Notes under the pieces: model-generated | What the model was told of the DNA's origin: nothing | Seen by the model: the letters and a program-made list of their open reading frames with translations, nothing else | The model's database searches: none | Source of the DNA: a virus | Lineage: Duplodnaviria; Heunggongvirae; Uroviricota; Caudoviricetes | Virus record (IMG/VR): IMGVR_UViG_2548876950_000004 | Coordinates: 1-13,411 of that record | DNA: 13,411 nucleotides | Reading direction: 5' to 3' (one strand) | Position numbers and translations under genes: made by a program | In this document: piece by piece, positions 1-13,411 of the stretch | How positions within the stretch are numbered: position 1 is the stretch's first letter | How the letters are laid out: each line of letters begins with the position of its first letter

Positions 1-54
1 CTGGCAGCCTGAGTTCACAGATAAAACACTCTCCAGGAAACCCGGGGCGGTTCA
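1..54 (-). mobile_element. Terminal inverted repeat of an IS3-family insertion sequence (element body lies left of the window)
   Basis: Positions 2-54 are the exact reverse complement of 13359-13411. Read inward the end begins TGAACCGCCCCGGG, the TG...-type terminus I recall for IS3-family elements such as IS629. The identity runs to the window edge and stops abruptly at 54/55. Confidence 0.5.
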
Positions 55-157
55 AAACGCCCATGATTTTACAGGCTTTTGATACGTTGCTGAGTTCTTC
101 AGCCAGATTGAGCAAACCGGCTTTGTGTTTGATAACGGGATTGGTAGTATGAAGCAT
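55..157 (-). pseudogene. N-terminal fragment of an HTH-type protein, truncated at the IS junction
   Basis: ATG at 155-157 (reverse strand) preceded by GAGGT. Translation MLHTTNPVIKHKAGLLNLAEELSNVSKACKIMGV then runs straight into the IS-end sequence. The LAEELS-VSKACKIMGV stretch looks like the first helices of an HTH motif. Confidence 0.35.
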
Positions 158-280
158 GAGAGTTACCTCGTGTTTTGTATAAGGATTCGACACCCATATC
201 AAAACCGGTAACTCTCAACCTTTCAAGGCTCAGTGTCAGATCAAGTCGCGACTAATACACTCAATTCCATCATAAACTTC

Positions 281-409
281 TCAGTTGTTAGCTTTTGCCG
301 AACTGGAAAGCGCCTGTTTAAACTCACTGAAGCTGAGAGCTTCTTCGCCTTCGGCAAGGCCTTCGAAGTATTCTTCGTAAGCCTTTTTCATGATTGTGTC
401 GAAATCCAT
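281..409 (-). CDS. Small hypothetical protein, 42 aa (possibly YdaG-like)
   Basis: ATG at 407-409 (reverse strand) with AGGTGA 5 nt upstream; translation MDFDTIMKKAYEEYFEGLAEGEEALSFSEFKQALSSSAKANN, stop at 281-283. Below the 60-aa ORF-track cutoff. Sits upstream of the repressor like the small genes of Rac-type prophages. Confidence 0.4.
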   Translation of the reverse strand: MDFDTIMKKAYEEYFEGLAEGEEALSFSEFKQALSSSAKANN

Positions 410-419
410 ATCACTCACC

Positions 420-566
420 TTAGTTTCTTTCCAACCAGCGACGTGCGCCAGCTTCGGTTTTAAACGATTTGCTTTTGGTATACGTCATGGCGGTGAATGT
501 GCCGTCCTGATTGGGAAACACGCCACATACCAGAGATTCGTTGTTGCCAAGATCGATAGTATCCAT
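420..566 (-). CDS. Small hypothetical protein, 48 aa (possibly YdaF-like)
   Basis: Internal start MDTIDLGNNESLVCGVFPNQDGTF... of the 420..629 ORF, with GAGGT 4-5 nt upstream. The longer 69-aa form has no obvious ribosome-binding site. Confidence 0.4.
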   Translation of the reverse strand: MDTIDLGNNESLVCGVFPNQDGTFTAMTYTKSKSFKTEAGARRWLERN

Positions 567-816
567 GTTGACCTCATTTCCCCTTAACGCCGGGTGGCGG
601 AACGTTTTATCTACTGCGCTTTGTATCAATCAACAACTGCCGTCATGTTCGTATGCCTCAGGCTGGCTACTTAGCCCTGTTCAGTGGCTGGATAACTCGA
701 GGTATTGTCCAGCCGTTCTCTGGTGGGGCGTTGTTTGGATATGCTTATTAAACACAATGCGTTTTCTTATGTAAACACGAAATGTGTTTTGTGGTGAGTG
801 TCATATGATGATGGTA

Positions 817-841
817 CAAAAAAGCCCGCTGATAGCGGGCT
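817..841 (-). terminator. Intrinsic terminator downstream of the repressor gene
   Basis: Hairpin AGCCCGCT-GAT-AGCGGGCT (823-841) flanked by an A-run on the plus strand (817-822), which is a U-run after the hairpin on the minus strand. Confidence 0.6.
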
Positions 842-871
842 GATTGGCATATTACTGTGATAGCAAGATCA

Positions 872-1291
872 TTACTCCGGTGGGGGATTATCTTTAAGCC
901 TGCCTCTCAAATATTTTTCTACATACTCATCGATTTCTTTTAGCCGGACTTCAAATAGCTCAATCATTCGTTGTTGTTCTGAGCCAGGTAGCTGGTTAAA
1001 CAACTCAAGAAGTTTTCGTTGGGATTCATTTAACCACAATTCAGAAGATTCCTGTTCTCCAAATAGGAGCTCAGGAGGAGATATGCCAAGTGCCTTTCCC
1101 AATACGACAGCGTCATGCACTCCAACATTTCTGCTGCCCGCCTCATAGTTACCTATACGCGATTGCGTCCATCCGCAGATTTCAGCAAGTTTTCCTTGAG
1201 ATAAACCAAGCTTCTGCCTGCGCTCTTTAAGACGCATTGCAATTTTGTCATTGAGCCTACTAGCGGCAATTTTTTCGTTTTCTTTTTCCAT
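872..1291 (-). CDS. CI-like prophage repressor, XRE-family HTH, 139 aa, no S24 peptidase domain
   Basis: HTH segment LGLSQGKLAEICGWTQSRIGNYEAG; divergently oriented to a Cro-like gene across a 96-bp operator region; C-terminal part is charged/coiled-coil like with no Ser-Lys autocleavage domain. Confidence 0.8.
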   Translation of the reverse strand: MEKENEKIAASRLNDKIAMRLKERRQKLGLSQGKLAEICGWTQSRIGNYEAGSRNVGVHDAVVLGKALGISPPELLFGEQESSELWLNESQRKLLELFNQLPGSEQQRMIELFEVRLKEIDEYVEKYLRGRLKDNPPPE

Positions 1292-1387
1292 TGCATCCTT
1301 GTATCACGAATCGTGATTTACATAAAACACAAAACAGCTTGACCATATAACACAAGGTGTGTTTAAAATTGTCATCGGAGGTTTTCA
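1292..1387. promoter_or_regulatory. Immunity-switch operator/promoter region between divergent repressor and cro-like genes
   Basis: Contains palindrome ATCACGA-A-TCGTGAT (1303-1317), imperfect palindrome AACACA-AGG-TGTGTT (1349-1363) and a TTGACC -35-like hexamer (1336-1341). Confidence 0.6.
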
Positions 1388-1630
1388 ATGAACAAAATTT
1401 CAACATATCGAAAACAGCTTGGGCTGTCTCAAAGACAACTTGCTGTTCAGTTAGGGTGGATACAAAGCCGACTGGCAAATTACGAAGCAAATTTTCGTAC
1501 CCCTGGACTAGAGGAGTGCAGAAAAATTGTTTCTACCCTTAATCGGCTTGGCGCTCATTGTGGACTTGACGATGTATTCCCCCCAGACGGTAAGCATAGC
1601 GAAAACAGCATAGGAGCGGTTGATTCATGA
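1388..1630 (+). CDS. Cro-like HTH regulator, 80 aa (YdaS-like)
   Basis: GGAGG 6 nt upstream of the ATG. HTH LGLSQRQLAVQLGWIQSRLANYEA shares the GW-QSR-NYEA recognition-helix motif with the repressor. Stop overlaps the next start (ATGA at 1627-1630). Confidence 0.75.
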   Translation: MNKISTYRKQLGLSQRQLAVQLGWIQSRLANYEANFRTPGLEECRKIVSTLNRLGAHCGLDDVFPPDGKHSENSIGAVDS

Positions 1631-2049
1631 AAATCAGGCATGAGCACATCGAATCAGTGTTGTTAGCCCTGGCAGCCGAAAAAGGGCAGGCGTGGGTCGC
1701 TAACGCAATTACTGAAGAATATCTGCGCCAGGGGGGCGGCGAATTGCCCCTTGTACCAGGCAAGGACTGGAACAATCAGCAGAATATCTATCACCGTTGG
1801 TTGAAAGGTGAAACGAAAGCGCAAAGGGAAAAAATTCAGAAACTGATCCCTGCGGTTCTGGCAATTCTTCCGCGCGAGCTGCGTCACCGACTCTGCATCT
1901 TCGATACCCTGGAACGCCGTGCATTACTGGCGGCGCAGGAAGCGTTGAGTACGGCAATTGATGCGCATGATGATGCAGTCCAGGCCGTTTACCGGAAAGC
2001 ACATTTCAGCGGTGGTGGGTCGCCCGGCGATTCTGTCGTAGTGCATTGA
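1627..2049 (+). CDS. YdaT/CII-like prophage regulatory protein, 140 aa
   Basis: Translationally coupled to the cro-like gene; N-terminus MKIRHEHIE and the position after cro match my recollection of the Rac ydaS-ydaT arrangement. Identity is from recalled family features only. Confidence 0.5.
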   Translation: MKIRHEHIESVLLALAAEKGQAWVANAITEEYLRQGGGELPLVPGKDWNNQQNIYHRWLKGETKAQREKIQKLIPAVLAILPRELRHRLCIFDTLERRALLAAQEALSTAIDAHDDAVQAVYRKAHFSGGGSPGDSVVVH

Positions 2050-2126
2050 TTGAAATTAATCGTGCCGGATTGTTTTGTTCGGTATCAGTTAAATGTAACG
2101 CTGCGAGCGTTACAAGGTGAAAACAA

Positions 2127-2909
2127 ATGGCTTCAAACTGGATAAAGCTCGAGGTTATTACGCCGGATAAGCCGGAAATATTCAGGCTTGCTGAGATTCT
2201 GAATATTGATCCAGATGCCGCATTAGGGAAGGTTATTCGCTTCTGGGCATGGGCGGATCAACAAATGATAGACGGTAATGCAGATTGTAACGCTCGCGGC
2301 GTTACAAAAAGTGCAATAGATCGCATCACTTTTATGGCTGGTTTTGCTGATGCGTTAATTCAGGTTGGATGGCTGATCGAAAATGACGGTGGGCTTTCTC
2401 TACCTAACTTTGAACGTCATAACGGGAAAAGCTCTAAAAAACGGGCGGTTACAAACGAGCGAGTAACAAAAATACGCGAACTGCAACGAAAAGGTAACGC
2501 TGCCAGCGTTACACAAACGGATCAAAAAGCGTTACCAGAGGAAGAGGAAGATATAAATACTGATCTCCCCCTAAATCCCCCTCGCCAAAAACGAGCGTCT
2601 AAAAAATTCGAGCCGGAGGCTATCGAGCTGCCTGACTGGTTGCCGGAAACACTCTGGCATGAGTGGTTTCAGTTCAGGCAGGCATTGCGAAAACCGATTC
2701 GAACGGAGCAGGGCGCTAACGGGGCGATACGGGAACTGGAAAAATTCCGTCAGCAGGGTTTTACACCTGAGCAGGTGATTCGACACAGCATCGCCAATGA
2801 ATACCAGGGCCTGTTCGCGCCGAAAGGTGTTCGGCCTGAGACGTTGCTCCGACAGGTTAACACCGTCTCGTTGCCGGACAGTGCGATCCCGCCAGGCTTC
2901 AGGGGGTAA
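2127..2909 (+). CDS. Replication initiation/primosomal protein, DnaT-like C-terminus (YdaU-like), 260 aa
   Basis: AGGTGA ribosome-binding site; sits directly upstream of the DnaC-like gene, as in the dnaT-dnaC and lambda O-P arrangements; C-terminal W/F-rich segment DWLPETLWHEWFQFRQALRKP; gene body carries repeated palindromes. Confidence 0.55.
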   Translation: MASNWIKLEVITPDKPEIFRLAEILNIDPDAALGKVIRFWAWADQQMIDGNADCNARGVTKSAIDRITFMAGFADALIQVGWLIENDGGLSLPNFERHNGKSSKKRAVTNERVTKIRELQRKGNAASVTQTDQKALPEEEEDINTDLPLNPPRQKRASKKFEPEAIELPDWLPETLWHEWFQFRQALRKPIRTEQGANGAIRELEKFRQQGFTPEQVIRHSIANEYQGLFAPKGVRPETLLRQVNTVSLPDSAIPPGFRG

Positions 2910-2915
2910 CGGACC

Positions 2916-3662
2916 ATGAAAAATATTGCGACAGGCGGTGTTCTTGAACGTATCCGTAAGCTGGCTCCGCAGCATGTAACCGCGCCGTACCGGACAGTGG
3001 ACGAGTGGCGAGAGTGGCAGCTTGCAGAAGGGCGAAAACGTAGCGAGGAGATCAACCGCCTGAATCGTCAGTTGCGGGTGGAAAAAATTCTGAATCGCTC
3101 AGGCATCCAGCCGTTGCATCGTAAATGCTCGTTTGCAAATTACCAGGTGCAGAACGACGGCCAGCGATACGCGTTAAGCCAGGCGAAATCCATCGCCGAT
3201 GAACTGATGACCGGGGGTACAAATTTTGCGTTCAGCGGAAAACCTGGTACCGGGAAGAACCACTTAGCGGCAGCTATCGGAAATCGCCTGCTGAAAGATG
3301 GCCAGACAGTGATTGTGGTTACTGTGGCTGATGTTATGAGTGCCCTGCATGCCAGCTATGACGACGGACAGTCAGGCGAAAAATTTTTGCGGGAACTGTG
3401 CGAAGTGGATCTGCTGGTTCTTGATGAGATTGGCATTCAGCGCGAGACGAAAAACGAGCAGGTGGTACTGCACCAGATTATTGATCGACGGACAGCGTCG
3501 ATGCGTAGCGTGGGAATGCTGACAAATCTGAACTATGAGGCCATGAAAACATTGCTCGGTGAGCGGATTATGGATCGCATGACCATGAACGGCGGACGCT
3601 GGGTGAATTTTAACTGGGAGAGCTGGCGTCCGAATGTCGTCCAGCCAGGAATTGCGAAGTAA
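2916..3662 (+). CDS. DnaC-like helicase loader, AAA+ ATPase (IstB/DnaC family), 248 aa
   Basis: Walker [16 protein letters not shown] and Walker [10 protein letters not shown]; size and placement after the initiator gene. Confidence 0.85.
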
Positions 3663-3684
3663 TTTTTACCGGGAGAAAAATTTA

Positions 3685-4446
3685 ATGGAGACTGTTTTTG
3701 ACGCACTGAAAGCAATGGGAAAAGCCACATCCATAGAACTTGCTGCGCGACTTGATATCAGTCGTGAAGAGGTACTGAACGAGCTGTGGGAACTGAAAAA
3801 AGCTGGTTTTGTTGATAAAACCGCGTACACCTGGCGCGTGGCTGAAAACAACGTTCAGCAGGAACAGTCAGCGCAGGCAGAACTGCCGGAAGAAACCACC
3901 ACAGCAACAGTAGCGAAAATCTCAGAGTGCGATTTAACCGCAACGATTGAACAACGCGGACCACAAACGGCTGATGAGCTGGCTACATTGTTTGATACCA
4001 CATCACGCAAAGTGTCTTCAACGCTGGCAATGGCAATCAGCAAAGGTCGTCTGATTCGCGTAAATCAGGGCGGTAAATTTCGTTACTGCATACCGGGCGA
4101 TAATTTACCAGCAGAGCCGAAAGCAGCATCGGTAGCGGAAACTGATGGTAAAGCCTTTCCTCAGCCTGCATGTGTTGCGTTACCAGTACAGGAAGCTGCA
4201 ACACAGGAAGATATTAAAACAGAAACGATGGCGGACATTGTGCAGTCGCTGCCATCGTTTACTGCAACGCGATCTGATGATTTGATTTTGCCATCGCTGC
4301 ATTTGGCAAACCGCGAACTGCGTCGGGCGAAAAATCATGTCCAGAAGTGGGAGCGTGTCTGCGCCGCGCTGCGTGAGTTGAACAAGCACAGGGATATTGT
4401 ACGACAGATTACTGATTCTTCCCGCCATGTTGCATCGGAAAAGTGA
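3685..4446 (+). CDS. Hypothetical phage protein with two winged-helix-like segments, about 253 aa
   Basis: Start chosen at ATG 3685 (GGGAGA upstream) to avoid overlap with the DnaC-like gene. Segments [30 protein letters not shown] and [35 protein letters not shown] resemble winged-helix DNA-binding folds. Confidence 0.55.
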
Positions 4447-4461
4447 TTGCCGGAGGCGCTT

Positions 4462-4854
4462 ATGGCAAAAGTATTTACACAAGAAGAGCGGGAAGAAGTG
4501 AAGGCGCGCATTGTGGAATTCGTGCGCCTGAGCGGACGAGAAACTTTTCGACAACTGGCAGATAAAACGGGTGTCAGTAAGACCGCTATTCGTCGTTTAT
4601 CTGGTGCGCTTGCGGCCAGTGGTGATGTCTGGCTCTCTGGTTGCGGGGTATTTCCATCAGAGCAGGCGTATCGCGTATGGCGTAAGACACCGGAGAAGGC
4701 TGCTGACCCGACACTGATTCGAAAGTTACCTGACGGAGAAATACGTCGTTACAACAGACGGCAGAACATAATTTGTCGTGAGTGCCGCCAGAGCGAAGTT
4801 ATGCAGCGTGTGCTGGCGTTCTATCGGGGAAACTTTCAGGAGGTGATGTTGTGA
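4462..4854 (+). CDS. Hypothetical HTH-containing protein, about 130 aa
   Basis: GGAGG 5 nt upstream of ATG 4462; HTH-like FRQLADKTGVSKTAIRRLSG; stop overlaps the next gene's start. Confidence 0.5.
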   Translation: MAKVFTQEEREEVKARIVEFVRLSGRETFRQLADKTGVSKTAIRRLSGALAASGDVWLSGCGVFPSEQAYRVWRKTPEKAADPTLIRKLPDGEIRRYNRRQNIICRECRQSEVMQRVLAFYRGNFQEVML

Positions 4855-5324
4855 GTGAGTCGGCTACCATTCTCGACATGTGCTGTGGCAGTCGCATGTT
4901 CTGGTTTGATAAGAATGACGAACGGGCGATATTTAGCGATATCAGAAAAGAAGAGCACACATTGTGTGATGGACGACGCCTGATTATCAGTCCTGACCTG
5001 ATAGCAGATTTTCGAGCATTACCATTTGCAGACGCATCGTTTCCGGTTGTTGTATTCGACCCTCCGCATCTTGAGCGTGTTGGTGATAACGCCTGGATGG
5101 GAAAGAAATATGGACGGCTGAATAAAGATACCTGGCGAGATGATTTGCGGCAGGGATTTAAAGAAGCCTTTCGTGTGTTGTGCCCACGCGGCGTTCTGAT
5201 TTTTAAATGGAATGAAACGCAAATACCTGTTCGCCAGATATTGGTACTGACCGACAGAAAACCTGTTATCGGTCAACGAACAGGAAAAAACGATAAAACC
5301 CACTGGATTATTTTTATGAAATAG
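4851..5324 (+). CDS. Putative small SAM-dependent DNA methyltransferase (N6-adenine type, DPPH motif), about 157 aa
   Basis: GTG start at 4851 with AGGAGG 6 nt upstream. Motif I-like ILDMCCGSRMF followed by motif IV-like VVFDPPHL, the order seen in gamma-type amino-methyltransferases. Confidence 0.45.
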   Translation: MSESATILDMCCGSRMFWFDKNDERAIFSDIRKEEHTLCDGRRLIISPDLIADFRALPFADASFPVVVFDPPHLERVGDNAWMGKKYGRLNKDTWRDDLRQGFKEAFRVLCPRGVLIFKWNETQIPVRQILVLTDRKPVIGQRTGKNDKTHWIIFMK

Positions 5325-5572
5325 GCATCCAGTGAGTAGGTTCGTAAGGTTACAGATGCGTATATCTGAATAATTAAATTCAGTTCTGTAAATAAAATTT
5401 AATCCTTAACCGGAGGGATTCCTGCACCCTCAGAACATCAGGAGACCGCCCGAAAGGGCGGTAATGAAAAATGGCTGAATGAACCAAATGGCTACAAAAC
5501 ACGATTACCGGAATTGAAACGGTAGTAGACGATAAATCGTTTGTATGTGATGAAATAGTATTCAAAATCGAT

Positions 5573-5938
5573 GTGGTTAAAAACGTACTTACCGCATTTA
5601 AAGTCGCGCTGGTATCGCTGGAAGCCGAACCGGTGACATGGCGATATCGCTACGTGAGAAAAGGCGTTACGAACTTTCAGGAGAAGCCGTGGGTTGGTGA
5701 CTGGAAATATGTACCGACAAAAGAGGATTGCAACGACAGGCCGAACTATGAAATTCAGGCGTTATTCACGGCCCAGCCTGTGCCACTGACACCCGAAGGA
5801 TTGATTAAAGCGGTGCGCTTCTATGAACAGGTTAAGAGTGAAAATCCGCCAGTCGAAACCGGAGCATGGAAAGACGCTGTTGACTGGGTGCTCAAAGAGG
5901 CTTGTCAGGCTGTAAACATTGGCATCAAAGGAGAGTGA
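5573..5938 (+). CDS. Hypothetical protein, 121 aa, start uncertain
   Basis: Long ORF with no internal Met; GTG start at 5573 lacks a clear ribosome-binding site. Leads a co-oriented, tightly packed cluster. Confidence 0.45.
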   Translation: MVKNVLTAFKVALVSLEAEPVTWRYRYVRKGVTNFQEKPWVGDWKYVPTKEDCNDRPNYEIQALFTAQPVPLTPEGLIKAVRFYEQVKSENPPVETGAWKDAVDWVLKEACQAVNIGIKGE

Positions 5939-5939
5939 G

Positions 5940-6131
5940 ATGAACGGACAAATCTCAATTGTTCGACCGGGAGCATGTGACGATTGCGAGATACGAATGA
6001 TTATTCGTCTGGCGATGGGGAAAACAATAACTGCTCTCATTACTCCAGAAAATCTCGCATTAGCATTAACAGGAAAGTCAGACCTGCCAGTAGAGCTAAA
6101 GCTGCGAAATGTTGAGATTAAGGTGAAATAG
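5940..6131 (+). CDS. Hypothetical protein, 63 aa
   Basis: ATG at 5940 with AAGGAGAG 5 nt upstream, two bases after the upstream stop; ends 2 bp before the next gene. Confidence 0.5.
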   Translation: MNGQISIVRPGACDDCEIRMIIRLAMGKTITALITPENLALALTGKSDLPVELKLRNVEIKVK

Positions 6132-6133
6132 CT

Positions 6134-7555
6134 ATGACCACTATTACCAAAGAGCGACTGCTGACAATCAAGCAGTGGCGCGAAACATACGGACCTGGTA
6201 GCAACGTTGTACTGCCAGCAGAAGAAGCGGAAGAACTGGCACGGATTGCACTGGCATCATTGGAAGCAGATCCAGTTAAACGAGTTAACTCAGATCAGAT
6301 GCACCGAGTCTGCTTAGAAGCTAATCGCTATTTAGATAAATATGACGCGATGGCGAAAGAGGTAAATAAGTTGCTTGGACGCATCGCCCCGCCAGCGCCA
6401 GTATTTAACGGCGAATACGGTGACGCATATCAGGGCGCTCGTGAAGACCTGTCCATCTGGAAACGGCGAGCGCTTGAAGCTGATGAGCACGTTCGGCGAC
6501 TGGAGCAAATCAATGACCACATGGTGAAAGAGGCGCAGGGAGAATCACGCATGGGCGAGCCTGTAATACGTGAGCCAGCACCGGTAGTGCCTGAAGAAGC
6601 AACTCCGGAAAACGTAGAAATGCTCTCTGGCTATGTTTCAACGTACAAATTAACCGATAGCGAGCGCGATATTGCTGCCGAAATATGGAACGCCTGCCGC
6701 GCCGCCATGCTTCAGTCAGGAAACTTTCGGGAAAACAAGAATTCGTCAACCAATAATTTTCGGGAAATCGAGGAAACGTCAACCAACTATCCGGCAATTC
6801 CTAGTGAGGTGTTGTCCGCAATCCTGAAGGTTGCCAGGATTCGTGCCGATTTCGATGATTTTGACGGTGACAGGCGAGGTATCGGTGATTGTCTGGATGA
6901 GGCTGAGCAAGAGCTTATCGTTACCATTAACAAATATGCCAGTCAGTTGGCAGCAGAACCGATAGCGACTAATGACGTTCGAGAGCAGCAGACAGCCGTT
7001 CCGCCAGTTCCGGAAATACAGGCTGATGTCGCGCAAGCAATTGAAAATCTCAAGCAGAAGCTAGTGGAATGTAATCGCTATAACTACTGCGCAGATGCAG
7101 TTAAAGGCGTAGAGGATGCCTGCCGTGCTGTTAGCTATAGCCAAGCCGACAATCAACCAGCATCTGGCAACCAGGCTGCCGAATCCAATCGCGGTAATGA
7201 GTGGACCGGCAATCCTGATATTGATAACGCCATCATCATGCTCGACCGCATAGATACGCTGGAAAATTGCGATGATGACCGTATTGAGGCTGTTAAGGCT
7301 GTTTTGCGTAGACTGGCTGGCAACTATCCGGTAACTCCGGATGGTTGGATAAGCTGTAGTGAGCGAATGCCGAATACCAAAACAGCCGTTCTTGTTGCCG
7401 TGGAGTTTGACAGGAAAGGTGACTGGCGAATGAAATGGGCTACTTACATCCCGGGGCATCCTGACGCTAATGATGGGTGGATAATTCCTGGTGCGTCGTG
7501 GAAACCGTCACACTGGATGCCGCTACCAGAACCGCCGCAGGAGGTGCGCCAATGA
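6134..7555 (+). CDS. Large hypothetical phage protein with DUF551-like C-terminus, 473 aa
   Basis: AAGGTGA ribosome-binding site; acidic, low-complexity central region; C-terminal WISCSERMP...SHWMPLPEPP matches the recalled DUF551 signature. Confidence 0.6.
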   Translation: MTTITKERLLTIKQWRETYGPGSNVVLPAEEAEELARIALASLEADPVKRVNSDQMHRVCLEANRYLDKYDAMAKEVNKLLGRIAPPAPVFNGEYGDAYQGAREDLSIWKRRALEADEHVRRLEQINDHMVKEAQGESRMGEPVIREPAPVVPEEATPENVEMLSGYVSTYKLTDSERDIAAEIWNACRAAMLQSGNFRENKNSSTNNFREIEETSTNYPAIPSEVLSAILKVARIRADFDDFDGDRRGIGDCLDEAEQELIVTINKYASQLAAEPIATNDVREQQTAVPPVPEIQADVAQAIENLKQKLVECNRYNYCADAVKGVEDACRAVSYSQADNQPASGNQAAESNRGNEWTGNPDIDNAIIMLDRIDTLENCDDDRIEAVKAVLRRLAGNYPVTPDGWISCSERMPNTKTAVLVAVEFDRKGDWRMKWATYIPGHPDANDGWIIPGASWKPSHWMPLPEPPQEVRQ

Positions 7556-7635
7556 TCTGGCCTGAAGCCTTTGCAATTACAGGCGTTGCTATAGCTATTG
7601 ATTTTTTAGTATATGTTATTTGTCGGTGGGGGTAA
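7552..7635 (+). CDS. Tiny hydrophobic peptide, 27 aa
   Basis: ATG overlaps the upstream stop (ATGA) with GGAGGTG upstream; translation MIWPEAFAITGVAIAIDFLVYVICRWG is a single predicted transmembrane helix. Below ORF-track cutoff. Confidence 0.4.
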   Translation: MIWPEAFAITGVAIAIDFLVYVICRWG

Positions 7636-7670
7636 AAACGTTCGCCGGGATTCACACCAAAGGAGGGAAT

Positions 7671-7775
7671 ATGTCGGATGATATTTCACTGGCAATGGAA
7701 GGTGCGCTGGCTGTTATTGCTGTTGTGGGCGTTTACTGCCTGGTTGTGTTTTTGATGGATCGACTAGGGAACTGA
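7671..7775 (+). CDS. Tiny hydrophobic peptide, 34 aa
   Basis: AAAGGAGGGAAT-ATG; translation MSDDISLAMEGALAVIAVVGVYCLVVFLMDRLGN with a central hydrophobic helix. Below ORF-track cutoff. Confidence 0.45.
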   Translation: MSDDISLAMEGALAVIAVVGVYCLVVFLMDRLGN

Positions 7776-7783
7776 ATTCATTA

Positions 7784-7805
7784 CGATATGGGAATTCCCA
7801 TATCG
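7784..7805. repeat. Perfect 22-bp palindrome CGATATGGGAATTCCCATATCG
   Basis: Exact self-complement with a central GAATTC, 9 bp after the 34-aa peptide stop and upstream of the hok locus; no T-run follows, so not a classical terminator. Confidence 0.7.
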
Positions 7806-7909
7806 GGTAAAAACGGTTTGCGGTAAAGCGAGAGTTAAGTAGAATTGCTGCGGGTGCTTGAGGCTATCTGCCTCGGGCATGCCACCGTAAGGCAGACAGA
7901 GAAAAGCCC

Positions 7910-7975
7910 CAGTTAACATTACGCGTCCGGCAAGACGCTTAACATTAATCTGAGGCCATATCTATGCTCTACACA
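7910..7975 (-). ncRNA. Expected position of the Sok-like antisense RNA of the hok locus (approximate, not delimited)
   Basis: Placed by analogy with hok/sok architecture, where the antisense RNA overlaps the leader and upstream start region. Promoter and 3' end could not be pinned from sequence. Confidence 0.25.
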
Positions 7976-8020
7976 CGTAGGTTAGCCTCTTACGTGCCGA
8001 AAGGCAAGGAGAAGCAGGCT

Positions 8021-8176
8021 ATGAAGCAGCAAAAGGCGATGTTAATCGCCCTGATCGTCATCTGTTTAACCGTCATAGTGACGGCACTGGTAACGAGGAA
8101 AGACCTCTGCGAGGTACGAATCCGAACCGGTCAGACGGAGGTCGCTGTCTTCGTAGACTACGAATCTGAGAAGTAA
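8021..8176 (+). CDS. hok: Hok/Gef-family type I toxin, 51 aa; in-frame upstream start at 7964 gives a 70-aa Mok-like form
   Basis: MKQQKAMLIALIVICLTVIVTALVTRKDLCEVRIRTGQTEVAVFVDYESEK has the hallmark Hok/Gef transmembrane segment and TRKDLCEV...GQTEVA motif; AGGAG upstream of ATG 8021. Confidence 0.8.
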   Translation: MKQQKAMLIALIVICLTVIVTALVTRKDLCEVRIRTGQTEVAVFVDYESEK

Positions 8177-8244
8177 GAGACCAGGCGGGGGAGTAATCTC
8201 CCGCCACCTCTGATGTGTCAGGCATCCTCAACGCACCCGCACTA

Positions 8245-8267
8245 AACCCGCTTCGGCGGGTTTTTTG
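8245..8267 (+). terminator. Intrinsic terminator at the 3' end of the hok transcript
   Basis: Hairpin AACCCGC-TTCG-GCGGGTT followed by TTTTTTGTT; a second GC-rich hairpin lies just upstream (about 8192-8210). Confidence 0.7.
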
Positions 8268-8451
8268 TTGCGTGCTGAATGCGCAGGGTGAAAAATAACC
8301 ATATATTTGATTATATACACAACAAAAAATAAAAGTCATTGTACCTGCACATTAAATAATCAAATATACAGCGTGAAATAAATATTTTTCAGATTAATAT
8401 TTTTGTCTCTATGTGGATATAACCGTTTGTACTTATAAACTCGGAGGCATC

Positions 8452-8664
8452 GTGGAAAAAATAAAGAAACTATTTAGTTGCAAATACGCAGTCATACGTC
8501 GTGATGACCTGTCAGTTATAGTCGAAATGGATTACTTCCCTGAAACCCCAAAATCAATGATGTATCGTAATGGTCGAAAGGCAATTTTTTTACCGATGAG
8601 GGTAAGTGACATTATGGGAAATGATAAACTGCTGGATGAATTGCGAGTCAGAGCATCCTGTTAG
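8452..8664 (+). CDS. Hypothetical protein, about 70 aa
   Basis: GTG at 8452 with GGAGG 4 nt upstream, preferred over the ATG at 8413 which lacks a ribosome-binding site; AT-rich promoter-like region upstream. Confidence 0.45.
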   Translation: MEKIKKLFSCKYAVIRRDDLSVIVEMDYFPETPKSMMYRNGRKAIFLPMRVSDIMGNDKLLDELRVRASC

Positions 8665-8735
8665 TATTGGCATTAATTCTGGTATACTACATAACGGGCT
8701 GAACACCCATTCTACTGCGCCAGCGGAGAACTACG

Positions 8736-9335
8736 ATGGCGCATATACAACTGGTCAAACAAACCTCTTCCGGATTACTTCTCCCGGCGACACCGGAGAG
8801 TTGCGATTTTTTGCATCAAATCAAAATAGGCGAGTGGATACACGCAGACTTTAAGCGTGTGCGTAACTACGCATTCCACAAGCGTTTTTTCAAACTCCTG
8901 CAACTGGGATTCGATTACTGGACTCCGGTCGGTGGGGCGATCACGCCTCGCGAACGAGAACTGCTGTCTGGTTTCGTTGATTACCTGTGCGAATCAGTTG
9001 GTCGGGAACACACGCCAGCCCTGAGTGATGCCGCAGAGCAATATCTGAATACAGTTGCGACACGCAGAACCCGGGATACGGCATTGTTAAAGTCGTTTGA
9101 GGCTTTTCGCGAGTGGGTAACCATTCAGGCTGGATTTTACACCGAACATTTTTATCCGGACGGTAGCCATGGGCGTCGGGCGAAATCCATCGCTTTTGCG
9201 AATATGGACGAAACCGAGTTTCAGCAGGTTTATAAATCTGTTCTGAATGTGCTGTGGAACTGGATTCTGTTCCGTAAATTTTCCTCTCCGGAACAAGTCG
9301 AAAATGTGGCCGCGCAGCTGCTGGAGTTTGCGTAA
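8736..9335 (+). CDS. Conserved lambdoid nin-region protein, 199 aa
   Basis: GGAGA 6 nt upstream of the ATG; stop overlaps the next start (TAATG); family assignment (DUF1367-like) is from memory only. Confidence 0.55.
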   Translation: MAHIQLVKQTSSGLLLPATPESCDFLHQIKIGEWIHADFKRVRNYAFHKRFFKLLQLGFDYWTPVGGAITPRERELLSGFVDYLCESVGREHTPALSDAAEQYLNTVATRRTRDTALLKSFEAFREWVTIQAGFYTEHFYPDGSHGRRAKSIAFANMDETEFQQVYKSVLNVLWNWILFRKFSSPEQVENVAAQLLEFA

Positions 9336-9625
9336 TGGTGGATTTACGTAAAGCGGCGCGGGGGCAGATGTGCACCGTCAGAATTCCTGGCTACTGCAAT
9401 CACGATCCGGAAACGTCTGTGCTGGCGCATTACCGACTGGCGGGAACGTGCGGAACAGCGATAAAGCCACACGATATGCAGGCAGCGATTGCCTGTAGCT
9501 CGTGCCACGATTTAATCGACGGGCGGGTAAAAACCGGCGATTACACCAAAGAAGAATTACGCCTGATGCATGCAGAAGGTGTTTTTCGCACACAAGAAAT
9601 CTGGAGAAAGGAGGGATATTTATGA
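9335..9625 (+). CDS. YbcO-like (DUF1364) cysteine-rich protein, putative nuclease, 96 aa
   Basis: Size and several cysteines (CTVRIPGYC...CGT...ACSSCHD) fit the YbcO family that sits before Q in lambdoid prophages; translationally coupled on both sides. Confidence 0.55.
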   Translation: MVDLRKAARGQMCTVRIPGYCNHDPETSVLAHYRLAGTCGTAIKPHDMQAAIACSSCHDLIDGRVKTGDYTKEELRLMHAEGVFRTQEIWRKEGYL

Positions 9626-10176
9626 TTTACCCAACGAATACAGGAAAAAGCGGAGAACACCTTCGTCTCACCACGCTGGAAAGTGTCTGGATTCAGGGAA
9701 AACTACGTATGTGGGGGCGCTGGTCGTATATTGGCGGCGGTAAGACGGGAAATATGTTTAACCAGTTGCTGACCTCTAAAAAGCTAACAAAAACGGCAAT
9801 TAATGAGGCGCTCCGGAGGATGAAAAAAGCAGGTCTGGACAAACCTGAACTTGAGGCTTTTTTGCGGGATATGATCAACGGCAAGCAAAAAAGCTGGCTG
9901 GTGCATTGTACTGATGCAGAGGCGTTATGCATTGATCGGGTGATTAGTGAAGTGCTGGCAGAACACCCAGGATTGATTTGTATCCTCCGGCAAAGATATG
10001 AAGGGCGGGGGATGAGTAAGCGCAAAATGGCTGAATTGCTAAATGATGCACACCCTGAGTGGTGTTTTCGGACGTGCTGCAGTCGGGTAGATGTATGGCT
10101 AAATCTTGCTGAATATATGCTCTATCTGCCGATGCGTGATGCATTCTCTTCCGGGTATTTAAAAACTGTCTGTTGA
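9622..10176 (+). CDS. Putative late-gene antiterminator Q, 184 aa
   Basis: Called mainly from position: last gene of the nin-like block, immediately followed by a strong promoter overlapping its stop and a short terminated leader. Strong AAAGGAGGG ribosome-binding site. Sequence family not confirmed. Confidence 0.5.
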   Translation: MIYPTNTGKSGEHLRLTTLESVWIQGKLRMWGRWSYIGGGKTGNMFNQLLTSKKLTKTAINEALRRMKKAGLDKPELEAFLRDMINGKQKSWLVHCTDAEALCIDRVISEVLAEHPGLICILRQRYEGRGMSKRKMAELLNDAHPEWCFRTCCSRVDVWLNLAEYMLYLPMRDAFSSGYLKTVC

Positions 10177-10202
10177 CTCAATCTGTTATCCGGGGCTATA
10201 TT
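10173..10202 (+). promoter_or_regulatory. PR'-like late promoter (TTGACT-N18-TATATT)
   Basis: -35 TTGACT at 10173-10178 overlaps the stop of the upstream gene; -10 TATATT at 10197-10202. Confidence 0.55.
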
Positions 10203-10264
10203 CCTCACGCGCCAGCAAAATCTGGCGTCGGGATTAGGAACCCCGGATAGAGACCGCGACAGAC

Positions 10265-10287
10265 ACACGCCGCGAGCGTGTTTTTTA
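10265..10287 (+). terminator. tR'-like intrinsic terminator ending a short (about 80 nt) leader RNA
   Basis: Hairpin ACACGC-CGCGA-GCGTGT followed by TTTTTTATT, about 60-80 nt downstream of the PR'-like promoter. Confidence 0.65.
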
Positions 10288-10449
10288 TTGTCGTATGCAC
10301 GCGCACATCTGAATTATGGTGGGGCGTATGGGGGAGCTGAAAAGCTCGCCGGTTGGTTTCCCGGTAGTTCCTAACCCTGTACGTCTCACCACCCGATGAT
10401 TAGGAACCTGACGGTGGTGATGGTTTAGAAACCACCAGAGGGCGTCATT

Positions 10450-11031
10450 ATGACAACTCAAATTTCTGTTGAAACTCTCTCCCCGATCACCCATAACCAG
10501 ATTCCTGTTATTACCACCGAACTTTTGGCGCAGTTGTACGGTGCTGGAGTTAAGAACATTCAAAATAACTACGCCAGAAATGCTGAGCGCTTTATTGAAG
10601 GAAAGCATTTTTTCAAAGTGGCTGGCGATGCCCTGAAAAATTTGCGGGTAGCTTTAAACTACTCACAAAATTTGCAACCATCTTTAAGAGGGTTACAAAT
10701 TTCCCCGAAAGCCCGCTCCCTCATCCTCTGGACAGAACGCGGAGCAGCCCGTCATGCCAAAATGCTGGAAACCGATCAGGCGTGGGATGTGTTCGAAAAG
10801 CTGGAAGACTGCTATTTCAGACAAAAGGATCCGTCAGCGCCAGTTTCATGCCAGAAAAGTTACGACACGCGAGTTCTCTGTTATCAGAGAGGCGGTGTCA
10901 CTGTTTCCACAATTCAGTTACGGGATGATGATATTGTTATTTCCCTTGAGTCATGGCTGGAACTGGCGAGAGCCAATGGTTGGTTTGTTGTTCGCAGAGA
11001 TAAACTGGTGGAAAGGTTGATGCAGCTTTAA
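10450..11031 (+). CDS. ORF6N/KilA-N-like domain protein (antirepressor-type regulator), 193 aa
   Basis: N-terminal IPVITTELLAQLYGAGVKNIQNNYARNAERFIEGKHFFKV matches the recalled ORF6N consensus (LAELYG...RN..RF...F). Confidence 0.55.
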   Translation: MTTQISVETLSPITHNQIPVITTELLAQLYGAGVKNIQNNYARNAERFIEGKHFFKVAGDALKNLRVALNYSQNLQPSLRGLQISPKARSLILWTERGAARHAKMLETDQAWDVFEKLEDCYFRQKDPSAPVSCQKSYDTRVLCYQRGGVTVSTIQLRDDDIVISLESWLELARANGWFVVRRDKLVERLMQL

Positions 11032-11128
11032 AAAAGTTCTTGCATTTTTGCACATAAACTGCTTCAATTCCTGTATGCTTCGCAAAGCTGTATCGCGAGG
11101 CGAAACGCAAGTTTTTTTCGCACAAGGA

Positions 11129-11151
11129 AGCCACCGGAAGGTGGTTTTTTT
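11129..11151 (+). terminator. Intrinsic terminator after the ORF6N gene
   Basis: Hairpin CCACC-GGAA-GGTGG followed by TTTTTTT. Confidence 0.65.
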
Positions 11152-11274
11152 GTGTCCGTAATATACAGCAGCGCAATAAATTCGCTGGTGGTTATTAATA
11201 CCGTTCTTTCAGCTTGCTGGCTTTTTCGACAAGAGTTATTGGTATGTCACGTTAACCGGAAAGGGTAAAAAGAC

Positions 11275-11472
11275 ATGCTGAAACAGCAGGATATGACAGA
11301 AACCGCCAGAGTTGTGTTTGATGAATTAAGCGTTACCGAACCGGCGACAGTCGGGGAGATTGCGCAGAATACTTACCTTTCACGCGAACGCTGCCAGTTA
11401 ATACTGACCCAGCTGGTTATGGCGGGTCTGGCAGACTATCAGTGCGGTTGTTACAGACGCATTCAGTCCTGA
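11275..11472 (+). CDS. Small putative DNA-binding protein, 65 aa
   Basis: ORF with a weak AAGGG ribosome-binding site; the VGEIAQNTYLSRERCQLILTQLVMAGL segment looks like a winged-helix/HTH. Confidence 0.4.
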   Translation: MLKQQDMTETARVVFDELSVTEPATVGEIAQNTYLSRERCQLILTQLVMAGLADYQCGCYRRIQS

Positions 11473-11505
11473 AGGCTTTTTATTTGTGGTAAATGGGCGG
11501 CTGGT

Positions 11506-11513
11506 GGGGGGGG
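11506..11513. repeat. Homopolymeric G8 tract upstream of the AraC-family gene
   Basis: Eight consecutive G (GGTGGGGGGGGCGG) about 95 bp upstream of the ATG at 11608. Confidence 0.8.
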
Positions 11514-11607
11514 CGGCACCTGTCAGTCCTTTGCTTATGTGTTGATGATAATTTACCTTTTGGGGCTATAATTGAGCTAACCAATTGCTAATGAAAGTAA
11601 AATTATA

Positions 11608-12321
11608 ATGGCTGTTGTCTGTTCAGTTATCATGGTTTGCTCCCCAATTAATATTTTTCTTGAAAAGGATACGTTGTCACTTAAGCCAGGCTCAGTCGTT
11701 CTGGCCACCAAATGCATCAGGGAGCTTTTCCTTATGCATTATGGCAAAGTTAAAATTGTCGATATAAGCGAATCCGTCGTAAGTCAATATCTGGAAAGTC
11801 AGCATAAGCTGACGAGGACTCGTCTGACTGACATTCCGCTTTACCTGTTGCTGGAACCCAACAATCCTGCGTTGGCTGCGGCTTTAATTACCAGCCAGGG
11901 ATTTTCCGGAGAGGTCACGGATATGTTTCTTATGATGGCCTGCCTGTCTCTGTTTGAAACAGATGAACGGATGTCATTGTTTTTAAGTGGATGTTTATCC
12001 AGCATAAGTGCCAAAGTCAGGGCGATAATTCAGACAGATATATCAGCAAGCTGGACGCTTGGTGCGATTGCTCTACAGTTGCATATGAGTGAGAGTTTGT
12101 TAAAGACAAAACTGAAAAATGAAGGGGGCATGTTCAGTCGCTTGTTGCTGGAAGAGCGGATGCGTGTTGCTGTAAATATGTTATGTTCCCGGCATGGATA
12201 TGGACAGGCTGTAGCAGAAAAATGCGGTTATTCAAGCAGGTCCTACTTTATTTCTGTATTTCACCGCTATTATGGCTTCCCGCCAGACAGATATGTATCC
12301 AGGCAAGGGCTTGATTATTGA
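11608..12321 (+). CDS. AraC/XylS-family transcriptional regulator, 237 aa
   Basis: C-terminal double-HTH typical of the family (SWTLGAIALQLHMSESLLKTKLK...YGQAVAEKCGYSSRSYFISVFHRYYGFPP); located in the cargo slot between Q and the lysis genes. Confidence 0.75.
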   Translation: MAVVCSVIMVCSPINIFLEKDTLSLKPGSVVLATKCIRELFLMHYGKVKIVDISESVVSQYLESQHKLTRTRLTDIPLYLLLEPNNPALAAALITSQGFSGEVTDMFLMMACLSLFETDERMSLFLSGCLSSISAKVRAIIQTDISASWTLGAIALQLHMSESLLKTKLKNEGGMFSRLLLEERMRVAVNMLCSRHGYGQAVAEKCGYSSRSYFISVFHRYYGFPPDRYVSRQGLDY

Positions 12322-12349
12322 TTTTCATCTGATTATTATTTTTTGGCTC

Positions 12350-12425
12350 GGCCCTTTAGCTCAGTGGTGAGAGCGAGCGACTCATAATCGCCAGGTCGCT
12401 GGTTCAAATCCAGCAAGGGCCACCA
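12350..12425 (+). tRNA. tRNA with CAU anticodon (Ile2/Met type, ileX-like)
   Basis: Cloverleaf by hand: acceptor GGCCCTT/AAGGGCC, anticodon loop CTCATAA, T-loop TTCAAAT, 3' CCA. Close to the host ileX sequence as I recall it. Confidence 0.7.
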
Positions 12426-12426
12426 A

Positions 12427-12503
12427 CCGCCACTAGCTCATCAGGAAAGAGCGTCAACCCTTTAAGTTGAGTGTGCGAGGTTCGAGTCCCCGGTGGCGGT
12501 CCA
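12427..12503 (+). tRNA. Atypical tRNA-like gene, anticodon UUU (Lys-like), possibly a pseudo-tRNA
   Basis: Acceptor CCGCCAC/GTGGCGG with CCA end, D-arm and TTCGAGT T-loop present, but C at position 33, a C1:G72 start and one T-stem mismatch. Confidence 0.45.
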
Positions 12504-12505
12504 GT

Positions 12506-12581
<76 letters not shown>

Positions 12582-12584
12582 TAT

Positions 12585-12659
<75 letters not shown>

Positions 12660-12866
12660 GTTAGAGTCTTTCAGTCTGCGATGATGGGAAATCCCGGAGT
12701 GACTGAAAGACGTTTAGGTTATGAATGATCGCTTTTTTTTGCAAAATTGCTGTGCAGAAATACTAACCTTCGGGCAGGCGATCATTCATAAGCACTCTGC
12801 TTTTATTCCGATTAACTGTGGGTGGTTTGTTGGATAGAGTGCTTTCCTGACTGTAGATCCAATTTC

Positions 12867-12891
12867 GCCCGCTTTTGCGGGCTTTTCTTTT
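12867..12891 (+). terminator. Intrinsic terminator downstream of the tRNA cluster
   Basis: Hairpin GCCCGC-TTTT-GCGGGC followed by TTTTCTTTT. Confidence 0.7.
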
Positions 12892-12951
12892 CAAATCCCT
12901 TTCATCTCTCAGTGTAAAACTACGCCATCCGTTATTTGCGGAGGTGAGGCT

Positions 12952-13167
12952 ATGAAATCCATGGACAAAATTTCAACGGGCATTGCCTACGGCACCTCCG
13001 CAGGCAGTGCTGGCTACTGGTTTTTACAGTGGCTTGATCAAGTCAGTCCGTCACAGTGGGCTGCGATTGGTGTACTGGGGAGTCTGATTCTGGGCTTCCT
13101 GACTTATCTGACAAATCTGTACTTCAAAATCAGAGAAGACAAGCGTAAGGCTGCACGGGGAGAGTAA
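12952..13167 (+). CDS. Phage 21-type class II holin (pinholin) with dual-start motif, 71 aa
   Basis: [27 protein letters not shown]...[13 protein letters not shown] closely matches S21 as I recall it, including the M-K-S-M dual start (12952 and 12961); GGAGGTGAGG ribosome-binding site. Confidence 0.85.
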
Positions 13168-13171
13168 TTCA

Positions 13172-13358
13172 ATGACTCAAAACTATGAAGTGATTGTGAA
13201 AGGGATCCGCAATTTTGAGAATAAAGTTACGGTAACTTTAGCGTTACGGGACAAAAAACGCTTTGACGGTGAAATTTTTGACCTGGACATCTCGCTGGAC
13301 CGTGTTGAAGGTGCCGCGCTGGAGTTTTATGAGGCAGCAGCCAGAAGGAGCATCAGAC
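13172..13358 (+). pseudogene. Lysis-region gene (possibly YdfR-like) truncated by the IS insertion
   Basis: ATG at 13172 with GGGGAGAG upstream; ORF MTQNYEVIVKGIRNFENKVTV... runs in frame into the IS-end sequence at 13359 with no stop before the window edge. Family name from memory only. Confidence 0.4.
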
Positions 13359-13411
13359 TGAACCGCCCCGGGTTTCCTGGAGAGTGTTTTATCTGTGAAC
13401 TCAGGCTGCCA
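13359..13411 (+). mobile_element. Terminal inverted repeat of an IS3-family insertion sequence (element body lies right of the window)
   Basis: TGAACCGCCCCGGGTTTCCTGGAGAG..., the exact reverse complement of window positions 2-54. Confidence 0.5.

Follow-up and report, generated by a model that had tools for sequence, protein, structure and literature searches.

A predicted short-repressor immunity switch of the DicA/Gifsy family in an Escherichia coli lambdoid prophage, with an ORF6N protein as candidate antirepressor

How a prophage leaves the lysogenic state when its repressor offers no peptidase domain for RecA-stimulated self-cleavage is the question raised by the locus described here. 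In the analysed stretch of phage DNA (13,411 nucleotides of IMG/VR record IMGVR_UViG_2548876950_000004, hereafter the window), two open reading frames, for a repressor and a Cro-like protein, diverge across a 96-bp intergenic region (1292-1387), and the same two genes are called in the NCBI annotation of near-identical E. coli prophages. We consider it probable that this region decides between lysis and lysogeny as the immunity switch of a lambdoid prophage of E. coli, belonging to the Rac/Qin/Gifsy lineage, in which a short repressor is inactivated by an antirepressor. Such a design is already known from Qin, Rac and Gifsy prophages and is nothing new in kind. The cassette was found in 153 of 5,426 complete E. 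coli genomes, including strains of serotypes O157:H7, O145, O103 and O111.

The short repressor and its divergent Cro-like partner

The two divergent genes are as follows.
872..1291, minus strand: repressor gene (CI analogue), 139 aa; XRE HTH at about residues 13-77, linker, C-terminal helices at 89-99 and 103-133
1388..1630, plus strand: Cro-like gene, 80 aa; XRE HTH paralogous to that of the repressor; stop codon overlapping the ydaT start (ATGA)

The initial annotation had described the repressor as a 139-aa protein with an XRE HTH and without an S24 domain, and profile, model and fold searches agree with this description. HTH_3/HTH_31 are the sole Pfam domains (residues 18-80), and the proposed profile search for Peptidase_S24 returned no match in the repressor at E<=0.1, revealing no cryptic peptidase. 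The AlphaFold2 model (pLDDT 87) is all helical, and Foldseek against the PDB retrieved only HTH domains, namely those of C.AhdI, the N-terminal domain of P22 c2, the 434 repressor, SinR and Stl. The Pfam content of the 120 listed homologues is likewise limited to HTH, their length being 119-143 aa with fragments and one 202-aa entry set aside, while PADLOC defence models gave only generic HTH “control protein” matches to the repressor.

On this evidence, inactivation of the repressor by RecA-dependent proteolysis, by way of a cryptic self-cleaving or protease-targeted element, is barely conceivable. No supporting element was found: the single Ala-Gly pair (residues 51-52) exists but is located within the HTH, and the linker (residues 78-88, GEQESSELWLN) contains no cleavage site of the Ala-Gly or Cys-Gly kind. 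The part beyond the HTH counts only about 60 residues, and the helical model stands against the beta-rich fold of S24 peptidases. Homologous repressors of the Gifsy prophages (GfoR, GtgR and GfhR) were experimentally found to stay uncleaved on induction, being inactivated by antirepressors (PMC3121763). A repressor lacking the peptidase domain is therefore not expected to be inactivated through RecA-stimulated self-cleavage, and the earlier suggestion that this route is unlikely is borne out by the missing S24 domain, by the behaviour of the Gifsy family members and by homology to DicA.

The latter extends over the full length of the protein (29% identity over residues 14-135, E 2e-15 in BLASTP; DicA itself counts 135 aa), and the NCBIfam model NF007257, “transcriptional repressor DicA”, aligns with the repressor at E 1.4e-15 from position 4 to position 131 of its 135. 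At 57 bits the match falls under the curated cut-off of 101 bits, so the protein is to be regarded as a relative and not as a DicA orthologue. A C-terminal motif, LLxLFNQLPxxEQ, is common to the repressor, DicA and the Gifsy repressor GtgR (LLELFNxLPxSEQ in the pairwise comparison with DicA). The length of 139 aa, the N-terminal XRE HTH and the short helical C-terminal domain correspond to the short-repressor group (about 125-160 aa), and the divergent cro-type gene together with predicted operators at PR and at PL downstream of the repressor gene reproduce the layout of its DicA/Gifsy members. Judged from sequence, the switch is a member of the DicA (Qin)/Gifsy short-repressor family. Within this family the protein Rem derepresses DicA 165-fold (PMC10448788).

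Both divergent proteins had been reported to carry the motif GW-QSR-NYEA in their HTH, and we located it at residues 40-51 of the repressor (GWTQSRIGNYEA) and 23-34 of the Cro-like protein (GWIQSRLANYEA), the two HTH regions sharing 45% identity over 42 residues (E 2e-10). In phage 434, the N-terminal domain of the repressor and Cro are homologous XRE proteins, which share helix-3 contacts and compete for three operators with different preferences. Residues 17-82 of the repressor align with chain residues 2-66 of the 434 repressor, and Q43, S44, R45 and N48 thereby fall opposite 434 residues Q28, Q29, S30 and Q33, which we take, from the 434 structures, to be helix-3 DNA contacts. As in 434, the parallel concerns both proteins, since Q, S, R and N at these four aligned positions are identical in the repressor and in the Cro-like protein; unlike it, the 434 repressor possesses an S24 domain and is cleaved, and its operators are unrelated in sequence. 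A Cro-like protein with the same predicted contacts would compete with the repressor for operators. It has no similarity to DicC. The identical Cro protein was found with an all-TCAC operator set in phage pPE4 and in a related prophage copy (L007), and its occurrence in two different repressor/operator cassettes suggests that immunity specificity in this group may be set by the repressor, with a generic Cro.

Predicted operators, early promoters and the YdaT box

Two regulatory regions, one between the divergent genes and the other downstream of the repressor gene, contain the following elements.
1349..1363: OR1-like operator AACACAAGGTGTGTT; occupies the PR spacer and extends into the -10 region
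1326..1340: OR2-like site; a good half-site (AACACA) on the left side only; overlaps the PR -35; 23 bp from each neighbour
1303..1317: OR3-like operator ATCACGAATCGTGAT; perfect palindrome of the TCAC type, 12-26 bp before the repressor ATG
774..788: PL operator AACACGAAATGTGTT; overlaps the PL -35
751..765: second PL operator AACACAATGCGTTTT; in the PL spacer, overlaps the -10; left half-site conserved, right degenerate
1339..1369, plus strand: predicted PR; -35 TTGACC (1339-1344), -10 either TTTAAA (1362-1367, 17-nt spacer) or TAAAAT (1364-1369, 19-nt spacer)
747..775, minus strand: predicted leftward early promoter PL; -35 TTTACA (775-770), 17-nt spacer, -10 TTTAAT (752-747)
823..841, minus strand: intrinsic terminator following the repressor gene; stem of 8 bp, 6 of them G-C, then a T run
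1627..2049, plus strand: YdaT-family gene, functional analogue of lambda CII; Pfam YdaT_toxin PF06254, E 5e-11
1620..1637: predicted YdaT box TTGATTCATGAAAATCAG at the cro end/ydaT start, a region analogous to lambda PRE

The operator motif may be written as A(A/T)CAC-N5-GTG(A/T)T. Three exact matches and one with a single mismatch all lie within the two regulatory regions, and at no more than one mismatch the motif matches 6 times, against 1.45 expected, a count reached in 0 of 200 shuffles. The site centres (758, 781, 1310, 1333 and 1356) follow each other by steps of 23 bp at both PL and PR, the geometry of PR mirroring that of PL. The palindrome ATCACGA-A-TCGTGAT is present exactly at 1303-1317, as the initial annotation had stated, and belongs to the same motif family; by arithmetic, chance would give about 0.8 perfect 7+1+7 palindromes per 13.4 kb and about 0.006 per 96-bp spacer.

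Half-sites also stand out by their conservation. None of the 13 variable positions of the intergenic region falls into half-sites, which occupy 30 positions there (P=0.005), and none of the 17 at PL, where they occupy 16 (P=0.002). The half-sites of 1349-1363 are invariant in 4 alleles and have a counterpart in a Salmonella relative and in phage Chris1; the site at 1303-1317 is invariant in the 4 alleles too, and its Salmonella counterpart (ATCACGCATCGTGAT) is also of the TCAC type. The Salmonella relative, with a repressor 84% identical to that described here, is arranged alike, down to a TCAC site next to the repressor gene, with unvaried half-sites. Chris1, pAEv1818, pPE4 and the Salmonella relative each have a counterpart of 774-788 downstream of their repressor gene, and phages with related repressors have CAC-N5-GTG sites at PR and PL alike. 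Among relatives, the operator motif travels with this recognition helix.

PR was read from the sequence, being absent from the list of the consensus scan owing to its A2/T6 rule. The -35 element of PL, the position of which is analogous to that of dicBp of Qin, is TTGACA in the three other alleles, and the terminator at 823..841, separating the repressor gene from PL, is unchanged in three of four alleles, the fourth differing by one substitution. A consensus search of 1292-1387 revealed no convincing -35/-10 pair for PRM on the minus strand, and the OR3-like role of 1303-1317 is consequently assigned from position alone.

While the motif and its conservation are direct observations, binding events, promoter strengths and site preferences are what we infer from them. 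The repressor, presumably dimeric in analogy to GfoR, would bind operators spaced by 23 bp, two of which cover each early promoter (1349-1363 and 1326-1340 at PR, 751-765 and 774-788 at PL), with the OR2-like site at 1326-1340 apparently filled cooperatively. Occupation of the TCAC site at 1303-1317 would shut off repressor synthesis, as OR3 does in lambda, and the Cro-like protein probably prefers this site. Competition of the two proteins for the same operators, put forward earlier with the palindrome as an example, is plausible in view of the identical predicted contact residues and of the motif tracking the helix; the palindrome, though, turned out to be the odd member of a set of five, of TCAC type and closest to the repressor gene, and the main PR operator is another site.

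The protein encoded at 1627..2049 has full-length matches to the structure of YdaT from CP-933P (8bt1) and to 3c4r, and YdaT has been described as a CII-type regulator (PMC9986795, PMC8630535). The box at 1620-1637 differs by one mismatch from the footprinted CP-933P site, TTGATT-N6-AATCAA, which is likewise positioned at the end of the cro analogue. YdaT would bind this box and boost leftward transcription of the repressor gene.

The CII analogue is annotated by NCBI as “toxin YdaT”, a name in keeping with a different reading of the whole locus, in which a former phage switch has been domesticated for silencing, in the manner of RacR-YdaS/YdaT of Rac, with the repressor holding toxic early genes off and never undergoing regulated inactivation. 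RacR and DicA do play a silencing role in K-12, and in the best-matching genome copy the prophage has IS1203 insertions and several pseudogenes. With IS elements and pseudogenes in some copies, the switch may serve only for silencing toxic genes. We regard this reading as improbable: the 153 E. coli genomes contain the cassette in complete form, constraint acts on its operator half-sites, other copies have intact recE, kil, replication, lysis and packaging genes, the isrK/C4/anrP module considered below is intact and covarying, and related switches are present in isolated phages (Chris1, pAEv1818 and pPE4).

The ORF6N protein, its antisense RNA leader and the route of induction

For a switch of the kind proposed here, inactivation of the repressor would require a protein antirepressor, and the prophage's own candidate is the ORF6N protein, encoded in the following segment.
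9622..10176, plus strand: Q-type antiterminator gene; DUF1133 E 1e-106, Phage_antitermQ E 3e-6
[quoted passage not shown]
10209..10286, plus strand: isrK small RNA; Rfam RF01394, full length, 69.4 bits against a gathering threshold of 50
10312..10396, plus strand: C4-type antisense RNA element; Rfam RF01695, 67 bits against 45
10400..10434, plus strand: antisense targets b2 TTAGGAAC (10400-10407) and a2 GAAACCA (10428-10434), directly 5' of the ORF6N Shine-Dalgarno (10437-10442)
10450..11031, plus strand: AnrP orthologue, 193 aa, candidate antirepressor; ORF6N domain at residues 12-105, C-terminal module at about 127-185

The proposal of the ORF6N gene as candidate antirepressor is strengthened by these comparisons. 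Its product contains the ORF6N domain (PF10543, E 4e-19 in Pfam) and shares 53.9% identity over 98% of its length with STM2616 of Gifsy-1, which is AnrP; the gene follows Q in both loci and is preceded by the same isrK/C4 leader. In Gifsy-1 STM2616 lies between isrK and isrJ; of these two, isrJ was not detected in the window. When AnrP alone is expressed, Gifsy-1 is induced and the RNA of the antQ operon rises, and according to the same study AnrP may activate transcription (PMC4825925).

The leader itself is well defined. In isrK, the intrinsic terminator stem occupies 10265-10281 and the b1 target TTAGGAAC 10234-10241, overlapped by a match to the c4-a1b1 family RF03163 at 10196-10249 (47.8 bits against 46.7); the loops of the C4 element are a' TGGTTTC (10354-10360) and b' GTTCCTAA (10367-10374). 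The isrK/C4/c4-a1b1 trio is also present in Gifsy-1, isrK and C4 exceeding Rfam gathering thresholds in both loci. Loops and targets covary at identical offsets across loci, with three b-type pairs (TTAGGAAC/GTTCCTAA in the window, TTGGCGT/ACGCCAA in Gifsy-1 and L007, TTGGAAC/GTTCCAA in the prophage copy L009) and two a-type pairs (GAAACCA/TGGTTTC versus ATCACCG/CGGTGAT). The C4 element is overlapped by an upstream ORF (10316-10399) of 27 codons, the stop of which (10397-10399) does not overlap the ORF6N start; the frame ending at 10453 has no start codon, and the AUGA translational-coupling feature is absent here. IsrK of Gifsy-1 activates translation rather than repressing it. Translation of the ORF6N gene, following Q, would be gated by this isrK/C4 antisense RNA leader.

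What such a protein may do to the repressor is hinted at by its last residues. The profile phrog_340 matches residues 137-187 of the ORF6N protein at 8.8e-5, Rem at 4.4e-21 and GftA at 0.23, and alignment of the C-terminal module with the Rem profile by hhalign gave a score of 28 (P about 3-5e-5, probability 67-72%, a remote similarity), as compared with an average of 9.6 and a maximum of 19 in 400 column shuffles; GftA was aligned in the same register as Rem (P 0.019). Neither pairwise BLASTP of the ORF6N protein against Rem and GftA nor a narrow Rem HMM gave a match, a fold search with the model of the C-terminal module found nothing significant among viral predicted structures, and word-indexed searches with the module and with Rem returned close relatives only, too shallow for good profiles. 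The Rem-similar segment forms the C-terminus of a 193-aa protein here and not a stand-alone protein of about 70-90 aa, and searches of the window for a Rem or GftA homologue of stand-alone type were negative (tblastn with Rem E>2, Rem HMM E>0.3, phmmer). The same module, counted in 129 genomes, is also fused to another, unrelated N-terminal domain, read as Rha-like, and exists as short proteins; these varied forms fit a portable effector module. A 70-aa ORF with a GTG start (8452-8664), considered as another candidate antirepressor, was dropped for want of significant similarity, with P of 0.24 against Rem and 0.03 against the C-terminal module of AnrP. This ORF sits just after hok, roughly in the place occupied by rem in Qin.

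We put forward tentatively, aware that the idea may well fail, that the last 60 or so residues of the ORF6N/AnrP protein and the small antirepressors Rem, GftA and GfoA represent one repressor-binding module, here fused to ORF6N, which would target the highly conserved C-terminal helices of DicA-family repressors, and that induction proceeds here via the RNA-gated route only. The repressor as the target of AnrP is what we infer from these similarities. ORF6N is a predicted DNA-binding domain of the KilA-N/Bro-N/ORF6N class, and the protein could, under another explanation, be a DNA-binding transcription factor that directly activates the Q operon, or act on other prophages only, the real inactivator being encoded elsewhere, for example by a co-resident prophage as a small LexA-controlled GfoA- or Rem-like protein acting in trans. 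The position of the gene behind an isrK/C4 antisense leader, a control known for P1 ant, speaks against this explanation, as do the portability of the C-terminal module, its resemblance to Rem and GftA in one register and the fact that every full-length homologue examined is encoded in a prophage with a short HTH-only repressor. In its favour, trans-acting antirepressors crossing between heteroimmune prophages are documented, and FsoA, placed under the repressor of its own phage, has no part in the induction of that phage (PMC3121763). On balance we find it unlikely, though by no means negligible, and keep the ORF6N protein as the prophage's own candidate inactivator.

SOS induction of Gifsy prophages runs via LexA-controlled GfoA/GftA; right-end deletions of Gifsy-2 narrowed the required region to the dinI-irsA interval, implying that anything to the right of it is unneeded for mitomycin induction (PMC3121763). 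LexA boxes, with up to one mismatch allowed, did not exceed chance in the window; a 20-mer scan of the window found none either, and none was found in the examined stretches of the related prophage copies L002, L007 and L008, the known Gifsy-1 dinI box being recovered as a positive control. Induction is thus probably not wired directly to LexA, and may instead occur via signals acting on IsrK, via noise of the switch or through antirepressors of other resident prophages.

Relation to known switches and implications

Among switches available for comparison, that of Qin (DicA–DicC/Rem) resembles the present one in the divergent small Cro-type gene, in operators placed both in the intergenic region and downstream of the repressor gene at dicBp (the equivalent of PL), and in the DUF1391 (ydfA-type) gene and ydfB that follow on the left (the latter by NCBI annotation of a near-identical prophage copy). 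It differs, apart from the low identity of the repressors (29%), in operators of the TTAGC/GCTAA type, in a DicC unrelated to the Cro-like protein, and in the presence of a stand-alone rem, while here a YdaT gene follows cro and the Rem-like module is the C-terminus of the ORF6N protein. Rem, encoded between replication genes and Q, is not LexA-controlled as far as known.

Gifsy-1, -2 and -3 share with the window the repressor family (GfoR/GtgR/GfhR) with its C-terminal motif, and the order of repressor, Cro, CII analogue, replication genes, Q, isrK, C4 and AnrP. In contrast to them, no dinI-gfoA/gftA module and no LexA box were found here. Gifsy-1 further differs in having its own CII analogue, annotated as an analogue of lambda CII, in place of YdaT, an upstream ORF of 45 codons with an AUGA overlap instead of 27 codons and no overlap, and antisense loops of different specificity.

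The PaaR2-YdaS-YdaT switch of CP-933P (Sp12) is likewise lambdoid: its repressor has no domain but the HTH, its Cro analogue is an XRE protein, and YdaT takes the part of CII. Overlapping repeats, located in the intergenic region of 97 bp and at the PL promoter, are the targets of both regulators, and the inverted repeat recognized by its YdaT where the cro analogue ends differs by one base from the box in the window. Its repeats are, unlike those here, 18-bp palindromes of the GTTTAGTAA type, and paaR2 is co-transcribed with a toxin-antitoxin pair as a leaderless message, whereas in the window the repressor gene is preceded by an AAGGA Shine-Dalgarno and followed by a terminator.

The immI region of P1 and P7 (c4-icd-ant) provides the classical case of a C4-family antisense RNA before an antirepressor gene, with two loops, two targets and a short upstream ORF. 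The present leader is similar in the C4-family RNA preceding a candidate antirepressor gene, in one target adjoining the ribosome-binding site and in the existence of loop/target specificity types; it differs in that the module is placed directly after Q in a lambdoid genome. To our knowledge, P1 C1 and the P1 antirepressor proteins are unrelated to the repressor and the ORF6N protein described here.

Aside from the idea linking AnrP with Rem and from the possible lack of a LexA-controlled arm, the switch is of ordinary, understood design. If that idea is true, the LexA-controlled small proteins of Gifsy, the IsrK-controlled AnrP and Rem of Qin would all use one portable domain, and the link between the C-terminus of AnrP, Rem and GftA offers a testable idea of where antirepressors dock on DicA-family repressors. 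If the prophage is truly devoid of a LexA-controlled arm, it would be a clean natural system for IsrK/C4-AnrP induction without SOS input. The triggers of such prophages bear on the joint awakening of resident prophages in pathogenic E. coli.

The divergent regulator genes and their shared recognition helix

The stretch under study represents the early region of a lambdoid prophage of E. coli; 152 complete genomes of this species match its positions 700-2100 over ≥80% of that segment. In the best-matching genome the prophage occupies the Rac attachment site, adjoining ttcA, and some copies are decayed. A DUF1391 (ydfA-type) gene lies left of the repressor region, as it does in Qin, and in a near-identical prophage copy it is accompanied by ydfB (NCBI annotation). 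The immunity genes are two divergent ORFs separated by a 96-bp spacer, and a third gene follows:

872-1291, minus strand: repressor ORF, 139 aa
1388-1630, plus strand: Cro-like ORF, 80 aa
1627-2049: YdaT-family gene, its start overlapping the stop codon of the Cro-like ORF

The helix-turn-helix (HTH) motif that the initial annotation described as common to both regulators is exact; the repressor reads GWTQSRIGNYEA and the Cro-like protein GWIQSRLANYEA, and the two HTH domains as a whole are 45% identical (E 2e-10). Residues Q, S, R and N of the repressor align with Q28, Q29, S30 and Q33 of the 434 repressor, which we take to be the helix-3 positions in contact with DNA, and all four are the same in the Cro-like protein. 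This identity of the predicted contact residues makes it plausible that both proteins would share operators.

Three other loci of this prophage were recorded in passing. An intact 473-aa ORF (6134-7555) matches DUF551-related PHROG families; the closest genome copy has several annotated DUF551 pseudogene fragments in its place. Four tRNA genes stand in a row at 12350-12659 between an AraC-type gene and the holin, with anticodons CAT, TTT, TGT and TCC; NCBI calls the CAT tRNA of a near-identical prophage tRNA-Ile, suggesting that it is a tRNA-Ile2 modified with lysidine. The AraC-family gene itself (11608-12321) is in a cargo ("moron") position between the antirepressor and lysis genes; its best models are YdeO (E 1e-30) and GadX (5e-25), both far below curated cut-offs, and through its product the prophage may regulate acid-resistance or virulence genes of the host.

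Predicted operators and early promoters, and a Cro protein common to two cassettes

The palindrome ATCACGAATCGTGAT, previously proposed as an operator, was confirmed at 1303-1317, and the site is real; a repeat search of the window placed it as one among several of the same 15-bp family, A(A/T)CAC-N5-GTG(A/T)T, whose match count was reached by none of 200 shuffles. The sites and the predicted elements of the early promoters to the right (PR) and left (PL) of the repressor gene are as follows:

747-752, minus strand (752-747): PL -10, TTTAAT
751-765: one-mismatch site
770-775, minus strand (775-770): PL -35, TTTACA
774-788: exact site
823-841: terminator ending the repressor gene
1303-1317: exact site
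1326 (start): additional good half-site, AACACA
1339-1344: PR -35, TTGACC
1349-1363: exact site

Site centres fall at 758 and 781 on the left and at 1310, 1333 and 1356 on the right, neighbours always being 23 bp apart. At PR the site 1349-1363 fills the spacer and touches the -10 element, while 1326-1340 touches the -35. The same layout recurs mirrored on the minus strand beyond the terminator, with site 765-751 in the spacer; this leftward promoter at 775-747 is the predicted PL and corresponds in position to dicBp of Qin; its -35 is a perfect TTGACA in three other alleles. Conservation was compared over four alleles of about 95% identity: the 13 variable intergenic positions all lie outside the 30 half-site positions (P=0.005), and at PL all 17 lie outside the 16 there (P=0.002, with half-sites partly picked after seeing the alignment).

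The plan extends to relatives. A Salmonella prophage, its repressor being 84% identical with the same recognition helix, carries AACACAATTTGTGTT at PR, ATCACGCATCGTGAT adjoining the repressor gene, 46 bp off, and AACACATTTTGTGTT at PL; phages Chris1 and pAEv1818 (repressors 60-66% identical) have CAC-N5-GTG sites at both promoters. Compared with the PR site, the repressor-adjoining one differs consistently in the base before CAC (T in the window and Salmonella, C in pAEv1818), as would be expected if the ranking of affinities for the two proteins differed there, like at lambda OR3. As no convincing promoter for the repressor gene (PRM) was found by consensus, an OR3-like role of 1303-1317 is inferred from its position, 12-26 bp upstream of the ATG.

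Phage pPE4, like about nine E. coli genomes, has cro and ydaT 95.5% identical in DNA to those of the window, and an identical Cro protein. This similarity begins exactly at the cro ATG (1388); left of it pPE4-type cassettes, including that of the related prophage stretch L007, encode another repressor, 62% identical and with helix GWSGSSRIANYEA, and their operators are all TCAC-N5-GTGA. Therefore one Cro works with operators of two dialects. In pPE4 its "home" dialect is the TCAC type, present in the window only at 1303-1317, which would fit Cro binding first beside the repressor gene. The junction at 1388 resembles a hotspot of recombination, or else a boundary between cassettes that leaves Cro generic.

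As to pPE4 itself (PP818812.1, "Actinobacillus phage vB_Apl-pPE4"), its DNA identity with the window is 95% across cro-ydaT and 74% across the repressor together with the DNA left of it. The sequence on the left is nearly the same as that of E. coli prophages, and the ORF6N protein shows 91% identity; judged from these matches, the stated host looks doubtful.

A short repressor of the DicA/Gifsy type

Profile search of the 139-aa repressor found a single XRE HTH and, at E≤0.1, nothing matching an S24 peptidase, bearing out its description as an HTH protein devoid of an autocleavage domain. The AlphaFold2 model (31 homologues, pLDDT 87) is entirely helical, with a five-helix HTH, a short linker and helices 89-99 and 103-133, and Foldseek against PDB returned HTH domains only. 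Full-length homologues measure 119-143 aa, with HTH domains only in all those listed, and conservation within the family is highest in the C-terminal domain. The alignment with DicA of Qin spans the full length (29% identity, E 2e-15), the C-terminal motif LLELFNxLPxSEQ is common to the window repressor, DicA and GtgR (Gifsy-1/-2), and the best NCBIfam model is "transcriptional repressor DicA", with a score under the model's cut-off. Induction leaves Gifsy repressors (about 136 aa) uncleaved; they are bound and inactivated by small LexA-controlled antirepressors, and DicA and RacR were named as the same family (Lemire et al., PMC3121763). DicA with DicC forms a bistable switch, in which repression by DicA is relieved 165-fold by Rem (Ragunathan et al., PMC10448788).

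Downstream, YdaS and YdaT are known as Cro and CII analogues, YdaT binding TTGATT-N6-AATCAA at the end of the cro analogue (Jurenas et al., PMC8630535; Prolic-Kalinsek et al., PMC9986795); the predicted YdaT box of the window, TTGATTCATGAAAATCAG at 1620-1637, is in exactly the place of the published site.

The anrP locus as a candidate antirepressor module

The ORF6N gene follows a Q-type gene and an RNA-rich spacer, in which Rfam also identified the C4 a1/b1 target element:

9622-10176: Q-type gene, DUF1133 kind; Phage_antitermQ match weak
10173-10202: promoter
10209-10286: isrK (Rfam, 69 bits against a threshold of 50)
10265-10281: terminator
10312-10396: C4-family antisense RNA (Rfam, 67 bits against 45)
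10450-11031: ORF6N gene, 274 bp past the Q-type gene

In Gifsy-1 isrK, C4 and the a1/b1 element are arranged in this order too, lying between the Q gene (STM2617) and STM2616, after which comes isrJ; the STM2616 product is 54% identical to the ORF6N protein over 98% of length. STM2616 was named anrP (Hershko-Shalev et al., PMC4825925); isrK-orf45-anrP is transcribed from the isrK promoter via read-through of the isrK terminator, anrP translation is switched on by IsrK in trans, and expression of AnrP alone raises antQ-operon RNA and induces Gifsy-1 (PMC4825925). AntQ, the counterpart of the window's Q, is reported to be toxic via global antitermination, and the authors suggest that AnrP perhaps activates transcription (PMC4825925).

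In the window GTTCCTAA (10367-10374) would pair as b-type with TTAGGAAC at 10234 and 10400, and TGGTTTC (10354-10360) as a-type with GAAACCA at 10428, just 5' of the Shine-Dalgarno. At the same offsets Gifsy-1 has ACGCCAA/TTGGCGT and CGGTGAT/ATCACCG, and a third b-type as well as mixed loop/target combinations occur in two further E. coli prophages; therefore loops and both target copies covary, which supports a working RNA system. The upstream ORF (10316-10399, 27 codons, ended by TGA) does not overlap the anrP start codon, unlike orf45 of Gifsy-1, which does and is translationally coupled in Salmonella; L007 and L009, another related stretch, share GATGA at the aligned position. Since the ORF is shortened yet its nucleotide sequence, that of the C4 RNA, is conserved, anrP coupling may differ in E. 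coli.

The similarity to AnrP, the isrK/C4 leader and the place after Q together support the suggested role of the ORF6N protein as a candidate antirepressor, the binding of AnrP to a repressor being putative in all systems. Each full-length homologue examined is in a prophage with a short HTH-only repressor, these prophages being interrelated and the cases not independent. Residues 137-187 of the ORF6N protein match PHROG family 340 (8.8e-5), to which Rem scores 4e-21 and GftA 0.23. An exhaustive HMMER search found this C-terminal module also behind a different, putatively Rha-like N-terminal domain and in 64- and 102-aa proteins; it behaves as a mobile module. An identical copy of the module (100%) occurs in a prophage with a repressor only 62% identical overall but very similar in its C-terminal domain. 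Profile comparison with Rem covers 40-42 columns (P ~3-5e-5, score 28, against a mean of 9.6 and a maximum of 19 in 400 column shuffles), and GftA aligns in the same register (P 0.019). The module is modelled as a beta-hairpin and two helices (pLDDT 82), and comparison with viral predicted structures gave nothing useful. We consider true homology fairly probable.

No LexA box was found in the window or in three related prophage stretches of 41, 24 and 26 kb by a scan that recovered the known box before dinI in Gifsy-1, and no stand-alone Rem- or GftA-like gene in the window. For Gifsy-2, deletions from the right prophage end narrow the region needed for mitomycin induction to the dinI-irsA interval (PMC3121763); SOS induction there therefore does not run through AnrP.

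Some further genes deserve mention. A hok/sok type I toxin-antitoxin locus occupies 7852-8176 (sok RNA 7852-8026, Rfam RF01794, 112.6 bits; Hok-family ORF ending at 8176). Directly after hok, at about the position of rem in Qin, a 70-aa ORF with GTG start (8452-8664) matches PHROG 1813 (function unknown); considered as a Rem-like candidate, it has no detectable similarity to Rem or the AnrP C-terminal module. In the related stretches L008 (19678-20247) and L009 (17588-18157) a second gene that bears the annotation "phage antirepressor N-terminal domain-containing protein" lies inside the lysis cassette just past the window's right end and could be another antirepressor candidate.

The observation of the initial annotation is confirmed and its interpretation supported. 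The switch is a further member of an already described class. Its modest interest lies in the lack of a detected LexA-controlled arm, in a single Cro protein common to two immunity cassettes, and in an AnrP C-terminus perhaps related to Rem and GftA.

Follow-up and report, generated by a model that had tools for sequence, protein, structure and literature searches.

The three palindromes in and just upstream of the replication initiator gene analysed here are probably binding sites of the initiator and, together with an adjoining unwinding element, would make up a replication origin embedded in that gene, on the pattern of lambda ori within gene O. From the comparison of homologous loci the sites emerge as real, selected as DNA, confined to the initiator gene, tied to the N-terminal domain of the encoded protein and changing in concert with it. 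Their conservation as DNA, which extends from E. coli to Planctomycetes, points to the initiator itself as the most likely binder; from these patterns we infer binding by the initiator, unwinding at the tract and origin activity. That an origin can lie within the gene of its initiator has been known since lambda.

The window, by which the whole stretch of 13,411 nt that was analysed is meant, is a Rac/CP-933P-like lambdoid prophage with the gene order cI-like, cro-like, YdaT, initiator, DnaC-like loader (Table 1). The initiator is composed of an N-terminal winged-helix-like domain (aa 1 to ~100, modelled as a winged helix), a basic helix (103-122), a disordered linker (125-151) and a C-terminal domain common to K-12 YdaU, of which the DnaC-like loader is the presumed partner. 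The putative function follows PHROG naming and synteny: the best PHROG of the protein is 'replication initiation protein', and the gene sits between the cII analogue and the DnaC-like loader gene. No Pfam family, including Phage_rep_O, matched at E <= 0.01 and no NCBIfam family matched, matches being limited to PHROG families; no Pfam or PDB relative was found. The N-terminal domain occurs fused to YdaU-like, DnaT-like and other C-termini.

Table 1. Coordinates of the palindromes, adjoining elements and replication genes in the window.
Feature	Position	Strand	Description
S0	2094-2114	.	Perfect palindrome TGTAACGC-TGCGA-GCGTTACA (full letters TGTAACGCTGCGAGCGTTACA); ydaT-initiator intergenic, non-coding
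Replication initiator gene	2127-2909	+	260 aa; presumed binder of the palindromes
Extra left half-site GTAATGC	2275-2281	+	One mismatch to GTAACGC; 12 nt upstream of S1
S1	2286-2306	.	Perfect palindrome TGTAACGC-TCGCG-GCGTTACA (full letters TGTAACGCTCGCGGCGTTACA); codons 54-60, in frame C-N-A-R-G-V-T
S2	2493-2513	.	GGTAACGC-TGCCA-GCGTTACA (full letters GGTAACGCTGCCAGCGTTACA); codons 123-129, in frame G-N-A-A-S-V-T
Lone half-site GCGTTAC	2529-2535	+	Read A-L-P; directly 5′ of the polypurine tract
Polypurine tract AGAGGAAGAGGAAGA	2537-2551	+	Read E-E-E-E-D; candidate DNA-unwinding element; AT-rich TATAAATA next
GATC-T-CCCCC-TAAAT-CCCCC element	2562-2581	+	3′ of the tract; common to K-12 Rac ydaU and several other loci
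DnaC-like helicase loader gene (YdaV type)	2916-3662	+	NF009043 (E = 1e-152); IstB_IS21; phrog_50

Three near-identical 21-bp palindromes had been reported in a preliminary description, and they are indeed present at 2094-2114, 2286-2306 and 2493-2513, with the spacings of 192 and 207 bp given there. S0 ends 13 nt upstream of the ATG at 2127, immediately 5′ of the AGGTGA ribosome-binding site (Shine-Dalgarno). In the predicted winged-helix domain S1 corresponds to a loop of low confidence that joins helices 2 and 3, and S2, with a single mismatch at the outermost base, lies in the DNA coding for the disordered linker. When the whole window was scanned for the pattern TGTAACGC-N5-GCGTTACA with up to three mismatches, 3 matches were observed versus 0.04 expected, and 0/200 dinucleotide-preserving shuffles of the window reached three copies, in agreement with the earlier judgement that the repetition exceeds chance. 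For the hexamer core GTAACG the window has 16 occurrences versus 4.8 expected, and seven of them fall within 2095-2535. The 'degenerate copy' proposed at 2448-2468 had to be dropped: it is outside the pattern at up to three mismatches, no other named segment varies as much in 54 close E. coli variants (position 2465 differs in 40/54), and across the wider family its codons are unconstrained, V113 being GTT in just 9/38. The lone half-site at 2529-2535, the polypurine tract at 2537-2551 and the near half-site at 2275-2281 had been overlooked.

The comparison covered 73 loci and a set of 46 non-redundant homologous loci from four phyla. Across the 46 non-redundant loci the core GTAACG-N7-CGTTAC was found in the same two places of the gene; GTAACGC-N5-GCGTTAC stands at ~+148 and at ~+335 to +412 of the homologous gene at protein identities of 31-95%. 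The palindrome-bearing homologues belong to Enterobacterales, other Pseudomonadota, Planctomycetota and Verrucomicrobiota, and the earlier concern that homologous genes might lack the palindromes is removed by this recurrence in four phyla. Most of the 73 loci have a counterpart of S1, located between +136 and +172, and S2 retains at least six of seven arm pairs in 37/46 non-redundant loci. Among Enterobacterales, loci L001-L004, L006, L008 and L009 have a counterpart of S0 at -32 to -44, which is absent from the loci of other phyla. The spacing of the sites ranges from 189 to 231 bp, and the helical phase is not constant. Between -100 and +800 of the gene (41 kb) 86 palindrome matches were counted, versus 1 in the flanks (234 kb). 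The initiator is the sole protein family in all 46 loci; the downstream replication genes vary (DnaC-like, primase/helicase, others), and the palindromes co-occur only with the N-terminal domain of the initiator.

Judged by the aligned loci, the palindromes are conserved as DNA and not as protein, because S2 is read in three frames and synonymous positions are fixed. S2 is in frame 1 in 26 loci, in frame 0 in 6 and in frame 2 in 5, where its translations are G-N-A-x-S-V-T, V-T-x-x-A-L and S-R-x-x-R-D, all without stop codons. Conservation at synonymous positions, which had been proposed as a check, was found for GGT, AAC and GTT, fixed far above background: the codon of Gly50 is GGT in 37/41 versus 41/180 at other invariant Gly positions, that of Val59 is GTT in 36/44 versus 143/443 elsewhere, and that of Asn51 is AAC in 36/37. 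Codon repetition had already been dismissed as an explanation on the ground that the copy at 2094-2114 is non-coding; the stronger reason is that the conserved protein motifs N-A-x-S-V-T and A-L-P-E-E-E are translated DNA elements. In 80 sites each of the core pairs 2-7 is retained at a rate of 91% or more and G-U-type changes are rare, and by this measure the sequence itself is conserved, beyond mere pairing; unpaired lone half-sites are kept too. In the 54 E. coli variants nearly all within-site change is in the 5-nt spacers, at 2101-2105 in S0 (spacer plus innermost arm base) and only at spacer positions 2297 and 2298 in S1.

Conservation extends to the elements beside the palindromes. The near half-site upstream of S1 corresponds to an exact GTAACGC at +148 in loci L003, L005, L008 and L010, and in 13/54 close variants position 2279 is C, which yields the perfect half-site GTAACGC. 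The lone half-site with the start of the tract, GCGTTACC(A/T)AGAGAAG, is kept across phyla, and the half-site turns GCGTGAC, GCGCAAC or GCGGAC in loci whose palindromes bear those arms. In the equivalent position relatives carry a (GAGAA)n or (GAGGAA)n tract of 15-56 nt, which in 37/46 loci scores highest against all other 260-nt segments of its own locus and which has an A+T content of 60-70% in hosts of 32-45% A+T. The unwinding region beside the repeats of lambda-type origins has a candidate counterpart in a conserved polypurine tract adjoining the last half-site. In most loci this tract exceeds its host in A+T content; in the window it is short (15 nt) and, with an A+T content of 0.53 versus 0.52, no more AT-rich than the DNA around it. 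With the tract defined by alignment columns, its Arg codons are 70 AGR versus 0 CGN, and elsewhere 71 AGR versus 420 CGN were counted.

Where the half-site departs from GTAACG, all sites of the locus carry the variant. In the GTCACG..CGTGAC class, which comprises eight loci, S1, S2 and the lone half-site are all switched, with an N-to-H replacement in the left arm and, matching it, a synonymous switch from GTT to GTG in the right arm. Further classes are GTTGCG (L034), CTAACG (L052), GTCCGC (epsilon15, L067) and GTCCGG (L072); epsilon15 carries eight GTCCGC half-sites in two clusters. The same polypurine tract is retained by all variant classes, and the classes GTAACG, GTCACG, GTTGCG, GTCCGC and GTCCGG follow subfamilies of the N-terminal domain. 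Since the concerted variants mostly follow clades, they represent few independent switches.

The proposed origin may operate as follows. Each 19-21 bp site can be regarded as two inverted GTAACG half-sites, which would suit a dimer of the N-terminal winged-helix-like domain, and the sites appear to be placed where the protein tolerates fixed DNA, namely the leader for S0, a surface loop of the DNA-binding domain for S1, and the disordered linker for S2 and the lone half-site. The tract beside the last half-site, (GAGGAA)n here and (GAGAA)n in relatives, would serve as the unwinding element, and the C-terminal domain would then recruit the DnaC-like loader together with host DnaB. Found only in Enterobacterales and touching the ribosome-binding site, S0 probably adds autoregulation. 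With two or three sites ~200 bp apart and no tight iteron array, the architecture is atypical of classical origins.

Lambda ori/O, as it is generally understood, and other lambdoid origins, e.g. in P22 gene 18, have dyad-symmetric initiator-binding repeats inside the gene of the initiator, the arrangement proposed here. [quoted passage not shown] Several dyad repeats at the initiator gene were found here as well (three palindromes, one lone and one near half-site within 2094-2535), and the repeats co-vary with the N-terminal domain as a specificity module while the C-terminal domain is exchangeable. The differences from lambda are that there is no sequence relationship to O (no Pfam Phage_rep_O match), that four adjacent 19-bp iterons are replaced by lone half-sites and two or three separate palindromes at distances of 192 and 207 bp, that instead of a tight array in the linker-coding region S1 lies in the DNA coding for the DNA-binding domain and S0 upstream of the gene, and that the role of unwinding element would fall to a polypurine tract of pentamer repeats kept across phyla.

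With K-12 Rac, the prophage of the origin oriJ, the window shares the gene order repressor, ydaS, ydaT, initiator, ydaV, DUF1627, the GATC-C-tract element after the linker, a near-identical ydaV, and 94% DNA identity to ydaU/ydaV over 2652-2920, which includes the C-terminal third of the initiator. DNA homology to K-12 ydaU begins only at ~2650; the N-terminal domain of K-12 YdaU is of the DUF1376 type, without detectable similarity (hhalign probability 2%), and the linker repeats of Rac ydaU differ (TGTTCAAAC / GTTTGAACA), with no TGTAACGC palindromes. By this comparison the initiator gene is modular like the lambdoid O genes, unrelated N-terminal domains and linker repeats being joined to the same C-terminal domain. 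The oriL in gene 38 of the Bacillus phage SPP1 and the rep-gene origins of lactococcal phages are likewise understood to have their own binding repeats beside an AT-rich region, but these are direct repeats with initiators of the replisome organiser family in other hosts. Plasmid iterons are tandem direct repeats of 17-22 bp with ~22-bp spacing, whereas the repeats described here are inverted and ~200 bp apart, so that the spacing is wider than that of classical iterons, as had been pointed out before; the resemblance is limited to the extra half-sites, which follow in steps of 11-12 bp. Among plasmids this initiator matched only two records, both phage-like and of 41-52 kb, which say little about its use as a plasmid replicon. 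None of the elements described here turned up in literature searches that covered the palindrome arms and the polypurine tract as well as DUF1376, ydaU and oriJ, and the CP-933P papers mention, downstream of ydaT, just 'replication initiation genes'.

A more far-reaching reading, which taken as a whole we consider rather unlikely, is that of a self-contained origin cassette across phyla in which the DNA dictates the protein, and whose bipartite, looped architecture and universal tract would constitute a mechanism distinct from the lambda O-some on tandem iterons. The family's most conserved motifs, N-A-x-S-V-T and A-L-P-R-E-E-K-R-R, would then be shadows of the initiator half-sites and of the invariant (GAGAA)n tract, the tract would be a host-independent unwinding element, e.g. 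a mirror-repeat polypurine sequence prone to H-DNA or triplex formation, and looping would join the widely spaced palindromes.

It is quite unlikely that the palindromes are autoregulatory operators only, by which the initiator or another phage protein represses the replication operon in its transcription or translation while the origin lies elsewhere. Sequences of this kind serve most often as palindromic operators for dimeric proteins, S0 ends right at the ribosome-binding site of the initiator, and the site at -32 to -44 recurs in Enterobacterales; yet this upstream site is the least conserved and is missing outside Enterobacterales, whereas the intragenic sites and the half-site-polypurine unit are kept across phyla. 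Sites 160 and 370 bp into the gene, beside a conserved AT-rich tract, fit simple repression poorly, and a scan of 2050-2126 for sigma-70-like promoters was negative.

The possibility that the palindromes act as hairpins, either as mRNA stem-loops for stability or translation or as single-stranded DNA hairpins or cruciforms for priming or loading, appears decidedly improbable. Every site folds into an 8-9 bp stem with a 3-5 nt loop (z ~ -4), the single-strand hairpins have energies of -7.6 to -9.4 kcal/mol, and a structural role is compatible with these energetics. Compensatory arm changes were also found (in 11 sites pair 4-18 is C-G instead of A-T), the covariation score is above that of all 500 shuffles, and the spacers are free to vary. 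However, the arm sequence is kept across phyla with one variant per locus at all sites, neither of which is needed for pairing alone, lone half-sites are conserved although they have no partner, and G-U-type changes are rare while non-pairing mismatches are common at inner and outer positions. In epsilon15 the half-sites form a direct-direct-inverted-inverted array in 11-bp steps with non-complementary spacers. When 1200-3200 was scanned against Rfam (E <= 1), the stems had no match and the sole hit was a tmRNA fragment elsewhere, due to chance. The terminator scan found no + strand T-run after any site, i.e. none 3′ of the stems on the coding strand; the only consensus match was on the minus strand, at S2, and the count was not above that of shuffles.

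Binding of the palindromes by an adjacent helix-turn-helix (HTH) regulator (Cro-like, cI-like or YdaT/cII-like) is highly improbable. Three HTH proteins are encoded within the 1.2 kb upstream, S0 is located just downstream of ydaT, and the YdaT operator is likewise palindromic and part of the same prophage module, a weak copy at 2046-2063 being 31 nt upstream of S0. Binding by YdaT itself is nevertheless very unlikely because its known box differs in sequence and spacing: a POU-like HTH tetramer binds the operator, and the footprinted box is TTGATT-N6-AATCAA (PMC9986795, PMC11879457). In the window this box is present at 1620-1637, besides the weaker copy, and not at the palindromes. The operators of the CP-933P cI and Cro analogue are different palindromes with the consensus GTTTAGTAA, located between those two genes (PMC8630535). 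Furthermore, no regulator family is common to all palindrome loci, cI/LexA-like proteins being present in just 21/46 and YdaT in few. Of the two options put forward in the preliminary description, lambda-like origin repeats are favoured by the comparative evidence (DNA-level conservation, gene confinement, linkage to the N-terminal domain, sequence change in step with it, tract), and the adjacent Cro-like or YdaT-like protein as the binder finds no support. Conservation across phyla argues against a host-specific factor as the binder, and the boxes of TyrR, LexA and similar host proteins presumably have a spacing unlike that of the palindromes. The idea that the copies are a by-product of the repeated protein motif N-A-x-S-V-T or of chance, functionless as DNA, has practically no likelihood: both intragenic copies in the window share frame and motif, conserved in the protein alignment, but one copy is non-coding, S2 is kept in three reading frames, synonymous third positions are fixed far beyond background and none of 200 shuffles matches the copy count.

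The module with the putative initiator-binding sites matches 1422/5426 complete E. coli genomes (~1/4), including O157:H7 strains, whose copy is taken to be prophage CP-933P on the basis of 95.5% identity and shared gene order; it is also present in the phages epsilon15, TL-2011b and Xanthomonas CP2 and in prophages of Pseudomonadota, Planctomycetota and Verrucomicrobiota. No principle is overturned by these observations. They provide a clear example of conserved 'protein motifs' shaped by DNA-level constraint, which matters when conservation in phage replication proteins is interpreted, and the natural specificity variants are ready-made controls for three sites, one half-site and one tract. 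The conserved tract coincides with a recombination junction between initiator modules, which may help to explain mosaicism. If the proposed reading is true, the origin and the recognition code of the initiator would be fixed for a widespread replication module without a Pfam family.

The 13.4 kb of the window were searched for TGTAACGC-N5-GCGTTACA with up to 3 mismatches, and exactly three matches were obtained (S0, S1 and S2; see table) against 0.04 expected; three matches were reached in none of 200 dinucleotide-preserving shuffles. The three palindromes of the preliminary description therefore exist where it had placed them and are non-random. Its fourth, degenerate copy at 2448-2468 was not recovered at up to 3 mismatches and was the most variable named segment among 54 distinct close E. 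coli variants. In these variants, change within S0, S1 and S2 was located nearly always in the 5-nt spacers, and GTAATGC at 2275-2281 was a perfect GTAACGC in 13 of the 54. On the minus strand, S2 (2494-2512) was terminator-like in a consensus scan, with a stem followed by CTTTTCGTTG; the hit count of the region was not above that of shuffles.

The window covers the part of an E. coli lambdoid prophage, Rac/CP-933P-like in type, that holds its immunity and replication genes. Over 2040-2920 it was 100% identical to an isolate from chicken; of 5426 complete E. coli genomes, 1422 had a match.

Features of the palindrome region and of related loci (window positions unless a locus is named)
Feature	Position	Strand	Sequence or remark
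cI-like repressor	872-1291	minus	
Cro/YdaS-like HTH protein	1388-1630		
Canonical YdaT box	1620-1637		TTGATTCATGAAAATCAG; across ydaT start, as in Rac and CP-933P
YdaT, cII analogue	1627-2049		
Weaker YdaT-box-like inverted repeat	2046-2063		TTGATTGAAATTAATCGT; 2 mismatches; over ydaT stop codon, 31 nt 5' of S0
S0	2094-2114		TGTAACGCTGCGAGCGTTACA; non-coding; abuts 5' side of AGGTGA ribosome-binding site of ORF 2127-2909
Predicted replication initiator	2127-2909	plus	phrog_2509 'replication initiation protein', E = 3.8e-87
S1	2286-2306		TGTAACGCTCGCGGCGTTACA; in ORF 2127-2909, same frame as S2; encodes C-N-A-R-G-V-T
S2	2493-2513		GGTAACGCTGCCAGCGTTACA; in ORF 2127-2909, same frame as S1; encodes G-N-A-A-S-V-T
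Lone half-site	2529-2535		GCGTTAC; adjoins tract
Polypurine tract	2537-2551		AGAGGAAGAGGAAGA; then TATAAATA, then GATC-T-CCCCC-TAAAT-CCCCC
GATC-T-CCCCC-TAAAT-CCCCC element	2562-2581		translates as P-L-N-P-P
DnaC-like loader, YdaV type	2916-3662		
DUF1627, DUF977, further lambdoid genes			downstream of DnaC-like loader
K-12 Rac ydaU linker repeats	L154 2286-2375		AGATGTTCAAACA, AGGTGTTCAAACA, GTGTTTGAACA (inverted), ATGTTGAAG
epsilon15 cluster 1	L157 2554-2606		half-sites at +54, +65, +78, +100; steps 11, 13, 22 bp
epsilon15 cluster 2	L157 2833-2900		half-sites at +333, +344, +357, +368; steps 11, 13, 11 bp
S2 cluster and tract past stop codon	L067 3392-3470		metagenome-assembled; initiator ORF 117 aa
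S2 cluster and tract past stop codon	L072 3355-3415		metagenome-assembled; initiator ORF 127 aa

A homologue scan with one genome per species yielded 73 loci (L001-L073), with protein identities of 31-95%. They belonged to Enterobacterales, other Pseudomonadota, Planctomycetota, Verrucomicrobiota and a small number of further phyla. Absence of the palindromes from homologous genes, which would have spoken against a function, was not what was found: in most of the 73 loci GTAACGC-N5-GCGTTAC recurred at two constant gene positions, S1 near +148 and S2 at roughly +335 to +412, and Enterobacterales had an additional S0 copy at -32 to -44. Counted with each locus's own arm sequence, 86 matches lay between positions -100 and +800 relative to the gene start, which adds up to 41 kb, versus 1 in 234 kb of flanks; the sites are restricted to the initiator gene. 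Twelve Verrucomicrobiota loci (L043-L048, L053, L055, L058, L059, L061, L063) had no clean palindromes; they retained a TGTAACGC half-site between -57 and -69 together with CGTTACA half-sites near +148, +355, +526 and +700, most were devoid of the polypurine tract, and their organisation is more degenerate or different. An antisense ORF 'family' on the minus strand over the initiator gene in 28 of the 73 loci is most simply an artefact of conserved sense-strand sequence and not a gene.

In every class of half-site (one palindrome arm), the region 3' of S2 contained a half-site and directly thereafter a polypurine tract, GCGTTACC(A/T)-AGAGAAGAGAAGAGAAG, of 15-56 nt. The tract beat all other 260-nt windows of its own locus in 37 of the 46 non-redundant loci, and its A+T content was 60-70% as compared with 32-45% in the hosts. 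The half-site preceding it varied by class (GCGTGAC, GCGCAAC, GCGGAC, CCGGAC) and the tract was constant. GATC (Dam) sites were located on either side of half-site and tract (2520-2523 and within the 2562-2581 element), and CCCCC-N3-5-CCCCC elements similar to that of the window were observed in L003, L007, L009, L022, L029, L041 and K-12. A role of the palindromes as autoregulatory operators only would fit S0, but is unlikely, since the elements shared across phyla are the intragenic sites and the tract.

When 80 sites were aligned, the six pairs of the core (GTAACG/CGTTAC) were kept in at least 91%, G-U-type substitutions were rare, and the innermost and outermost positions were frequently unpaired; the sequence itself is conserved, beyond mere pairing. 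The half-sites form concerted specificity classes. A single covarying pair, A-T to C-G in 11 sites, marks a class switch: loci with GTCACG..CGTGAC had the variant in S1, S2 and an extra lone half-site together, the left-arm change being non-synonymous (N to H) and the paired right-arm change synonymous (GTT to GTG). Concerted changes also defined the classes GTTGCG (both sites of L034), CTAACG (both sites of L052), GTCCGG (L072) and GTCCGC, the latter in Salmonella phage epsilon15 (gp42) with eight GTCCGC/GCGGAC half-sites in two direct-direct-inverted-inverted clusters. The second cluster adjoins CAGAGAAGAGAAGAGAAGAGAAGA, and the epsilon15 GenBank record holds no origin annotation. Unpartnered extra half-sites at 11-12 bp steps were common. 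By their sequence, the sites look like protein-binding sites more than mere hairpins. Action as RNA or single-stranded DNA hairpins, for which stable stems and compensating arms would speak, has a low probability given sequence identity between sites and between phyla, the unpartnered half-sites, the epsilon15 array, and the lack of an Rfam match and of a terminator context.

ORFs within 3 kb were clustered all-against-all for the 46 loci. The initiator was the sole protein family in 46/46, a cI/LexA-like repressor was found in 21/46, and downstream replication genes varied (primase/helicase 11, an uncharacterised 276-aa protein 9, DnaC-like 7). The adjacent HTH regulators, proposed in the preliminary description as possible binders, are very improbable in this role: the footprinted YdaT box is TTGATT-N6-AATCAA (PMC9986795, PMC11879457), so that YdaT is very probably not the binder, and in CP-933P, a related prophage, the operators of the cI and Cro analogues were mapped to the intergenic region of this gene pair, at different palindromes with the consensus GTTTAGTAA (PMC8630535). 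The weak YdaT box at 2046-2063 suggests that YdaT might also act where the replication genes begin. In the predicted initiator structure, S1 falls in a low-confidence loop (49-57), and S2, half-site and tract in a disordered linker, which is where fixed DNA is best tolerated by a protein. A basic helix after the winged-helix domain (residues 107-116, window 2445-2474) differed by class, with R-A-x-T-x-[KR]-R-V in GTAACG, R-x-L-x-x-x-R-[KQ]-Q in GTCACG and R-A-x-D-x-x-R-K-R in GTCCGC loci; T109 and V113 differ between the first two. Locus L033, with a GTAACG-type N-terminus, GTCACG-type helix and GTCACG sites, points to this helix, which is a candidate specificity determinant and for now a lead only.

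S2 with at least 6/7 arm pairs was present in 37 of the 46 loci, in frame 1 in 26 (G-N-A-x-S-V-T), frame 0 in 6 (V-T-x-x-A-L) and frame 2 in 5 (S-R-x-x-R-D), without stop codons. At S1, synonymous positions were far from background: Gly50 was GGT in 37/41 (41/180 at four other invariant glycines), Asn51 was AAC in 36/37, and Val59 was GTT in 36/44 (143/443 for valines elsewhere), the six GTG cases being exactly the loci with GTCACG arms. In L067 and L072, where the initiator ORF ends early, the S2 cluster and tract lie past the stop; these are either truly non-coding copies, or frameshifted genes or assembly errors. Three S2 frames, fixed synonymous codons and non-coding copies therefore indicate that the motif N-A-x-S-V-T is a translation of the DNA site and not its cause. 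Arginine codons in the ten columns that follow 'A-L-P' in the alignment were 70 AGR and 0 CGN, versus 71 AGR to 420 CGN elsewhere in the same genes (p about 7e-50), so that A-L-P-R-E-E-K-R-R too is a DNA shadow. The sites are under DNA-level selection, and conservation resides in the DNA, not the protein. The exclusion of codon repetition on the ground of the non-coding S0 is thereby extended, and a protein-motif by-product or chance, contradicted by the three frames, the fixed codons and the shuffles, has a practically negligible probability.

The initiator, which matched neither a Pfam nor an NCBIfam family, is a mosaic, sharing its C-terminal third with K-12 Rac ydaU (about 94% DNA identity from window position ~2650); its N-terminal 135 residues and all palindrome-bearing DNA are not shared. 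K-12 YdaU has a DUF1376 N-terminal domain, and profile comparison revealed no relationship of the initiator to it. Homologues of the N-terminal domain were joined to varied C-termini (YdaU-like, DnaT-like (PF17948), others), and the sites are tied exclusively to this domain. Similarity to other ydaU types starts either just past the tract, at 2548 (the 86% class), or, in the K-12 class, at ~2650, so that the conserved tract coincides with a recombination junction joining the N- and C-terminal modules. One O26 strain (L155) has a ydaU interrupted by an IS3-family element.

We infer initiator binding, tract unwinding and origin activity. Dimers of the initiator N-terminal domain would bind the three palindromes (S0-S2) and the lone half-site, this complex would destabilise the adjoining AT-rich polypurine tract, and the C-terminal domain would bring in the DnaC-like loader and host DnaB, while the region would be transcribed from the cro-side promoter, in the manner of lambda. 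In Enterobacterales, S0, placed at the ribosome-binding site, would probably add autoregulation. K-12 Rac ydaU has another N-terminal domain and other linker repeats (TGTTCAAAC twice, GTTTGAACA), followed by the shared C-tract element and C-terminal domain, an architecture which supports this modular logic. Its repeats occupy the position equivalent to S2 and tract, before the shared GATCCCCCCCTAAATCCCCCCC, and are candidate oriJ iterons.

The proposed working resembles lambda ori/O and other phage origins inside initiator genes. The initiator belongs to neither the lambda O nor the DUF1376 YdaU family, and in contrast to the tight iteron array of lambda the palindromes are dispersed about 200 bp apart, a spacing wider than in classical iterons as already remarked, with lone half-sites, one site within the DNA-binding-domain coding region, and an invariant pentamer-repeat polypurine tract. 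The palindromes, half-sites and tract were described nowhere in the literature searched, whose coverage excluded most subscription journals. For a replication module that is very widespread and carries no annotation, the analysis gives a precise prediction of origin and recognition code, and it is a clean case of DNA constraint yielding 'conserved protein motifs'.

Follow-up and report, generated by a model that had tools for sequence, protein, structure and literature searches.

The window analysed here, a viral stretch of 13,411 nucleotides (IMGVR_UViG_2548876950_000004), comes from a Rac-like lambdoid prophage of E. coli and covers its early-right and late-regulatory part. A cI-like repressor gene on the minus strand (872-1291) is followed by a cro-like gene (1388-1630), ydaT (1627-2049), and genes for an O-like initiator (2127-2909), a DnaC-like loader (2916-3662) and a DUF1627 protein (3685-4446). 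Next on the plus strand come a YdaW-like DUF977 gene (4462-4854), also described as encoding a 'Ren-like exclusion protein' and recognized by Pfam (E = 2.7e-42), by phrog_142 and as a RefSeq CDS, and then the ORF that is our subject, predicted to encode a small methyltransferase. Beyond it lie several genes of unknown PHROG families together with a gene for a DUF551 protein, hok/sok, a gene for a DUF1367 protein in the NinB-like position of the nin region, YbcO and a Q-like DUF1133 gene, followed by a c4/isrK module with an ORF6N gene, an AraC-type regulator, four tRNAs and a holin.

The methyltransferase ORF, read directly from the sequence, occupies 4851-5324 on the plus strand and has 157 codons, from a GTG start (4851-4853) to a TAG stop (5322-5324). 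A Shine-Dalgarno sequence, AGGAGG (4838-4843, plus strand), precedes the GTG by 7 nt, in keeping with the preliminary description of this DNA, which had noted an ORF of about 157 aa with a strong ribosome-binding site. RefSeq holds a CDS of identical extent (WP_024237025.1, "class I SAM-dependent methyltransferase"). An in-frame GTG at 4782, which would add 23 residues, was considered as the start and rejected, being unused by RefSeq and homologues alike. The GTG overlaps the TGA stop of the upstream DUF977 gene (4852-4854) as GTGA, which makes translational coupling likely, and the two proteins are likely to be co-translated. We annotate the product as an M.NgoMXV-like small gamma-class amino-methyltransferase of 157 aa.

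Several features on the 3´ side of this gene were noted in their own right. The 248-bp spacer that follows it (5325-5572) is AT-rich, contains a GC hairpin at about 5444-5462 (ACCGCCC-GAAA-GGGCGGT) and folds better than shuffled sequences (z = -2.7); parts of it are 88-98% identical to spacers of phage mEp460, Rac and other phages, and searches of this spacer gave no Rfam family match and no consensus terminator. Two genes downstream of the methyltransferase, an ORF of 70 aa (5919-6131, plus strand) ends in 35 residues that correspond to positions 83-117 of phrog_11564, a family labelled 'DNA methyltransferase' whose first 93 positions match the N-terminal half of the window methyltransferase. 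Compared at the level of sequence, phrog_11564 looks like a deletion fusion of the methyltransferase and the 70-aa ORF in other prophages. Phage PhiR42_1 carries a truncated version of the methyltransferase, of 118 aa (4124-4480 of the extracted locus). Further on, the ORF at 6134-7555 is continuous over 473 aa and has a C-terminal DUF551 domain; the matching RefSeq genome annotates the same stretch as three DUF551 fragments, with two pseudogenes. The hok/sok type I toxin-antitoxin module lies at 7852-8176 (Rfam sok, 112.6 bits at 7852-8026; the Hok/Gef ORF ends at 8176), and Rfam also places a P1/P7-type immunity module, with c4-a1b1 targets, isrK and C4 antisense RNA, at 10196-10396, right upstream of an ORF (10450-11031) for an ORF6N-domain, anti-repressor-like protein. 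The four phage tRNAs (12350-12659; CAT, Lys-TTT, Thr-TGT and Gly-TCC) sit between the AraC-type regulator (11608-12321) and the holin (12952-13167), and the CAT tRNA is assigned to Met by ARAGORN and to Ile (lysidine type) by PGAP.

The conserved residues of the methyltransferase were mapped with an alignment of 51 family sequences, with identity down to 41%, in which 12 residues are invariant: D9, D30, R32, P48, D70, P71, P72, H73, E105, R108, K119 and P138. The motif I region, ILDMCCGSRMF (residues 7-17; 4869-4901, plus strand), covers strand 1 and the SAM-binding loop of the predicted fold; conservation here is complete at D9 and 90% or more at C12 and G13, and the Methyltransf_25 alignment spans residues 7-69. 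The end of strand 2 is formed by D30-I-R32 (4938-4946, plus strand), and D30 we take to be the motif II acidic residue, which in class I methyltransferases generally is expected to bind the ribose hydroxyls of SAM. Conservation likewise marks P48-D49...D53 (4992-5009, plus strand) in the motif III region 'PDLIADF', where D49 and D53, both at least 90% conserved, would make contact with the SAM adenine. Motif IV, the catalytic tetrapeptide of amino-methyltransferases, reads DPPH (residues 70-73; 5058-5069, plus strand) and comes right after strand 4, as does the (D/N/S)-P-P-(Y/F/W/H) motif by which amino-methyltransferases are recognized. DPPH is present in 142 of the 147 top representatives of 50%-identity clusters, the motif scan being negative in the other 5, and the spacing of about 60 residues from motif I given in the preliminary description agrees with the 61 residues between D9 and D70. 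A precedent for His at the fourth position of the motif is the NPPH of T. thermophilus TrmN, where the H263A exchange cuts activity to 25% (PMC3367198). The loop and short helix that follow motif IV (residues 74-95, '..KKYG.L...W'; 5070-5135, plus strand) are conserved as well, with Y87, G88, L90 and W95 at 90% or more. Motif I (7-17) is N-terminal to motif IV (70-73), and the stretch from one to the other holds only a hairpin and strands 2 and 3; this is the order of the gamma class.

Structure prediction, one of the checks proposed in the preliminary description, returned a methyltransferase fold with high confidence (AlphaFold2 with the 51-sequence alignment; pLDDT 94.6, pTM 0.89). In the model, strand 1 (7-9) leads into the CCGS loop, strand 2 (26-30) ends in D30, a beta hairpin (34-46) precedes a short strand 3, and strand 4 (64-69) has DPPH right behind it; the C-terminal part consists of helices at 82-87 and 95-109 and strands at 110-121, 140-144 and 150-156. 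The seven-stranded sheet, the SAM loop and the acidic end of strand 2 are those of a class I (Rossmann-fold) SAM methyltransferase, and the predicted protein is a minimal member of that class, a single domain without a separate target-recognition domain. Without such a domain, any preference for sequence has to reside in the conserved loops at 74-95 and about 122-150, and we regard residues 74-95 and 122-150 as the candidate stand-in for it. The nearest solved structures with a (D/N)PP motif are the RNA m2G methyltransferases Trm11, TrmN, RsmC and Trm14, and M.TaqI appears only at Foldseek rank 25; taken alone, the fold search on this model leaves the substrate unsettled. Searches of the PDB with the single sequence and with a profile gave generic methyltransferases only (best sequence E = 0.8).

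The family to which the protein belongs is very large, with thousands of clusters, and is spread over temperate phages of several phyla. Among 1.8 billion cluster representatives, 2024 relatives were found at E <= 0.001 and 235 at E <= 1e-30, and word-indexed searches gave at least 8000 candidates. Family lengths among the matches listed are mostly 150-165 aa, so 157 aa is the native size rather than a truncation. The remark in the preliminary description that the protein is unusually small thus needs dividing: the model has no separate recognition domain, as the remark implied, and the length is typical of the protein's own family. Longer homologues carry heterogeneous, unrelated N-terminal extensions or C-terminal read-throughs, of which the N-terminal extensions look like start-codon miscalls; domain fusions were considered for these longer proteins and set aside, a Pfam scan having given one ASCH fusion and one spurious Polysacc_synt fusion. 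The gene is found in 1008 of 5426 complete E. coli genomes, in up to five places per genome and nearly always on the chromosome, and DNA matches over at least 80% of its length occur in 855 E. coli genomes. By tblastn, 254 phage records contain the family gene, with hosts that include Streptococcus, Vibrio, Acinetobacter, Porphyromonas, Listeria, Gordonia, Lactobacillus, Enterococcus and Staphylococcus, and identity to the E. coli protein in these records is 47-66% across phyla.

Profile searches, the other computational check proposed, divided by collection. The protein matches phrog_954 ('DNA methyltransferase', E = 4.9e-86) and the PADLOC models for Type II (MTase_II, E = 1e-72) and orphan methyltransferases (oMTase, E = 2.1e-49) strongly, the latter two end to end, and Pfam N6_N4_Mtase and the NCBIfam models stay below threshold. 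Among the Pfam models only Methyltransf_11 passes its threshold with the window protein, at 21.6 bits where 21.2 are required. No curated DNA-methyltransferase model of Pfam or NCBIfam scored it above threshold, and no NCBIfam model came near its cutoff, the best being PRK14968.1-1 ('putative methyltransferase') with 16.8 bits against 242. N6_N4_Mtase is weakly matched by 15 of the 51 family members and is the sole substrate-specific Pfam family to recur; for PF01555 the window protein gave no match, and the best family member reached 19.3 bits against a cutoff of 26.7. Some members carry the PGAP label 'TRM11 family methyltransferase'. In the literature we found no measured activity for the window protein or any enterobacterial member, and searches on DPPH, DUF977 and 'TRM11 family methyltransferase' found no paper on this small methyltransferase family.

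What does connect the family to a described enzyme is the name 'DNA N-4 cytosine methyltransferase M.NgoMXV', which comes from three independent sources: a K. variicola At-22 member (its 90% cluster representative is 85% identical to the window protein), an IMG Streptococcus entry and a UniRef S. equi cluster. M.NgoMXV itself was reportedly described by Radlinska, Bujnicki and Piekarowicz, in 1999 and 2001, as an atypical enzyme with an Asp motif IV rather than SPPY and without a conventional target-recognition domain. A second line of evidence runs through Javan272, the prophage of S. iniae SF1. Its one methyltransferase gene lies 14 genes past the integrase, its translation contains ILDACCGSRMFWFDK...VVFDPPH, and the window protein is 50% identical to it over 151 residues (E = 1e-54). 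According to a preprint on another S. iniae strain, QMA0248_1949 shares 95% identity with M.NgoDCXV, a gamma-class m4C methyltransferase that is an orphan and has the target GCCHR; prophage Phi1 starts at the integrase QMA0248_1936, with QMA0248_1949 13 genes later, and matches the prophage of S. iniae SF1 at 99% identity (bioRxiv 10.1101/2019.12.17.880476). By homology, then, the window protein belongs with M.NgoMXV and M.NgoDCXV in one family of small gamma-class DNA m4C methyltransferases, a placement that is indirect and goes through the statement in the preprint and synteny with Javan272. The window protein shares with M.NgoMXV and M.NgoDCXV, which are enzymes of Neisseria gonorrhoeae, the gamma motif order, the Asp-type motif IV and the orphan status, and differs from them in its origin from an enterobacterial lambdoid prophage and in having no more than about 50% identity with the M.NgoDCXV-like lineage of streptococci. 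At 50% identity the recognition sequence is not transferable. GCCHR occurs 193 times in the window, about once per 70 bp, against 155 +/- 10 in dinucleotide-preserving shuffles. GCCAG/CTGGC is expected to be favoured by E. coli codon usage, and the excess is probably a codon-usage effect of this kind, uninformative on the methyltransferase.

The preliminary description had pointed out that no restriction gene accompanies the methyltransferase, and this holds for a wider set of loci. Nuclease and defence models gave no match in the five flanking ORFs scanned (window 3634-7552), which instead match DUF1627, DUF977, DUF551 and unknown PHROGs, and no restriction gene lies beside the family gene in eight other genomic contexts. 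A Type II restriction-modification system would have an adjacent cognate endonuclease; since none adjoins the gene, the methyltransferase is an orphan. In every context examined (T12, A006, Gordonia phage Pickett, ZF40, Javan272 and four (pro)phage-like contigs), the family gene is part of an early module for DNA replication or recombination, together with genes for RecT, Erf, SSB, RusA, NinB, a helicase loader or a DNA polymerase, and across lineages the flanking genes in these contexts are not conserved. A conserved partner for DNA recognition, including the DUF977 HTH protein, was considered and rejected, as the neighbours vary by lineage in eight other phages and prophages; DUF977 is a neighbour in enterobacterial prophages only and not a general specificity partner. 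In three contexts (Pickett, 1418-2995; ZF40, 3465-5618; and one metagenomic prophage, 2710-5217; coordinates of the extracted loci) a large DNA methylase of N6_N4 type, 525-835 aa long, adjoins or lies near the small one, and that of the metagenomic prophage has N6_N4_Mtase and SNF2 domains.

Comparison with other methyltransferases helps to place the protein further. The Pfam Dam family (PF05869) is also about 170 aa long, and its copy in phage 933W (M.EcoVT2Dam, GATC) has 175 aa. Like the window protein, these small phage Dam enzymes are orphan amino-methyltransferases of the lambdoid nin or early region and have no separate recognition domain. Kinship with them was tested and rejected, hhalign of the 51-sequence alignment against the 933W Dam giving a probability of 0.3%, and the existence of this unrelated family of about 170 aa means that small size is not unprecedented among phage DNA methylases. 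Hia5, Hin1523, Nme1821 and M.EcoGII are likewise orphan amino-methyltransferases of prophages, silent in lysogens and thought to act as broad anti-restriction enzymes (PMC3299994; PMC5778455). The Hia5-type enzymes differ in having at least 280 aa, in belonging to the alpha class (Dam/DpnM-related) with DPPY and a divergent recognition region, and in making m6A (PMC3299994). The motif IV-VI stretch 'VVFDPPH....W..L...F.E..RVL.P.G.L' can be aligned to the N-terminal half of enzymes of the beta class (PF01555; TTHA0409, PDB 2zie), with all matches below threshold (best E = 0.0012). Motif I is N-terminal in the window protein, so its motif order is unpermuted, unlike that of the beta class, and the large recognition insert is absent. 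Trm11, TrmN and RsmC are cellular housekeeping enzymes rather than phage genes and have THUMP or N-terminal RNA-binding domains, which are missing from the 157-aa single-domain window protein.

Evidence on methylation in lysogens comes from two studies. The O111 STEC strains 95NR1 and 95JB1 carry a copy that is 96.4% identical, and only GATC, CTGCAG and CRARCAG were reported in their SMRT methylomes; the gene is missing from the REBASE-based list of that study. The S. iniae lysogen, whose gene is the relative of roughly 50% identity, likewise gave no sign of methylation at GCCHR (bioRxiv 10.1101/2019.12.17.880476). The methyltransferase lies in the repressor-controlled early operon and from this position should be silent in the lysogen. 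The absence of such an additional signal in the O111 STEC and S. iniae lysogens is what would be expected of a repressed prophage gene, and fits inactivity equally well. The suggestion in the preliminary description that the enzyme might modulate host gene expression finds no support, given its place in a repressed early-right operon and the SMRT methylomes of two lysogens without an additional motif.

We consider it probable that the product of the ORF is a SAM-dependent DNA amino-methyltransferase, carried by the phage as an orphan and belonging to the small gamma-class M.NgoMXV/M.NgoDCXV family, and that it most likely forms m4C. This bears out the suggestion of a small orphan DNA amino-methyltransferase of the phage, with DNA supported as the substrate by homology (phrog_954, PADLOC, the M.NgoMXV names and the S. 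iniae enzyme). In the mechanism that we propose, the early-right transcript would be translated after induction or infection, and the methyltransferase would be made early, together with the DUF977 protein. SAM would be bound through the D9/G13 loop, D30 and D49/D53, and the target base would be flipped into the DPPH pocket, where D70 would accept hydrogen bonds from the exocyclic amino group and H73 would stack on the base, before the methyl group is transferred to the exocyclic nitrogen. The loops at 74-95 ('KKYG.L...W') and about 122-150 may give a short, relaxed sequence preference, and the phage DNA would be protected in advance against the restriction enzymes of the next host.

The same family could have another product or specificity, such as non-specific or very relaxed m6A or m4C methylation with a broad anti-restriction effect, like that of Hia5 or M.EcoGII. 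A protein of just 157 aa without a target-recognition domain would suit such a role, non-specific prophage adenine methylases exist (PMC3299994; PMC7556043), and a DPP-type motif IV is common to m6A and m4C enzymes. The 47-66% identity between E. coli and the phages of Streptococcus, Gordonia and Bacteroides is unusually high for a phage protein and suggests one shared, simple target. We nevertheless think this unlikely, given that the sole characterized lineage is reported to make m4C at GCCHR and that the known non-specific enzymes have at least 280 aa and belong to other families. Somewhat less likely again is an enzyme that does not act on DNA and instead methylates an exocyclic amine of host RNA (such as N2-guanine in tRNA or rRNA, in the way of Trm11 and TrmN) or Gln or Lys in proteins, for host takeover or anti-defence. 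Among solved structures with a (D/N)PP motif the RNA enzymes do come nearest; the beta- and alpha-class DNA enzymes, being circularly permuted relative to the window protein, are handicapped in a sequential structure alignment. The modelled single domain has no THUMP or other RNA-binding domain, the sequence matches to Trm11 (E = 0.38) and RsmD are insignificant (E = 0.38-0.64 for the two), and the NCBIfam scores are far under their cutoffs. The family link to M.NgoMXV/M.NgoDCXV, a DNA m4C enzyme, and the constant position amid genes of DNA metabolism also argue against an RNA or protein substrate.

Could the gene instead be inactive or decaying cargo of a defective prophage, its motifs kept through recent descent only? 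The prophage of the strain that matches the window at 100% is degraded: it contains IS1203 insertions as well as pseudogenes of recE-like and DUF551 type, and its lysis gene is truncated. Elsewhere the methyltransferase itself occurs in truncated or fused forms (phrog_11564, phrog_6151 and the PhiR42_1 version of 118 aa among them), and the lysogens have no reported methylation signal. Against this stand the full-length ORF with all invariant family residues intact, the coverage of 80% or more of the gene in the 855 E. coli genomes, strong purifying selection across phyla and the presence of the family gene in functional isolated phages (T12, A006, ZF40 and Gordonia phages), and we rate decay as very improbable. 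The idea that the motifs are coincidental, raised at the outset, could draw on the Pfam score, barely at threshold (21.6 vs 21.2 bits). It is refuted by the family-wide invariance of the motif residues together with the confident class I methyltransferase model, and the chance that this is not a methyltransferase is negligible.

For the preferred DNA methyltransferase, we offer as a tentative and rather doubtful joint reading that a family of about 155 aa would read a 5-bp site and flip the base by means of two loops of a Rossmann domain without helices A-C, or else that the enterobacterial clade would have a different or near-absent specificity. If the two-loop reading is true, this would be a DNA-recognition architecture without a solved relative, its structural neighbours being merely generic methyltransferases. 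If specificity in the enterobacterial proteins is near-absent, no broad-spectrum DNA methylase would be smaller, and the enzyme would make a compact tool for footprinting.

Small orphan DNA amino-methyltransferases of the M.NgoMXV family, carried by prophages, are a known and catalogued kind, and with the gene already in RefSeq, with PHROG and PADLOC models of its own and a characterized relative, there is little here for discovery. The value lies more in annotation, as the PGAP, IMG and Pfam labels are generic ('class I SAM-dependent', 'TRM11 family', 'UbiE') and the link to the literature is that to M.NgoMXV-type DNA m4C methylation. The gene is also very common: roughly one fifth of complete E. 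coli genomes have it, as do temperate phages of many phyla. If the site is GCCHR, as in the characterized relative, many restriction sites would be masked. If the enzyme is active in lytic growth, packaged phage DNA would carry m4C, and this would bear on restriction evasion, on the matching of phages to hosts by methylation motifs and on the long-read methylomes of induced cultures.

Follow-up and report, generated by a model that had tools for sequence, protein, structure and literature searches.

Related phage accessory operons

Four described systems come closest to the region studied here, one of them the neighbouring hok/sok locus (see below). The first is the hkaG-hkaF-hkaE set of HK620, a leftward early operon beside int, whose genes are likened in the HK620 record to P22 eaD, an unnamed ORF and P22 eaA, respectively. 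In the 13,411-nt stretch of DNA that was analysed (the window), three genes, here ORF1, ORF2 and ORF3, follow in the same order as in HK620, that is, a gene in the Ea22/Ead position, a 63-aa gene and a DUF551 gene, with the same spacing of 1–2 nt; ORF2 is 94% identical to HkaF, and the gene downstream of it has the same DUF551 C-terminus in both. At the same time, the trio of the window differs from that of HK620 in lying in a rightward operon, between replication genes and NinB-like/Q-like genes, in having another N-terminal module and a nonsense codon in ORF1, and in the size of ORF3, which with its extra blocks reaches 473 aa, compared to 177 aa in HK620.

The second system is Ea22 of lambda and of the Stx phage phi24B, a mosaic, tetrameric protein that favours lysogeny; DUF551 is present in one published Ea22 variant from an Stx phage (PMC7093339, PMC10834534). 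ORF1 occupies the same slot as lambda Ea22 and has the same GI(R/G)IKGE tail, the build is similarly modular (an N-terminus that varies, a helical middle and an exchangeable C-terminal domain), and both have acidic C-terminal parts. However, neither ORF1 nor ORF3 matches the Pfam family Ead_Ea22, lambda has no ORF2 homologue, and ORF3 shows no similarity to lambda Ea22, a relationship that we rejected after a BLASTP comparison of the two gave a best E of 1.3.

The third is YfdS, a DUF551 protein encoded in the yfdQRST cluster of CPS-53, a cryptic prophage of E. coli K-12. Over-expression of yfdQRST inhibits replication initiation; the effects reported for this process and for peroxide sensitivity stem either from over-expressing a cluster or from deletion, and are not assigned to the DUF551 domain itself (PMC4776307). 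YfdS shares its Pfam domain with ORF3 but is a short DUF551 protein lacking the long mosaic N-terminal part of ORF3. In CPS-53-like prophages, ORF1-ORF2 and the same upstream methyltransferase adjoin homologues of YfdP and YfdQ (DUF2303), followed by a DUF551 gene. Literature searches on the peptide sequences, the accession numbers, hkaF/hkaE and eaA/ead returned nothing relevant.

We consider it quite probable that the region is a relocated, partly decayed copy of the lambda-like/P22-like phage accessory trio, joined to a separate 3’ block. Its proteins belong to known but uncharacterised phage families and are not a new five-gene system.

Organization of the region

Five co-oriented ORFs are present on the + strand: ORF1 (5573–5938, 121 aa, GTG start), ORF2 (5940–6131, 63 aa counted from its ATG, HkaF family, phrog_1222), ORF3 (6134–7555, 473 aa, an EaA-type DUF551 protein that is acidic and mosaic), a 27-aa hydrophobic ORF (7552–7635) and a 34-aa gene (7671–7775) for a putative small single-pass membrane protein. 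The gaps are 1 nt between ORF1 and ORF2, 2 nt between ORF2 and ORF3 and 35 nt between the two small ORFs, while the ATG of the 27-aa ORF overlaps the ORF3 stop by four nt (ATGA); these lengths and spacings match the initial annotation, which had described co-oriented genes overlapping or 0–35 bp apart. Shine-Dalgarno sequences precede ORF2 (AAAGGAGAG), ORF3 (AAGGTG), the 27-aa ORF (AGGAGGT) and the 34-aa ORF (AAGGAGG).

The five ORFs are flanked, in a lambda-like prophage, by the replication genes on one side and the NinB-like/YbcO/Q-like genes (DUF1367, YbcO/DUF1364 and DUF1133) on the other, in agreement with their proposed placement in a variable accessory stretch. The host element is a Rac-like cryptic prophage, with the trio placed in its rightward early operon. 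Scans for internal promoter-like and terminator-like sequences gave counts near chance and no convincing signal, and a permissive Rfam search of 5250–8300 found sok alone (112.6 bits at 7852–8026). This match belongs to a hok/sok locus on the + strand (7852–8263; hok CDS at 8021–8176, with a Pfam HOK_GEF match, and terminator at 8244–8263) that neighbours the cluster and lies outside it. Judging from this anatomy, the genes would be read within the early rightward transcript, with translation coupled among ORF2, ORF3 and the 27-aa ORF.

Distribution of the five genes

Tight spacing, a shared direction and a ribosome-binding site on every gene except ORF1 are what might be expected of one dedicated operon-module in which ORF3 would act as sensor or effector while the two peptides serve as membrane components. 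The distribution data largely refute this reading, which we consider extremely unlikely, as the parts differ greatly in how widely they occur and in their neighbours elsewhere. Exact copies of the proteins were found on 426 (ORF1), 944 (ORF2), 6 (ORF3), 5 (27-aa ORF) and 984 (34-aa ORF) contigs. Of 80 ORF2 loci, L022, the twin of the window, is the only one with the 34-aa gene downstream; elsewhere this gene comes after DUF551 genes of between 120 and 473 aa, in the absence of ORF1 and ORF2. The whole 2.5 kb was present in 3 of 5,426 complete E. coli genomes, with pieces of it in 4,386, so the independent scatter among prophages that the initial annotation had named as evidence against a co-varying unit is largely what we see. 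Its proposal of a single operon holds for co-orientation and translational coupling, while the five genes are not inherited together. Three separately inherited blocks are seen instead: methyltransferase-ORF1-ORF2, found also in the CPS-53-like prophages; the junction of ORF2 with a DUF551 gene; and the DUF551 3’ end with the 27-aa ORF, the 34-aa ORF and hok. We conclude that the locus is not worth pursuing as a new five-gene system, and in this respect the practical value of the analysis is mainly negative.

ORF2 and the junctions around it

ORF2 matches phrog_1222 over its full length (E=1.3e-40, profile positions 1–63 of 63) and forms a sharply bounded island, with 97–99% identity across 77 loci and a drop to 0.3–0.5 in the flanks. 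On the upstream side the boundary is a conserved junction (5915–5939, + strand) made up of the last codons of the upstream gene, the ORF2 ribosome-binding site, a TGA stop and one spacer base; the ribosome-binding site itself, at 5927–5935, lies inside those last codons (NIGIKGE). Mean identity to the window climbs from about 0.4 to 0.81 at positions -30 to -1 of ORF2. The 80 ORF2 loci contain 49 distinct upstream genes, all but one of which share a short end tail, mostly IRIKGE and otherwise IGIKG[EA], IGTKGE, ISIKGE or IGVKG[KE]; lambda Ea22, which ends in SDAGIRIKGE, has the equivalent of the NIGIKGE tail of the window, as have 40-odd other upstream genes. The GI(R/G)IKGE tail junction doubles as the ribosome-binding site of the next gene.

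Downstream, an ATG follows the ORF2 stop by exactly 2 nt in 72 of 79 phage loci, and the gene downstream of ORF2 carries DUF551, at a variable distance, in about 67 of 80; the loci behind these counts are the best ORF2 matches, or exact matches on the longest contigs, and the frequencies are indicative and not population estimates. ORF2 homologues with 63–68% identity are also found in lytic Dhillonvirus phages, where they lie between DNA polymerase and endonuclease genes (the latter annotated VRR-NUC in related records) and two genes away from a Lar-like restriction-alleviation gene.

Two other assignments of ORF2 were considered and rejected. No local alignment to lambda Orf63 (DUF1382) was obtained at E<=100, and the equal length of 63 aa is a coincidence. 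A zinc-binding protein, as might be read from the CDDC motif and a weak eS27 match (E=0.48), was discarded because neither cysteine is kept in the HK620 or Dhillonvirus homologues.

ORF1 is the remainder of a longer gene

The 121-aa ORF1 is the surviving part of a gene that begins with an ATG at 5471 and that in relatives encodes 155 aa, starting MAELTKWLQNTITG (full frame 5471–5938, + strand, in the Ea22 position). In the window, a TGA at codon 4 (5480–5482) interrupts this frame; L006 has the same TGA, while the eight other loci (L002–L005 and L007–L010) have TTA. No ribosome-binding site precedes the GTG at 5573, and in this copy ORF1 is probably silenced by the nonsense codon. The 155-aa relative P0184 is 98% identical to the ORF1 gene, which also matches phrog_660 (E=1.5e-46). 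Eight nt before the ATG at 5471 there is a hairpin (5445–5462, + strand; a 7-bp stem with a GAAA loop, ACCGCCC-GAAA-GGGCGGT) that is not followed by a T-run and is identical in all nine loci carrying ORF1.

The ORF1 gene is built of modules. Its N-terminal module also begins DUF551 genes in other phages, and an ALVSLEAEPV linker and a C-terminal module ending in NIGIKGE complete it, the latter being common to P0211 and P0256, both of which carry Pfam Ead_Ea22. The Pfam profile itself (PF13935) did not match the 155-aa ORF1 or ORF3 even at E<=10, compared with 40.8 bits for P0211 as a control. Because of this mismatch, the functional analogy with Ea22 rests on gene position and shared modules and not on homology: ORF1 lies directly upstream of the hkaF homologue, ends 1 nt before it and has the NIGIKGE tail, a slot-plus-tail criterion that was defined in this analysis and differs from the curated Ead/Ea22 family definition.

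ORF3 is a chimeric DUF551 protein

The initial annotation had noted an acidic middle and a conserved, DUF551-like C-terminal motif in the 473-aa protein, and both are borne out. The pI is 4.74 overall and 4.3–4.4 for aa 148–398, and Pfam DUF551 (PF04448; 7343–7540, + strand) matches aa 404–469 at E=1.3e-20, scoring 74.5 bits where the cut-off is 22, over profile positions 1–68 of 68. This small, putatively beta-rich C-terminal domain contains the motifs W-x3-SERMP, HPD and HWMPLPxPP, and an alignment of 19 sequences at 51–67% identity shows W16, E21, R22, P24, H53, P54, H71, W72 and P76 to be invariant. As many as 1,122 representative proteins match DUF551 at E<=0.001, and the ten longest of the representatives carry DUF551 alone in Pfam, with no partner domain. 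An AlphaFold2 model of the domain, of moderate confidence (pLDDT 66), resembles only other DUF551 models in a viral structure library (TM 0.5–0.6, probability up to 1.0); against solved structures it gave no significant match, and no characterised structural relative was found. Sequence searches of the PDB with ORF1, ORF2 and ORF3 likewise gave no solved-structure match, which for ORF1 and ORF3 extends to the solved C-terminal domain of lambda Ea22. Searches of NCBIfam and PADLOC profiles gave nothing meaningful. The view that no function can be assigned from sequence is upheld by these profile, family and solved-structure searches, none of which found a functional family, and the initial annotation was right in its cautious fallback of ordinary phage genes of unknown function.

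ORF3 as a whole is pieced together from blocks shared with thousands of relatives (>7,857 related clusters), and the sensor or effector role once suggested for it finds no support. We divided the gene into block A (6134–6574, aa 1–147), block B (6575–7012, aa 148–293), block C (7013–7327, aa 294–398) and block D (7328–7552, aa 399–473), all on the + strand. Relatives of one kind, 365 aa long, have blocks A+B+D (97%), and those of a second kind, about 410 aa long, have a different N-terminus followed by B+C+D (96%), with block B common to both. A single crossover in the shared block B, between a 365-aa-type and a 410-aa-type gene, both of them common, would explain ORF3 as a rare chimera. Automatic annotation splits such chimeras into false pseudogene fragments: in an identical genome PGAP calls ORF3 as three DUF551 fragments or pseudogenes, even though the frame is open.

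That call, taken together with the nonsense codon at position 4 of ORF1, raises the possibility that the copy is non-functional debris whose frames are open only through recent assembly from intact genes. In the PGAP annotation the identical locus is flanked by IS1203 insertions and truncated genes, and the prophage as a whole holds two IS1203 copies and several truncated genes. Moreover, exact ORF3 is found on only six contigs, and its individual blocks are 96–98% identical to intact genes elsewhere; therefore, the open frame says little about selection on the chimera. On the other side stand an unbroken ORF3 frame of 1,422 nt with its ribosome-binding site and coupling signals intact, an intact and strongly conserved ORF2 and 34-aa gene, and the persistence of the whole 2.5 kb arrangement in three unrelated complete genomes at 99.9–100% identity. 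We regard debris as possible but rather doubtful; as to the families involved it is compatible with the relocated-trio explanation, from which it differs only on whether this copy still works.

Module exchange and possible roles of the trio

In the relocated-trio explanation, the trio runs from an Ea22/Ead-position gene through hkaF to a DUF551 gene of the EaA type, and the separate conserved block at its 3’ side spans the DUF551 3’ end, both small ORFs and hok/sok. The junctions ALASLEAEPV, PAPVVPEEATPEN, AGN(S/Y)PVTPDGW and the GI(R/G)IKGE tail are conserved across otherwise unrelated alleles, and recombination at such short conserved DNA junctions swaps whole modules. The locus illustrates clearly how phages exchange accessory-protein modules by way of short conserved sequences located where genes and domains meet.

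By analogy, the products of the trio are probably non-essential early proteins. ORF3 may be a largely helical, acidic and possibly oligomeric scaffold presenting the DUF551 beta domain to a host partner, and its action would then tune host physiology or the balance between lysis and lysogeny, in the way reported for Ea22 of lambda and phi24B and for YfdS within yfdQRST. The helical-scaffold picture is weak because the full-length AlphaFold2 model, built from a 68-sequence alignment, is unreliable (pLDDT 39); it was unusable and was left out of the fold search.

The extreme diversity of these genes, with the thousands of ORF3-related clusters and the 49 upstream partners described above, could also be read as the mark of an arms-race cassette, active in anti-host-defence or in prophage-encoded phage exclusion, in which module swaps retarget a DUF551 adaptor. 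The swapped N-terminal and middle modules could pick the target, and the constant DUF551, perhaps together with HkaF, could deliver a common activity. The acidity of ORF3, the adjoining orphan methyltransferase that travels with ORF1-ORF2 and the Lar-like gene close to the Dhillonvirus ORF2 homologue are in line with this idea, as is the usual home of the trio, which adjoins int and recombination genes, a region that in P22-like and lambda-like phages holds host-takeover genes. However, neutral recombination between dispensable genes also gives mosaicism, PADLOC-DB matches were at chance level only (E 0.02, 12–13 bits), no known anti-restriction or anti-CRISPR family was matched in Pfam, PHROGs or NCBIfam, and there was no structural match. 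On this evidence a cassette of that kind is unlikely. One well-chosen experiment on any of these families would lead to the annotation of thousands of genes.

The two small ORFs and the neighbouring hok/sok

The two ORFs at the 3’ end differ in how well they are supported as genes. The frame of the 27-aa ORF is open in all nine aligned relatives, with an in-frame 6-nt deletion present, but it has five synonymous and eight non-synonymous changes, and W26 is replaced by a stop in three sequences; as a gene it is unproven. The 34-aa gene has a strong ribosome-binding site (AAGGAGG at 7660–7666), and its seven synonymous and three conservative non-synonymous changes (P=0.0035 in a rough binomial test against an expectation of 25% synonymous) show purifying selection. 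Its product, which consists of MSDDISLAMEG, an 18-residue hydrophobic stretch and DRLGN, is, judging from these features, a genuine small membrane protein; it corresponds to RefSeq WP_001278450.1, annotated as hypothetical.

The segment with the 34-aa gene, together with the DUF551 3’ end and hok/sok, was found in 671 of 5,426 complete E. coli genomes (about 12%), mostly those of Shiga-toxin strains and often in two or more copies. The position of the gene is fixed, 115 bp past the end of a DUF551 gene and upstream of hok, which makes hok/sok its immediate and nearly constant downstream neighbour; in one locus the 34-aa gene occurs in the absence of hok.

Hok and the 34-aa product are both small membrane peptides, and both the 27-aa and the 34-aa peptides are short, hydrophobic (GRAVY 1.3–1.4) and encoded almost always immediately upstream of hok, as would be the case if they were type I-like membrane toxins belonging with the adjacent hok/sok. 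Opposite-strand promoter-like sites at 7695–7668 and 7636–7608 could yield antisense RNAs, but these sites are weak, matching 9 of 12 consensus positions, which is roughly the chance rate. Neither ORF has a sequence relationship to Hok/Gef or any match in Pfam, to a toxin family or otherwise, no antisense-RNA family was detected by Rfam over 7552–7775, and the sok/hok RNA element begins only downstream of both ORFs, at 7852. In addition, the peptides are net acidic (pI about 4.1–4.4) and their ribosome-binding sites are strong and unoccluded, both of which set them apart from typical type I toxins, and the locus with the 34-aa gene but no hok argues in the same direction. We therefore consider it very improbable that they are such toxins. 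A separate reading, also unlikely, is that the 34-aa peptide represents a new small membrane protein of prophages that has its own function, perhaps connected with hok.

Nine nt past the stop of the 34-aa gene lies a perfect 22-bp palindrome (CGATATGGGAA/TTCCCATATCG, 7784–7805), which is kept in seven of the nine aligned relatives, the other two carrying a 1-nt deletion.

Cluster organisation and prophage setting

Re-reading the sequence reproduced exactly the coordinates that the initial annotation had claimed for the five co-oriented ORFs: ORF1 (5573-5938; 121 aa, GTG start), ORF2 (5940-6131; 63 aa), ORF3 (6134-7555; 473 aa), a 27-aa ORF (7552-7635) and a 34-aa ORF (7671-7775). ORF1 and ORF2 stand 1 nt apart, ORF2 and ORF3 2 nt; ORF3 overlaps the 27-aa ORF by 4 nt, and 35 nt separate the latter from the 34-aa ORF. 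Recognisable ribosome-binding sites precede all five except ORF1. Co-transcription is plausible, because a scan between the five ORFs gave no convincing promoter or terminator signal; the genes would be expressed on the early rightward transcript.

The window corresponds to the early-right region of a Rac/Qin-like prophage of E. coli. NZ_CP148401.1 matches it at 100% identity, and the annotation of that record supplies the gene order: repressor-like genes and YdaT; a hypothetical gene and ydaV (an ATP-binding replication-type gene); DUF1627, DUF977 and a SAM-dependent methyltransferase; the five ORFs and then hok/sok; DUF1367, DUF1364 and DUF1133 (in NinB-like, YbcO and Q-like positions); tRNAs and lysis genes. 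The same annotation places IS1203 in the prophage twice, along with several truncated genes, which shows it to be cryptic.

Separate inheritance of the parts

The suggestion that the five genes form one co-inherited module did not hold up, as elsewhere the parts split into three overlapping blocks with different partners: methyltransferase-ORF1-ORF2, ORF2 to the DUF551 gene, and the DUF551 3' end through the 34-aa gene to hok. This division follows from CPS-53-like prophages and from 80 viral contigs carrying ORF2, chosen for similarity to ORF2. In the CPS-53-like prophages, ORF1 and ORF2 occur with the same 157-aa methyltransferase (4852-5324 in the window) and the same spacer (5325-5470), adjoin genes for YfdP and a DUF2303 (YfdQ-like) protein, and precede first a DUF551 gene that is different or disrupted and next an exonuclease-like gene; these loci lack hok and the small peptides. 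Among the 80 ORF2 loci, the ORF1 C-terminal module lies upstream of ORF2 in 14, and only L022, the window's twin, has the 34-aa gene downstream. The profile phrog_11564 (DNA methyltransferase) looks like a deletion-fusion of methyltransferase and ORF2, because its positions 2-93 match the methyltransferase and its positions 83-117 the C-terminal half of ORF2.

ORF2 and its neighbours

ORF2 matches phrog_1222 over its full length and is 94% identical to HkaF of phage HK620. There, hkaG (eaD-like), hkaF and hkaE (eaA-like, with DUF551) lie in this order beside int, so the trio of Ea22-position gene, hkaF and EaA-type DUF551 gene has been on record since the HK620 annotation. An ATG stands exactly 2 nt past the ORF2 stop in 72 of the 79 loci with sequence available, and DUF551 occurs downstream in about 67 of 80, at distances of +491 to +1388 nt; in several of the others the contig ends too early. 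The upstream genes are of 49 different kinds in the 80 loci, many of them Ea22-like coiled-coil mosaics and one family unrelated. A short common tail ends 48 of the 49 (mostly IRIKGE, else IGIKG[EA], IGTKGE, ISIKGE or IGVKG[KE]), and the ribosome-binding site of ORF2 is encoded within it. Lambda Ea22 ends in the same type of tail (...SDAGIRIKGE), and lambda has no ORF2 homologue.

Judged by its identity profile, ORF2 is a conserved island amid hypervariable genes. Relative to the window, identity runs at 0.35-0.43 as far as position -31, rises to 0.81 at -30 to -1 and to 0.97-0.99 across ORF2, then falls to 0.88 at +180 to +209 and to about 0.5 or less beyond; the plateau arises partly by construction, as loci were picked by ORF2 similarity, whereas the sharp edges do not. 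HkaF/ORF2 is not confined to temperate phages, since homologues with 63-68% identity exist in lytic siphoviruses (Dhillonvirus). In Escherichia phage Haito_Bas83 the homologue occupies 2501-2692 of the fetched locus (L103), other Dhillonvirus records being similar; it is flanked by the genes for DNA polymerase and an endonuclease (VRR-NUC in related records), with no DUF551 gene nearby in the Dhillonvirus loci. A Lar-like gene lies close to it. Lambda Orf63 was considered as a relative of ORF2 and rejected, the proteins being unrelated.

ORF1, a truncated gene in the Ea22 position

Relatives of ORF1 are mostly 148-170 aa long. In-frame translation 5' of ORF1 reads MAE*TKWLQNTITG..., and P0184, a 155-aa relative with 98% identity, starts MAELTKWLQNTITG.... 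The first four codons are ATG GCT GAA TGA in the window and its twin L006, as against ATG GCT GAA TTA in eight other loci with the same gene. ORF1 is a nonsense-truncated gene, with a lineage-specific TGA (5480-5482) as the fourth codon of the 155-aa frame. The ATG at 5471 is supported as the true start because the MAELTKW... module also opens DUF551 genes of other phages, as their first module. In the window's lineage ORF1 is probably inactive or poorly expressed, since no ribosome-binding site precedes the GTG at 5573. Annotators choose the 121-aa GTG form both with the TGA and where the longer frame stays open. A strong 7-bp hairpin with a GAAA tetraloop (5445-5462), 8 nt 5' of the ATG, is identical in 9 of 9 loci and has no T-run after it.

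ORF3, a chimeric DUF551 protein

ORF3 has relatives in more than 7,857 clusters at 90% identity, and pairwise mapping to them divides it into blocks A (aa 1-147), B (148-293), C (294-398) and D (399-473), the last carrying DUF551. Relatives of about 365 aa comprise blocks A, B and D (97%), and those of about 410 aa a different N-terminus followed by B, C and D (96%); as both are near-identical in B, a single crossover inside this block would yield ORF3. The block borders fall at short recurring linkers: ALASLEA(E/D)PV, PAPVVPEEATPEN and AGN(S/Y)PVTPDGW. The exact protein occurs on six contigs, the window's included, and the entire 2.5 kb in 3 of 5,426 complete genomes; on these comparisons ORF3 is a rare chimera built of common blocks. 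On NZ_CP148401.1 (8900-10156 of the fetched locus, window 6299-7555), PGAP calls two partial DUF551 pseudogene features and a 62-aa DUF551 CDS where the 473-aa frame is intact, and this splitting is apparently an artefact that homology-guided annotation produces on a chimera. The protein is acidic (pI 4.74). It was rejected as a relative of lambda Ea22, the sequences being unrelated, and Pfam Ead_Ea22 gave no match to ORF1 or ORF3.

The Pfam DUF551 match is well over threshold. There are 1,122 representative relatives of the domain at E<=0.001. Phages infecting Pseudomonas, Rhizobium, Synechococcus and others carry it, frequently as a free-standing protein of 60-100 aa. Its structural model (pLDDT 66; three strands of at least three residues each) resembles only other DUF551 models, with no significant match among solved structures; the full-length ORF3 model is mostly helical and unreliable (pLDDT 39). 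The cluster proteins matched nothing in a PDB sequence search or among defence-system models and NCBIfam.

The small ORFs and the hok-linked block

The collection's index lists the 34-aa protein in 11,444 blocks. In 10 of 10 contexts its gene lies 115 bp past the DUF551-gene end position, with hok downstream; a DUF551 gene (120-289 aa) is actually called upstream in nine, and an Ea22-like gene plus a 63-aa gene are found in only three. The window, with its 473-aa DUF551 gene, is a further case. The 296-nt segment 7556-7851 is present in 671 of 5,426 genomes (median two copies), mostly O157, O145 and O111 strains. Six more divergent copies of the small-ORF segment have hokD (five) or a DNA cytosine methyltransferase (one) downstream.

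Nine aligned copies give good evidence, from substitution patterns, that the 34-aa ORF encodes a real protein: seven changes are synonymous and three are conservative non-synonymous (P=0.0035 in a rough binomial test against 25% synonymous), with one ATG-to-GTG start change. In the 27-aa frame, five changes are synonymous and eight non-synonymous, 6 nt are deleted in frame, and W26 is replaced by a stop in three copies. The frame persists, as does its ATGA overlap with the preceding stop, even with a differing upstream 3' end; its status as a gene is unproven. In NZ_CP074904.1 (330-390 of the fetched locus, L104), the gene 5' of the small peptides ends ...TINEYASQIAVEATQGENQ; it is a block B relative without DUF551 and has the same ATGA overlap. 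Between the 34-aa gene and hok/sok, a perfect 22-bp palindrome with an EcoRI site inside (CGATATGGGAATTCCCATATCG, 7784-7805) is conserved in most copies.

Possible roles

The comparisons establish the cluster's anatomy, coupling signals, mosaic construction and separate inheritance, and we hold the identification of the families and the mosaic origin with high confidence. The cluster belongs, as an ordinary and partly decayed member, to known, uncharacterised phage gene families and is not a new system. The sole real functional hint is the tight ORF2-DUF551 coupling. By analogy with Ea22 of lambda and phi24B (PMC7093339, PMC10834534) and with YfdS within yfdQRST (PMC4776307), the proteins might conceivably adjust host physiology or the lysis-lysogeny choice, a rather doubtful proposal. 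Only the HkaF-DUF551 pairing and the conserved 34-aa membrane peptide merit experiment.

Other features of the window

Four tandem tRNA genes (12350-12656; annotated on NZ_CP148401.1 as Ile, Lys, Thr and Gly) lie upstream of the holin gene. Directly 3' of the Q-like gene, Rfam identifies on the plus strand a P1/P7-type antisense immunity set (10196-10396) in this lambda-like prophage, namely c4-a1b1 targets (10196-10249), isrK (10209-10286) and C4 antisense RNA (10312-10396), the last followed by an ORF6N-domain (antirepressor-like) gene at 10450-11031.

Follow-up and report, generated by a model that had tools for sequence, protein, structure and literature searches.

Two small membrane-peptide genes and a KilA-N-type palindrome at a probable mosaic joint preceding hok/sok in a lambdoid early region

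The closest described relative of the locus considered here is the hokW/sokW cassette of Stx phage 933W (PF01848, RF01794). Our locus lies in a 13,411-nt stretch of viral DNA (Caudoviricetes; IMG/VR record IMGVR_UViG_2548876950_000004; hereafter the window), of which positions 7818-8263 are a close homolog of this cassette (~96% identity from 7808), agreeing with it in promoter, leader, mok/hok, fbi element, and terminator. Both also have a small gene that we call pep1 upstream of hok, immediately so in 933W. 933W, however, lacks the second small gene (pep2) and the perfect 22-bp palindrome of the window; its pep1 homolog is fused to the sequence following the second copy of an 11-bp direct repeat (GGGTAAAAACG) and runs directly into the hok promoter. 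The locus also resembles the mosaic joints of lambdoid phages, in that homology to different relatives breaks at the palindrome edge (7805/7808) and at the end of pep2 (7769) and in that the direct repeat brackets the segment holding pep2 and the palindrome, copy 1 lying at 7630-7640, where it includes the pep1 stop codon, and copy 2 at 7805-7815, where homology to the 933W-type hok cassette resumes. Unlike the usual lambdoid joint, its boundary is a perfect palindrome that is also conserved inside a family of protein-coding genes, those for KilA-N proteins (PF04383, DMGIPIS subfamily). KilA-N proteins bind DNA and are abundant in viruses but poorly understood. Small single-pass membrane proteins of Escherichia coli and its prophages provide a further comparison: the two peptides are like them in size, single helix, strong Shine-Dalgarno (SD) sequence, and missed annotation, but have no sequence relationship to the named members, and the family of pep1 is phage-borne and translationally coupled.

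An initial annotation of the window had drawn attention to two small ORFs and a 22-bp palindrome upstream of hok, and all of their coordinates hold on re-reading the sequence. It had also raised the question of a functional linkage to hok and suggested a toxin- or holin-like role for the peptides, neither of which is supported by the comparisons below. We consider it probable that the 254-bp stretch (7552-7805) is a mosaic joint in a lambdoid nin-like delayed-early region, at which three independent items have come to stand before an autonomous hok/sok cassette.

In the hok/sok cassette of the window, a putative plus-strand promoter read from the sequence (7818-7845; -35 TTGCGG, 16-nt spacer, -10 TAGAAT) sits 7 nt ahead of the Rfam leader match and is conserved in all hok cassettes examined. 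Rfam RF01794 matches the tac/ucb/mok leader, at the 5' side of the hok mRNA, at 7852-8026 on the plus strand (112.6 bits, E=1.8e-25), and the Sok antisense RNA is placed at 7902-7972 on the minus strand by homology to sokW of 933W. The ORF list gives mok (7964-8176) and hok (8021-8176) on the plus strand, with a Pfam HOK_GEF match for mok/hok (E=1.1e-22) and a RefSeq designation of Hok/Gef family protein for hok. The cassette closes at 8226-8263 (plus strand) with the fbi element CCTCAACGCACCC (8226-8238), which is complementary to the 5' end of the hok mRNA, and an intrinsic terminator identified by a terminator scan (8244-8263). Because the hok mRNA starts near 7852, the palindrome, which ends at 7805, lies outside it.

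Upstream items and cassette are combined freely in related phages. Of the pep1 loci, 69 combine pep2, palindrome, and hok; in 11 hok alone of these is present, and in 23 all three are absent. Locus L147 lacks the palindrome but has hok and a pep2-like gene, PPompW prophages carry the palindrome and hok with neither peptide, and L157 and L198 carry pep2 and the palindrome without hok. The palindrome is missing from the hok cassettes of 933W, L147, L053, and L153, and a cassette may be accompanied by pep1, a pep2-like gene, or the palindrome by itself, or by nothing of the kind. Spacing from palindrome to hok start changes by 17 nt from one hok-linked class to another. Partial combinations of every kind, together with the position of the palindrome outside the hok mRNA, speak against a functional linkage, and the locus is better described as a mosaic joint than as a functional unit. 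The comparison shows the hok/sok cassette to be autonomous, needing none of pep1, pep2, or the palindrome. All three stand together as a full unit in 671 of 5426 complete E. coli genomes, and each of the three is kept in hundreds of E. coli prophages.

The first of the three items, pep1, encodes the 27-aa peptide MIWPEAFAITGVAIAIDFLVYVICRWG on the plus strand (ATG at 7552, stop codon ending at 7635). Its ATG overlaps the TGA of a 473-aa Ea22/DUF551 ORF in an ATGA arrangement (6134-7555, plus strand, from the ORF list; C-terminal DUF551, Pfam E=1.3e-20), whose final codons (..PEPPQEVRQ*) double as the pep1 SD sequence, AGGAGGT at 7539-7545, 6 nt before the ATG. This C-terminal motif is also found ahead of pep1 homologs at many loci. 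The peptide has one hydrophobic segment of 19 residues (Kyte-Doolittle mean 2.31) and belongs to a widespread, mostly unannotated family defined in this analysis by the pattern M-x-WPEAFA...ICRWG; its members start M-x-W-P-E-A-F-A, have a single hydrophobic helix, measure 23-27 aa, and usually end in ICRWG, a pattern into which the window peptide fits. A DNA pattern scan of IMG/VR loci returned 27 distinct peptides, nearly all of 27 aa, in which start context, motif, and 27-codon length are all kept, and tblastn found homologs in 92 deposited phages. The gene is present in a few GenBank records (ASL59204.1 among them) and absent from RefSeq. Genes upstream of pep1 differ between loci, and an ATGA overlap with the preceding gene is seen in the window, 933W, SJ46, and 673R7; in the large scan ATGA was part of the search pattern. 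What follows varies as well: in 933W the hok promoter comes at once, in P1-like SJ46 a coupled gene, and elsewhere pep2 or a terminator. Further, pep1 occurs with or without hok, hok-less examples being found in P1-like and other phages. Over 24 nucleotide haplotypes its pN/pS is 0.45 (pS 0.53, pN 0.24), with length and frame kept. The one ribosome-profiling study found applied a 30-aa cut-off that excludes the 27-aa pep1, so that translation of pep1 is inferred from conservation alone. On purifying selection and conserved length, pep1 looks like a genuine small membrane-protein gene, the membrane location being predicted.

The second item, pep2, encodes the 34-aa peptide MSDDISLAMEGALAVIAVVGVYCLVVFLMDRLGN on the plus strand (ATG at 7671, stop codon ending at 7775) behind its own SD sequence, AAGGAGG at 7660-7666, 4 nt before the ATG. 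Its hydrophobic segment also spans 19 residues (Kyte-Doolittle mean 2.72), and the strong ribosome-binding site and single helix noted in the initial annotation were thus confirmed for both peptides. pep2 is called by PGAP as hypothetical protein WP_001278450.1, so that the label "unannotated" suits just one of the two. The family is limited to E. coli, a single-sequence search of 1.84 billion cluster representatives returning only seven relatives, and a divergent homolog of identical length is present in L147. Purifying selection is apparent in a pN/pS of 0.28 and in an excess of third-position changes (of 34 codons, 7, 1, and 11 vary at the first, second, and third position). The O157:H7 Sakai "novel small gene" XECs145 was reported as transcribed and translated in LB by RIBOseq, with a translatome RPKM of 346 versus a transcriptome RPKM of 79, an RCV of 4.35, and a coverage of 0.99, and as a predicted inner-membrane protein with one helix, "real" by the study classifier and with no assigned function (Hucker et al. 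2017, PMC5597208). XECs145 holds pep2 in frame, residue for residue, as the core of a 53-aa call that is 20 codons longer N-terminally, which supplies the pep2-containing ORF with the translation signal that the initial annotation had called for. The XECs145 signal alone cannot fix the pep2 start codon, and its reads may map to more than one site because O157 carries several copies of the region; the strong SD sequence, RefSeq annotation, and conservation point to the 34-aa product rather than the 53-aa call. A promoter scan of plus-strand positions 7500-7670 found no sigma-70 promoter to explain pep2 expression in lysogens. Comparison with KilA-N sequence, made to see whether pep2 arose from it, gave no similarity. 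With purifying selection, conserved length, and a published ribosome-profiling signal, pep2 looks like a genuine small membrane-protein gene, again with a predicted membrane location.

These data make it highly improbable that one or both ORFs are chance frames in a conserved noncoding spacer. The ORFs are certainly very short, PGAP does not call pep1, and we found no proteomic evidence for either, but chance frames would not be expected to conserve length and frame over the pep1 haplotypes with synonymous changes exceeding nonsynonymous ones, nor to combine third-position variation with a RIBOseq signal, a divergent homolog of identical length, and, for both ORFs, strong SD sequences at the correct spacing. 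The outcome that would have spoken against the initial annotation, no translation together with no conservation in related prophages, is not what is seen.

It is likewise improbable that the peptides are membrane toxins or holin-like proteins cooperating or co-controlled with hok. They are small, single-helix, and Hok-like in size and hydrophobicity, and hok follows pep2 in 79 of 83 sampled loci. Against this, neither has a credible family in Pfam, PHROGs, or NCBIfam; hmmscan returned no family for either at E<=1, HOK_GEF (PF01848) included. No Hok/Gef-type leader ORF, antisense RNA, or fold-back element was found around 7552-7775, the Rfam hok leader being confined to 7852-8026. The hok-less pep1 of P1-like and other phages also argues against partnership, and strong pep2 ribosome footprints in growing LB cultures are hard to square with a potent toxin. 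As to a holin, the peptides sit between replication genes and a Q-like gene in a nin-like early region rather than beside an endolysin, and the class II holin gene (about 12952-13167) and its lysis cassette lie 5 kb downstream. We predict instead that both peptides insert in the inner membrane, with the acidic N-terminus most likely outside, and that they are probably small accessory modulators, not killers. pep1 would be a single-pass peptide of a widespread phage family, its translation coupled through the ATGA overlap and the SD sequence in the preceding gene, and pep2 a single-pass peptide with its own SD sequence, young and confined to E. coli prophages.

The third item, the palindrome CGATATGGGAATTCCCATATCG (7784-7805), is exact over 22 bp and is the longest perfect palindrome in the window. 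No equal was found in 200 shuffles, and ~0.003 are expected per 13.4 kb. It starts 8 nt after the pep2 stop codon and is followed by GGUAAAAACGG when read on the plus strand and by UAAUGAAUUC when read on the minus. RNA folding predicts a 9-bp stem closed by an AAUU loop (-14.5 kcal/mol, z = -3.3). An intrinsic terminator was rejected: a hairpin is present, but neither strand has a T-run or U-tract and the terminator scan was silent, in agreement with the initial annotation. Also rejected was a REP/BIME-like element, the window having a single copy and the E. coli genome copies following hok cassettes and KilA-N genes. Neither for the window nor for KilA-N genes did Rfam searches, at gathering and permissive thresholds, return a family over the palindrome.

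The 22 nt are identical (22/22) to an enterobacterial KilA-N sequence encoding D-M-G-I-P-I-S. The left flank (7766-7783, overlapping the pep2 stop codon) resembles the KilA-N codons that follow this motif on the minus strand only (11/18 identity, reached in 27 of 2000 shuffles, p about 0.014), and the flank of a related hok-linked class does so at 13-14/18 (0-1 of 2000 shuffles). Flank homology is thus modest at the window palindrome and strong only in the sister class. In the syntenic phage vB_EcoS-673R7, the same slot holds pep1, a terminator, a minus-strand KilA-N gene (protein URC10292.1), and then hok. The window has lost this gene and its palindrome is noncoding: no in-frame KilA-N ORF of the form x-x-G-I-P-x-x is present, minus-strand stops following at once (TCG TAA TGA), and tblastn found no KilA-N homology past the motif, leaving a relic of about 18 nt only. 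A mobile element behind the many exact matches in viral contigs was rejected, most of these being KilA-N coding sequences. Judged by identity, flank, and slot, the window palindrome is apparently the stranded remnant of an opposite-strand KilA-N gene that would once have stood divergent from hok. Since then it may simply have traveled with one variant of the hok cassette, whose upstream edge it forms and which can do without it. The palindrome is perfect in three hok-linked flank classes, which could signal function rather than a passive relic; the orphan arms, however, are not significantly less variable than neighboring noncoding DNA (3/18 vs 11/43 sites).

Inside KilA-N genes, conservation of the palindrome at the DNA level is strong and spans more than eight phyla of bacteria as well as phages and giant-virus MAGs. 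It has 9-bp arms around a GGNATYCC center, the canonical form being CGATATGGG-AATT-CCCATATCG, which the window copy fits. Rare codons are fixed in it (CCC in 42/42 and ATA in 42/42), as are synonymous sites, whether GC3 is 0.8 (Methylobacterium) or 0.2 (Brachyspira), and in giant-virus MAGs as well. The arms covary with correlated amino acid changes (D..S, N..L, E-T..V-S, A-V..T-A). Synonymous-site fixation and arm covariation lead us to conclude that these KilA-N genes carry a second, non-protein code; a literature search covering the KilA-N palindrome and the sequence itself found no description of such nucleotide-level selection. Since this class of element is kept palindromic by selection, hairpin or dimer-binding site, as the initial annotation had it, is a fair description. 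Outside KilA-N genes, the palindrome occurs in Dhillonvirus phages in intergenic DNA beside the helicase-primase gene, and phage Teewinot has a 5.1 x 53-bp tandem array whose copies retain TTGGGAATTCCCATATCG and not the full left arm. The array is iteron-like and poorly explained by a hairpin. We tentatively suggest, as something that may be so though we would not presume it, that the palindrome is a free-standing copy of an ancient, previously undescribed cis-acting nucleic acid element of a large KilA-N subfamily, reused in Dhillonvirus.

How such an element might act can be read in two ways. One is an RNA hairpin, regulatory or processing in KilA-N mRNAs and here a protective or processing 3' end of the pep2 or early-operon transcript, which would insulate the hok mRNA, whose exact 5' end serves fold-back control. 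Besides the stability of the predicted stem and its position close behind pep2, paralleled in another class in which an ORF6N-like gene stops 17 nt ahead of the palindrome, this reading draws on the KilA-N alignments, where double-sided changes occur at 7 of the 9 pairs, the paired fraction of cells is 98.3% (equaled in 0 of 500 shuffles), and the center, or loop, varies freely. In hok-linked copies, the four single-sided stem changes seen (C1>T, C14>T, C16>T, C21>T) each leave a G.U pair in the plus-strand transcript, although four events reach only p about 0.06 and wobbles in KilA-N genes are mixed (5-6 sense-strand vs 2 antisense-strand events). The asymmetry of G.U versus A.C, a test of RNA against DNA, is suggestive in hok-linked copies and mixed overall. 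A 9-bp stem is, moreover, short for RNase III, the U-tract and Rfam family are wanting, the partial Dhillonvirus copies would give a 6-bp stem only, and the 933W hok cassette works without the palindrome. We regard a hairpin role as possible but not likely.

The other reading is a DNA site for a dimeric protein, with a KilA-N protein as candidate, acting as an operator or roadblock on the hok promoter or on read-through; a KilA-N-family protein would then bind the identical sequence inside its own gene. The near invariance of the sequence itself, beyond pairing, in KilA-N genes of more than eight phyla favors such a site, as do the Dhillonvirus intergenic copies and the Teewinot array. A possible precedent by analogy is Roi of phage HK022, reportedly a nin-region DNA-binding protein related to P1 Ant1/KilA that binds a site inside its own gene; nin region, Ant/KilA relationship, and intragenic site are shared with the KilA-N case, but N-terminal domain and site may be unrelated. 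Several observations make a protein-binding site unlikely here. No CCCATATCG half-sites beyond chance were found in the window or in a KilA-N/hok locus, near the KilA-N promoter included; the 17-nt shift in spacing to the hok start is not a whole number of helical turns; an intact cognate KilA-N gene is present in only 137 of the 5426 E. coli genomes, far fewer than carry the full unit; some KilA-N lineages have completely different arms (GGCGGTCGG, GTCCATGGG), which would demand co-evolved specificity; and ten Teewinot proteins tested have no KilA-N domain. Returning to the mosaic joint that we favor, any activity of the palindrome in this phage would likeliest be that of a stable hairpin just past the pep2 stop in rightward read-through RNA.

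The locus adds one widespread unannotated micro-gene family, that of pep1, to the phages and lends conservation support to a Ribo-seq "novel gene" in pep2, while the independence of hok/sok matters for annotating many O157 prophages. If the palindrome is a recognition site, whether of a KilA-N protein or of a universal nuclease, the orphan copy at hok would be live as a site of regulation or processing, and KilA-N genes would carry their own target within part of the segment coding for the DNA-binding domain. An intragenic target site or hairpin would give an experimental handle on the action and control of KilA-N proteins.

The window belongs to a lambdoid (Rac/Stx-like) E. coli prophage and is 100% identical between 7450 and 8300 to prophages of strains Z1323CEC0019 and EPSSH018. 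Its gene order runs from immunity genes through O-like and DnaC-like replication genes, DUF1627, DUF977 and a methyltransferase to an Ea22/DUF551 ORF (6134-7555, 473 aa), followed by two small peptide ORFs (pep1 and pep2), a 22-bp palindrome and the hok/sok toxin-antitoxin cassette. Further 3′ lie DUF1367, YbcO and a Q-like antiterminator, then isrK/C4 RNAs with an ORF6N protein, and finally four tRNAs and a holin. This order places the pep1/pep2/palindrome stretch in a nin-like delayed-early region with rightward transcription. The positions assigned by the initial annotation to pep1 (7552-7635), pep2 (7671-7775) and the palindrome (7784-7805) are exact.

Several neighboring features were also recorded. 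Positions 6134-7555 form a single ORF in the window (compared with L002 6850-8106, a comparison locus), and RefSeq gives pseudogene fragments and a 62-aa DUF551 protein for the corresponding stretch of strain Z1323CEC0019 (identity to the window shown for 7450-8300 only); an Ea22-like plus DUF551 fusion may have been mis-handled by the annotation pipeline. Another palindrome, with 9-bp arms (TGTAACGCT / AGCGTTACA), occurs just 5′ of (2094-2114) and again within (2494-2512) the O-like replication gene (2127-2909), and the two copies may be origin or initiator binding sites. The c4-a1b1, isrK and C4 antisense RNAs (Rfam; 10196-10396) immediately precede an ORF6N-domain antirepressor-like gene (10450-11031), resembling the P1/Gifsy-type antisense-controlled antirepressor module, and the cluster of four tRNA genes (12350-12656) lies 5′ of the holin gene, an arrangement also seen in Stx-type prophages.

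The ATG of pep1 overlaps the TGA of the DUF551 ORF (ATGA) and lies 6 nt downstream of a 7-nt Shine-Dalgarno sequence, AGGAGGT, provided by the codons of the DUF551 C-terminus (...PEPPQEVRQ). Its 27-aa product has one strongly hydrophobic 19-residue segment (Kyte-Doolittle mean 2.31). A pattern scan of IMG/VR recovered at least 120 loci; among the matches listed there are 27 distinct peptides, almost all exactly 27 aa long, sharing M-x-WPEAFA, a hydrophobic helix and usually an ...ICRWG end. The upstream genes in these matches are DUF551 proteins ending ...PEPPQEVRQ or have one of at least three unrelated C-termini, and what follows pep1 differs as well: the hok promoter (at +45), pep2, a gene coupled to it (TAACGATG), a terminator, or a tRNA gene. 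Phage 933W carries a 27-codon homolog (MTWPEAFANVGTVMAVVLVVYSICRWR), ATGA-coupled to a different upstream gene than in the window and continuing directly into the hok promoter, and the P1-like plasmid prophage SJ46 has an ATGA-coupled homolog far from hok (MSWPEAFAIVGVAMAIAAIFIFWG). At codons left free by the search pattern, pS was 0.53 versus a pN of 0.24. By tblastn, 92 deposited phage genomes carry homologs, among them 933W, VT2-Sakai, BP-4795 and Min27; these are mostly concealed beneath the annotation of a neighboring gene. In Shigella phage 75/02 (L005, ∼1513-1600) pep1 is broken by TGG>TAG at codon 3 and a frame change, so at least one deposited phage genome can do without it. We regard pep1 as a real gene, a point on which the interpretation in the initial annotation is supported, and infer that it is translated; its conserved family consists of widespread, largely unannotated micro-genes.

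The same is true of pep2 as a gene, which follows the Shine-Dalgarno sequence AAGGAGG by 4 nt, encodes one strongly hydrophobic 19-residue segment (Kyte-Doolittle mean 2.72) and carries a RefSeq (PGAP) annotation, WP_001278450.1. With a 20-residue N-terminal extension it is the product of XECs145, a "novel gene" of O157 Sakai (Hucker et al. 2017, PMC5597208) predicted to be an inner-membrane protein with one helix. Transcriptome and translatome RPKM values for XECs145 were 79 and 346 in LB (RCV 4.35, coverage 0.99), 121 and 150 in BHI (RCV 1.14, coverage 0.84), and 73.3 and 1.1 under cold/osmotic stress (RCV 0.01, coverage 0.37) (PMC5597208). The 34-aa pep2 product is supported by a pN/pS of 0.28 (13 nucleotide haplotypes), by variable sites at codon positions 1, 2 and 3 of 7/34, 1/34 and 11/34, respectively (22 haplotypes), and by conservative amino acid variants (A8V, I16V, A17V, F27L, D30E and N34S). 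Close matches number 30 in a set of 5.8 billion proteins, all source-named ones being from E. coli, and seven representatives are present in a set of 1.84 billion. A divergent homolog of identical length (MWEVIVLVLKCALAIVAVMAIYCLVIVLMDHLSD) lies between a pep1 homolog and hok at locus L147 (1762-1866, minus strand), where the palindrome is absent. Thus pep2 is real, already published and young, and its family is tiny. Its coding sequence also contains, at 7726-7742, a weak hairpin that resembles a terminator and has a T-run (TGGGCGTTTACTGCCTG GTTGTGTTTT). A toxin or holin role, which had been suggested for both peptides, is not supported.

The 5′ part of the hok mRNA matches Rfam RF01794 at 7852-8026 (112.6 bits), with −10 (TAGAAT, 7840-7845) and −35 (TTGCGG, 7818-7823) boxes at the right distance 5′ of it, a 3′ fbi element (8226-8238) complementary to 7852-7863, and a terminator at 8244-8263. 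The match, promoter boxes and fbi complementarity place the hok transcript start ∼47 nt past the palindrome, the center of which is at about −57. The annotated hokW/sokW cassette of phage 933W shares 96% identity with the window sequence starting at 7808. The functional linkage to hok that the initial annotation raised is not supported, since partial combinations of pep1, pep2, palindrome and hok all occur. Phage 933W has pep1 then hok; PPompW prophages have the palindrome then hok and neither peptide, 3′ of a paa/adfO insertion; L157 and L198 have pep2 plus the palindrome and other sequence in place of hok; and loci of the L053 type and L153 have hok without pep1, pep2 or palindrome. Among pep1 loci with sufficient flanks, 69 have pep2, palindrome and hok, 11 have hok only, and 23 none of the three. 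Homology to different relatives begins at exact points, 7769 for PPompW and 7805/7808 for many hok loci, that of 933W included. The pep2-palindrome segment is flanked by a direct repeat of 11 bp, GGGTAAAAACG (7630-7640 and 7805-7815), which is single copy in 933W, so that exactly one indel bounded by the repeat separates the 933W arrangement from that of the window. Of 5426 complete E. coli genomes, 671 contain the full pep1-pep2-palindrome unit, mostly at ≥95% identity. The stretch is mostly ordinary mosaic prophage content.

The palindrome, CGATATGGGAATTCCCATATCG, is perfect and the longest of its kind in the window, and appeared in none of 200 shuffles. An exact scan of IMG/VR with its 18-bp core matched at least 120 contigs; among the matches listed, 73 adjoin hok, in three flank classes, and the remainder are mostly within genes assigned by Pfam to KilA-N, where the core encodes (D/N)-M-G-I-P-I-(S/L). 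We compared three samples of KilA-N genes (L202-L411) chosen by peptide pattern, which leaves codon choice unconstrained. In 80 IMG/VR loci near the E. coli KilA-N gene (33 nucleotide haplotypes), the arms are fixed at synonymous sites (GAT 32/32, CCC 33/33, ATA 32/32, TCG 28/28), variation is seen at the two central codons (GGA/GGG 18:15, ATT/ATC 31:2) and adjacent codons are freely synonymous (five codons for Ser57, CCA or CCT for Pro85). The second sample, 80 more distant loci including giant-virus MAGs at 22-35% GC, keeps the perfect palindrome with different arm sequences: CAATATGGG..CCCATATTG (NMGIPIL), CAATATCGG..CCGATATTG (NIGIPIL), GGATATCGG..CCGATATCC (DIGIPIS), GGCGGTCGG..CCGACCGCC (AVGIPTA), GTCCATGGG..CCCATGGAC (SMGIPMD) and CGAAACGGG..CCCGTTTCG (ETGIPVS). 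The third base of the proline codon follows that of the codon two positions earlier (ATG-CCC; ATC/GTC-CCG). In an alignment of 32 distinct sequences, pairing holds in 98.3% of cells, against 31-54% in slid controls, with double-sided changes at seven of nine pairs and a covariation score of 0.302 versus 0.087 when shuffled (reached by 0/500 shuffles). The third sample, 42 bacterial-genome loci spanning more than eight phyla (GC3 0.22 to 0.81), has CCC in 42/42, ATA in 42/42 and GAT in 38/40, and its outermost pair covaries (C-G, A-T, T-A, G-C); in the rest of these genes CCC makes up 24% of Pro, ATA 23% of Ile and GAT 54% of Asp codons. Cyanophage PaV-LD (DIGKTIS) retains 8-bp arms despite lacking the GIP motif, and motif and palindrome are both absent from distant subfamilies (D3 orf11, HK544, Moraxella and Klebsiella phages). 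On these codon and pairing data the palindrome is under selection inside KilA-N genes, in frame (x-x-G-I-P-x-x) and with fixed rare codons, in one KilA-N subfamily found in phages, more than eight bacterial phyla and giant-virus MAGs. Searches of Rfam and of the literature turned up neither a family nor a paper for it. The earlier view that it is not a terminator is supported.

Many Dhillonvirus genomes carry the same palindrome as an intergenic 24-mer, GCGATATGGGAATTCCCATATCGG, immediately 3′ of the helicase-primase gene; a search with 40 nt that include this 24-mer gave 90 matching phage records in total. It occurs at about 1201-1224 in phage rolling (L413), and in phage Teewinot (L412, 37661-37930) the palindrome is within a 5.1 × 53-bp tandem array, the units of which retain TTGGGAATTCCCATATCG, adjoining other short repeats (GCGGGACA and ATTGGTTGC). 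The Teewinot array resembles a group of protein-binding sites (iterons), which argues for DNA-level recognition of the palindrome, and the Dhillonvirus array may be an origin or regulatory array.

For the hok-linked copy, an operator ranks third among the readings considered: this copy is not significantly less variable than its flanks, its spacing from the hok start shifts by 17 nt from one hok-linked class to another, no additional half-sites were found, and an intact cognate KilA-N gene is present in just 137 of 5426 E. coli genomes. Ranked second is a hairpin in read-through RNA. The RNA would form a stem of 9 bp closed by an AAUU loop (−14.5 kcal/mol), and substitutions in hok-linked copies, two in the loop (A10>C, A10>G) and four single-sided in the stem, are all compatible with a plus-strand hairpin, the latter because G.U pairs result; however, this pattern reaches only p about 0.06 and wobble asymmetry in KilA-N genes is mixed. 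Taken together, these results put first a relic carried with the hok cassette.

Phage vB_EcoS-673R7 is syntenic with the window (O, DnaC-like, DUF1627, DUF977, a hypothetical gene, a pep1 homolog, a bidirectional terminator and an opposite-strand KilA-N gene, followed by hok, DUF1367, YbcO and Q), placing its KilA-N gene between pep1 homolog and hok. The left flank of the window copy (minus strand) matches KilA-N codons past the motif at 11/18 positions (reached by 27/2000 shuffles) and that of a sister hok-linked class at 13-14/18 (0-1/2000); same-orientation controls gave no significant match. The right-hand joint is identical across the three hok-linked classes. In the third class (L024) the palindrome (4764-4785) lies 17 nt past the stop of a 226-aa ORF6N-like gene (4067-4747), and its distance to the hok start exceeds that in the window by 17 nt. 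On these sequence comparisons the most economical history would begin with a KilA-N gene divergent from hok, from which a deletion would have taken the 5′ part up to the palindrome edge, the 3′ part later being overwritten, in the window by pep2.

Whichever reading holds for the orphan copy beside hok, the palindrome is clearly functional inside KilA-N genes. Of lasting value from this region are the pep1 family and, most of all, the lead that its palindrome gives into KilA-N genes.

Follow-up and report, generated by a model that had tools for sequence, protein, structure and literature searches.

Does the short Hok-like reading frame carried by this prophage belong to a complete type I toxin-antitoxin system, where does the antisense RNA lie, and what would such a system do for the phage that carries it? 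The window, i.e., the whole 13,411-nucleotide stretch of viral DNA that was analysed (IMG/VR record IMGVR_UViG_2548876950_000004), had been predicted from its letters to hold a Hok/Gef-family type I toxin locus inside a prophage, and this proved right by every test applied. We are highly confident that positions 7818-8270 form a complete hok/mok/sok type I toxin-antitoxin cassette in a lambdoid prophage, and equally that the locus is an allele of hokW-mokW-sokW of Shiga-toxin phage 933W/Sp5, a self-contained module of approximately 450 bp. As such, it is an ordinary copy of a well-studied and already known module. The transcript ends, 3' processing, RNase III cleavage and toxicity given for it below are those expected from its homologues, from which all four are transferred.

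Setting and limits of the cassette

On the same strand as the locus, replication-type genes lie on one side and DUF1367, YbcO and a Q-like DUF1133 gene on the other, with tRNAs and a holin beyond the latter. The predicted prophage setting is thereby borne out, and the cassette is placed in the early-right (nin-like) region, between the replication-type genes and the Q-like gene. The original prediction had given its extent as 7780-8270; the end at 8270 stands, but the functional start lies at the hok promoter, around 7818, and not at 7780. A separate 22-bp palindrome at 7784-7805 is outside the cassette.

Across approximately 120 loci, homology breakpoints cluster at the promoter and just after the fbi box (see below) or the terminator. 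The left limit of homology between the window and other loci falls at 7805-7844, and the right limit to 933W and many other loci at 8238-8243, just past fbi. It is this clustering of junctions that indicates the cassette nature of the locus. The window allele occurs at at least 99% identity in 23 complete-genome records, and E. coli genomes hold a median of two and a maximum of ten related copies, with 10,987 places in all across 5,426 complete E. coli genomes. Copies that are 100% identical in RefSeq E. coli are annotated 'Hok/Gef family protein', and this is the only label at the identical locus, the antisense RNA having been omitted by automated annotation.

The toxin and mok reading frames

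The toxin gene hok (8021-8176, plus strand) encodes a 51-residue protein with 100% identity to HokW of 933W/Sp5. It aligns with the entire profile of the Pfam family PF01848, HOK_GEF (positions 1-42 of 42), scoring 81 bits where the cut-off is 22 (E = 4.3e-23), and both results uphold the earlier description of this protein as Hok-like. The mok reading frame (7964-8176, plus strand, 70 codons) is homologous to the annotated mokW and mokC. Its ATG at 7964 lies 57 nt upstream of the hok ATG at 8021 in the same frame, the stop is common to both, and initiation at mok adds a 19-residue N-terminal extension to Hok.

Each start is preceded by a Shine-Dalgarno motif read from the sequence. That of mok, GAGG at 7952-7955, stands 8 nt before the AUG, is near-invariant in an alignment of 30 homologues from Escherichia, Shigella, Kluyvera, Citrobacter, Pantoea and Photorhabdus (hereafter alignment A2), and is also the mok Shine-Dalgarno motif of plasmid R1 (PMC9841398). 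That of hok, GGAG at 8008-8011, stands 9 nt before its AUG, and AAGGAG is conserved there in A2. The hok AUG is buried in a predicted stem (7983-7991 with 8012-8021), which is consistent with translation dependent on mok.

The in-frame start at 7964 had been described as unlike the textbook arrangement. It is real and does differ from plasmid R1, where the mok-hok offset is 58 nt, as it also is in K-12 hokB, but it is no departure from the family norm. A 57-nt offset with a shared stop is annotated for mokW/hokW of 933W and for mokC/hokC of E. coli K-12, and in relatives mok is most often in frame (28 of 36 genome loci and 42 of 54 viral loci). The out-of-frame mok with a separate stop that marks the R1 type is not found at the window locus, nor does it define the family. 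Offsets of 58 and 56 nt are also present among near-identical loci, with mok at +1 in the former and a 19-codon mok ending in AUGA in the latter. In R1, the translation of mok up to the hok Shine-Dalgarno motif matters and the Mok peptide does not (PMC9841398), and three mok frames among near-identical loci fit the view that it is the act of translating mok that matters.

The hok messenger RNA and its folds

The hok (mok-hok) mRNA is predicted to run from 7852 to the T run of the terminator at 8270 (plus strand, approximately 419 nt). Its 5' end was set from the start of the Rfam model RF01794 and from the motif GGGYGCUUGA, which is invariant in 30 homologues. This model, which covers the hok leader/sok region in the sense of the hok mRNA, matches 7852-8026 on the plus strand over its full length (model positions 1-157) with 112.6 bits, the gathering score being 59 (E = 1.8e-25). 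The candidate hok/mok promoter (7818-7845, plus strand) has a weak −35 element, either TTGCGG at 7818-7823 or TTTGCG at 7817-7822, and a −10 element, TAGAAT at 7840-7845, separated by 6 nt from the conserved mRNA 5' end GGGUGCUUGAGG downstream of it; at an R1-type locus (L004), TATGAT precedes GGCGCUUGAGG at the same spacing.

The predicted fold of the 419-nt transcript has an energy of −175.7 kcal/mol (z = −7.5 against dinucleotide shuffles). In A2, 80.4% of the cells of this structure were paired, as opposed to 36-44% when the partners were slid, and both-sided changes numbered 200, a value that none of 500 shuffles reached, where 107 were expected. At the core of the fold, the tac (translational activator) box at the 5' end of the mRNA (7852-7863, plus strand) pairs with the fbi (fold-back inhibition) box, CCUCAACGCACCC, at 8226-8238 (plus strand), forming 12 bp (6 + 6 with one bulge) in the unconstrained minimum-energy fold. 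Projecting the window fold on A2 under-counts the distal half of this helix (helix 1) because the Photorhabdus loci, which have no one-base bulge, are out of register by one column. The pairing was therefore re-tested by per-sequence duplex prediction, in which all 30 homologues retained it, with energies of −17 to −26 kcal/mol where shuffled tails gave −13.5 ± 2.3 kcal/mol. Compensatory changes in the duplex include U:A to C:G and G:C to A:U.

In the nascent transcript, tac would instead be held in a local hairpin (7854-7880, plus strand; 7854-7864 with 7870-7880, 11 bp), which in silico is the minimum-energy structure of both the first 49 and the first 112 nt and is the counterpart of the metastable tac hairpin known from R1 (PMC9841398). 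The ucb box, an anti-Shine-Dalgarno element (AAGCCCC, 7904-7910, plus strand), pairs with the mok Shine-Dalgarno region, 7906-7912 with 7950-7956, in both the full-length and the nascent folds. The box itself is almost invariant in A2, and helix 4, which encloses this pairing, has 89% of its cells paired and six pairs changed on both sides. In 3'-truncated mRNA, tac and ucb could form a 7-bp stem with one bulge, although the energy model places this open form (−57.6 kcal/mol) 5.6 kcal/mol above the closed 5' domain (−63.2 kcal/mol). The published open conformation was thus not reproduced by folding 3'-truncated RNAs, and tac and ucb are invariant, which leaves covariation uninformative about their pairing. 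As the open form is not predicted, the refolding step in the mechanism proposed below is taken only from the R1 literature.

Both of the strong 3' hairpins reported in the original prediction were recovered. The first, at 8184-8205 (plus strand; 8184-8192 with 8197-8205, 9 bp), has 86.6% of its cells paired in A2 (helix 20) and three both-sided pairs. By analogy with R1, in which suppressor mutations fall in the last stem-loop of the truncated hok mRNA (PMC9841398), this stem-loop probably closes and protects the processed, active mRNA at its 3' end. The second is the stem of an intrinsic terminator found by a terminator scan and in the folds (8244-8270, plus strand), i.e., 8 GC-rich base pairs (8244-8251 with 8256-8263) closed by a UUCG loop and followed by a T run. 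It shows many both-sided changes in A2 (helix 22) and is absent from 933W, while other loci have different terminators at the same place. The key 3' element between the two hairpins, the fbi box, had been missed. Rfam matches to rsmX and isrK over 8179-8266 were rejected as hairpin-plus-terminator look-alikes (E approximately 0.1, far below the gathering score).

The Sok antisense RNA

The antisense RNA, left undelimited in the original prediction, can be delimited by alignment with the experimentally detected sokW and with K-12 sokC. Sok is predicted on the minus strand from 7972 to approximately 7902 (approximately 71 nt), with coordinates projected through a gap-free alignment from the sokW annotated in 933W (1595-1665 of that locus) and a 3' end that is uncertain within 7896-7902. 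It would consist of a 15-nt single-stranded 5' tail, a long hairpin (7957-7906) and a U-rich 3' end, with a predicted fold of −32.2 kcal/mol (z = −4.5), and it shares 9 nt at its 5' end with mok, precisely the overlap that sokC has with mokC in K-12.

The putative Sok promoter (7979-8007, minus strand) combines a −35 element, TTGCCT at 8007-8002, with a 17-nt spacer and a −10 element, TAACCT at 7984-7979, the same layout as in an R1-type locus (TTGCGC-17-TATCCT). The promoter region, 7977-8020, is 100% identical to that of 933W, in which −10 mutations abolished sokW antitoxin activity (PMC8621323). In its coordinates, in the 9 nt shared with mok and in promoter layout, the predicted Sok agrees with sokW, sokC and R1. 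A consensus promoter scan reported neither the hok nor the Sok promoter, both falling below its 9-of-12 threshold. A plus-strand candidate, TTAACA-18-TATGCT, at 7939-7968 across the mok start was treated as a chance match, because five sites against 2.6 ± 1.4 expected were found and no homologous promoter is known.

The target of the Sok 5' tail, i.e., the mok initiation region including codons 2-4 (7957-7975, plus strand), is hypervariable. Six of its 19 nucleotides differ from 933W, as opposed to one of 156 in hok, and it forms the entropy peak across 47 distinct loci. Among close relatives, the tail/target segment is a hot spot of variability, while the Sok hairpin and hok are nearly invariant. 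In the predicted fold of the truncated mRNA the target forms a hairpin (7960-7966 with 7976-7982) with a loop at 7967-7975. The YUNR U-turn motif in the Sok-target loop is a rate enhancer described for R1, and is accessory rather than defining. It is absent from this loop in the window (7966-7979), where 933W has CUGA, and it is present in 37 of the 47 related distinct loci and absent from ten.

Copies resident in the same genome differ at 6-8 of the 16 positions of the tail, against 0-1 of 55 in the hairpin, and the predicted tail duplexes of cognate pairs reach −22 to −26 kcal/mol, those of non-cognate pairs −3.5 to −13 kcal/mol. Tentatively, and at somewhat less than even odds, we suggest that the Sok tail and its target are a fast-evolving specificity determinant, and that the locus is an orthogonal 'immunity type' of hokW-sokW. 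No description of such tail specificity was found in a non-exhaustive search of the literature.

Comparison with known systems

The closest known system is hokW-mokW-sokW of 933W/Sp5 (AF125520; Takada et al. 2021, PMC8621323), the toxin of which is identical. The DNA of the annotated 933W locus is 95.7% identical over window positions 7808-8243, from promoter to fbi; mok is likewise in frame, with 70 codons and an offset of 57 nt, the hairpin and the promoter of Sok show no difference, and both loci reside in lambdoid prophages of E. coli. The differences lie in six of the first 16 nucleotides of Sok (the recognition tail), in the loop of the 5' hairpin, in the target loop, which in the window lacks CUGA (YUNR), and in the UUCG-loop terminator that the window copy has of its own after fbi. 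The genomic positions also differ, hokW being next to the large gene L0134 at the right-hand end of the 933W record, whereas the window locus lies in the early-right region, between the replication genes and the Q-like gene.

K-12 hokC (gef)-mokC-sokC belongs to the same clade, with 80% protein identity and the same tac sequence, GGGUGCUUGAGG. It shares the in-frame mok at 57 nt with a common stop and a Sok that starts 9 nt inside mok, but its fbi region is gone, IS186 adjoins it, and its Sok hairpin is 18 nt shorter. Intact hokC loci in other Escherichia species have kept fbi. The hok-mok-sok (parB) locus of plasmid R1 has the same elements in the same order as the window, i.e., tac, metastable hairpin, ucb, mok Shine-Dalgarno motif, mok, Sok promoter (inside the mok leader), hok Shine-Dalgarno motif, hok, 3' stem-loop, fbi and terminator. 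It differs in being plasmid-borne, with a role in plasmid stabilisation, and in having its mok 58 nt upstream and out of frame, with 70 codons and its own stop. HokW, and hence the window toxin, has 44% identity and 69% similarity to R1 Hok (Takada et al., PMC8621323). A plasmid variant (L004) encodes an R1-identical Hok, yet has mok in frame at 57 nt. In the hokD (relF) type the toxin is 92% identical, and the NCBI pipeline names many close relatives of the window locus hokD. Truncated hokD-type loci (L011, L013, L111 and L126) are homologous only from approximately 8007 and lack tac, mok and Sok, whereas the window locus is complete.

Proposed mechanism

The anatomy described above is that of the window locus itself, and the dynamics that follow are modelled on R1 hok/sok and hokW-sokW. 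A weak constitutive promoter would produce a stable mRNA of approximately 419 nt from 7852, the 5' tac box of which would be kept in the local hairpin at the nascent stage. In the finished transcript, tac-fbi pairing together with the sequestration of the mok Shine-Dalgarno motif by ucb would prevent both translation and Sok binding. Slow trimming of the 3' end back to the stem-loop at 8184-8205 would then remove fbi, whereupon the 5' domain could refold into a translatable and Sok-accessible form. The short-lived Sok, transcribed on the minus strand from its own stronger promoter inside the mok leader, would use its single-stranded tail at the 5' end to pair with the region where mok is initiated, blocking mok translation and triggering cleavage; partial dependence on RNase III and Hfq has been found for hokW-sokW (PMC8621323). 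For as long as Sok is made hok would stay silent, because its start is buried in a stem and requires ribosomes arriving from mok. Once Sok synthesis stops, Mok and Hok would be translated, and Hok would insert in the inner membrane and collapse it.

Which protein is made, and is the locus intact?

With mok in frame, ribosomes that initiate there would make a 70-residue, N-extended Hok, and this product might be a second toxin isoform. That the extended protein is the true toxin, the 51-residue form not being made separately, is a stronger claim that we consider very improbable. It would suit a clade in which the in-frame arrangement is the commonest, and the extension, as read from the sequence, is basic and lies ahead of the transmembrane helix, an order that could preserve topology. 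Yet the hok GGAG and AUG are conserved even where mok is in frame, near-identical loci with 58- or 56-nt offsets mark the extension as dispensable, and mok translation in R1 counts only as far as the hok Shine-Dalgarno motif (PMC9841398). Moreover pBAD24-hokW, which carries hokW without the rest of the locus (51 residues according to the paper), is toxic (PMC8621323). A literature search on mokC/hokC for a 70-residue form returned only the remark that mokC completely overlaps hokC, and the hokW paper gives no band sizes that separate the two products (PMC8621323). A toxin of 51 residues is the reading preferred here, and its locus could be a non-functional relic, like several chromosomal hok loci of K-12, only at the far end of improbability. 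Decay does occur among relatives, as in the loci homologous only from approximately 8007, L041 among them, which lack leader and Sok (L041 also has a frameshifted reading frame), and in the K-12 hokC copy without fbi and with IS186 adjoining. In the window all elements are intact, with the toxin being the active HokW, the Sok promoter that of 933W, tac-fbi pairing perfect, and both Shine-Dalgarno motifs and AUGs in place, and the allele is kept at at least 99% identity in the 23 complete-genome records.

What does the cassette do for the prophage?

Prophage stabilisation and abortive infection, the roles suggested in the original prediction, are not the best supported; those demonstrated for the identical toxin are lysis and phage release (PMC8621323). 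HokW is located in the inner membrane, is toxic when induced and is neutralised by sokW, and RecA-dependent induction leads to the loss of sokW and the production of HokW. This type I system speeds lysis and gives approximately two-fold more phage released after induction, the yield without the locus being about half (PMC8621323). [quoted passage not shown] Because the window locus and hokW of 933W occupy different places in their phage genomes, what was seen in Sp5 may not apply to the window locus. Addiction-like stabilisation is possible as a second role; as the main one, i.e., the killing of cells that lose or excise the prophage as in the post-segregational killing of R1, it is unlikely. 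A stable folded mRNA with a labile Sok is the exact anatomy that gives post-segregational killing in R1 (PMC9841398), hok genes are approximately four-fold enriched in prophages (bioRxiv 10.1101/2025.08.07.668861), and the annotation of 933W reads 'prophage maintenance'. However, no experiment shows prophage stabilisation by hokW-type loci, deletion of the Sp5 locus had no effect on growth without induction, the measured phenotype being lysis and phage release (PMC8621323), and E. coli genomes with a median of two, and up to ten, related copies argue against it. Abortive infection, in which a lytic superinfecting phage would stop host transcription, Sok would decay and Hok would kill the cell ahead of phage release, is improbable. 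Prophages often carry defence genes (bioRxiv 10.1101/2025.08.07.668861), and Pecota and Wood (1996, cited in PMC8621323 and PMC10305079) reported lower T4 plating with R1 hok/sok, but a 2026 re-test found no protection against T4 by R1 hok/Sok in two strains and two plasmid backbones (PMC13047441), hok is not enriched near defence systems (bioRxiv 10.1101/2025.08.07.668861), and no defence genes were identified adjoining the locus.

Conclusions

The finding itself adds little, in that it places a known addiction/lysis-assist module in the prophage, albeit with exact coordinates for its parts. The frame of mok is free to vary (57, 58 and 56 nt among near-identical loci), in support of the idea that translation of mok as such is all that counts, and this variation warns annotators not to treat the 70-residue reading frame as a distinct protein. 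The Sok recognition tail is the diverging part of the cassette, and could explain the coexistence of many copies in a single genome with no cross-talk. If the tail does determine specificity, the numerous hok/sok copies in pathogenic E. coli (up to ten per genome) would be independently wired switches, each of which would report the state of its own prophage.

Identity of the locus

The original prediction of a Hok/Gef-family type I toxin locus in the prophage is supported, and the locus is a real, intact and already known hok/mok/sok cassette. A 70-codon frame on the plus strand runs from the predicted upstream start, ATG 7964, to 8176, and ATG 8021, 57 nt further 3' in the same frame, opens a 51-aa product. 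This protein, proposed to be Hok-like, covers the whole Pfam Hok/Gef profile with E=4.3e-23 and a score of 81 bits (cut-off 22), and its sequence is identical to HokW. The best-annotated phage match is the Shiga-toxin phage 933W (AF125520), with 95.7% identity over 7808-8243, and at the matching stretch its record lists mokW and hokW together with antisense sokW. The extent had been put at 7780-8270; the locus is real, but its functional start lies at about 7818, not 7780. Copies of the 491-bp stretch that are 100% identical are found in E. coli chromosomes of RefSeq, with 'Hok/Gef family protein' as the sole annotation, and related sequence is carried by 4,725 of the 5,426 complete E. coli genomes (median two places per genome, maximum ten).

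E. coli-type hok, ~89-100% identical, was also encountered on 275- and 431-bp contigs labelled Acinetobacter idrijaensis and Xanthomonas pisi, on a 3-kb MAG contig assigned to 'Candidatus Scatousia' (contig loci L017, L025 and L052) and in PP818812.1, a record named Actinobacillus phage vB_Apl-pPE4; all four are probably contamination or mislabelling. One 5.4-kb viral contig (L113) holds two hok gene copies, at 2388 and 4870, ~2.5 kb apart.

Anatomy of the hok mRNA and Sok

The anatomy was derived by comparing the window with 933W, E. coli K-12 hokC and an R1-type plasmid locus, together with RNA folding, and the leader and fold-back elements of known hok loci were thereby located. On the plus strand, the putative hok promoter has a -10 TAGAAT at 7840-7845 and a weak -35, and the mRNA is predicted to begin at 7852. 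Folded without constraints, the 419-nt RNA has a minimum-energy structure (-175.7 kcal/mol, z=-7.5) in which the 5' activator tac (7852-7863) pairs with the 3' fold-back inhibition element fbi (8226-8238). In the predicted folding of the nascent RNA, a metastable hairpin formed by 7854-7864 and 7870-7880 predominates. The anti-Shine-Dalgarno box ucb (7904-7910) pairs with the mok Shine-Dalgarno region (GAGG, 7952-7955); that of hok, GGAG, is at 8008-8011, and folding buries the hok AUG in a stem of 7983-7991 with 8012-8021. The two strong 3' hairpins of the original prediction were confirmed as a 9-bp stem-loop in the fold at 8184-8205 and a hairpin at 8244-8263 (8 bp, UUCG loop), which with its T run makes up a terminator-like element at 8244-8270.

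Rfam RF01794 matches the leader at 7852-8026 on the plus strand (112.6 bits; gathering score 59). This model, named 'sok antitoxin', describes the sense strand, because its consensus extends from the 5' end of the hok mRNA as far as the AUG of hok; locating Sok from the match requires its strand to be inverted. The antisense RNA, which had been left undelimited, can be placed at 7972 to ~7902 of the minus strand (71 nt), with the coordinates carried over from the annotated sokW without gaps. The overlap of its putative 5' end with mok is 9 nt, precisely that of K-12 sokC with mokC, and its predicted fold (-32.2 kcal/mol, z=-4.5) has an unpaired 5' tail followed by a long hairpin and a U-rich terminus. 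The Sok promoter, TTGCCT-17-TAACCT (8007-7979, minus strand), is laid out as in R1, and its region is 100% identical to that of 933W, where -10 mutations abolished antitoxin activity (PMC8621323). The YUNR motif is absent from the Sok-target loop of the window allele.

Conservation of the RNA structure

A single scan of species-representative genomes gave 47 loci, and 30 distinct full-length mRNAs were aligned. When the window fold was projected on this alignment, standard pairs occupied 80.4% of cells, as against 36-44% with partners slid by 1-3 columns, and there were 200 both-sided changes versus 107 ± 8 in shuffles, none of the 500 shuffles reaching as high. At tac position 4 the pair with fbi is U:A in 18 sequences and C:G in 10, a covariation joined by further compensatory changes from G12:C and G11:C to A:U. 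Per-sequence prediction returned the tac-fbi duplex in 30/30 sequences at -17 to -26 kcal/mol, compared with -13.5 ± 2.3 for shuffled tails. The refolded, open form of the truncated mRNA was not reproduced by folding: its tac/ucb stem is feasible, but the energy model puts it 5.6 kcal/mol above the closed form, and the two boxes are invariant.

Reading frame of mok

The in-frame mok start had been described as a departure from the textbook arrangement, which holds with respect to R1 (57 versus 58 nt), but it is the usual state in the clade. The mok and hok AUGs of R1 lie at 116-118 and 174-176 (PMC9841398), and the R1/R100-type sequence with its 58-nt offset is found at ≥99% identity in 2,661 plasmid records; K-12 mokB/hokB likewise has 58. 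The in-frame form is already annotated in mokW/hokW and mokC/hokC, and the 57-nt offset occurs in 28/36 scorable genome loci (58 nt in 5, 56 nt in 3) and in 42/54 scorable distinct viral loci (58 nt in 9, 56 nt in 3). A 56-nt offset makes mok a 19-codon ORF that ends in an AUGA overlap. In the mRNA alignment these frame shifts arise from single-base indels in the leader. Plasmid pMTY1886_IncFII (L004, 444-659) encodes a Hok identical to that of R1, but its 71-aa mok, offset by 57 nt, is in frame, and therefore the mok frame flips even among near-identical plasmid loci; in the plasmid's gene table only a shortened Hok CDS (558-659) appears.

Variability of the Sok tail

Differences from 933W are strongly clustered, with 6/19 nt in the Sok 5' tail target (7957-7975) and 8/48 nt in 7852-7899, seven of which fall in the loop of the 5' hairpin (7882-7890), compared with 0/57 in the Sok hairpin and 1/156 in hok. 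Entropy across 47 distinct close relatives peaks where the window and 933W differ. In close hokW/hokD-type loci, variation concentrates at 7957-7975 and in the hairpin loops 7882-7890 and 8190-8199. Copies co-resident in one genome differ at 6-8/16 tail positions and at 0-1/55 hairpin positions, and non-cognate Sok tail duplexes are much weaker, which together suggest from sequence that Sok specificity may have diversified.

Boundaries and genomic setting

In ~120 loci, the part homologous to the window begins within 7805-7844 and stops within 8238-8272, break-points that coincide with the promoter and with positions just 3' of fbi or the terminator. Because they cluster in this way, the unit (~450 bp) is a discrete module in many flanks and behaves like a mobile one inserted into them. 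Truncated hokD-type copies (L011, L013, L041, L111 and L126) are homologous only from ~8007, keeping the toxin gene and 3' UTR without tac, mok or Sok; L041 additionally has a disrupted ORF.

With neighbouring genes named from the identical RefSeq region and Pfam, the cassette lies between replication-type genes and the DUF1367, YbcO and Q-like genes, on their strand, with tRNAs and a holin coming after, a position in the phage genome that differs from that of hokW in 933W. Directly 5' lie two tiny hydrophobic ORFs, 7477-7635 (52 aa) and 7672-7775 (34 aa from ATG 7672), neither with a Pfam match, the second being a RefSeq 'hypothetical protein'. Just past its stop, a perfect 22-bp palindrome, CGATATGGGAATTCCCATATCG (7784-7805), adjoins the left junction of the cassette (7805/7808); it is not a canonical terminator, since no T run follows on either strand. 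Further 3', Rfam models c4-a1b1 (10196-10249), isrK (10209-10286) and C4 antisense RNA (10312-10396) score above their gathering thresholds just 3' of the Q-like DUF1133 gene and 5' of an ORF6N-domain gene, and the region resembles an antisense immunity (antirepressor control) module of the P1/P7 type. Between an HTH gene and the holin are four tandem tRNA genes (12350-12656; Ile, Lys, Thr and Gly per annotation of the identical RefSeq region).

Biological role

What was obtained on the window itself is the sequence anatomy and its conservation. By analogy with R1 and hokW-sokW, the folded mRNA would be stable and activated by slow 3' processing, Sok would block mok and thereby hok, and loss of Sok would lead to killing at the membrane. 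HokW is toxic, and hokW-sokW resides in the Sakai prophage Sp5 (Takada et al. 2021; PMC8621323). There, sokW expressed from its own promoter neutralises HokW in a manner partly dependent on RNase III and Hfq, and after RecA-dependent induction sokW is lost and HokW appears in the inner membrane; deletion of hokW-sokW delayed growth arrest and halved phage release (PMC8621323).

A contribution to abortive infection, suggested in the original prediction, has lost support, as a 2026 re-test saw no protection against T4 (PMC13047441). Addiction-like stabilisation of the prophage is a possible role. We favour induction-coupled help with lysis as the role that the cassette may play in its phage, because the identical toxin does so in Sp5.

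Follow-up and report, generated by a model that had tools for sequence, protein, structure and literature searches.

In the immI region of phages P1 and P7 (c4 antisense RNA, icd and ant), one transcript carries an upstream a1 site, the C4 RNA with its a' and b' segments, the a2 and b2 sites, and the antirepressor gene. The heteroimmunity of P1 and P7 resides in a few bases, which match at all three sites. C4 and c4-a1b1 RNAs are represented in Rfam as RF01695 and RF03163, respectively (Weinberg et al. 2010, PMC2864571). The Salmonella prophage Gifsy-1 has a related locus with the order antQ-isrK-orf45/STnc1160-anrP-isrJ (Hershko-Shalev et al. 2016, PMC4825925), in which the isrK promoter and terminator were demonstrated experimentally and the terminator was found to be leaky. 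IsrK, STnc1160 and IsrJ are abundant in lysogens without lytic transcription (PMC7067206). For late gene control, a Q cassette is defined as a Q gene with PR', a sigma-dependent pause element and a terminator (PMC9388147).

The window analysed here, a stretch of 13,411 nt from a lambdoid prophage, contains a locus with the same succession of parts as that of Gifsy-1, i.e., a Q gene with its TGA inside the -35 hexamer of a PisrK-type promoter, an IsrK-like RNA, a C4-like RNA, an ORF6N antirepressor gene and a second short terminated RNA unit. We interpret this locus as three stacked units, namely the Q gene, an inserted C4/antirepressor cassette, and a late promoter of the Q family that was displaced by the cassette, and we assign a probability of about 0.72 to this reading. 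As judged from sequence comparison, all of the parts have homologues, the a1, a' and a2 sites covary, and the element at 11040 is strictly linked to Q genes of the DUF1133 family.

The Q-like gene encodes 184 aa (WP_000640148.1) on the + strand, from the ATG at 9622 to the TGA at 10174–10176. Its start overlaps the stop codon of the upstream YbcO-like gene as ATGA, and it is located with nin-type genes on one side and lysis genes on the other. The sequence-only reading had called this gene Q from its position and not from its sequence. The call itself is supported, and by sequence as well as by position. The protein matched DUF1133 in Pfam (1.2e-106) and PHROG 753 'anti-termination protein Q-like' (2.3e-80), and PGAP annotates it as a 'DUF1133 family protein'. 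The profile search against Q families, which had been proposed as a check, gave 27.5 bits for PF06530 (Q21 family) against a cut-off of 26. A search of the PDB with the single sequence found Q21 at an E-value of 0.018; a profile of 23 family members was needed for the stronger match, E 3.7e-6, to the Q21 structures (6p18_P, 6jnx_P). This alignment was collinear and covered the N-terminal WG.W motif and residues 94–183. In Stx phages, DUF1133 proteins are also counted with the Q genes, as 'Q antiterminator (HHPred)' (PMC8136144). The 184-aa protein thus very probably acts as a Q-type antiterminator and represents the DUF1133 branch within the Q21 superfamily; its link to Q21 is weak, and the branch a distant one. 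The marginal similarity to Q21 would also fit a different DNA-binding regulator, in which case the downstream element described below would be an ordinary small-RNA promoter. In NCBIfam, no model matched the Q-like protein, the antirepressor-like protein or the 65-aa ORF, and the AlphaFold2 model (27 close relatives aligned) was too poor for a fold comparison with Q21 (pLDDT 57, pTM 0.39), so that a Foldseek search of the PDB with it returned meaningless matches (best E 2.8). However, the collinear match over the WG.W motif and residues 94–183, the location of the gene at the Q position, and the succession of gene, promoter, -10-like element and terminator, which is the defining layout of a Q cassette and is kept in more than 100 loci, make such a regulator very unlikely.

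Directly behind the Q gene, a sigma-70 promoter of the PisrK type was found at 10173–10202 on the + strand. Its -35 hexamer TTGACT (10173–10178) contains the TGA of Q, as in Gifsy-1, and is followed by an 18-nt spacer and the -10 hexamer TATATT (10197–10202), giving a 10/12 match to the consensus. The number of promoter-like sites in the window was 17, as compared with 17.5 expected from shuffled sequences, and the consensus match at 10173 alone is no more than chance. The promoter/RNA unit as a whole exceeds chance, because of its match to the isrK family of Rfam (10209–10286, 69.4 bits, gathering score 50, E 1.9e-13) and its identity with Gifsy-1. The stretch from -35 to -10 is 90% identical to PisrK of Gifsy-1 and the RNA is 85% identical to IsrK, with an identical terminator hairpin. 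The c4-a1b1 model also matched over the RNA (47.8 bits, above the gathering threshold). The IsrK-like RNA (10209–10287, +) consists of a 5' hairpin, a second hairpin with the a1 site, GATTAGGAAC (10232–10241), in its loop, and an intrinsic terminator with a 6-pair stem at 10265–10281 and a T6 run at 10282–10287. The terminator begins 62 nt past the -10, and the RNA would be about 79 nt if transcription starts at 10209. In this respect, the earlier description of a promoter overlapping the Q stop and a short terminated leader was accurate. By homology, the promoter and the short RNA are PisrK and IsrK, the first part of a C4-antisense/antirepressor cassette, which occupies about 10173–11031 (+) and comprises IsrK, the C4 RNA, the a2/b2 target and the ORF6N antirepressor.

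The C4-type antisense RNA is located at 10312–10396 (+) and is the counterpart of STnc1160/'orf45' of Gifsy-1. It matched Rfam C4 (RF01695) with 67 bits (gathering score 45), is 85% identical to the Gifsy-1 C4 RNA, and folds with a minimum free energy of -42.9 kcal/mol (z -4.5). The a' segment, AGTTCCTAA (10366–10374), is single-stranded in this fold, and b' is TCACCACC (10386–10393). From complementarity and folding, the targets were assigned to the 5' UTR of the antirepressor gene (10398–10449, +), where a2 is a second copy of GATTAGGAAC (10398–10407), b2 is GGTGGTGA (10413–10420), and a hairpin, GGTGGT/ACCACC, adjoins the Shine-Dalgarno sequence. The a1, a2 and b2 sites were each found as exact 8-nt complements of a' or b'. 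The a1 and a2 sites share 11 identical nt, GATTAGGAACC, both being complementary to a', and the exact 8-nt core of the pairing is TTAGGAAC/GTTCCTAA. In IsrK, we found no b1 counterpart that would pair with b', and there is no icd-like ORF with its RBS in b2; past b2 there is just a 2-codon ATG-GTT-TAG, and the next real ORF is the antirepressor-like gene itself. This gene (10450–11031, +) encodes a 193-aa homologue of Gifsy-1 AnrP (STM2616), with 54% identity (E 3e-67) and an ORF6N domain in both proteins (Pfam, 4e-19 for the window protein), and it matched PHROG 2379 'anti-repressor' with 1e-90. The counterpart of orf45 in the window has 27 codons and ends 51 nt ahead of ant, whereas the stop codon of orf45 in Gifsy-1 overlaps the anrP start. 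The length and frame of this ORF differ among the cassettes (16, 27, 33 or 45 codons, or open). Since the Gifsy-1 mechanism requires the translation of orf45 to be coupled to that of anrP, the control of ant by the uncoupled 27-codon ORF must differ in detail.

Comparison of the cassettes revealed at least six specificity variants (AGGAAC, GGCGT, GGAAC, AGCAC, GGTCTC and TGCACC), in each of which the changes in a1 and a2 are matched by those in the reverse complement of a'. The a1/a'/a2 specificity of the window is AGGAAC, as compared with GGCGTC in Gifsy-1. In one locus, L005, b2 and b' covary too, as GGTGGCGA with TCGCCACC. The arrangement thus resembles that of P1/P7 immI, with an upstream a1 copy, the C4 RNA and a downstream a2/b2 before the antirepressor gene, and the specificity of the cassettes, as in P1/P7 heteroimmunity, comes from a few bases matched at three sites. 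Unlike in immI, the window has no icd-like ORF and no b1 found, its antirepressor is an ORF6N protein, and a1 is carried by a separate terminated small RNA, IsrK, which would be activating rather than merely a target; the host element is a lambdoid prophage and not a P1-like plasmid prophage. A processed antisense RNA between two complementary target copies on one transcript is also the arrangement of the phage P4 CI RNA with seqA and seqC, and the authors of the Gifsy-1 study noted IsrK as a structural homologue of SeqA. In P4, however, CI works by terminating the transcription of replication genes prematurely, and the RNA of the window belongs to the C4 family of Rfam.

The cassette is found at other places as well. 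In the Stx phage VT2-Sakai, a cassette with this promoter and these RNAs is located 2.5 kb upstream of Q, within the nin region, and locus L007 has a second copy in its nin region; the VT2-Sakai cassette and both L007 cassettes are headed by the same PisrK-type promoter. In Gifsy-1, the cassette is placed behind AntQ (STM2617), a Q of the Q82 family (PF06323), while the window Q is a Q21-like DUF1133 protein. BLASTP between AntQ and the 184-aa protein gave E 5.4, without similarity, and the two are functional analogues at most. This distribution marks the cassette as a mobile unit, autonomous from Q. The sequence-only reading had taken the 10173 promoter and its leader for the PR'/qut/6S/tR' of this Q, in which the 79-nt RNA is a 6S-like leader and late transcription reads through the terminators at 10265, 11129 and 12867 to the holin gene. 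The position is indeed suggestive, as the promoter stands directly behind Q with its -35 over the stop codon, like the family promoter in cassette-free relatives, a short terminated RNA is predicted, the fusion is exact in all 24 IMG/VR Q genes of 184 aa, and a -10-like CAAAAT, the only such element there, occurs at about +8 to +13. On the other hand, this promoter and RNA also stand at the front of cassettes without a neighbouring Q, as in the nin regions of VT2-Sakai and L007, and the promoter is 90% identical behind the non-homologous Q82-type Q of Gifsy-1. A Q-specific binding site at PisrK is unlikely because a near-identical promoter follows a non-homologous Q. The CAAAAT is the loop of a hairpin within the c4-a1b1 consensus and is kept irrespective of Q; therefore, its conservation needs no Q. 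In addition, all 23 cassette-bearing loci retain the family element described below, in intact form, behind the cassette. The assignment of PR' to 10173 is accordingly improbable, and the promoter directly 3' of Q is that of the cassette, the family-linked promoter being located at 11040.

The DUF1133-Q-linked promoter, the best PR' candidate, was found at 11040–11079 (+), with a putative start at about 11075. It has the -35 TTGCAT (11040–11045), a 17-nt spacer, and an extended -10 (TGc at 11060–11062, followed by the -10 TTCAAT at 11063–11068), and 5 nt past the latter comes a -10-like TATGCT (11074–11079), a candidate sigma-dependent element at which polymerase would pause. Both hexamers are weak matches to the consensus and were not listed by a simple promoter scan. 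The general pattern is TTGnnn, 17 nt ending in TGn, TTnAAT, 5 nt, TAnGCT, a leader and a strong terminator. A search of 730 kb of related loci with this pattern gave 103 matches on the Q strand, none on the other strand and none in shuffled sequences, and the window contains exactly one match. Among 36 distinct sequences, TAnGCT is invariant, as is the G of the extended -10 'TGn', which the search pattern did not require. Part of the -35/-10 conservation could come from the protein, because both hexamers lie in coding sequence in relatives with a longer Q. We considered TAnGCT as the true -10 and rejected this, because no -35-like hexamer lies 16–18 nt upstream of it; the TTGnnn/17 nt/TGn-TTnAAT arrangement is kept across divergent classes.

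The linkage of this element to Q is strict. Among 80 IMG/VR viral contigs, it overlaps the Q stop in all 55 cassette-free loci (Q of 180 aa), and it lies +835 to +891 nt from the stop in all 23 cassette-bearing loci (Q of 184 aa). Of the genome and phage loci L002–L029, 24 have it with exact spacing; L005 and L006 at first appeared to lack it, because an IS element that splits ant shifts the remainder outside the compared flank. In L015, a hok/sok cassette separates Q from the element. About a quarter of the complete E. coli genomes (1407/5426) have the element. Downstream of the promoter, a short leader with a strong intrinsic terminator occupies 11075–11156 (+). The terminator hairpin, at about 11120–11155, has the core GCCACCGGAAGGTGG followed by U7, and the leader and terminator fold with -36.7 kcal/mol (z -5.6). 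The same leader core, GCTTCGCAAAGCTGTATCGCGAGGCG, immediately follows Q in cassette-free relatives. Conserved small hairpins within the leader were rejected, since variants disrupt the pairing without compensation, and we therefore make no claim of RNA structure for it. A possible direct repeat, TTGCATTT/TTGCACAT, in the spacer region (11040–11055) may, as a speculation, be a Q-binding element.

In the permissive Rfam search of 9900–11700 (E up to 5), no isrJ-like RNA was found behind ant. The RNA unit at 11040–11152, which is the DUF1133-family element and has no counterpart by homology in IsrJ, is therefore a positional analogue of IsrJ and not its homologue. The lambda PR'/qut/6S/tR' layout and that of phage 21 Q21 (Yin et al. 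2019, 10.1101/651190; Yin et al. 2022, PMC9388147), i.e., Q gene, promoter, -10-like element at the transcript start, leader, terminator and then lysis genes, correspond to 11040–11152, although in the window the Q gene and the candidate PR' are split by an insert of 0.86 kb and the promoter has an extended -10. With the family element at 11040–11152, the terminator that had been noted near 11129 becomes the best tR' candidate. We consider the 11040 element the best candidate for a promoter/leader/terminator specific to the DUF1133 Q family, displaced by the cassette, and its linkage and layout suggest that Q is most likely loaded here.

It might also be supposed that Q acts at both units, or that the cassette forms part of the late control circuit. 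Polymerase from PisrK that leaks past the IsrK terminator could, for instance, be modified at the 11040 element, or early transcripts through Q could supply ant expression. In Gifsy-1, a long PisrK transcript of about 910 nt runs through anrP to the IsrJ terminator (PMC4825925), the equivalent of which in the window would extend from 10209 to about 11152, and in two unrelated Q families the cassette separates Q from the family promoter. However, Q loading, as defined for lambda and phage 21, requires a complex that still contains sigma and has paused shortly after starting at PR' (PMC9388147), a requirement that polymerase coming from 0.87 kb upstream is not expected to satisfy. Such a double action of Q is quite unlikely.

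Under the preferred reading of three stacked units, the locus would operate as follows. Promoter activity, terminator read-through, repression by C4 and activation of ant by IsrK are carried over from Gifsy-1 and P1/P7 immI, while we infer the transcription start sites and the antitermination activity of the 184-aa protein. The cassette would have been fused directly to the 3' end of Q, its own -35 thereby taking in the Q stop codon. PisrK would give the 79-nt IsrK RNA, ending at a leaky terminator, and the read-through RNA would carry the C4 RNA and the antirepressor mRNA. Pairing of a'/b' of C4 with a2/b2 in the ant 5' UTR would keep ant silent, and a1 of IsrK, which reproduces a2 exactly within a hairpin loop, would compete for C4 and thereby turn ant on, after which Ant would inactivate a prophage repressor. 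Separately, Q would load onto RNA polymerase at the 11040–11152 promoter, with its extended -10 and the -10-like TAnGCT, and the Q-loaded polymerase would pass the 11129 terminator, the cargo genes, the tRNA genes and the 12867 terminator to reach the holin gene. Both terminators, near 11129 and at 12867–12890 (+), are present as had been described, the latter being the second before the holin gene (12952–13167, Pfam Phage_holin_2_1). The distance from the 10173 promoter to the holin gene was 2.78 kb, in agreement with the earlier estimate of about 2.8 kb, and the point that late transcription has terminators and cargo to cross before the holin also stands. The prophage is defective, with IS1203 at both ends and truncated lysis genes, and in this strain, the circuit may have lost its importance for lysis.

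The small-RNA/antirepressor cassette is already known, and our findings constitute no new principle. For annotation, they indicate that a promoter and a short terminated RNA after Q are insufficient for calling PR', as these belong here to a cassette look-alike. They also point to a candidate element for late control by the DUF1133 Q family, and the three-way covariation makes it possible to connect Salmonella IsrK with the P1/P7 C4 paradigm. The spot between Q and the candidate PR' is occupied in two non-homologous Q families, DUF1133 in the window and the Q82 type in Gifsy-1. IsrJ, the Gifsy-1 RNA behind anrP, is made from TTGCAA-17-TATATT, and homologues of its promoter and 5' portion overlap the 3' end of genes annotated as Q in Klebsiella, Enterobacter and E. 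coli phages; IsrJ may thus be the PR' leader of a Q82-type cassette. We tentatively raise the possibility, to which we give somewhat less than even weight, that the cassette is repeatedly captured at this one exact spot as a selected architecture, with IsrJ and the RNA of about 11075–11152 being 6S-like PR' leaders. If so, early transcription across Q would enter the anti-immunity switch and give positive feedback on induction, and 'island sRNAs' like IsrJ would be PR' leader transcripts of Q cassettes and not stand-alone regulators.

The 184-aa gene (9622-10176), which had been called a putative Q antiterminator from its position, is a probable Q by its protein sequence as well, and its activity is predicted. 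The protein matches DUF1133 over its full length (1e-106). It also matched PF06530, the Q21 family, narrowly (27.5 bits against a gathering score of 26). As a single sequence it matched the solved Q21 structures with E 0.018, and a profile built on 23 relatives (20 species) matched them with E 3.7e-6 in a collinear alignment that covers residues 94-183 and, N-terminally, the W..G.L..WG.W motif. PHROGs names the family 'anti-termination protein Q-like', several phage records annotate DUF1133 proteins as Q, and a survey of Stx phages gave DUF1133 as Q by HHpred (PMC8136144).

The TGA of this gene (10174-10176) lies within TTGACT (10173-10178), which is followed after an 18-nt gap by TATATT (10197-10202). 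A GC-rich 6-bp stem (10265-10281) with a T6 run was found 62 nt past TATATT, so that the promoter over the stop codon and the terminator behind it are present as first described. With 17 sites found against 17.5 expected, a match to the promoter consensus has no significance of its own in the window, and the unit is credible through homology instead. Rfam matches over the gathering score were obtained for isrK (10209-10286), c4-a1b1 (10196-10249) and the C4 antisense RNA (10312-10396), and the gene that follows them encodes an ORF6N protein with 54% identity to Gifsy-1 AnrP. By these matches, the promoter, the RNAs and the ORF6N gene (ant) are the isrK locus known from Salmonella (Hershko-Shalev et al., PMC4825925).

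In Gifsy-1, the product of the promoter PisrK is the 77-nt IsrK, and part of the transcripts pass the IsrK terminator into orf45-anrP-isrJ. [quoted passage not shown] The position of the Rfam C4 coincides with that of STnc1160. In the window, a1 (10232-10241, in the loop of the IsrK hairpin) and a2 (10398-10407, in the 5' UTR of ant) have the same GATTAGGAAC(C). Its complement lies in an unpaired segment of C4 (a', 10366-10374). A second complementarity joins GGTGGTGA (b2, 10413-10420) to the 3' arm of C4 (b', 10386-10393). Among the compared cassettes, six aligned and 24 further from IMG/VR, at least six distinct a-sequences were found, and a1, a2 and the complement of a' covaried in every case. 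At the sequence level this is the logic of the P1/P7 immI mechanism, with a specificity code. One Salmonella prophage has two IsrK/C4 cassettes (L007 1290-1476 and 4588-4768), one in the nin region and one behind Q, which differ in a1/a'/a2 specificity (TGCACC and GGTCTC). The orf45 frame was not conserved among the compared cassettes (16, 27, 33 or 45 codons, or open); whereas orf45 is coupled to anrP in Gifsy-1, the orf45-type frame of the window cannot couple to ant.

The sequence-only reading had taken the promoter at the Q stop codon as the PR'/qut/6S/tR' unit of Q. The observation was correct, but the label was partly wrong, because the PisrK/IsrK unit is also found without an adjoining Q and behind an unrelated Q, and the DUF1133 Q has a linked element of its own. 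In VT2-Sakai, the same promoter and RNAs lie between the ninE-like orf33 and roi, 2.5 kb 5' of its Q21-type Q, and the second copy in the Salmonella prophage is likewise in the nin region. In Gifsy-1, the cassette lies 3' of AntQ, a Q82-family protein (PF06323) that has no similarity to the window Q protein. PisrK is 90% identical between the window and Gifsy-1 from -35 to -10, and a common binding site for unrelated Q proteins is not expected there. These three lines of comparison argue against PisrK as the PR' of this Q.

The element linked to DUF1133 Q genes lies downstream of them and consists of TTGnnn, 17 nt, TT(G/C/A)AAT, 5 nt, TAnGCT, a leader of 45-110 nt and a strong terminator. This layout was found with exact spacings in 24 of the examined genome and phage loci (L002-L029). 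A TG at the end of the spacer, one base 5' of the -10, is invariant although the search pattern did not require it, and the promoter is therefore of the extended -10 type. The pattern gave 103 matches across 730 kb of related loci, all of them on the Q strand, and none in shuffled sequence. Among 80 IMG/VR loci, 56 have a 180-aa Q without the cassette, and the element overlaps the Q stop codon in all 55 with enough DNA. In the other 24, as in the window, the cassette is fused to a Q of 184 aa, and the element lies 835-891 nt 3', directly behind ant, in 23 of the 23 with enough DNA.

The single match in the window has its -35, TTGCAT, at 11040, followed by the extended -10 TGc-TTCAAT (11060-11068), TATGCT (11074-11079), the leader core GCTTCGCAAAGCTGTATCGCGAGGCG (11077-11102) and a hairpin with U7 (~11120-11155; -36.7 kcal/mol, z -5.6). 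The leader core is identical to the sequence directly 3' of Q in phage vB_EcoS-683R6. Just 5' of the -35, aaaaagttc is similar to the last codons of one type of Q gene (that of L013) and looks like the footprint of an older Q-PR' junction. In another locus (L015), a hok/sok module similar to window 7852-8176 lies between Q and the element instead of the C4 cassette. Rfam STnc100 was found 3' of Q/PR' in related loci (L001 11115-11374, L008 5289-5475, L012 6120-6249, L016 4739-4930), as was AsxR in VT2-Sakai; unlike these loci, the window has neither. A Q, cassette and PR' region with 91% DNA identity and a 98% identical Q protein is also present in PP818812.1 (Actinobacillus phage vB_Apl-pPE4, 14680-16483). 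This Actinobacillus pleuropneumoniae record may be mislabelled or a contaminant, because a lambdoid module of the E. coli type is unexpected in Actinobacillus.

A Q cassette is defined as a Q gene, PR', a promoter-proximal -10-like pause element and a terminator, followed by the late genes (PMC9388147). The layout of the 11040 unit fits this definition; we infer where transcription starts, that polymerase pauses and that Q loads there. With a start 7 nt past the -10, TAnGCT would lie at about -1 to +5, much the same position relative to the start as the lambda pause element. In Gifsy-1 (L032, 33406-33530, minus strand), the IsrJ promoter TTGCAA-17-TATATT begins right at the anrP stop codon. 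This promoter and the 5' part of IsrJ are homologous to DNA over the 3' end of Q-annotated genes in cassette-free Klebsiella, Enterobacter and E. coli phages, and IsrJ thus looks like the PR' leader of a Q82-type cassette, displaced as in the window. Lysogens without lytic transcription contain abundant IsrK, STnc1160 and IsrJ (PMC7067206), as expected of a constitutive, early-terminating PR'. Neither a qut site nor a late promoter is discussed in the Gifsy-1 paper (PMC4825925).

E. coli strain Z1323CEC0019 carries in its chromosome a defective lambdoid (Rac/Qin-like) prophage with which the window shares 100% identity. Two IS1203 copies flank the prophage (1-62 and 13357-13411 of the window), and 23 nt, CCGGGTTTCCTGGAGAGTGTTTT, are shared at these ends (45-33, minus strand; 13368, plus strand). 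The prophage is judged defective because the gene 3' of the holin and a lysis gene further on are truncated. From 7.8 kb, the gene order is hok/sok (7852-8176; Rfam sok 112.6 bits, Hok/Gef ORF 8021-8176, 5' of nin-type genes), DUF1367, YbcO-like, Q, the ORF6N gene, a 65-aa ORF, an AraC-family gene, four tRNA genes, an S21-type holin and the truncated lysis genes. The 65-aa ORF (11275-11472), the first gene 3' of the tR' candidate, matches winged-helix (TrmB) weakly and PHROG 331, of unknown function, strongly. The AraC-family gene (11608-12321) is cargo located behind the tR' candidate and ahead of the tRNA genes, with a promoter-like site of its own (11545-11572). It is nearest to YdeO and GadX, with NCBIfam matches of 1e-30 and 5e-25 that both fall under the cut-offs. 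We take it to be possibly a prophage-encoded acid-resistance/LEE regulator of pathogenic E. coli. The tRNA genes (12350-12659), just 5' of the holin and preceded by a promoter-like site (12311-12339), are Met(CAT), Lys(TTT), Thr(TGT) and Gly(TCC) by ARAGORN, whereas PGAP labels the first tRNA-Ile.

In a lysogen, the output of PisrK would be mainly IsrK, and the read-through fraction would supply C4 together with an ant mRNA kept silent by C4 on a2/b2. When IsrK exceeds C4, a' would be titrated, ant translated and repression lifted. Q would then be produced from the early rightward operon and load at 11040. The Q-modified polymerase would cross the ~11150 terminator, the 65-aa ORF, the YdeO/GadX-like regulator, the tRNA genes and the 12867 terminator, and arrive at the holin, 1.9 kb from its start. 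Because IS1203 interrupts the lysis region, the circuit in Z1323CEC0019 is probably a remnant. All its parts are of known kinds, namely a Q21-like Q, an IsrK/C4/antirepressor cassette and a lambda-style PR'-tR' unit. The novelty is modest: the cassette is paired with a second, unrelated Q family, the DUF1133 Q family gains a candidate late promoter, and IsrJ-type RNAs may be read as PR' leaders.

Follow-up and report, generated by a model that had tools for sequence, protein, structure and literature searches.

Positions 10173-11031 of the 13,411-nt (13.4-kb) stretch of phage DNA that we analyzed, here called the window, most probably form a single IsrK-C4 cassette of the P1 immI type, in which the antisense RNA C4 blocks translation of an antirepressor and the small RNA IsrK counteracts the block. 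Phage immunity modules of this kind are known already; the cassette represents no new kind of system, and the name "IsrK-C4 immunity system" already exists in the literature (PMC3632133). What had been taken for a "leader" of about 270 nt contains two RNA genes, both above their Rfam gathering scores (Table 1).

Table 1. Features of the putative IsrK-C4 cassette and associated genes; positions are those of the window.
Feature	Position	Strand	Description
Prophage repressor, presumed target of the antirepressor	872..1291	-	139 aa; Pfam HTH_3 / HTH families only
Q-position gene	9622..10176	+	Pfam DUF1133, 2e-106; weak Phage_antitermQ, 26.5 bits
Predicted sigma-70-like promoter	10173..10202	+	-35 TTGACT, 18-nt spacer, -10 TATATT; 10/12 matches in the scan
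IsrK-like sRNA	10209..10287	+	Hairpin 1 (10209-28), hairpin 2 (10229-45, a1 in loop), b1, terminator; ~79 nt
a1, TTAGGAAC	10234..10241	+	Loop of IsrK hairpin 2; first direct repeat
b1, GAGACCG	10250..10256	+	Degenerate copy of b2; pairs with b' by 5 Watson-Crick and 2 G-U pairs
IsrK intrinsic terminator	10265..10287	+	Stem 10265-10281, 6 bp with 4 G-C pairs, then T run TTTTTTATT
C4-type antisense RNA	~10318..10393	+	17-bp tRNA-acceptor-like stem, two inner hairpins, single-stranded junction
b', TGGTTTC	10354..10360	+	Loop of C4 hairpin 2
a', GTTCCTAA	10367..10374	+	C4 single-stranded junction; inverted repeat; RNA form GUUCCUAA
a2, TTAGGAAC	10400..10407	+	6 nt past the C4 end; other direct repeat
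b2, GAAACCA	10428..10434	+	3 nt between its end and the Shine-Dalgarno
Shine-Dalgarno of the ORF6N gene, AGAGGG	10438..10443	+	6 nt 5' of ATG; read from the sequence
ORF6N antirepressor gene	10450..11031	+	193 aa; homologue of Gifsy-1 anrP (STM2616)
Intrinsic terminator 3' of the antirepressor gene	11131..11151	+	CCACC-GGAA-GGTGG followed by T7; read from the sequence

The upstream RNA gene matches the Rfam family isrK (RF01394) with 69.4 bits against a gathering score of 50, over model positions 1-77 at 10209-10286. Rfam c4-a1b1 (RF03163) is matched at 10196-10249 with 47.8 bits, barely above its gathering score of 46.7. The predicted RNA folds into two 5′ hairpins followed by a Rho-independent terminator, and it has a Q-type gene on its 5′ side and an antirepressor gene of the anrP type on its 3′ side as in the prophage Gifsy-1, with a Q of another family than Gifsy-1's. 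Across 15 related isrK-type modules the hairpins are 94-100% paired and the terminator is unchanged. The first-pass annotation had called 10265-10287 a "late terminator"; an intrinsic terminator does lie there, and "late" is plausible, with two further intrinsic terminators between Q and the holin gene. The Gifsy-1 homologue of this terminator allows partial read-through (PMC4825925).

The 163 nt from the IsrK terminator to the ORF6N start contain a whole structured RNA gene that had previously been overlooked. This segment matches Rfam C4 (RF01695) over the full model, 1-87, at 10312-10396 with 67.0 bits against a gathering score of 45; the RNA ends at ~10318 and ~10393 were inferred from the P1 c4 annotation. 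Its minimum free energy (MFE) is -42.8 kcal/mol (z = -5.8), and none of 200 shuffles was equally stable. All three helices are 100% paired across the 15 modules, and hairpin 1 shows compensatory changes. We ruled out that the leader holds tRNA genes as it does in Stx phages, since ARAGORN finds tRNAs in the window only at 12350-12659.

The repeats that had drawn attention to this region fall into the two RNA genes and the adjoining mRNA. TTAGGAAC occurs exactly three times in the window, twice as direct repeats on the plus strand and once as the reverse complement GTTCCTAA, with the three copies spanning at most 174 nt. By chance 0.28 copies per window are expected and three copies were reached in 2 of 200 shuffles; shuffles, conservation and covariation together rule out a chance origin. 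The direct repeats had been located exactly (10234-10241 and 10400-10407), and the inverted copy is present one base upstream of the position first given for it (10368-10375). In the P1 immI scheme, which is a C4-type antisense system, these repeats correspond to sites a1, a′ and a2. A second complementary trio, b1/b′/b2, which the first-pass annotation lacked, lies beside the Shine-Dalgarno. C4 can form 8 bp with a2 (a′:a2) and 7 bp with b2 (b′:b2), and of the upstream copies on the same transcript a1 is exact and b1 pairs by way of its two G-U pairs. In the close relatives U11 and U14, b1 reads GAAACCG. The proposal that the repeats are control sites is thus sound, but the picture of a plain leader with operator-like repeats is not, for two sRNAs are encoded and the repeats are sites of RNA-RNA pairing. 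We read them as RNA pairing sites because of the Rfam matches, a three-way covariation, a bias towards G-U wobble pairs and the compensatory mutations published for Gifsy-1.

Covariation was assessed in 93 distinct related modules by searching for complements of at least 7 nt in self and non-self pairs. A complement to a′ was present at a1 in 90 of 93 modules and at a2 in 91 of 93, compared with 5.4% of non-self pairs, and b′ was complementary to b2 in 84 of 93 (9.7% of non-self pairs). Only 47 of the 93 have an exact b1 that reaches 7 nt or more. These modules carry approximately 15 types of a and 27 types of b sequence in 41 a/b combinations, and the end of b2 lies 2-15 nt from the ATG in almost all of them. 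Counting a′:a2 by MAFFT columns was abandoned because a2 is one column out of register in the Gifsy-type rows. Within the 15 isrK-type modules, 98.2% of the a1:a′ and b1:b′ cells are paired (slid controls, 20-45%), with 27 double-sided changes, a number matched by 0 of 500 shuffles. Because the sequences are related and not independent, the counts of covariation in both sets imply more evolutionary events than took place. The a1:a′ helix alone is 96.9% paired and has double-sided changes at three pairs. Finally, the b helices are lengthened by G-U pairs more often than by the A-C mirror control (27 versus 12 and 29 versus 11), which fits pairing of plus-strand RNA.

Covariation in all copies would also be expected if the repeats were DNA operators of a co-evolving, sequence-specific protein, and an 8-mer that occurs near a promoter twice in direct and once in inverted orientation could be read that way, with the RNA matches being incidental. 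We consider this extremely unlikely. Every copy is located 3′ of the transcription start, at a loop or junction of a conserved RNA structure, and the b trio assorts independently of the a trio to give the 41 combinations. No variable DNA-binding gene accompanies the cassette, whose neighbours belong to several unrelated families. Where pairs are mismatched, the sense strand favours G-U; in Gifsy-1 compensatory RNA mutations are effective, and the P1 sites are annotated as C4 RNA targets.

Upstream of the RNA genes, the Q-position gene, with its start taken from the PGAP annotation of an identical O145 prophage, matches PHROG 753 "anti-termination protein Q-like" (4e-80), and its similarity to Gifsy-1 AntQ is below detection. 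A search of NCBIfam returned a family for neither the ORF6N protein nor Q. The predicted promoter overlaps the stop codon of this gene and aligns with the Gifsy-1 promoter. We set the Gifsy-1 +1 at position 2520 of our Gifsy-1 sequence (L001) by way of the numbering in the paper (first orf45 AUG = A107), and so placed it coincides with the Rfam isrK start. Judged by its sequence, the predicted promoter is the equivalent of Gifsy-1 PisrK and, by position, the counterpart of P1c4 (formerly P51b) in the P1 annotation; it is also a candidate for the late promoter pR′. LexA control of the antirepressor was ruled out: no CTGT-N8-ACAG box lies near the cassette, and the four one-mismatch matches in the window are at chance level.

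The gene downstream encodes an ORF6N-type protein, as first annotated (Pfam PF10543, residues 12-105, E = 4e-19, 69.1 bits, cut-off 27.8). Over residues 1-193 it matches PHROG 2379 "anti-repressor" (1e-90), and it is 54% identical to Gifsy-1 AnrP/STM2616 (E = 3e-67); the first 27 residues are identical and the C-terminal 70 residues, the last third, diverge. Copies that are 100% identical occur in E. coli O145:H28 and O157:H7 genomes, labelled "ORF6N domain-containing protein", and a PDB sequence search found no solved relative. The stem of the terminator beyond the gene, at 11131-11151, was also reported by the terminator scan, on the opposite strand. In Gifsy-1, expression of AnrP raises antQ-operon mRNA and induces the prophage, and AnrP alone is non-toxic (PMC4825925). 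Of the two roles first suggested, antirepressor or toxin, the former is the best functional reading, given the PHROG match, the identity to AnrP and the shared gene order. The presumed target, the repressor at 872-1291, has no match to a Pfam peptidase or self-cleavage domain; it is of the same size as the Gifsy-1 repressor and shares 46% identity with it over 35 residues in the C-terminal part. Because this repressor is short and HTH-only like that of Gifsy-1, an antirepressor path to induction is plausible, in keeping with the original idea of a conditional regulator of induction.

ORF6N is a domain assignment only, and the protein might have a toxic function, serve in defence or interference, or be an antirepressor directed against other resident prophages and not its own. 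The divergence of its last 70 residues from AnrP would allow this, as would PADLOC matches to the candidate system PDC-S05 over the ORF6N domain, which are weak and at the domain level only (best E = 2e-6), and trans-acting antirepressors are known among Gifsy prophages (reported by Lemire et al. 2011). We nevertheless find such a role quite unlikely in view of the full-length PHROG match, the behaviour of AnrP, which is non-toxic alone and induces Gifsy-1 (PMC4825925), and a resident repressor that is of the Gifsy type and has no self-cleavage domain.

For an antirepressor under C4 and IsrK control, we infer by analogy the following switch, including the sign of each step. The promoter would be constitutive and drive transcription from approximately 10209, and the majority of transcripts would end at the terminator to give the IsrK-like sRNA with a1 and b1. 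Read-through transcripts would include the tRNA-like C4, whose junction presents a′ (GUUCCUAA) and whose hairpin loop presents b′ (UGGUUUC). C4 would pair with a2 and b2 on the ORF6N mRNA and block ribosome loading, leaving little antirepressor in the lysogen. The gap of 3 nt between b2 and the Shine-Dalgarno suggests such a block, but as b2 stops short of the Shine-Dalgarno and a2 lies 43 nt from the AUG, occlusion of the ribosome binding site is a putative mode of repression. IsrK would serve as a target mimic through a1/b1, competing for a′/b′ in trans and, in the unprocessed transcript, in cis, and a rise of IsrK relative to free C4 would turn antirepressor translation on. The ORF6N protein would then inactivate the HTH-only repressor, early and Q transcription would rise, and more read-through into the cassette would be expected to follow from Q. 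Experimental observation of C4 repression of ant and of RNase P processing comes solely from homologues (P1). Hartmann et al. in 1995 (listed in PMC11143913) are said to have found that P1 C4 RNA, of ~77 nt, is matured by RNase P from the operon transcript.

In the window, the complementarity of a1/b1 to C4 is longer than that of the real target a2/b2, and the duplex of C4 with IsrK has a predicted energy of -52.9 kcal/mol, versus -39.6 kcal/mol for C4 with the ant leader. When the entire leader is folded, its MFE structure contains the a1:a′ and b1:b′ helices and resembles structure A of the Gifsy-1 paper (PMC4825925). The same structure speaks for a Gifsy-1-style cis switch that has no C4 repressor, in which a1:a′ is the inactive fold, IsrK opens it in trans, a small ORF is coupled to the antirepressor, and "C4" is only that ORF and the switch. 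Such a switch is the published model of the closest characterised homologue and is backed by mutational, gel-shift and footprint data (PMC4825925). In Gifsy-1, IsrK activates AnrP translation via the a1:a′ pairs, as compensatory RNA mutations demonstrate, and a1 mutations in cis raise basal AnrP translation; the authors explain this by translation of orf45 coupled to anrP, without a C4 repressor (PMC4825925). A simple decoy model fails to predict this cis effect. In related modules, an ORF from an AUG at the C4 5′ edge is open to the antirepressor start in 38 of 38 modules of the "TTACACT" type and 13 of 15 of the "TTACAT" type, and in the window an ORF of 27 codons (10316-10399, stop TGA at 10397-99) overlaps one of 10 codons (10396-10428) by ATGA.

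Against a cis switch, a 45-codon ORF ending in the antirepressor ATGA is present in only 7 of 93 modules and is missing in the window, where no in-frame start reaches 10451-53. With orf45 cut to 27 codons, the Gifsy-1 coupling model cannot be transferred to this DNA, and the orf45 coupling step is not general. The cis switch would also leave a2 and b2 without a role, yet they covary with a′ and b′ in 91 and 84 of the 93 modules, and it sits poorly with the covariance-model match of C4, its very stable tRNA-like fold and the stable processed RNA STnc1160 found at this position in Salmonella. We regard a cis switch without C4 as unlikely here.

C4 may instead act mainly on transcription, its pairing with a2/b2 ending transcripts prematurely, either before the ORF6N gene or inside it. 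To this we assign a small but appreciable chance; it is compatible with translational repression by C4, and both could operate. One of its two precedents is the Rho-dependent polarity of P1 icd-ant. [quoted passage not shown] However, no intrinsic terminator was predicted for 10394-10450, the position of b2 just before the start codon in almost all modules fits control of initiation, and the ~140-fold increase in AnrP translation caused by IsrK in trans far exceeds the 8-fold effect on the transcript (PMC4825925). We conclude that repression of translation by C4, relieved by IsrK, is the better account of the cassette.

Of 5,426 complete E. coli genomes searched, about one third contain the cassette, whole or partial, with O157:H7 and O145:H28 prophages among them, and many Stx-converting phages carry related cassettes. 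PGAP annotation of E. coli O145 str. RM9872 gives only an "ORF6N domain-containing protein" at this locus and no RNA gene. Among 96 C4 modules with a called downstream ORF, the next gene is of the ORF6N type in 65 and Icd or Icd-like in 27. A scan of genome contigs with the 16-mer AATTATGGTGGGGCGT gave 15 pattern matches, in 14 of 120 returned loci, that are C4-like by a loose sequence filter. These are mostly from Enterobacterales (E. coli, Salmonella, Pectobacterium, Citrobacter, Brenneria), and the other loci are probably chance 16-mer matches, to judge by which hosts are named and how large the collection is.

We also offer, as a speculation with a limited chance of holding, that the leader RNA of the late promoter could be a trans-acting anti-antisense RNA, with Q antitermination, the level of IsrK and translation of the antirepressor forming one feedback loop and the hypervariable a and b sites (at least 15 x 27 types) forming a two-part RNA address code. 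If true, the a/b code would decide which co-resident prophages of polylysogenic EHEC silence or awaken each other's antirepressors. The code of the window, TTAGGAAC/GAAACCA, stands behind two Q families, DUF1133 here and a Q933-like protein in another locus (L084), which makes cross-talk between different prophages at least possible. Co-resident prophages had different codes in both same-genome sets checked (L021/L041 and L091/L096), and the three sets available are too few to generalise from. Two RNAs and a pairing code would explain the silencing of an antirepressor able to trigger induction of a prophage, potentially an Stx phage, and the code pinpoints the exact nucleotides to mutate.

The closest known system is the antQ-isrK-orf45(STnc1160)-anrP region of Gifsy-1 in S. 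Typhimurium (Hershko-Shalev et al. 2016, PMC4825925), whose gene order is that of the window after the Q-position gene. Promoter, IsrK and terminator are homologous, the Rfam trio isrK, c4-a1b1 and C4 occurs in the same order, the leader is ~81% identical at the DNA level, and the repressor is short and HTH-only in both prophages. By our placement, a1 and a′ are the sites hit by the Gifsy-1 mutations G28A and G31A and by their partners C162U and C159U, so that the compensatory changes in the literature lie within a1:a′ pairs and tie the genetics of IsrK to the P1 C4 scheme. The two differ in their a and b sequences (TTGGCGT and ATCACCG in Gifsy-1; TTAGGAAC and GAAACCA here), in a Q gene from an unrelated family, and in orf45, which has 45 codons and a stop overlapping the anrP AUG as AUGA in Gifsy-1 whereas it has 27 codons and is uncoupled here. 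The isrJ gene found 3′ of the antirepressor gene in Gifsy-1 is absent from the window.

The immI region of phages P1 and P7 was reportedly the subject of Citron and Schuster's work in 1990. It comprises the promoter P1c4, a1 b1, c4, a2 b2, icd and ant1/2 (NC_005856 annotation), and the order of elements, the RNA fold and the relative promoter position are the same in the window. As in P1, where they read CTGTCAA and CACTAAC, a′ and b′ occupy the junction and the hairpin-2 loop, respectively, with a2 directly 3′ of C4 and b2 at the ribosome binding site; P1/P7 heteroimmunity is the counterpart of the variation in specificity among modules. Unlike P1, the window has no icd-like ORF between C4 and the antirepressor gene, and the ATG at 10450 follows directly 3′ of b2; b2 would consequently guard the antirepressor's own ribosome binding site. 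The antirepressor is of the ORF6N type and not Ant1/2, a1/b1 and C4 have a strong intrinsic terminator between them, which would yield a discrete sRNA, and the cassette lies 3′ of Q in a lambdoid prophage whereas that of P1 is under C1 control. The P4 immunity region (seqA, CI RNA, seqC) and the N15 anti-immunity region are, by published description, structural homologues of IsrK/C4, with a processed RNA that pairs with flanking sites on both its sides (PMC3632133, PMC4825925). P4 uses this pairing to terminate transcription of replication genes and not to control an antirepressor, whereas in N15 the processed RNA is described as controlling an antirepressor gene.

The open reading frame at 10450-11031 (193 aa) encodes an ORF6N-domain protein (Pfam, E = 4e-19), as the first-pass annotation had stated. 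The protein shares 54% identity with AnrP, the Gifsy-1 antirepressor, with residues 1-27 identical, and it matched over its full length a PHROG annotated as anti-repressor (1e-90). Its presumed target is the repressor encoded at 872-1291, a 139-aa, HTH-only protein whose length and C-terminal part resemble those of the Gifsy-1 repressor. Published work attributes the inactivation of Gifsy repressors to antirepressors and not to the lambda-type RecA-dependent route.

The first-pass annotation had also put forward repeats of TTAGGAAC in the leader of this gene as candidate control sites. All three copies are present, and they are the only ones in the window, within a span of 174 nt; the inverted copy, GTTCCTAA, lies at 10367-10374, one base lower than had been reported. 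The chance level by shuffling is 0.28 copies per window, and three were reached in 2/200 shuffles. A complementary-stretch search additionally found a second set that had been missed, TGGTTTC with GAAACCA. An Rfam search at gathering thresholds placed three overlapping or adjacent RNA families on the + strand of the leader, listed in the table with its promoter, terminator and pairing sites.

Features of the antirepressor leader (a and b sites as putatively assigned by position)
Feature	Position	Strand	Evidence or location
Sigma-70-like promoter, TTGACT-18-TATATT	10173-10202		upstream of ORF6N gene; overlaps Q-position gene stop codon
c4-a1b1 (RF03163)	10196-10249	+	Rfam 47.8 bits vs 46.7
isrK (RF01394)	10209-10286	+	Rfam 69.4 bits vs threshold 50
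a1, TTAGGAAC	10234-10241	+	loop of IsrK hairpin 2
b1, GAGACCG	10250-10256	+	pairs with TGGTTTC using two G-U pairs
Intrinsic terminator	10265-10281 plus T run		upstream of ORF6N gene
C4 antisense RNA (RF01695)	10312-10396	+	Rfam 67.0 bits vs 45
b', TGGTTTC	10354-10360	+	loop of C4 hairpin 2
a', GTTCCTAA	10367-10374	inverted copy	C4 single-stranded junction
a2, TTAGGAAC	10400-10407	+	6 nt beyond C4 end
b2, GAAACCA	10428-10434	+	3 nt before Shine-Dalgarno AGAGGG, 15 nt before ATG

The P1 genome annotation gives the order promoter P1c4 (former P51b), a1, b1, c4 (77 nt), a2, b2, icd and ant, with a2 four bases beyond c4 and b2 at the ribosome binding site of icd; reading the P1 sequence, we located a' (CTGTCAA) within the junction and b' (CACTAAC) within the loop of hairpin 2. 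Because the sites in the window occupy the same positions, we assign the TTAGGAAC copies as putative a1 and a2, GTTCCTAA as a', TGGTTTC as b', GAAACCA as b2 and GAGACCG as b1. C4 is predicted to fold into the shape of its family, with a 17-bp acceptor-like stem, two hairpins and a 9-nt single-stranded junction (-42.8 kcal/mol, z = -5.8, zero shuffles equally stable). In P1, c4 begins with the G of the ATG of AATTATGG and has CCACC as its 3' end, so the mature C4 here is predicted to span ~10318-10393.

The 3' strand of the C4 acceptor stem, TCACCACC (10386-10393), is also able to pair with GGTGGTGA (10413-10420), which places a2 in a hairpin loop, and GGTGGT could in turn pair with ACCACC (10431-10436), overlapping b2. 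Both strands differ in P1 (locus L003, 48411-48419 and 48431-48439; CCTGCCACC and GGTAGCAGG) yet remain complementary at 8/9 positions, so this alternative hairpin between the C4 stem and the downstream segment appears to be conserved.

Viral contigs were scanned for the conserved C4 5' edge AATTATGGTGGGGCGT; at least 120 contigs matched, and adding the window and the comparison loci brought the set to at least 123 occurrences and at least 93 distinct 300-nt modules (leader cassettes with a C4 RNA). Scoring perfect complements of at least 7 nt in own modules and in non-self pairs, we found among the matches listed that a' paired with a1 in 90/93 own modules (non-self 5.4%) and with a2 in 91/93 (5.4%), and b' with b2 in 84/93 (9.7%) and with b1 in 47/93 (8.1%); because the module sequences are related these counts are not independent events, and the distinct types are still numerous (about 15 for a and about 27 for b, occurring in 41 combinations, among the matches listed). 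The b helices were lengthened by G-U more often than by the mirror-image A-C control (b1, 27 vs 12; b2, 29 vs 11, among the matches listed), a bias that would be expected of sense-strand RNA pairing and not of a DNA site. When 15 isrK-type modules were aligned with MAFFT, the a1:a' and b1:b' helices were 98.2% paired and carried 27 double-sided changes in 5 pairs (0/500 shuffles reach this; slid controls, 20-45%), and the RNAs' own hairpins were 99.1% paired. A control role for the repeats fits these results, and the Rfam matches, covariation and G-U bias indicate that they are pairing sites of C4 and IsrK rather than plain leader motifs. One contig from a scan of genome contigs (locus L216) carries two C4 modules that share the b' loop and differ in the a' junction (GTTCCAA, GTGCAAA), which suggests independent exchange of a and b sites.

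Hershko-Shalev et al. (PMC4825925) reported that the Gifsy-1 isrK promoter yields a short sRNA and a read-through isrK-orf45-anrP transcript, that AnrP translation rises ~140-fold with IsrK in trans, and that AnrP, non-toxic alone, raises antQ-operon mRNA and induces Gifsy-1. The Rfam C4 match in Gifsy-1 falls on their 'orf45', which the authors note to correspond to STnc1160, a stable RNA; P1 c4 is not cited in that paper. We set +1 of their numbering at position 2520 of the Gifsy-1 locus (L001), which is the Rfam isrK start and makes the first orf45 AUG nucleotide A107. On that numbering, G28A and G31A fall in a1 (UUGGCGU) and their partners C162U and C159U in a' (ACGCCAA), which makes the published compensatory data a direct test of the a1:a' helix.

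The reading with the best support is the P1 scheme plus the Gifsy-1 addition. C4 would be freed from read-through transcripts and would bind a2 and b2, denying the ribosome access to the antirepressor start, and IsrK would act as a target mimic competing for a' and b'. The predicted duplex energy is -52.9 kcal/mol for C4 with IsrK vs -39.6 kcal/mol for C4 with the antirepressor leader, the IsrK duplex being more continuous. In the minimum free energy fold of the whole unprocessed leader, both the a1:a' and the b1:b' helices form in cis, which is 'structure A' of the Gifsy-1 paper. Cis mutations in a1 of Gifsy-1 raise basal expression (PMC4825925), an effect that a pure decoy model does not predict, and the explanation offered by its authors requires orf45 translation coupled to anrP; for these reasons our confidence in the P1-type scheme stays below certainty. 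The 45-codon orf45 is present in only 7/93 modules among the matches listed, and in the window its frame ends after 27 codons (TGA, 10397-10399), so control in the window is most likely exerted directly at the antirepressor's own ribosome binding site.

In the 'TTACACT'-type modules among the matches listed, an ORF from the AUG at the C4 5' edge runs open to the antirepressor start in 38/38, and in 34 of these it is in phase with the antirepressor; in the 'TTACAT'-type modules listed it is open in 13/15. The other two frames average 1-2 stops. This ORF is split in the window into 27 codons (10316-10399) and 10 codons (10396-10428) with an ATGA overlap. Mature P1 c4 begins at the G of this ORF's AUG, and RNase P processing and translation from this AUG would be mutually exclusive.

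The description of the leader terminator as 'the late terminator' is plausible. The promoter-IsrK cassette stands behind unrelated Q-position genes: DUF1133 in the window, an 82-like Q in Gifsy-1 and a Q933-like gene in locus L084. All of them share the -35, the -10 and the spacer's 3' half, and because just the 9-10 nt after the -35 differ (window 10179-10187; loci L001, L084, L111 and L069), this stretch is a candidate Q-binding element. Before the holin (12952) is reached from the Q-position gene there are two other strong intrinsic terminators, at 11131-11151 and 12867-12890, the second ~60 nt before the holin. Late transcription must therefore pass at least three, which is consistent with a Q-modified polymerase that begins far upstream.

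Chromosomes of E. coli O145:H28 and O157:H7 carry identical copies, 1,701/5,426 complete genomes match 10150-11180 at least in part, and the leader matched in 248 phage records, most of them of Stx-converting phages. The gene that follows a C4 module is most often of ORF6N type (65/96 modules with a called downstream ORF, among the matches listed). The one annotation examined, PGAP for E. coli O145 str. RM9872, has no RNA gene at the cassette, and the practical value of this work is that the exact control nucleotides are now defined there.

Several neighboring features were also observed. An Rfam sok antitoxin match (7852-8026, +; 112.6 bits vs 59) lies over ORF 7964-8176, which sits where a related O145 prophage has an annotated Hok/Gef family gene; this is a putative hok/sok-type toxin-antitoxin locus in the early-to-late region of the prophage. 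After the antirepressor, the late region carries two cargo-like genes, one for a 65-aa protein (11275-11472, +; PHROG 331, unknown function) and one for a 237-aa AraC-family HTH protein (11608-12321, +; PHROG 1450); the latter gene has a promoter-like site of its own (11545-11572). The AraC-family gene is separated from the lysis genes by four tRNA genes in tandem (Met-CAT, Lys-TTT, Thr-TGT, Gly-TCC; 12350-12659, +), whereas in RM9872 the otherwise identical cassette is followed by IS3 copies and Ile-Arg-Arg tRNAs instead.

Systems of this kind are already known from P1/P7, P4, N15 and Gifsy-1, with their RNA families in Rfam, and Barquist et al. 2013 (PMC3632133) described an 'IsrK-C4 immunity system' common to P4, P1, P7, N15 and some lambdoid Salmonella prophages. 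The Gifsy-1 leader is ~81% identical to that of the window and has the same Rfam trio between the Q gene STM2617 (antQ) and STM2616 (anrP); the window promoter matches P1c4 in position, and P1 is without Q. To these systems the window adds a member without orf45 coupling, with a different Q family and a pairing code of its own.

Follow-up and report, generated by a model that had tools for sequence, protein, structure and literature searches.

A probable psrB allele in a lambdoid prophage, and a mildly unstable G-run that lies outside its predicted promoter

Reviews describe two E. coli O157:H7 members of the Psr (prophage-encoded secretion regulator) family, PsrA and PsrB, which repress type III secretion by raising GadE and YhiF (PMC10877973, PMC8565820). 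PsrB, the product of z2104 on OI-57, is credited in reviews with 90% identity to PsrA (PMC10877973, PMC8565820), binds the hdeA and gadE promoters and boosts acid resistance (PMC10877973). Deletion of psrA alters secretion while deletion of psrB leaves it unaltered (PMC10877973, PMC8565820). The name psrA was given to ECs_1087 by the laboratory that described the Psr regulators, and the paper on the sRNA HnrS reports no cis element near psr (PMC13502914).

The locus considered here lies in a window of 13,411 nt, the whole stretch of DNA that was analysed, whose sequence recurs at 100% identity in a decayed lambdoid prophage of Escherichia coli Z1323CEC0019, a chicken isolate (NZ_CP148401.1). 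An earlier note on this DNA recognised an AraC-family regulator gene in it and proposed that a run of eight G's upstream could mediate slipped-strand phase variation of the promoter. Homopolymer-driven promoter phase variation is known from Neisseria opc and porA, Haemophilus hif and Bordetella fim. The psrB tract resembles these in being a G/C homopolymer 5' of a gene with a length that differs among isolates, but it lies outside the interval between -35 and -10, has 7-9 bases only, is absent from paralogs with the same promoter and keeps a mostly fixed modal length. We consider it probable that the locus is a psrB allele of the Psr family in a self-contained cassette, and that the G-run outside that cassette is an ordinary slippage-prone homopolymer with little or no effect on expression.

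The regulator gene (11608-12321 including the stop codon, + strand) encodes a 237-aa transcription factor of the AraC/XylS family, YdeO/GadX-like by its Pfam, NCBIfam, PHROG and PDB matches, and RefSeq gives the ORF identical coordinates on NZ_CP148401.1. Pfam HTH_AraC matches with 49.8 bits (cut-off 26.6) and HTH_18 with 39 bits (cut-off 33.6), phrog_1450 covers residues 1-236, and the protein has the C-terminal domain of ~100 residues with two helix-turn-helix motifs that marks AraC/XylS regulators. The closest solved structure is the GadX DNA-binding domain (3mkl, residues 134-233, E 5e-19), followed by Rns. Such scores above the cut-offs, together with Q, tRNA and holin genes as neighbours, bear out the description of the ORF as a prophage-borne AraC/XylS gene. 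Among NCBIfam profiles the top match is YdeO (NF007407), end to end, with GadX second; the scores of 106.9 bits against a cut-off of 348 and of 88.3 against 500 are far under the equivalog cut-offs, so the protein is a relative, not an ortholog, of these chromosomal acid-resistance regulators. The likeness takes the form of a full-length alignment in the case of YdeO and of a match to the DNA-binding domain in the case of GadX. The protein may be placed in the YdeO/GadX/AppY branch, whose member AppY is itself a prophage regulator, with a predicted N-terminal domain of ~130 residues and a C-terminal double helix-turn-helix.

Which described regulator does it correspond to? Sakai Sp11 ECs_2191 and its counterpart in TW14359 each share 236 of the protein's 237 residues, the sole difference from the O157:H7 copy being H196Y in the linker between the two helix-turn-helix units. 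Identity to PsrA, taken as the N-terminally extended form of ECs_1087, is 216/237 (91%); between 195-aa forms, the second O157 copy and ECs_1087 agree at 175/195 residues (89.7%). O157:H7 genomes hold the psr upstream region in two copies, which in Sakai lie in Sp4 (ECs_1087) and Sp11 (ECs_2191). The Sp11 gene is adjoined by nleG5-2, nleG6-2, nleG2-3 and pchB, and we take these nleG genes to be genes of OI-57. Because the 90% figure fits, psrA is ECs_1087 and the presumed OI-57 neighbours are in place, there are strong grounds to infer that ECs_2191 is z2104, the gene for PsrB. To judge from its sequence, the window gene is then the already studied PsrB in a one-residue variant and in a known slot, and the regulator itself is nothing new. 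The earlier note's remark that prophage AraC-like regulators are known to act on acid resistance and virulence applies directly, since this gene belongs to that very family.

The start codon, which had been left open between several ATGs, can be settled by comparison. In-frame ATGs stand at 11608, 11632 and 11734, and since a TAA at 11578-11580 stops this reading frame further upstream, 11608 is the first possible start. A widespread 195-aa annotation begins at ATG 11734 and lacks the 42 N-terminal codons at 11608-11733 (+ strand); it is used for Sakai ECs_1087 and ECs_2191 and for a cluster of 955 database sequences. Those codons are conserved as protein: homologs down to 39% identity begin with MxVxCSVI, in which M1, V3, C5 and S6 never vary and V7 and I8 hardly do, and the motif is conserved also in Sakai ECs_0287 (37% identity). 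Positions 1-230 of the NCBIfam YdeO profile align to residues 1-229, and the ATG column at 11608 is kept in the alignment of psr upstream DNA. By this conservation the start codon of the psrB-type gene is 11608, and the 195-aa annotation is too short. The candidate start at 11734 has a Shine-Dalgarno-like motif (GGGAG) 9 nt upstream in this allele, but it is rejected, as psrA has GGGCG there and the 42 codons before it are conserved. The 42 residues missing from the 195-aa models are relevant for anyone cloning or modelling the PsrA and PsrB proteins.

The surroundings of the gene are those of a lambdoid cargo slot. Its upstream border is a Q-like late antiterminator (9622-10176, + strand; phrog_753, E 2e-80; DUF1133 in RefSeq), and the homologous Q genes of related loci give a weak Phage_antitermQ match. 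Next comes a 65-aa winged-helix-like ORF (11275-11472, + strand; phrog_331, E 1e-36) that always stands 5' of the slot; its Pfam TrmB match is weak and under the cut-off, and it is frameshifted in Sakai Sp4 (ECs_1086) and in UMNK88. It was also considered as a homolog of RgdR and rejected, since RgdR has 99 aa and its gene belongs to another island (OI-51). Directly 3' of psr lies an array of four tRNAs (12350-12659, + strand; ARAGORN, Rfam and RefSeq), with a CAT anticodon (Ile in RefSeq), Lys-TTT, Thr-TGT and Gly-TCC, and on the lysis side of the slot a class II holin (12952-13167). The gene thus occupies the location that characterises the Psr family, in a lambdoid prophage between the late antiterminator and the lysis genes and together with tRNAs. 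The same succession of genes, from a Q antiterminator through the 65-aa ORF and psr to tRNAs, recurs in Sp4, Sp11, STEC309, UMNK88, the Stx2k phage and others, and the pair of 65-aa ORF and psr has been seen 3' of three unrelated Q families. In phage phiSTEC1575-Stx2k a psr homolog lies directly 5' of the tRNAs and stx2k; in Stx2a phages a DNA methylase follows the 65-aa ORF in this slot, and then come the tRNAs and stx2; in one genome methylase and psr stand in tandem. Since the order recurs and has Stx2k and Stx2a counterparts, the placement of the regulator in an stx-type cargo slot, as the earlier note had it, is correct.

Against this shared background the individual loci differ. The window and the O157:H7 psrB locus (ECs_2191) have a common upstream region, comprising the G8 run, a Chi site, a weakened terminator and the promoter, and in both the slot follows a DUF1133-type Q and the 65-aa ORF. 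The window, however, comes from a chicken isolate and not from O157:H7, and it has an IsrK/C4 and ORF6N anti-repressor module inserted between Q and the cassette. Its tRNAs are Ile-Lys-Thr-Gly with the lysis genes directly after them, where the O157:H7 locus has Ile-Arg, and the database product of the O157 gene is mostly 195 aa long. The psrA locus in Sp4 shares the order of 65-aa ORF, psr and tRNAs 3' of a Q antiterminator and is near-identical to the window from the -35 to the ATG, but it has GGGTGTTAG in place of the G-run, an intact terminator hairpin and a 65-aa ORF frameshifted to 79 aa. A more remote relative is Sakai Sp1 ECs_0287, a prophage-borne protein of AraC/XylS type that is 37% identical over its full length, has an MAxxCSVI N-terminus and is probably PatE (z0321). 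It is distant in sequence, sits in another prophage at another position and is without the psr upstream region.

Upstream of psr a consensus scan predicts a sigma-70 promoter (11545-11572, + strand), with a -35 of ATGATA at 11545-11550, a 16-nt spacer and a -10 of TATAAT at 11567-11572, giving 10/12 consensus matches. The -10, as TATAAT or TATACT, is kept upstream of all seven psr homologs aligned, including those with 58-63% identity and otherwise unrelated upstream DNA, while sequence above about -40 is not conserved in the alignment. With the -10 conserved and nothing conserved above about -40, the psr cassette should begin at the -35, which puts the G-run outside it. Further upstream, folding identifies a hairpin and T-run terminator (11459-11485, hairpin 11459-11476, + strand) over the stop codon of the 65-aa ORF. 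Its fold energy is -3.9 kcal/mol in the window, whereas relatives, in which the hairpin makes a good terminator, reach -10.5 and -8.9 kcal/mol. The C-to-A change at 11461 that weakens the hairpin is in every available copy with the window-type flank, G7 or G8, TW14359 included. A strong intrinsic terminator 5' of the cassette (11131-11152, + strand; -15.1 kcal/mol, z -3.5) consists of CCACCGGAAGGTGG and a T7 run; the consensus scan had given only the minus-strand reading of its stem, and the + strand sequence was read directly. The region also contains two exact Chi octamers GCTGGTGG on the + strand, at 11184-11191 and at 11500-11507, and the last two G's of the latter are the first two of the G-run. 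Two same-strand Chi sites in the window compare with 0.37 expected, and 11/200 shuffles reach two (p about 0.055). The octamer at 11500-11507 is shared by psrA, the Stx2k phage and the loci of Stx2a phages; UMNK88 (GCTTGTGG) and a 78% homolog (GCTGGCGG) have lost it.

The G8 run itself is exactly where the earlier note had placed it, at 11506-11513 on the + strand. It is non-coding, and 31 nt separate its end from the predicted -35 at 11545. The consensus scan finds no promoter on either strand with the tract in its spacer, and no ORF of at least 50 aa in the window spans it; the homologous position is read into by the frameshifted ECs_1086 of Sakai only. Folding of 11440-11640 gives no structural signal (z = 0.14), and the Rfam matches of the window lie elsewhere, with no family at 11473-11607. 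As for a G-quadruplex, the pattern offers three GGG runs only, which would allow a two-tetrad structure at best. Is the run unusual, as the earlier note held? By composition it is not, since 30/200 dinucleotide shuffles of the window contain a G8, even though it is the sole G/C run of at least 7 in the window; 8-bp G.C runs have nevertheless been described in E. coli as outliers and as hot spots of indel formation (PMC8510543). The call itself is sound. G8 is read concordantly in five independent draft assemblies with a 99%-identical gene allele, in TW14359 and in the finished Sakai reference, which we take to be Sanger-sequenced, and this agreement means that it is no assembly slip of the present record.

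At the position of the tract, psrA, STEC309, UMNK88, the Stx2k phage and Stx2a phages have GGGTGTTAG. On this distribution the G-run is derived from an ancestral GGGTGTTAG and is present in two related alleles: the window allele, whose flanks are as in O157:H7, O121 and O145, and the sister allele of O26, O111 and others, which has two substitutions in its flanks. From Chi to ATG, psrA and psrB differ in the tract, in one base near the predicted start site and in one base of codon 2. Where promoters are phase-variable, the tract lies in the -35/-10 spacer or in a core element, and the G8 run lies in neither. Because it ends upstream of the predicted -35, outside the conserved block, and is replaced by GGGTGTTAG in psrA and others with an otherwise near-identical promoter, the proposal that it drives promoter phase variation is not supported.

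How variable is the run in nature? Its length was surveyed by searching 5,426 complete E. coli genomes for exact 70-74-mers that are alike except in how many G's they contain; an E-value limit was set for full-length matches, and counts are of records, with the best place taken per record. The window allele has G6 in at least one record, G7 in 28, G8 in 287 and G9 in 13, and the sister allele has G6 in 8, G7 in 264, G8 in 4 and G9 in at least 3. Non-modal lengths therefore make up about 13% of the window allele (modal G8) and about 5% of the sister allele (modal G7). As a control, the psrA-type 74-mer of the paralogous locus was sought in these same genomes: 532 records match it exactly and only 29 lie in the 95-99% band, of which two were sampled and show no indel. 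The greater variation of the G-run relative to this control marks it as a real hot spot. A G8/G9 tract in the Sakai terminase (40314-40322 of its locus) was set aside as a neutral control, being coding and multi-copy. The indel rate in E. coli rises exponentially with run length (PMC8510543), which predicts that the longer run varies more, as found.

The variants have a marked clonal distribution. Among the G7 records of the window allele that were listed, most are O145 or O145:H28 genomes; RM9872 and RM9872-C1 both have G7, all three assemblies of strain 86-24 have G9, and so do both clonal OkiPb isolates. Tract variation is largely clonally inherited. Some near-identical isolates do differ: Z1767 has G7 against G8 in Z1766 and Z1768, and Z1814 differs from Z1831 and Z1832. 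These differences could reflect recent slippage or long-read homopolymer error. Differences of the Z1767 kind are also expected from a faster switch, and to that extent they count against an ordinary slippage-prone run. The tract is thus not invariant, invariance being what the earlier note had named as speaking against its idea, but its changes are mostly of one base either way, affect about 5-13% of genomes and are mostly clonal. The pattern looks like that of a modestly unstable homopolymer outside a promoter rather than that of a contingency locus; the G8 run is real, only mildly unstable, and does not look like an on/off switch.

Could the run tune the psrB promoter without switching it? 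Placed ~54-61 nt upstream of the -10, it might set the helical phase or the local stiffness of the DNA that separates the core promoter from a protein site or H-NS filament further upstream, and one-base slippage would then yield heritable variants with high or low psrB expression. Tracts upstream of the -35 are found in Bordetella fim and Neisseria nadA, which offer a comparison. The length polymorphism in two alleles (G6-G9), in excess of that in the paralogous control, agrees with such a role, as do the length differences between some near-identical isolates, the near-identity of psrA and psrB from Chi to ATG apart from the tract and two single bases, and the local base composition, the tract forming an island of 26 bp rich in G+C on the margin of a promoter window with about 34% G+C. 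Knockouts of psrA and psrB have moreover been reported with different phenotypes (PMC10877973, PMC8565820). Yet the tract lies outside any predicted promoter spacer and outside the conserved cassette, most psr alleles are without it, 87-95% of genomes share its modal length and the variants are largely clonal, and no upstream binding site was recognised. A run of G7-G8 is also short for high-frequency slippage in an enterobacterium proficient in mismatch repair. We regard tuning as unlikely, while ranking it ahead of the other alternatives. A quantitative cis effect of the tract has some small probability because it is nearly the sole difference between psrA and psrB from Chi to ATG and the deletion phenotypes differ; that the derived run, possibly with the weakened terminator, is the cis difference that makes psrB expression differ from that of psrA seems to us improbable, a little more so than tuning.

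Other readings take the tract to be incidental or its variation to be spurious. Expression of psrB might come mainly from read-through of a late transcript, or of that of the 65-aa ORF, past the weakened terminator, with the tract as transcribed leader. The drop of the hairpin from about -10.5 to -3.9 kcal/mol through 11461 C-to-A, the presence of that A in every available window-type flank copy and the position of psrB 3' of a Q-like antiterminator would suit this, but the gene's own -10 is kept in all homologs aligned and the strong terminator at 11131-11152 stands further upstream, which leaves read-through a doubtful main source. Equally doubtful is the idea that Chi is what matters, the twin octamers protecting or recombining phage DNA through RecBCD near the joints of the cargo and the G-run being a mutational by-product. 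It draws on the excess of same-strand octamers, on the retention of both of them in the Stx2k and Stx2a loci (the Stx2a locus has six + strand Chi in 3.3 kb) and on homology between psr-carrying and methylase-carrying phages, which decays within about 40 nt 3' of Chi 11500-11507; the enrichment is marginal, however, the octamer is lost in UMNK88 and the 78% homolog with the cassette retained, the module boundary is closer to 11545 than to Chi, and nothing observed ties Chi to psr expression. The length variation, finally, could be mostly an artefact of long-read sequencing and assembly, with the tract invariant at G8, or at G7 in the sister allele. Long-read assemblies presumably make up many of the genomes surveyed, and the sporadic G7 calls among near-identical isolates (Z1767, Z1814) come from one study. 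Against this, variants are reproducible in clones and independent assemblies (G9 three times in 86-24, G7 in both RM9872 and RM9872-C1, and O145 or O145:H28 genomes as most of the G7 records listed), the drafts and the Sakai reference concur on G8, and in comparable data the G7 allele shows fewer variants than the G8 one. Of all the alternatives this one is the least likely.

The preferred reading, a psrB cassette with an ordinary homopolymer outside it, can be set out as follows. The regulator gene would be psrB, borne on a decayed lambdoid prophage in an E. coli other than O157. It would form a self-contained 'moron' cassette that has the late antiterminator Q on one side and the lysis genes on the other, with its 5' edge at about the -35 of its own predicted promoter. 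With its own promoter and a slot 3' of Q, the gene would be transcribed from that promoter in the lysogen and, by inference, through Q-modified read-through after induction. Its product would most likely bind the gadE and hdeA promoters and activate glutamate-dependent acid resistance, and in strains carrying the LEE it would lower type III secretion through GadE, a view that extends the published properties of PsrB to this variant by homology. The G8 run would lie in the spacer of 60 nt that separates the psr promoter from the terminator behind the 65-aa ORF, and may have arisen in one psr lineage by T/A-to-G changes in the ancestral GGGTGTTAG beside the Chi site. One-base changes in length would arise occasionally, more commonly for G8 than for G7, and pass to clones, most likely with little or no effect on psrB expression.

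PsrA and PsrB are already characterised links between prophages, GAD acid resistance and type III secretion in EHEC. The small new fact is that the G-run 5' of psrB is polymorphic (G6-G9) and differs between EHEC lineages; its function is doubtful, and it is the main cis difference between psrB and psrA from Chi to ATG. If the run did make psrB expression differ from that of psrA, slippage to G7 in O145:H28 and to G9 in 86-24 and other O157 strains would give lineage differences in the set-points of acid resistance and type III secretion among EHEC. Should it affect expression, which is unlikely, its length would offer an easy genetic way to approach differences in acid resistance among strains.

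The Q-like antiterminator gene of the window (9622-10176) has a relative that it matches over part of its length. Over its first 447 nt it shares 85% identity with the Q of the O157:H7 Sp11 type (L009:205-759), and neither its last 110 nt nor the leader downstream finds a match. This partial match, confined to the 5' portion, suggests a recombinant antiterminator in which both the C-terminus and the late-promoter region would differ from the Sp11 type. Immediately 3' of the gene lies an IsrK/C4-ant type module (10196-11031). Rfam matches identify c4-a1b1 targets (10196-10249), the Hfq-binding RNA isrK (10209-10286), preceded by TTGACT-18-TATATT (10173-10202) and closed by a terminator (10265-10281), and the C4 antisense RNA (10312-10396), downstream of which stands an ORF6N anti-repressor gene (10450-11031). 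The O157:H7 psrB locus lacks this module, and its homology to the window picks up again at 11030.

The 65-aa ORF that follows (11275-11472) is winged-helix-like (phrog_331), with a weak TrmB match. It goes with the cargo slot downstream of Q genes from three unrelated families, and in Stx2 phages as well, and is frameshifted in UMNK88 and in Sakai Sp4, where it is annotated as ECs_1086 (79 aa). A C-to-A change at 11461 removes a G-C pair from its terminator hairpin (11459-11476; -3.9 versus -10.5 kcal/mol) and turns the antepenultimate residue of the ORF from L to I; the change is common to all window-type flank copies in hand, whether G7 or G8, including that of O157:H7 TW14359. The ORF sits between two same-strand Chi octamers (11184-11191 and 11500-11507). 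The expected number for the window is 0.37, and at least two occurred in 11 of 200 shuffles. Both are also conserved at the loci of the Stx2k and Stx2a phages; the Stx2a locus has six Chi sites on the + strand within 3.3 kb (L016:695-3302).

Elsewhere in the window, a sok RNA (7852-8026; Rfam, 112.6 bits) overlaps a Hok/Gef family ORF (7964-8176), the two forming a hok/sok toxin-antitoxin pair (7852-8176). In Sakai Sp4, a G9 run lies within the terminase large-subunit gene ECs_1106 (L005:40314-40322) and may make this packaging gene prone to frameshifting there.

The Sakai reference annotations of psrA (ECs_1087, L005:28804-29391) and psrB (ECs_2191, L017:32933-33520) start at an internal ATG, and these 195-aa models omit 42 N-terminal residues that are conserved family-wide. 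Different phages and genomes carry alternative cargo in this slot downstream of the 65-aa ORF: Stx2a phages have a DNA methylase there (L016:3425-4483), one genome has a methylase plus a psr homolog (63% identical; L022:360-2223), and phage phiSTEC1575-Stx2k has a psr homolog directly 5' of tRNAs and stx2k (L015:4902-7225). The array 3' of psr in the window (12350-12659) reads Ile(CAU)-Lys(UUU)-Thr(UGU)-Gly(UCC), unlike the Ile-Arg of O157:H7 Sp11 and the ileZ-argN-argO of Sakai Sp4; the tRNA cargo is swapped independently of psr.
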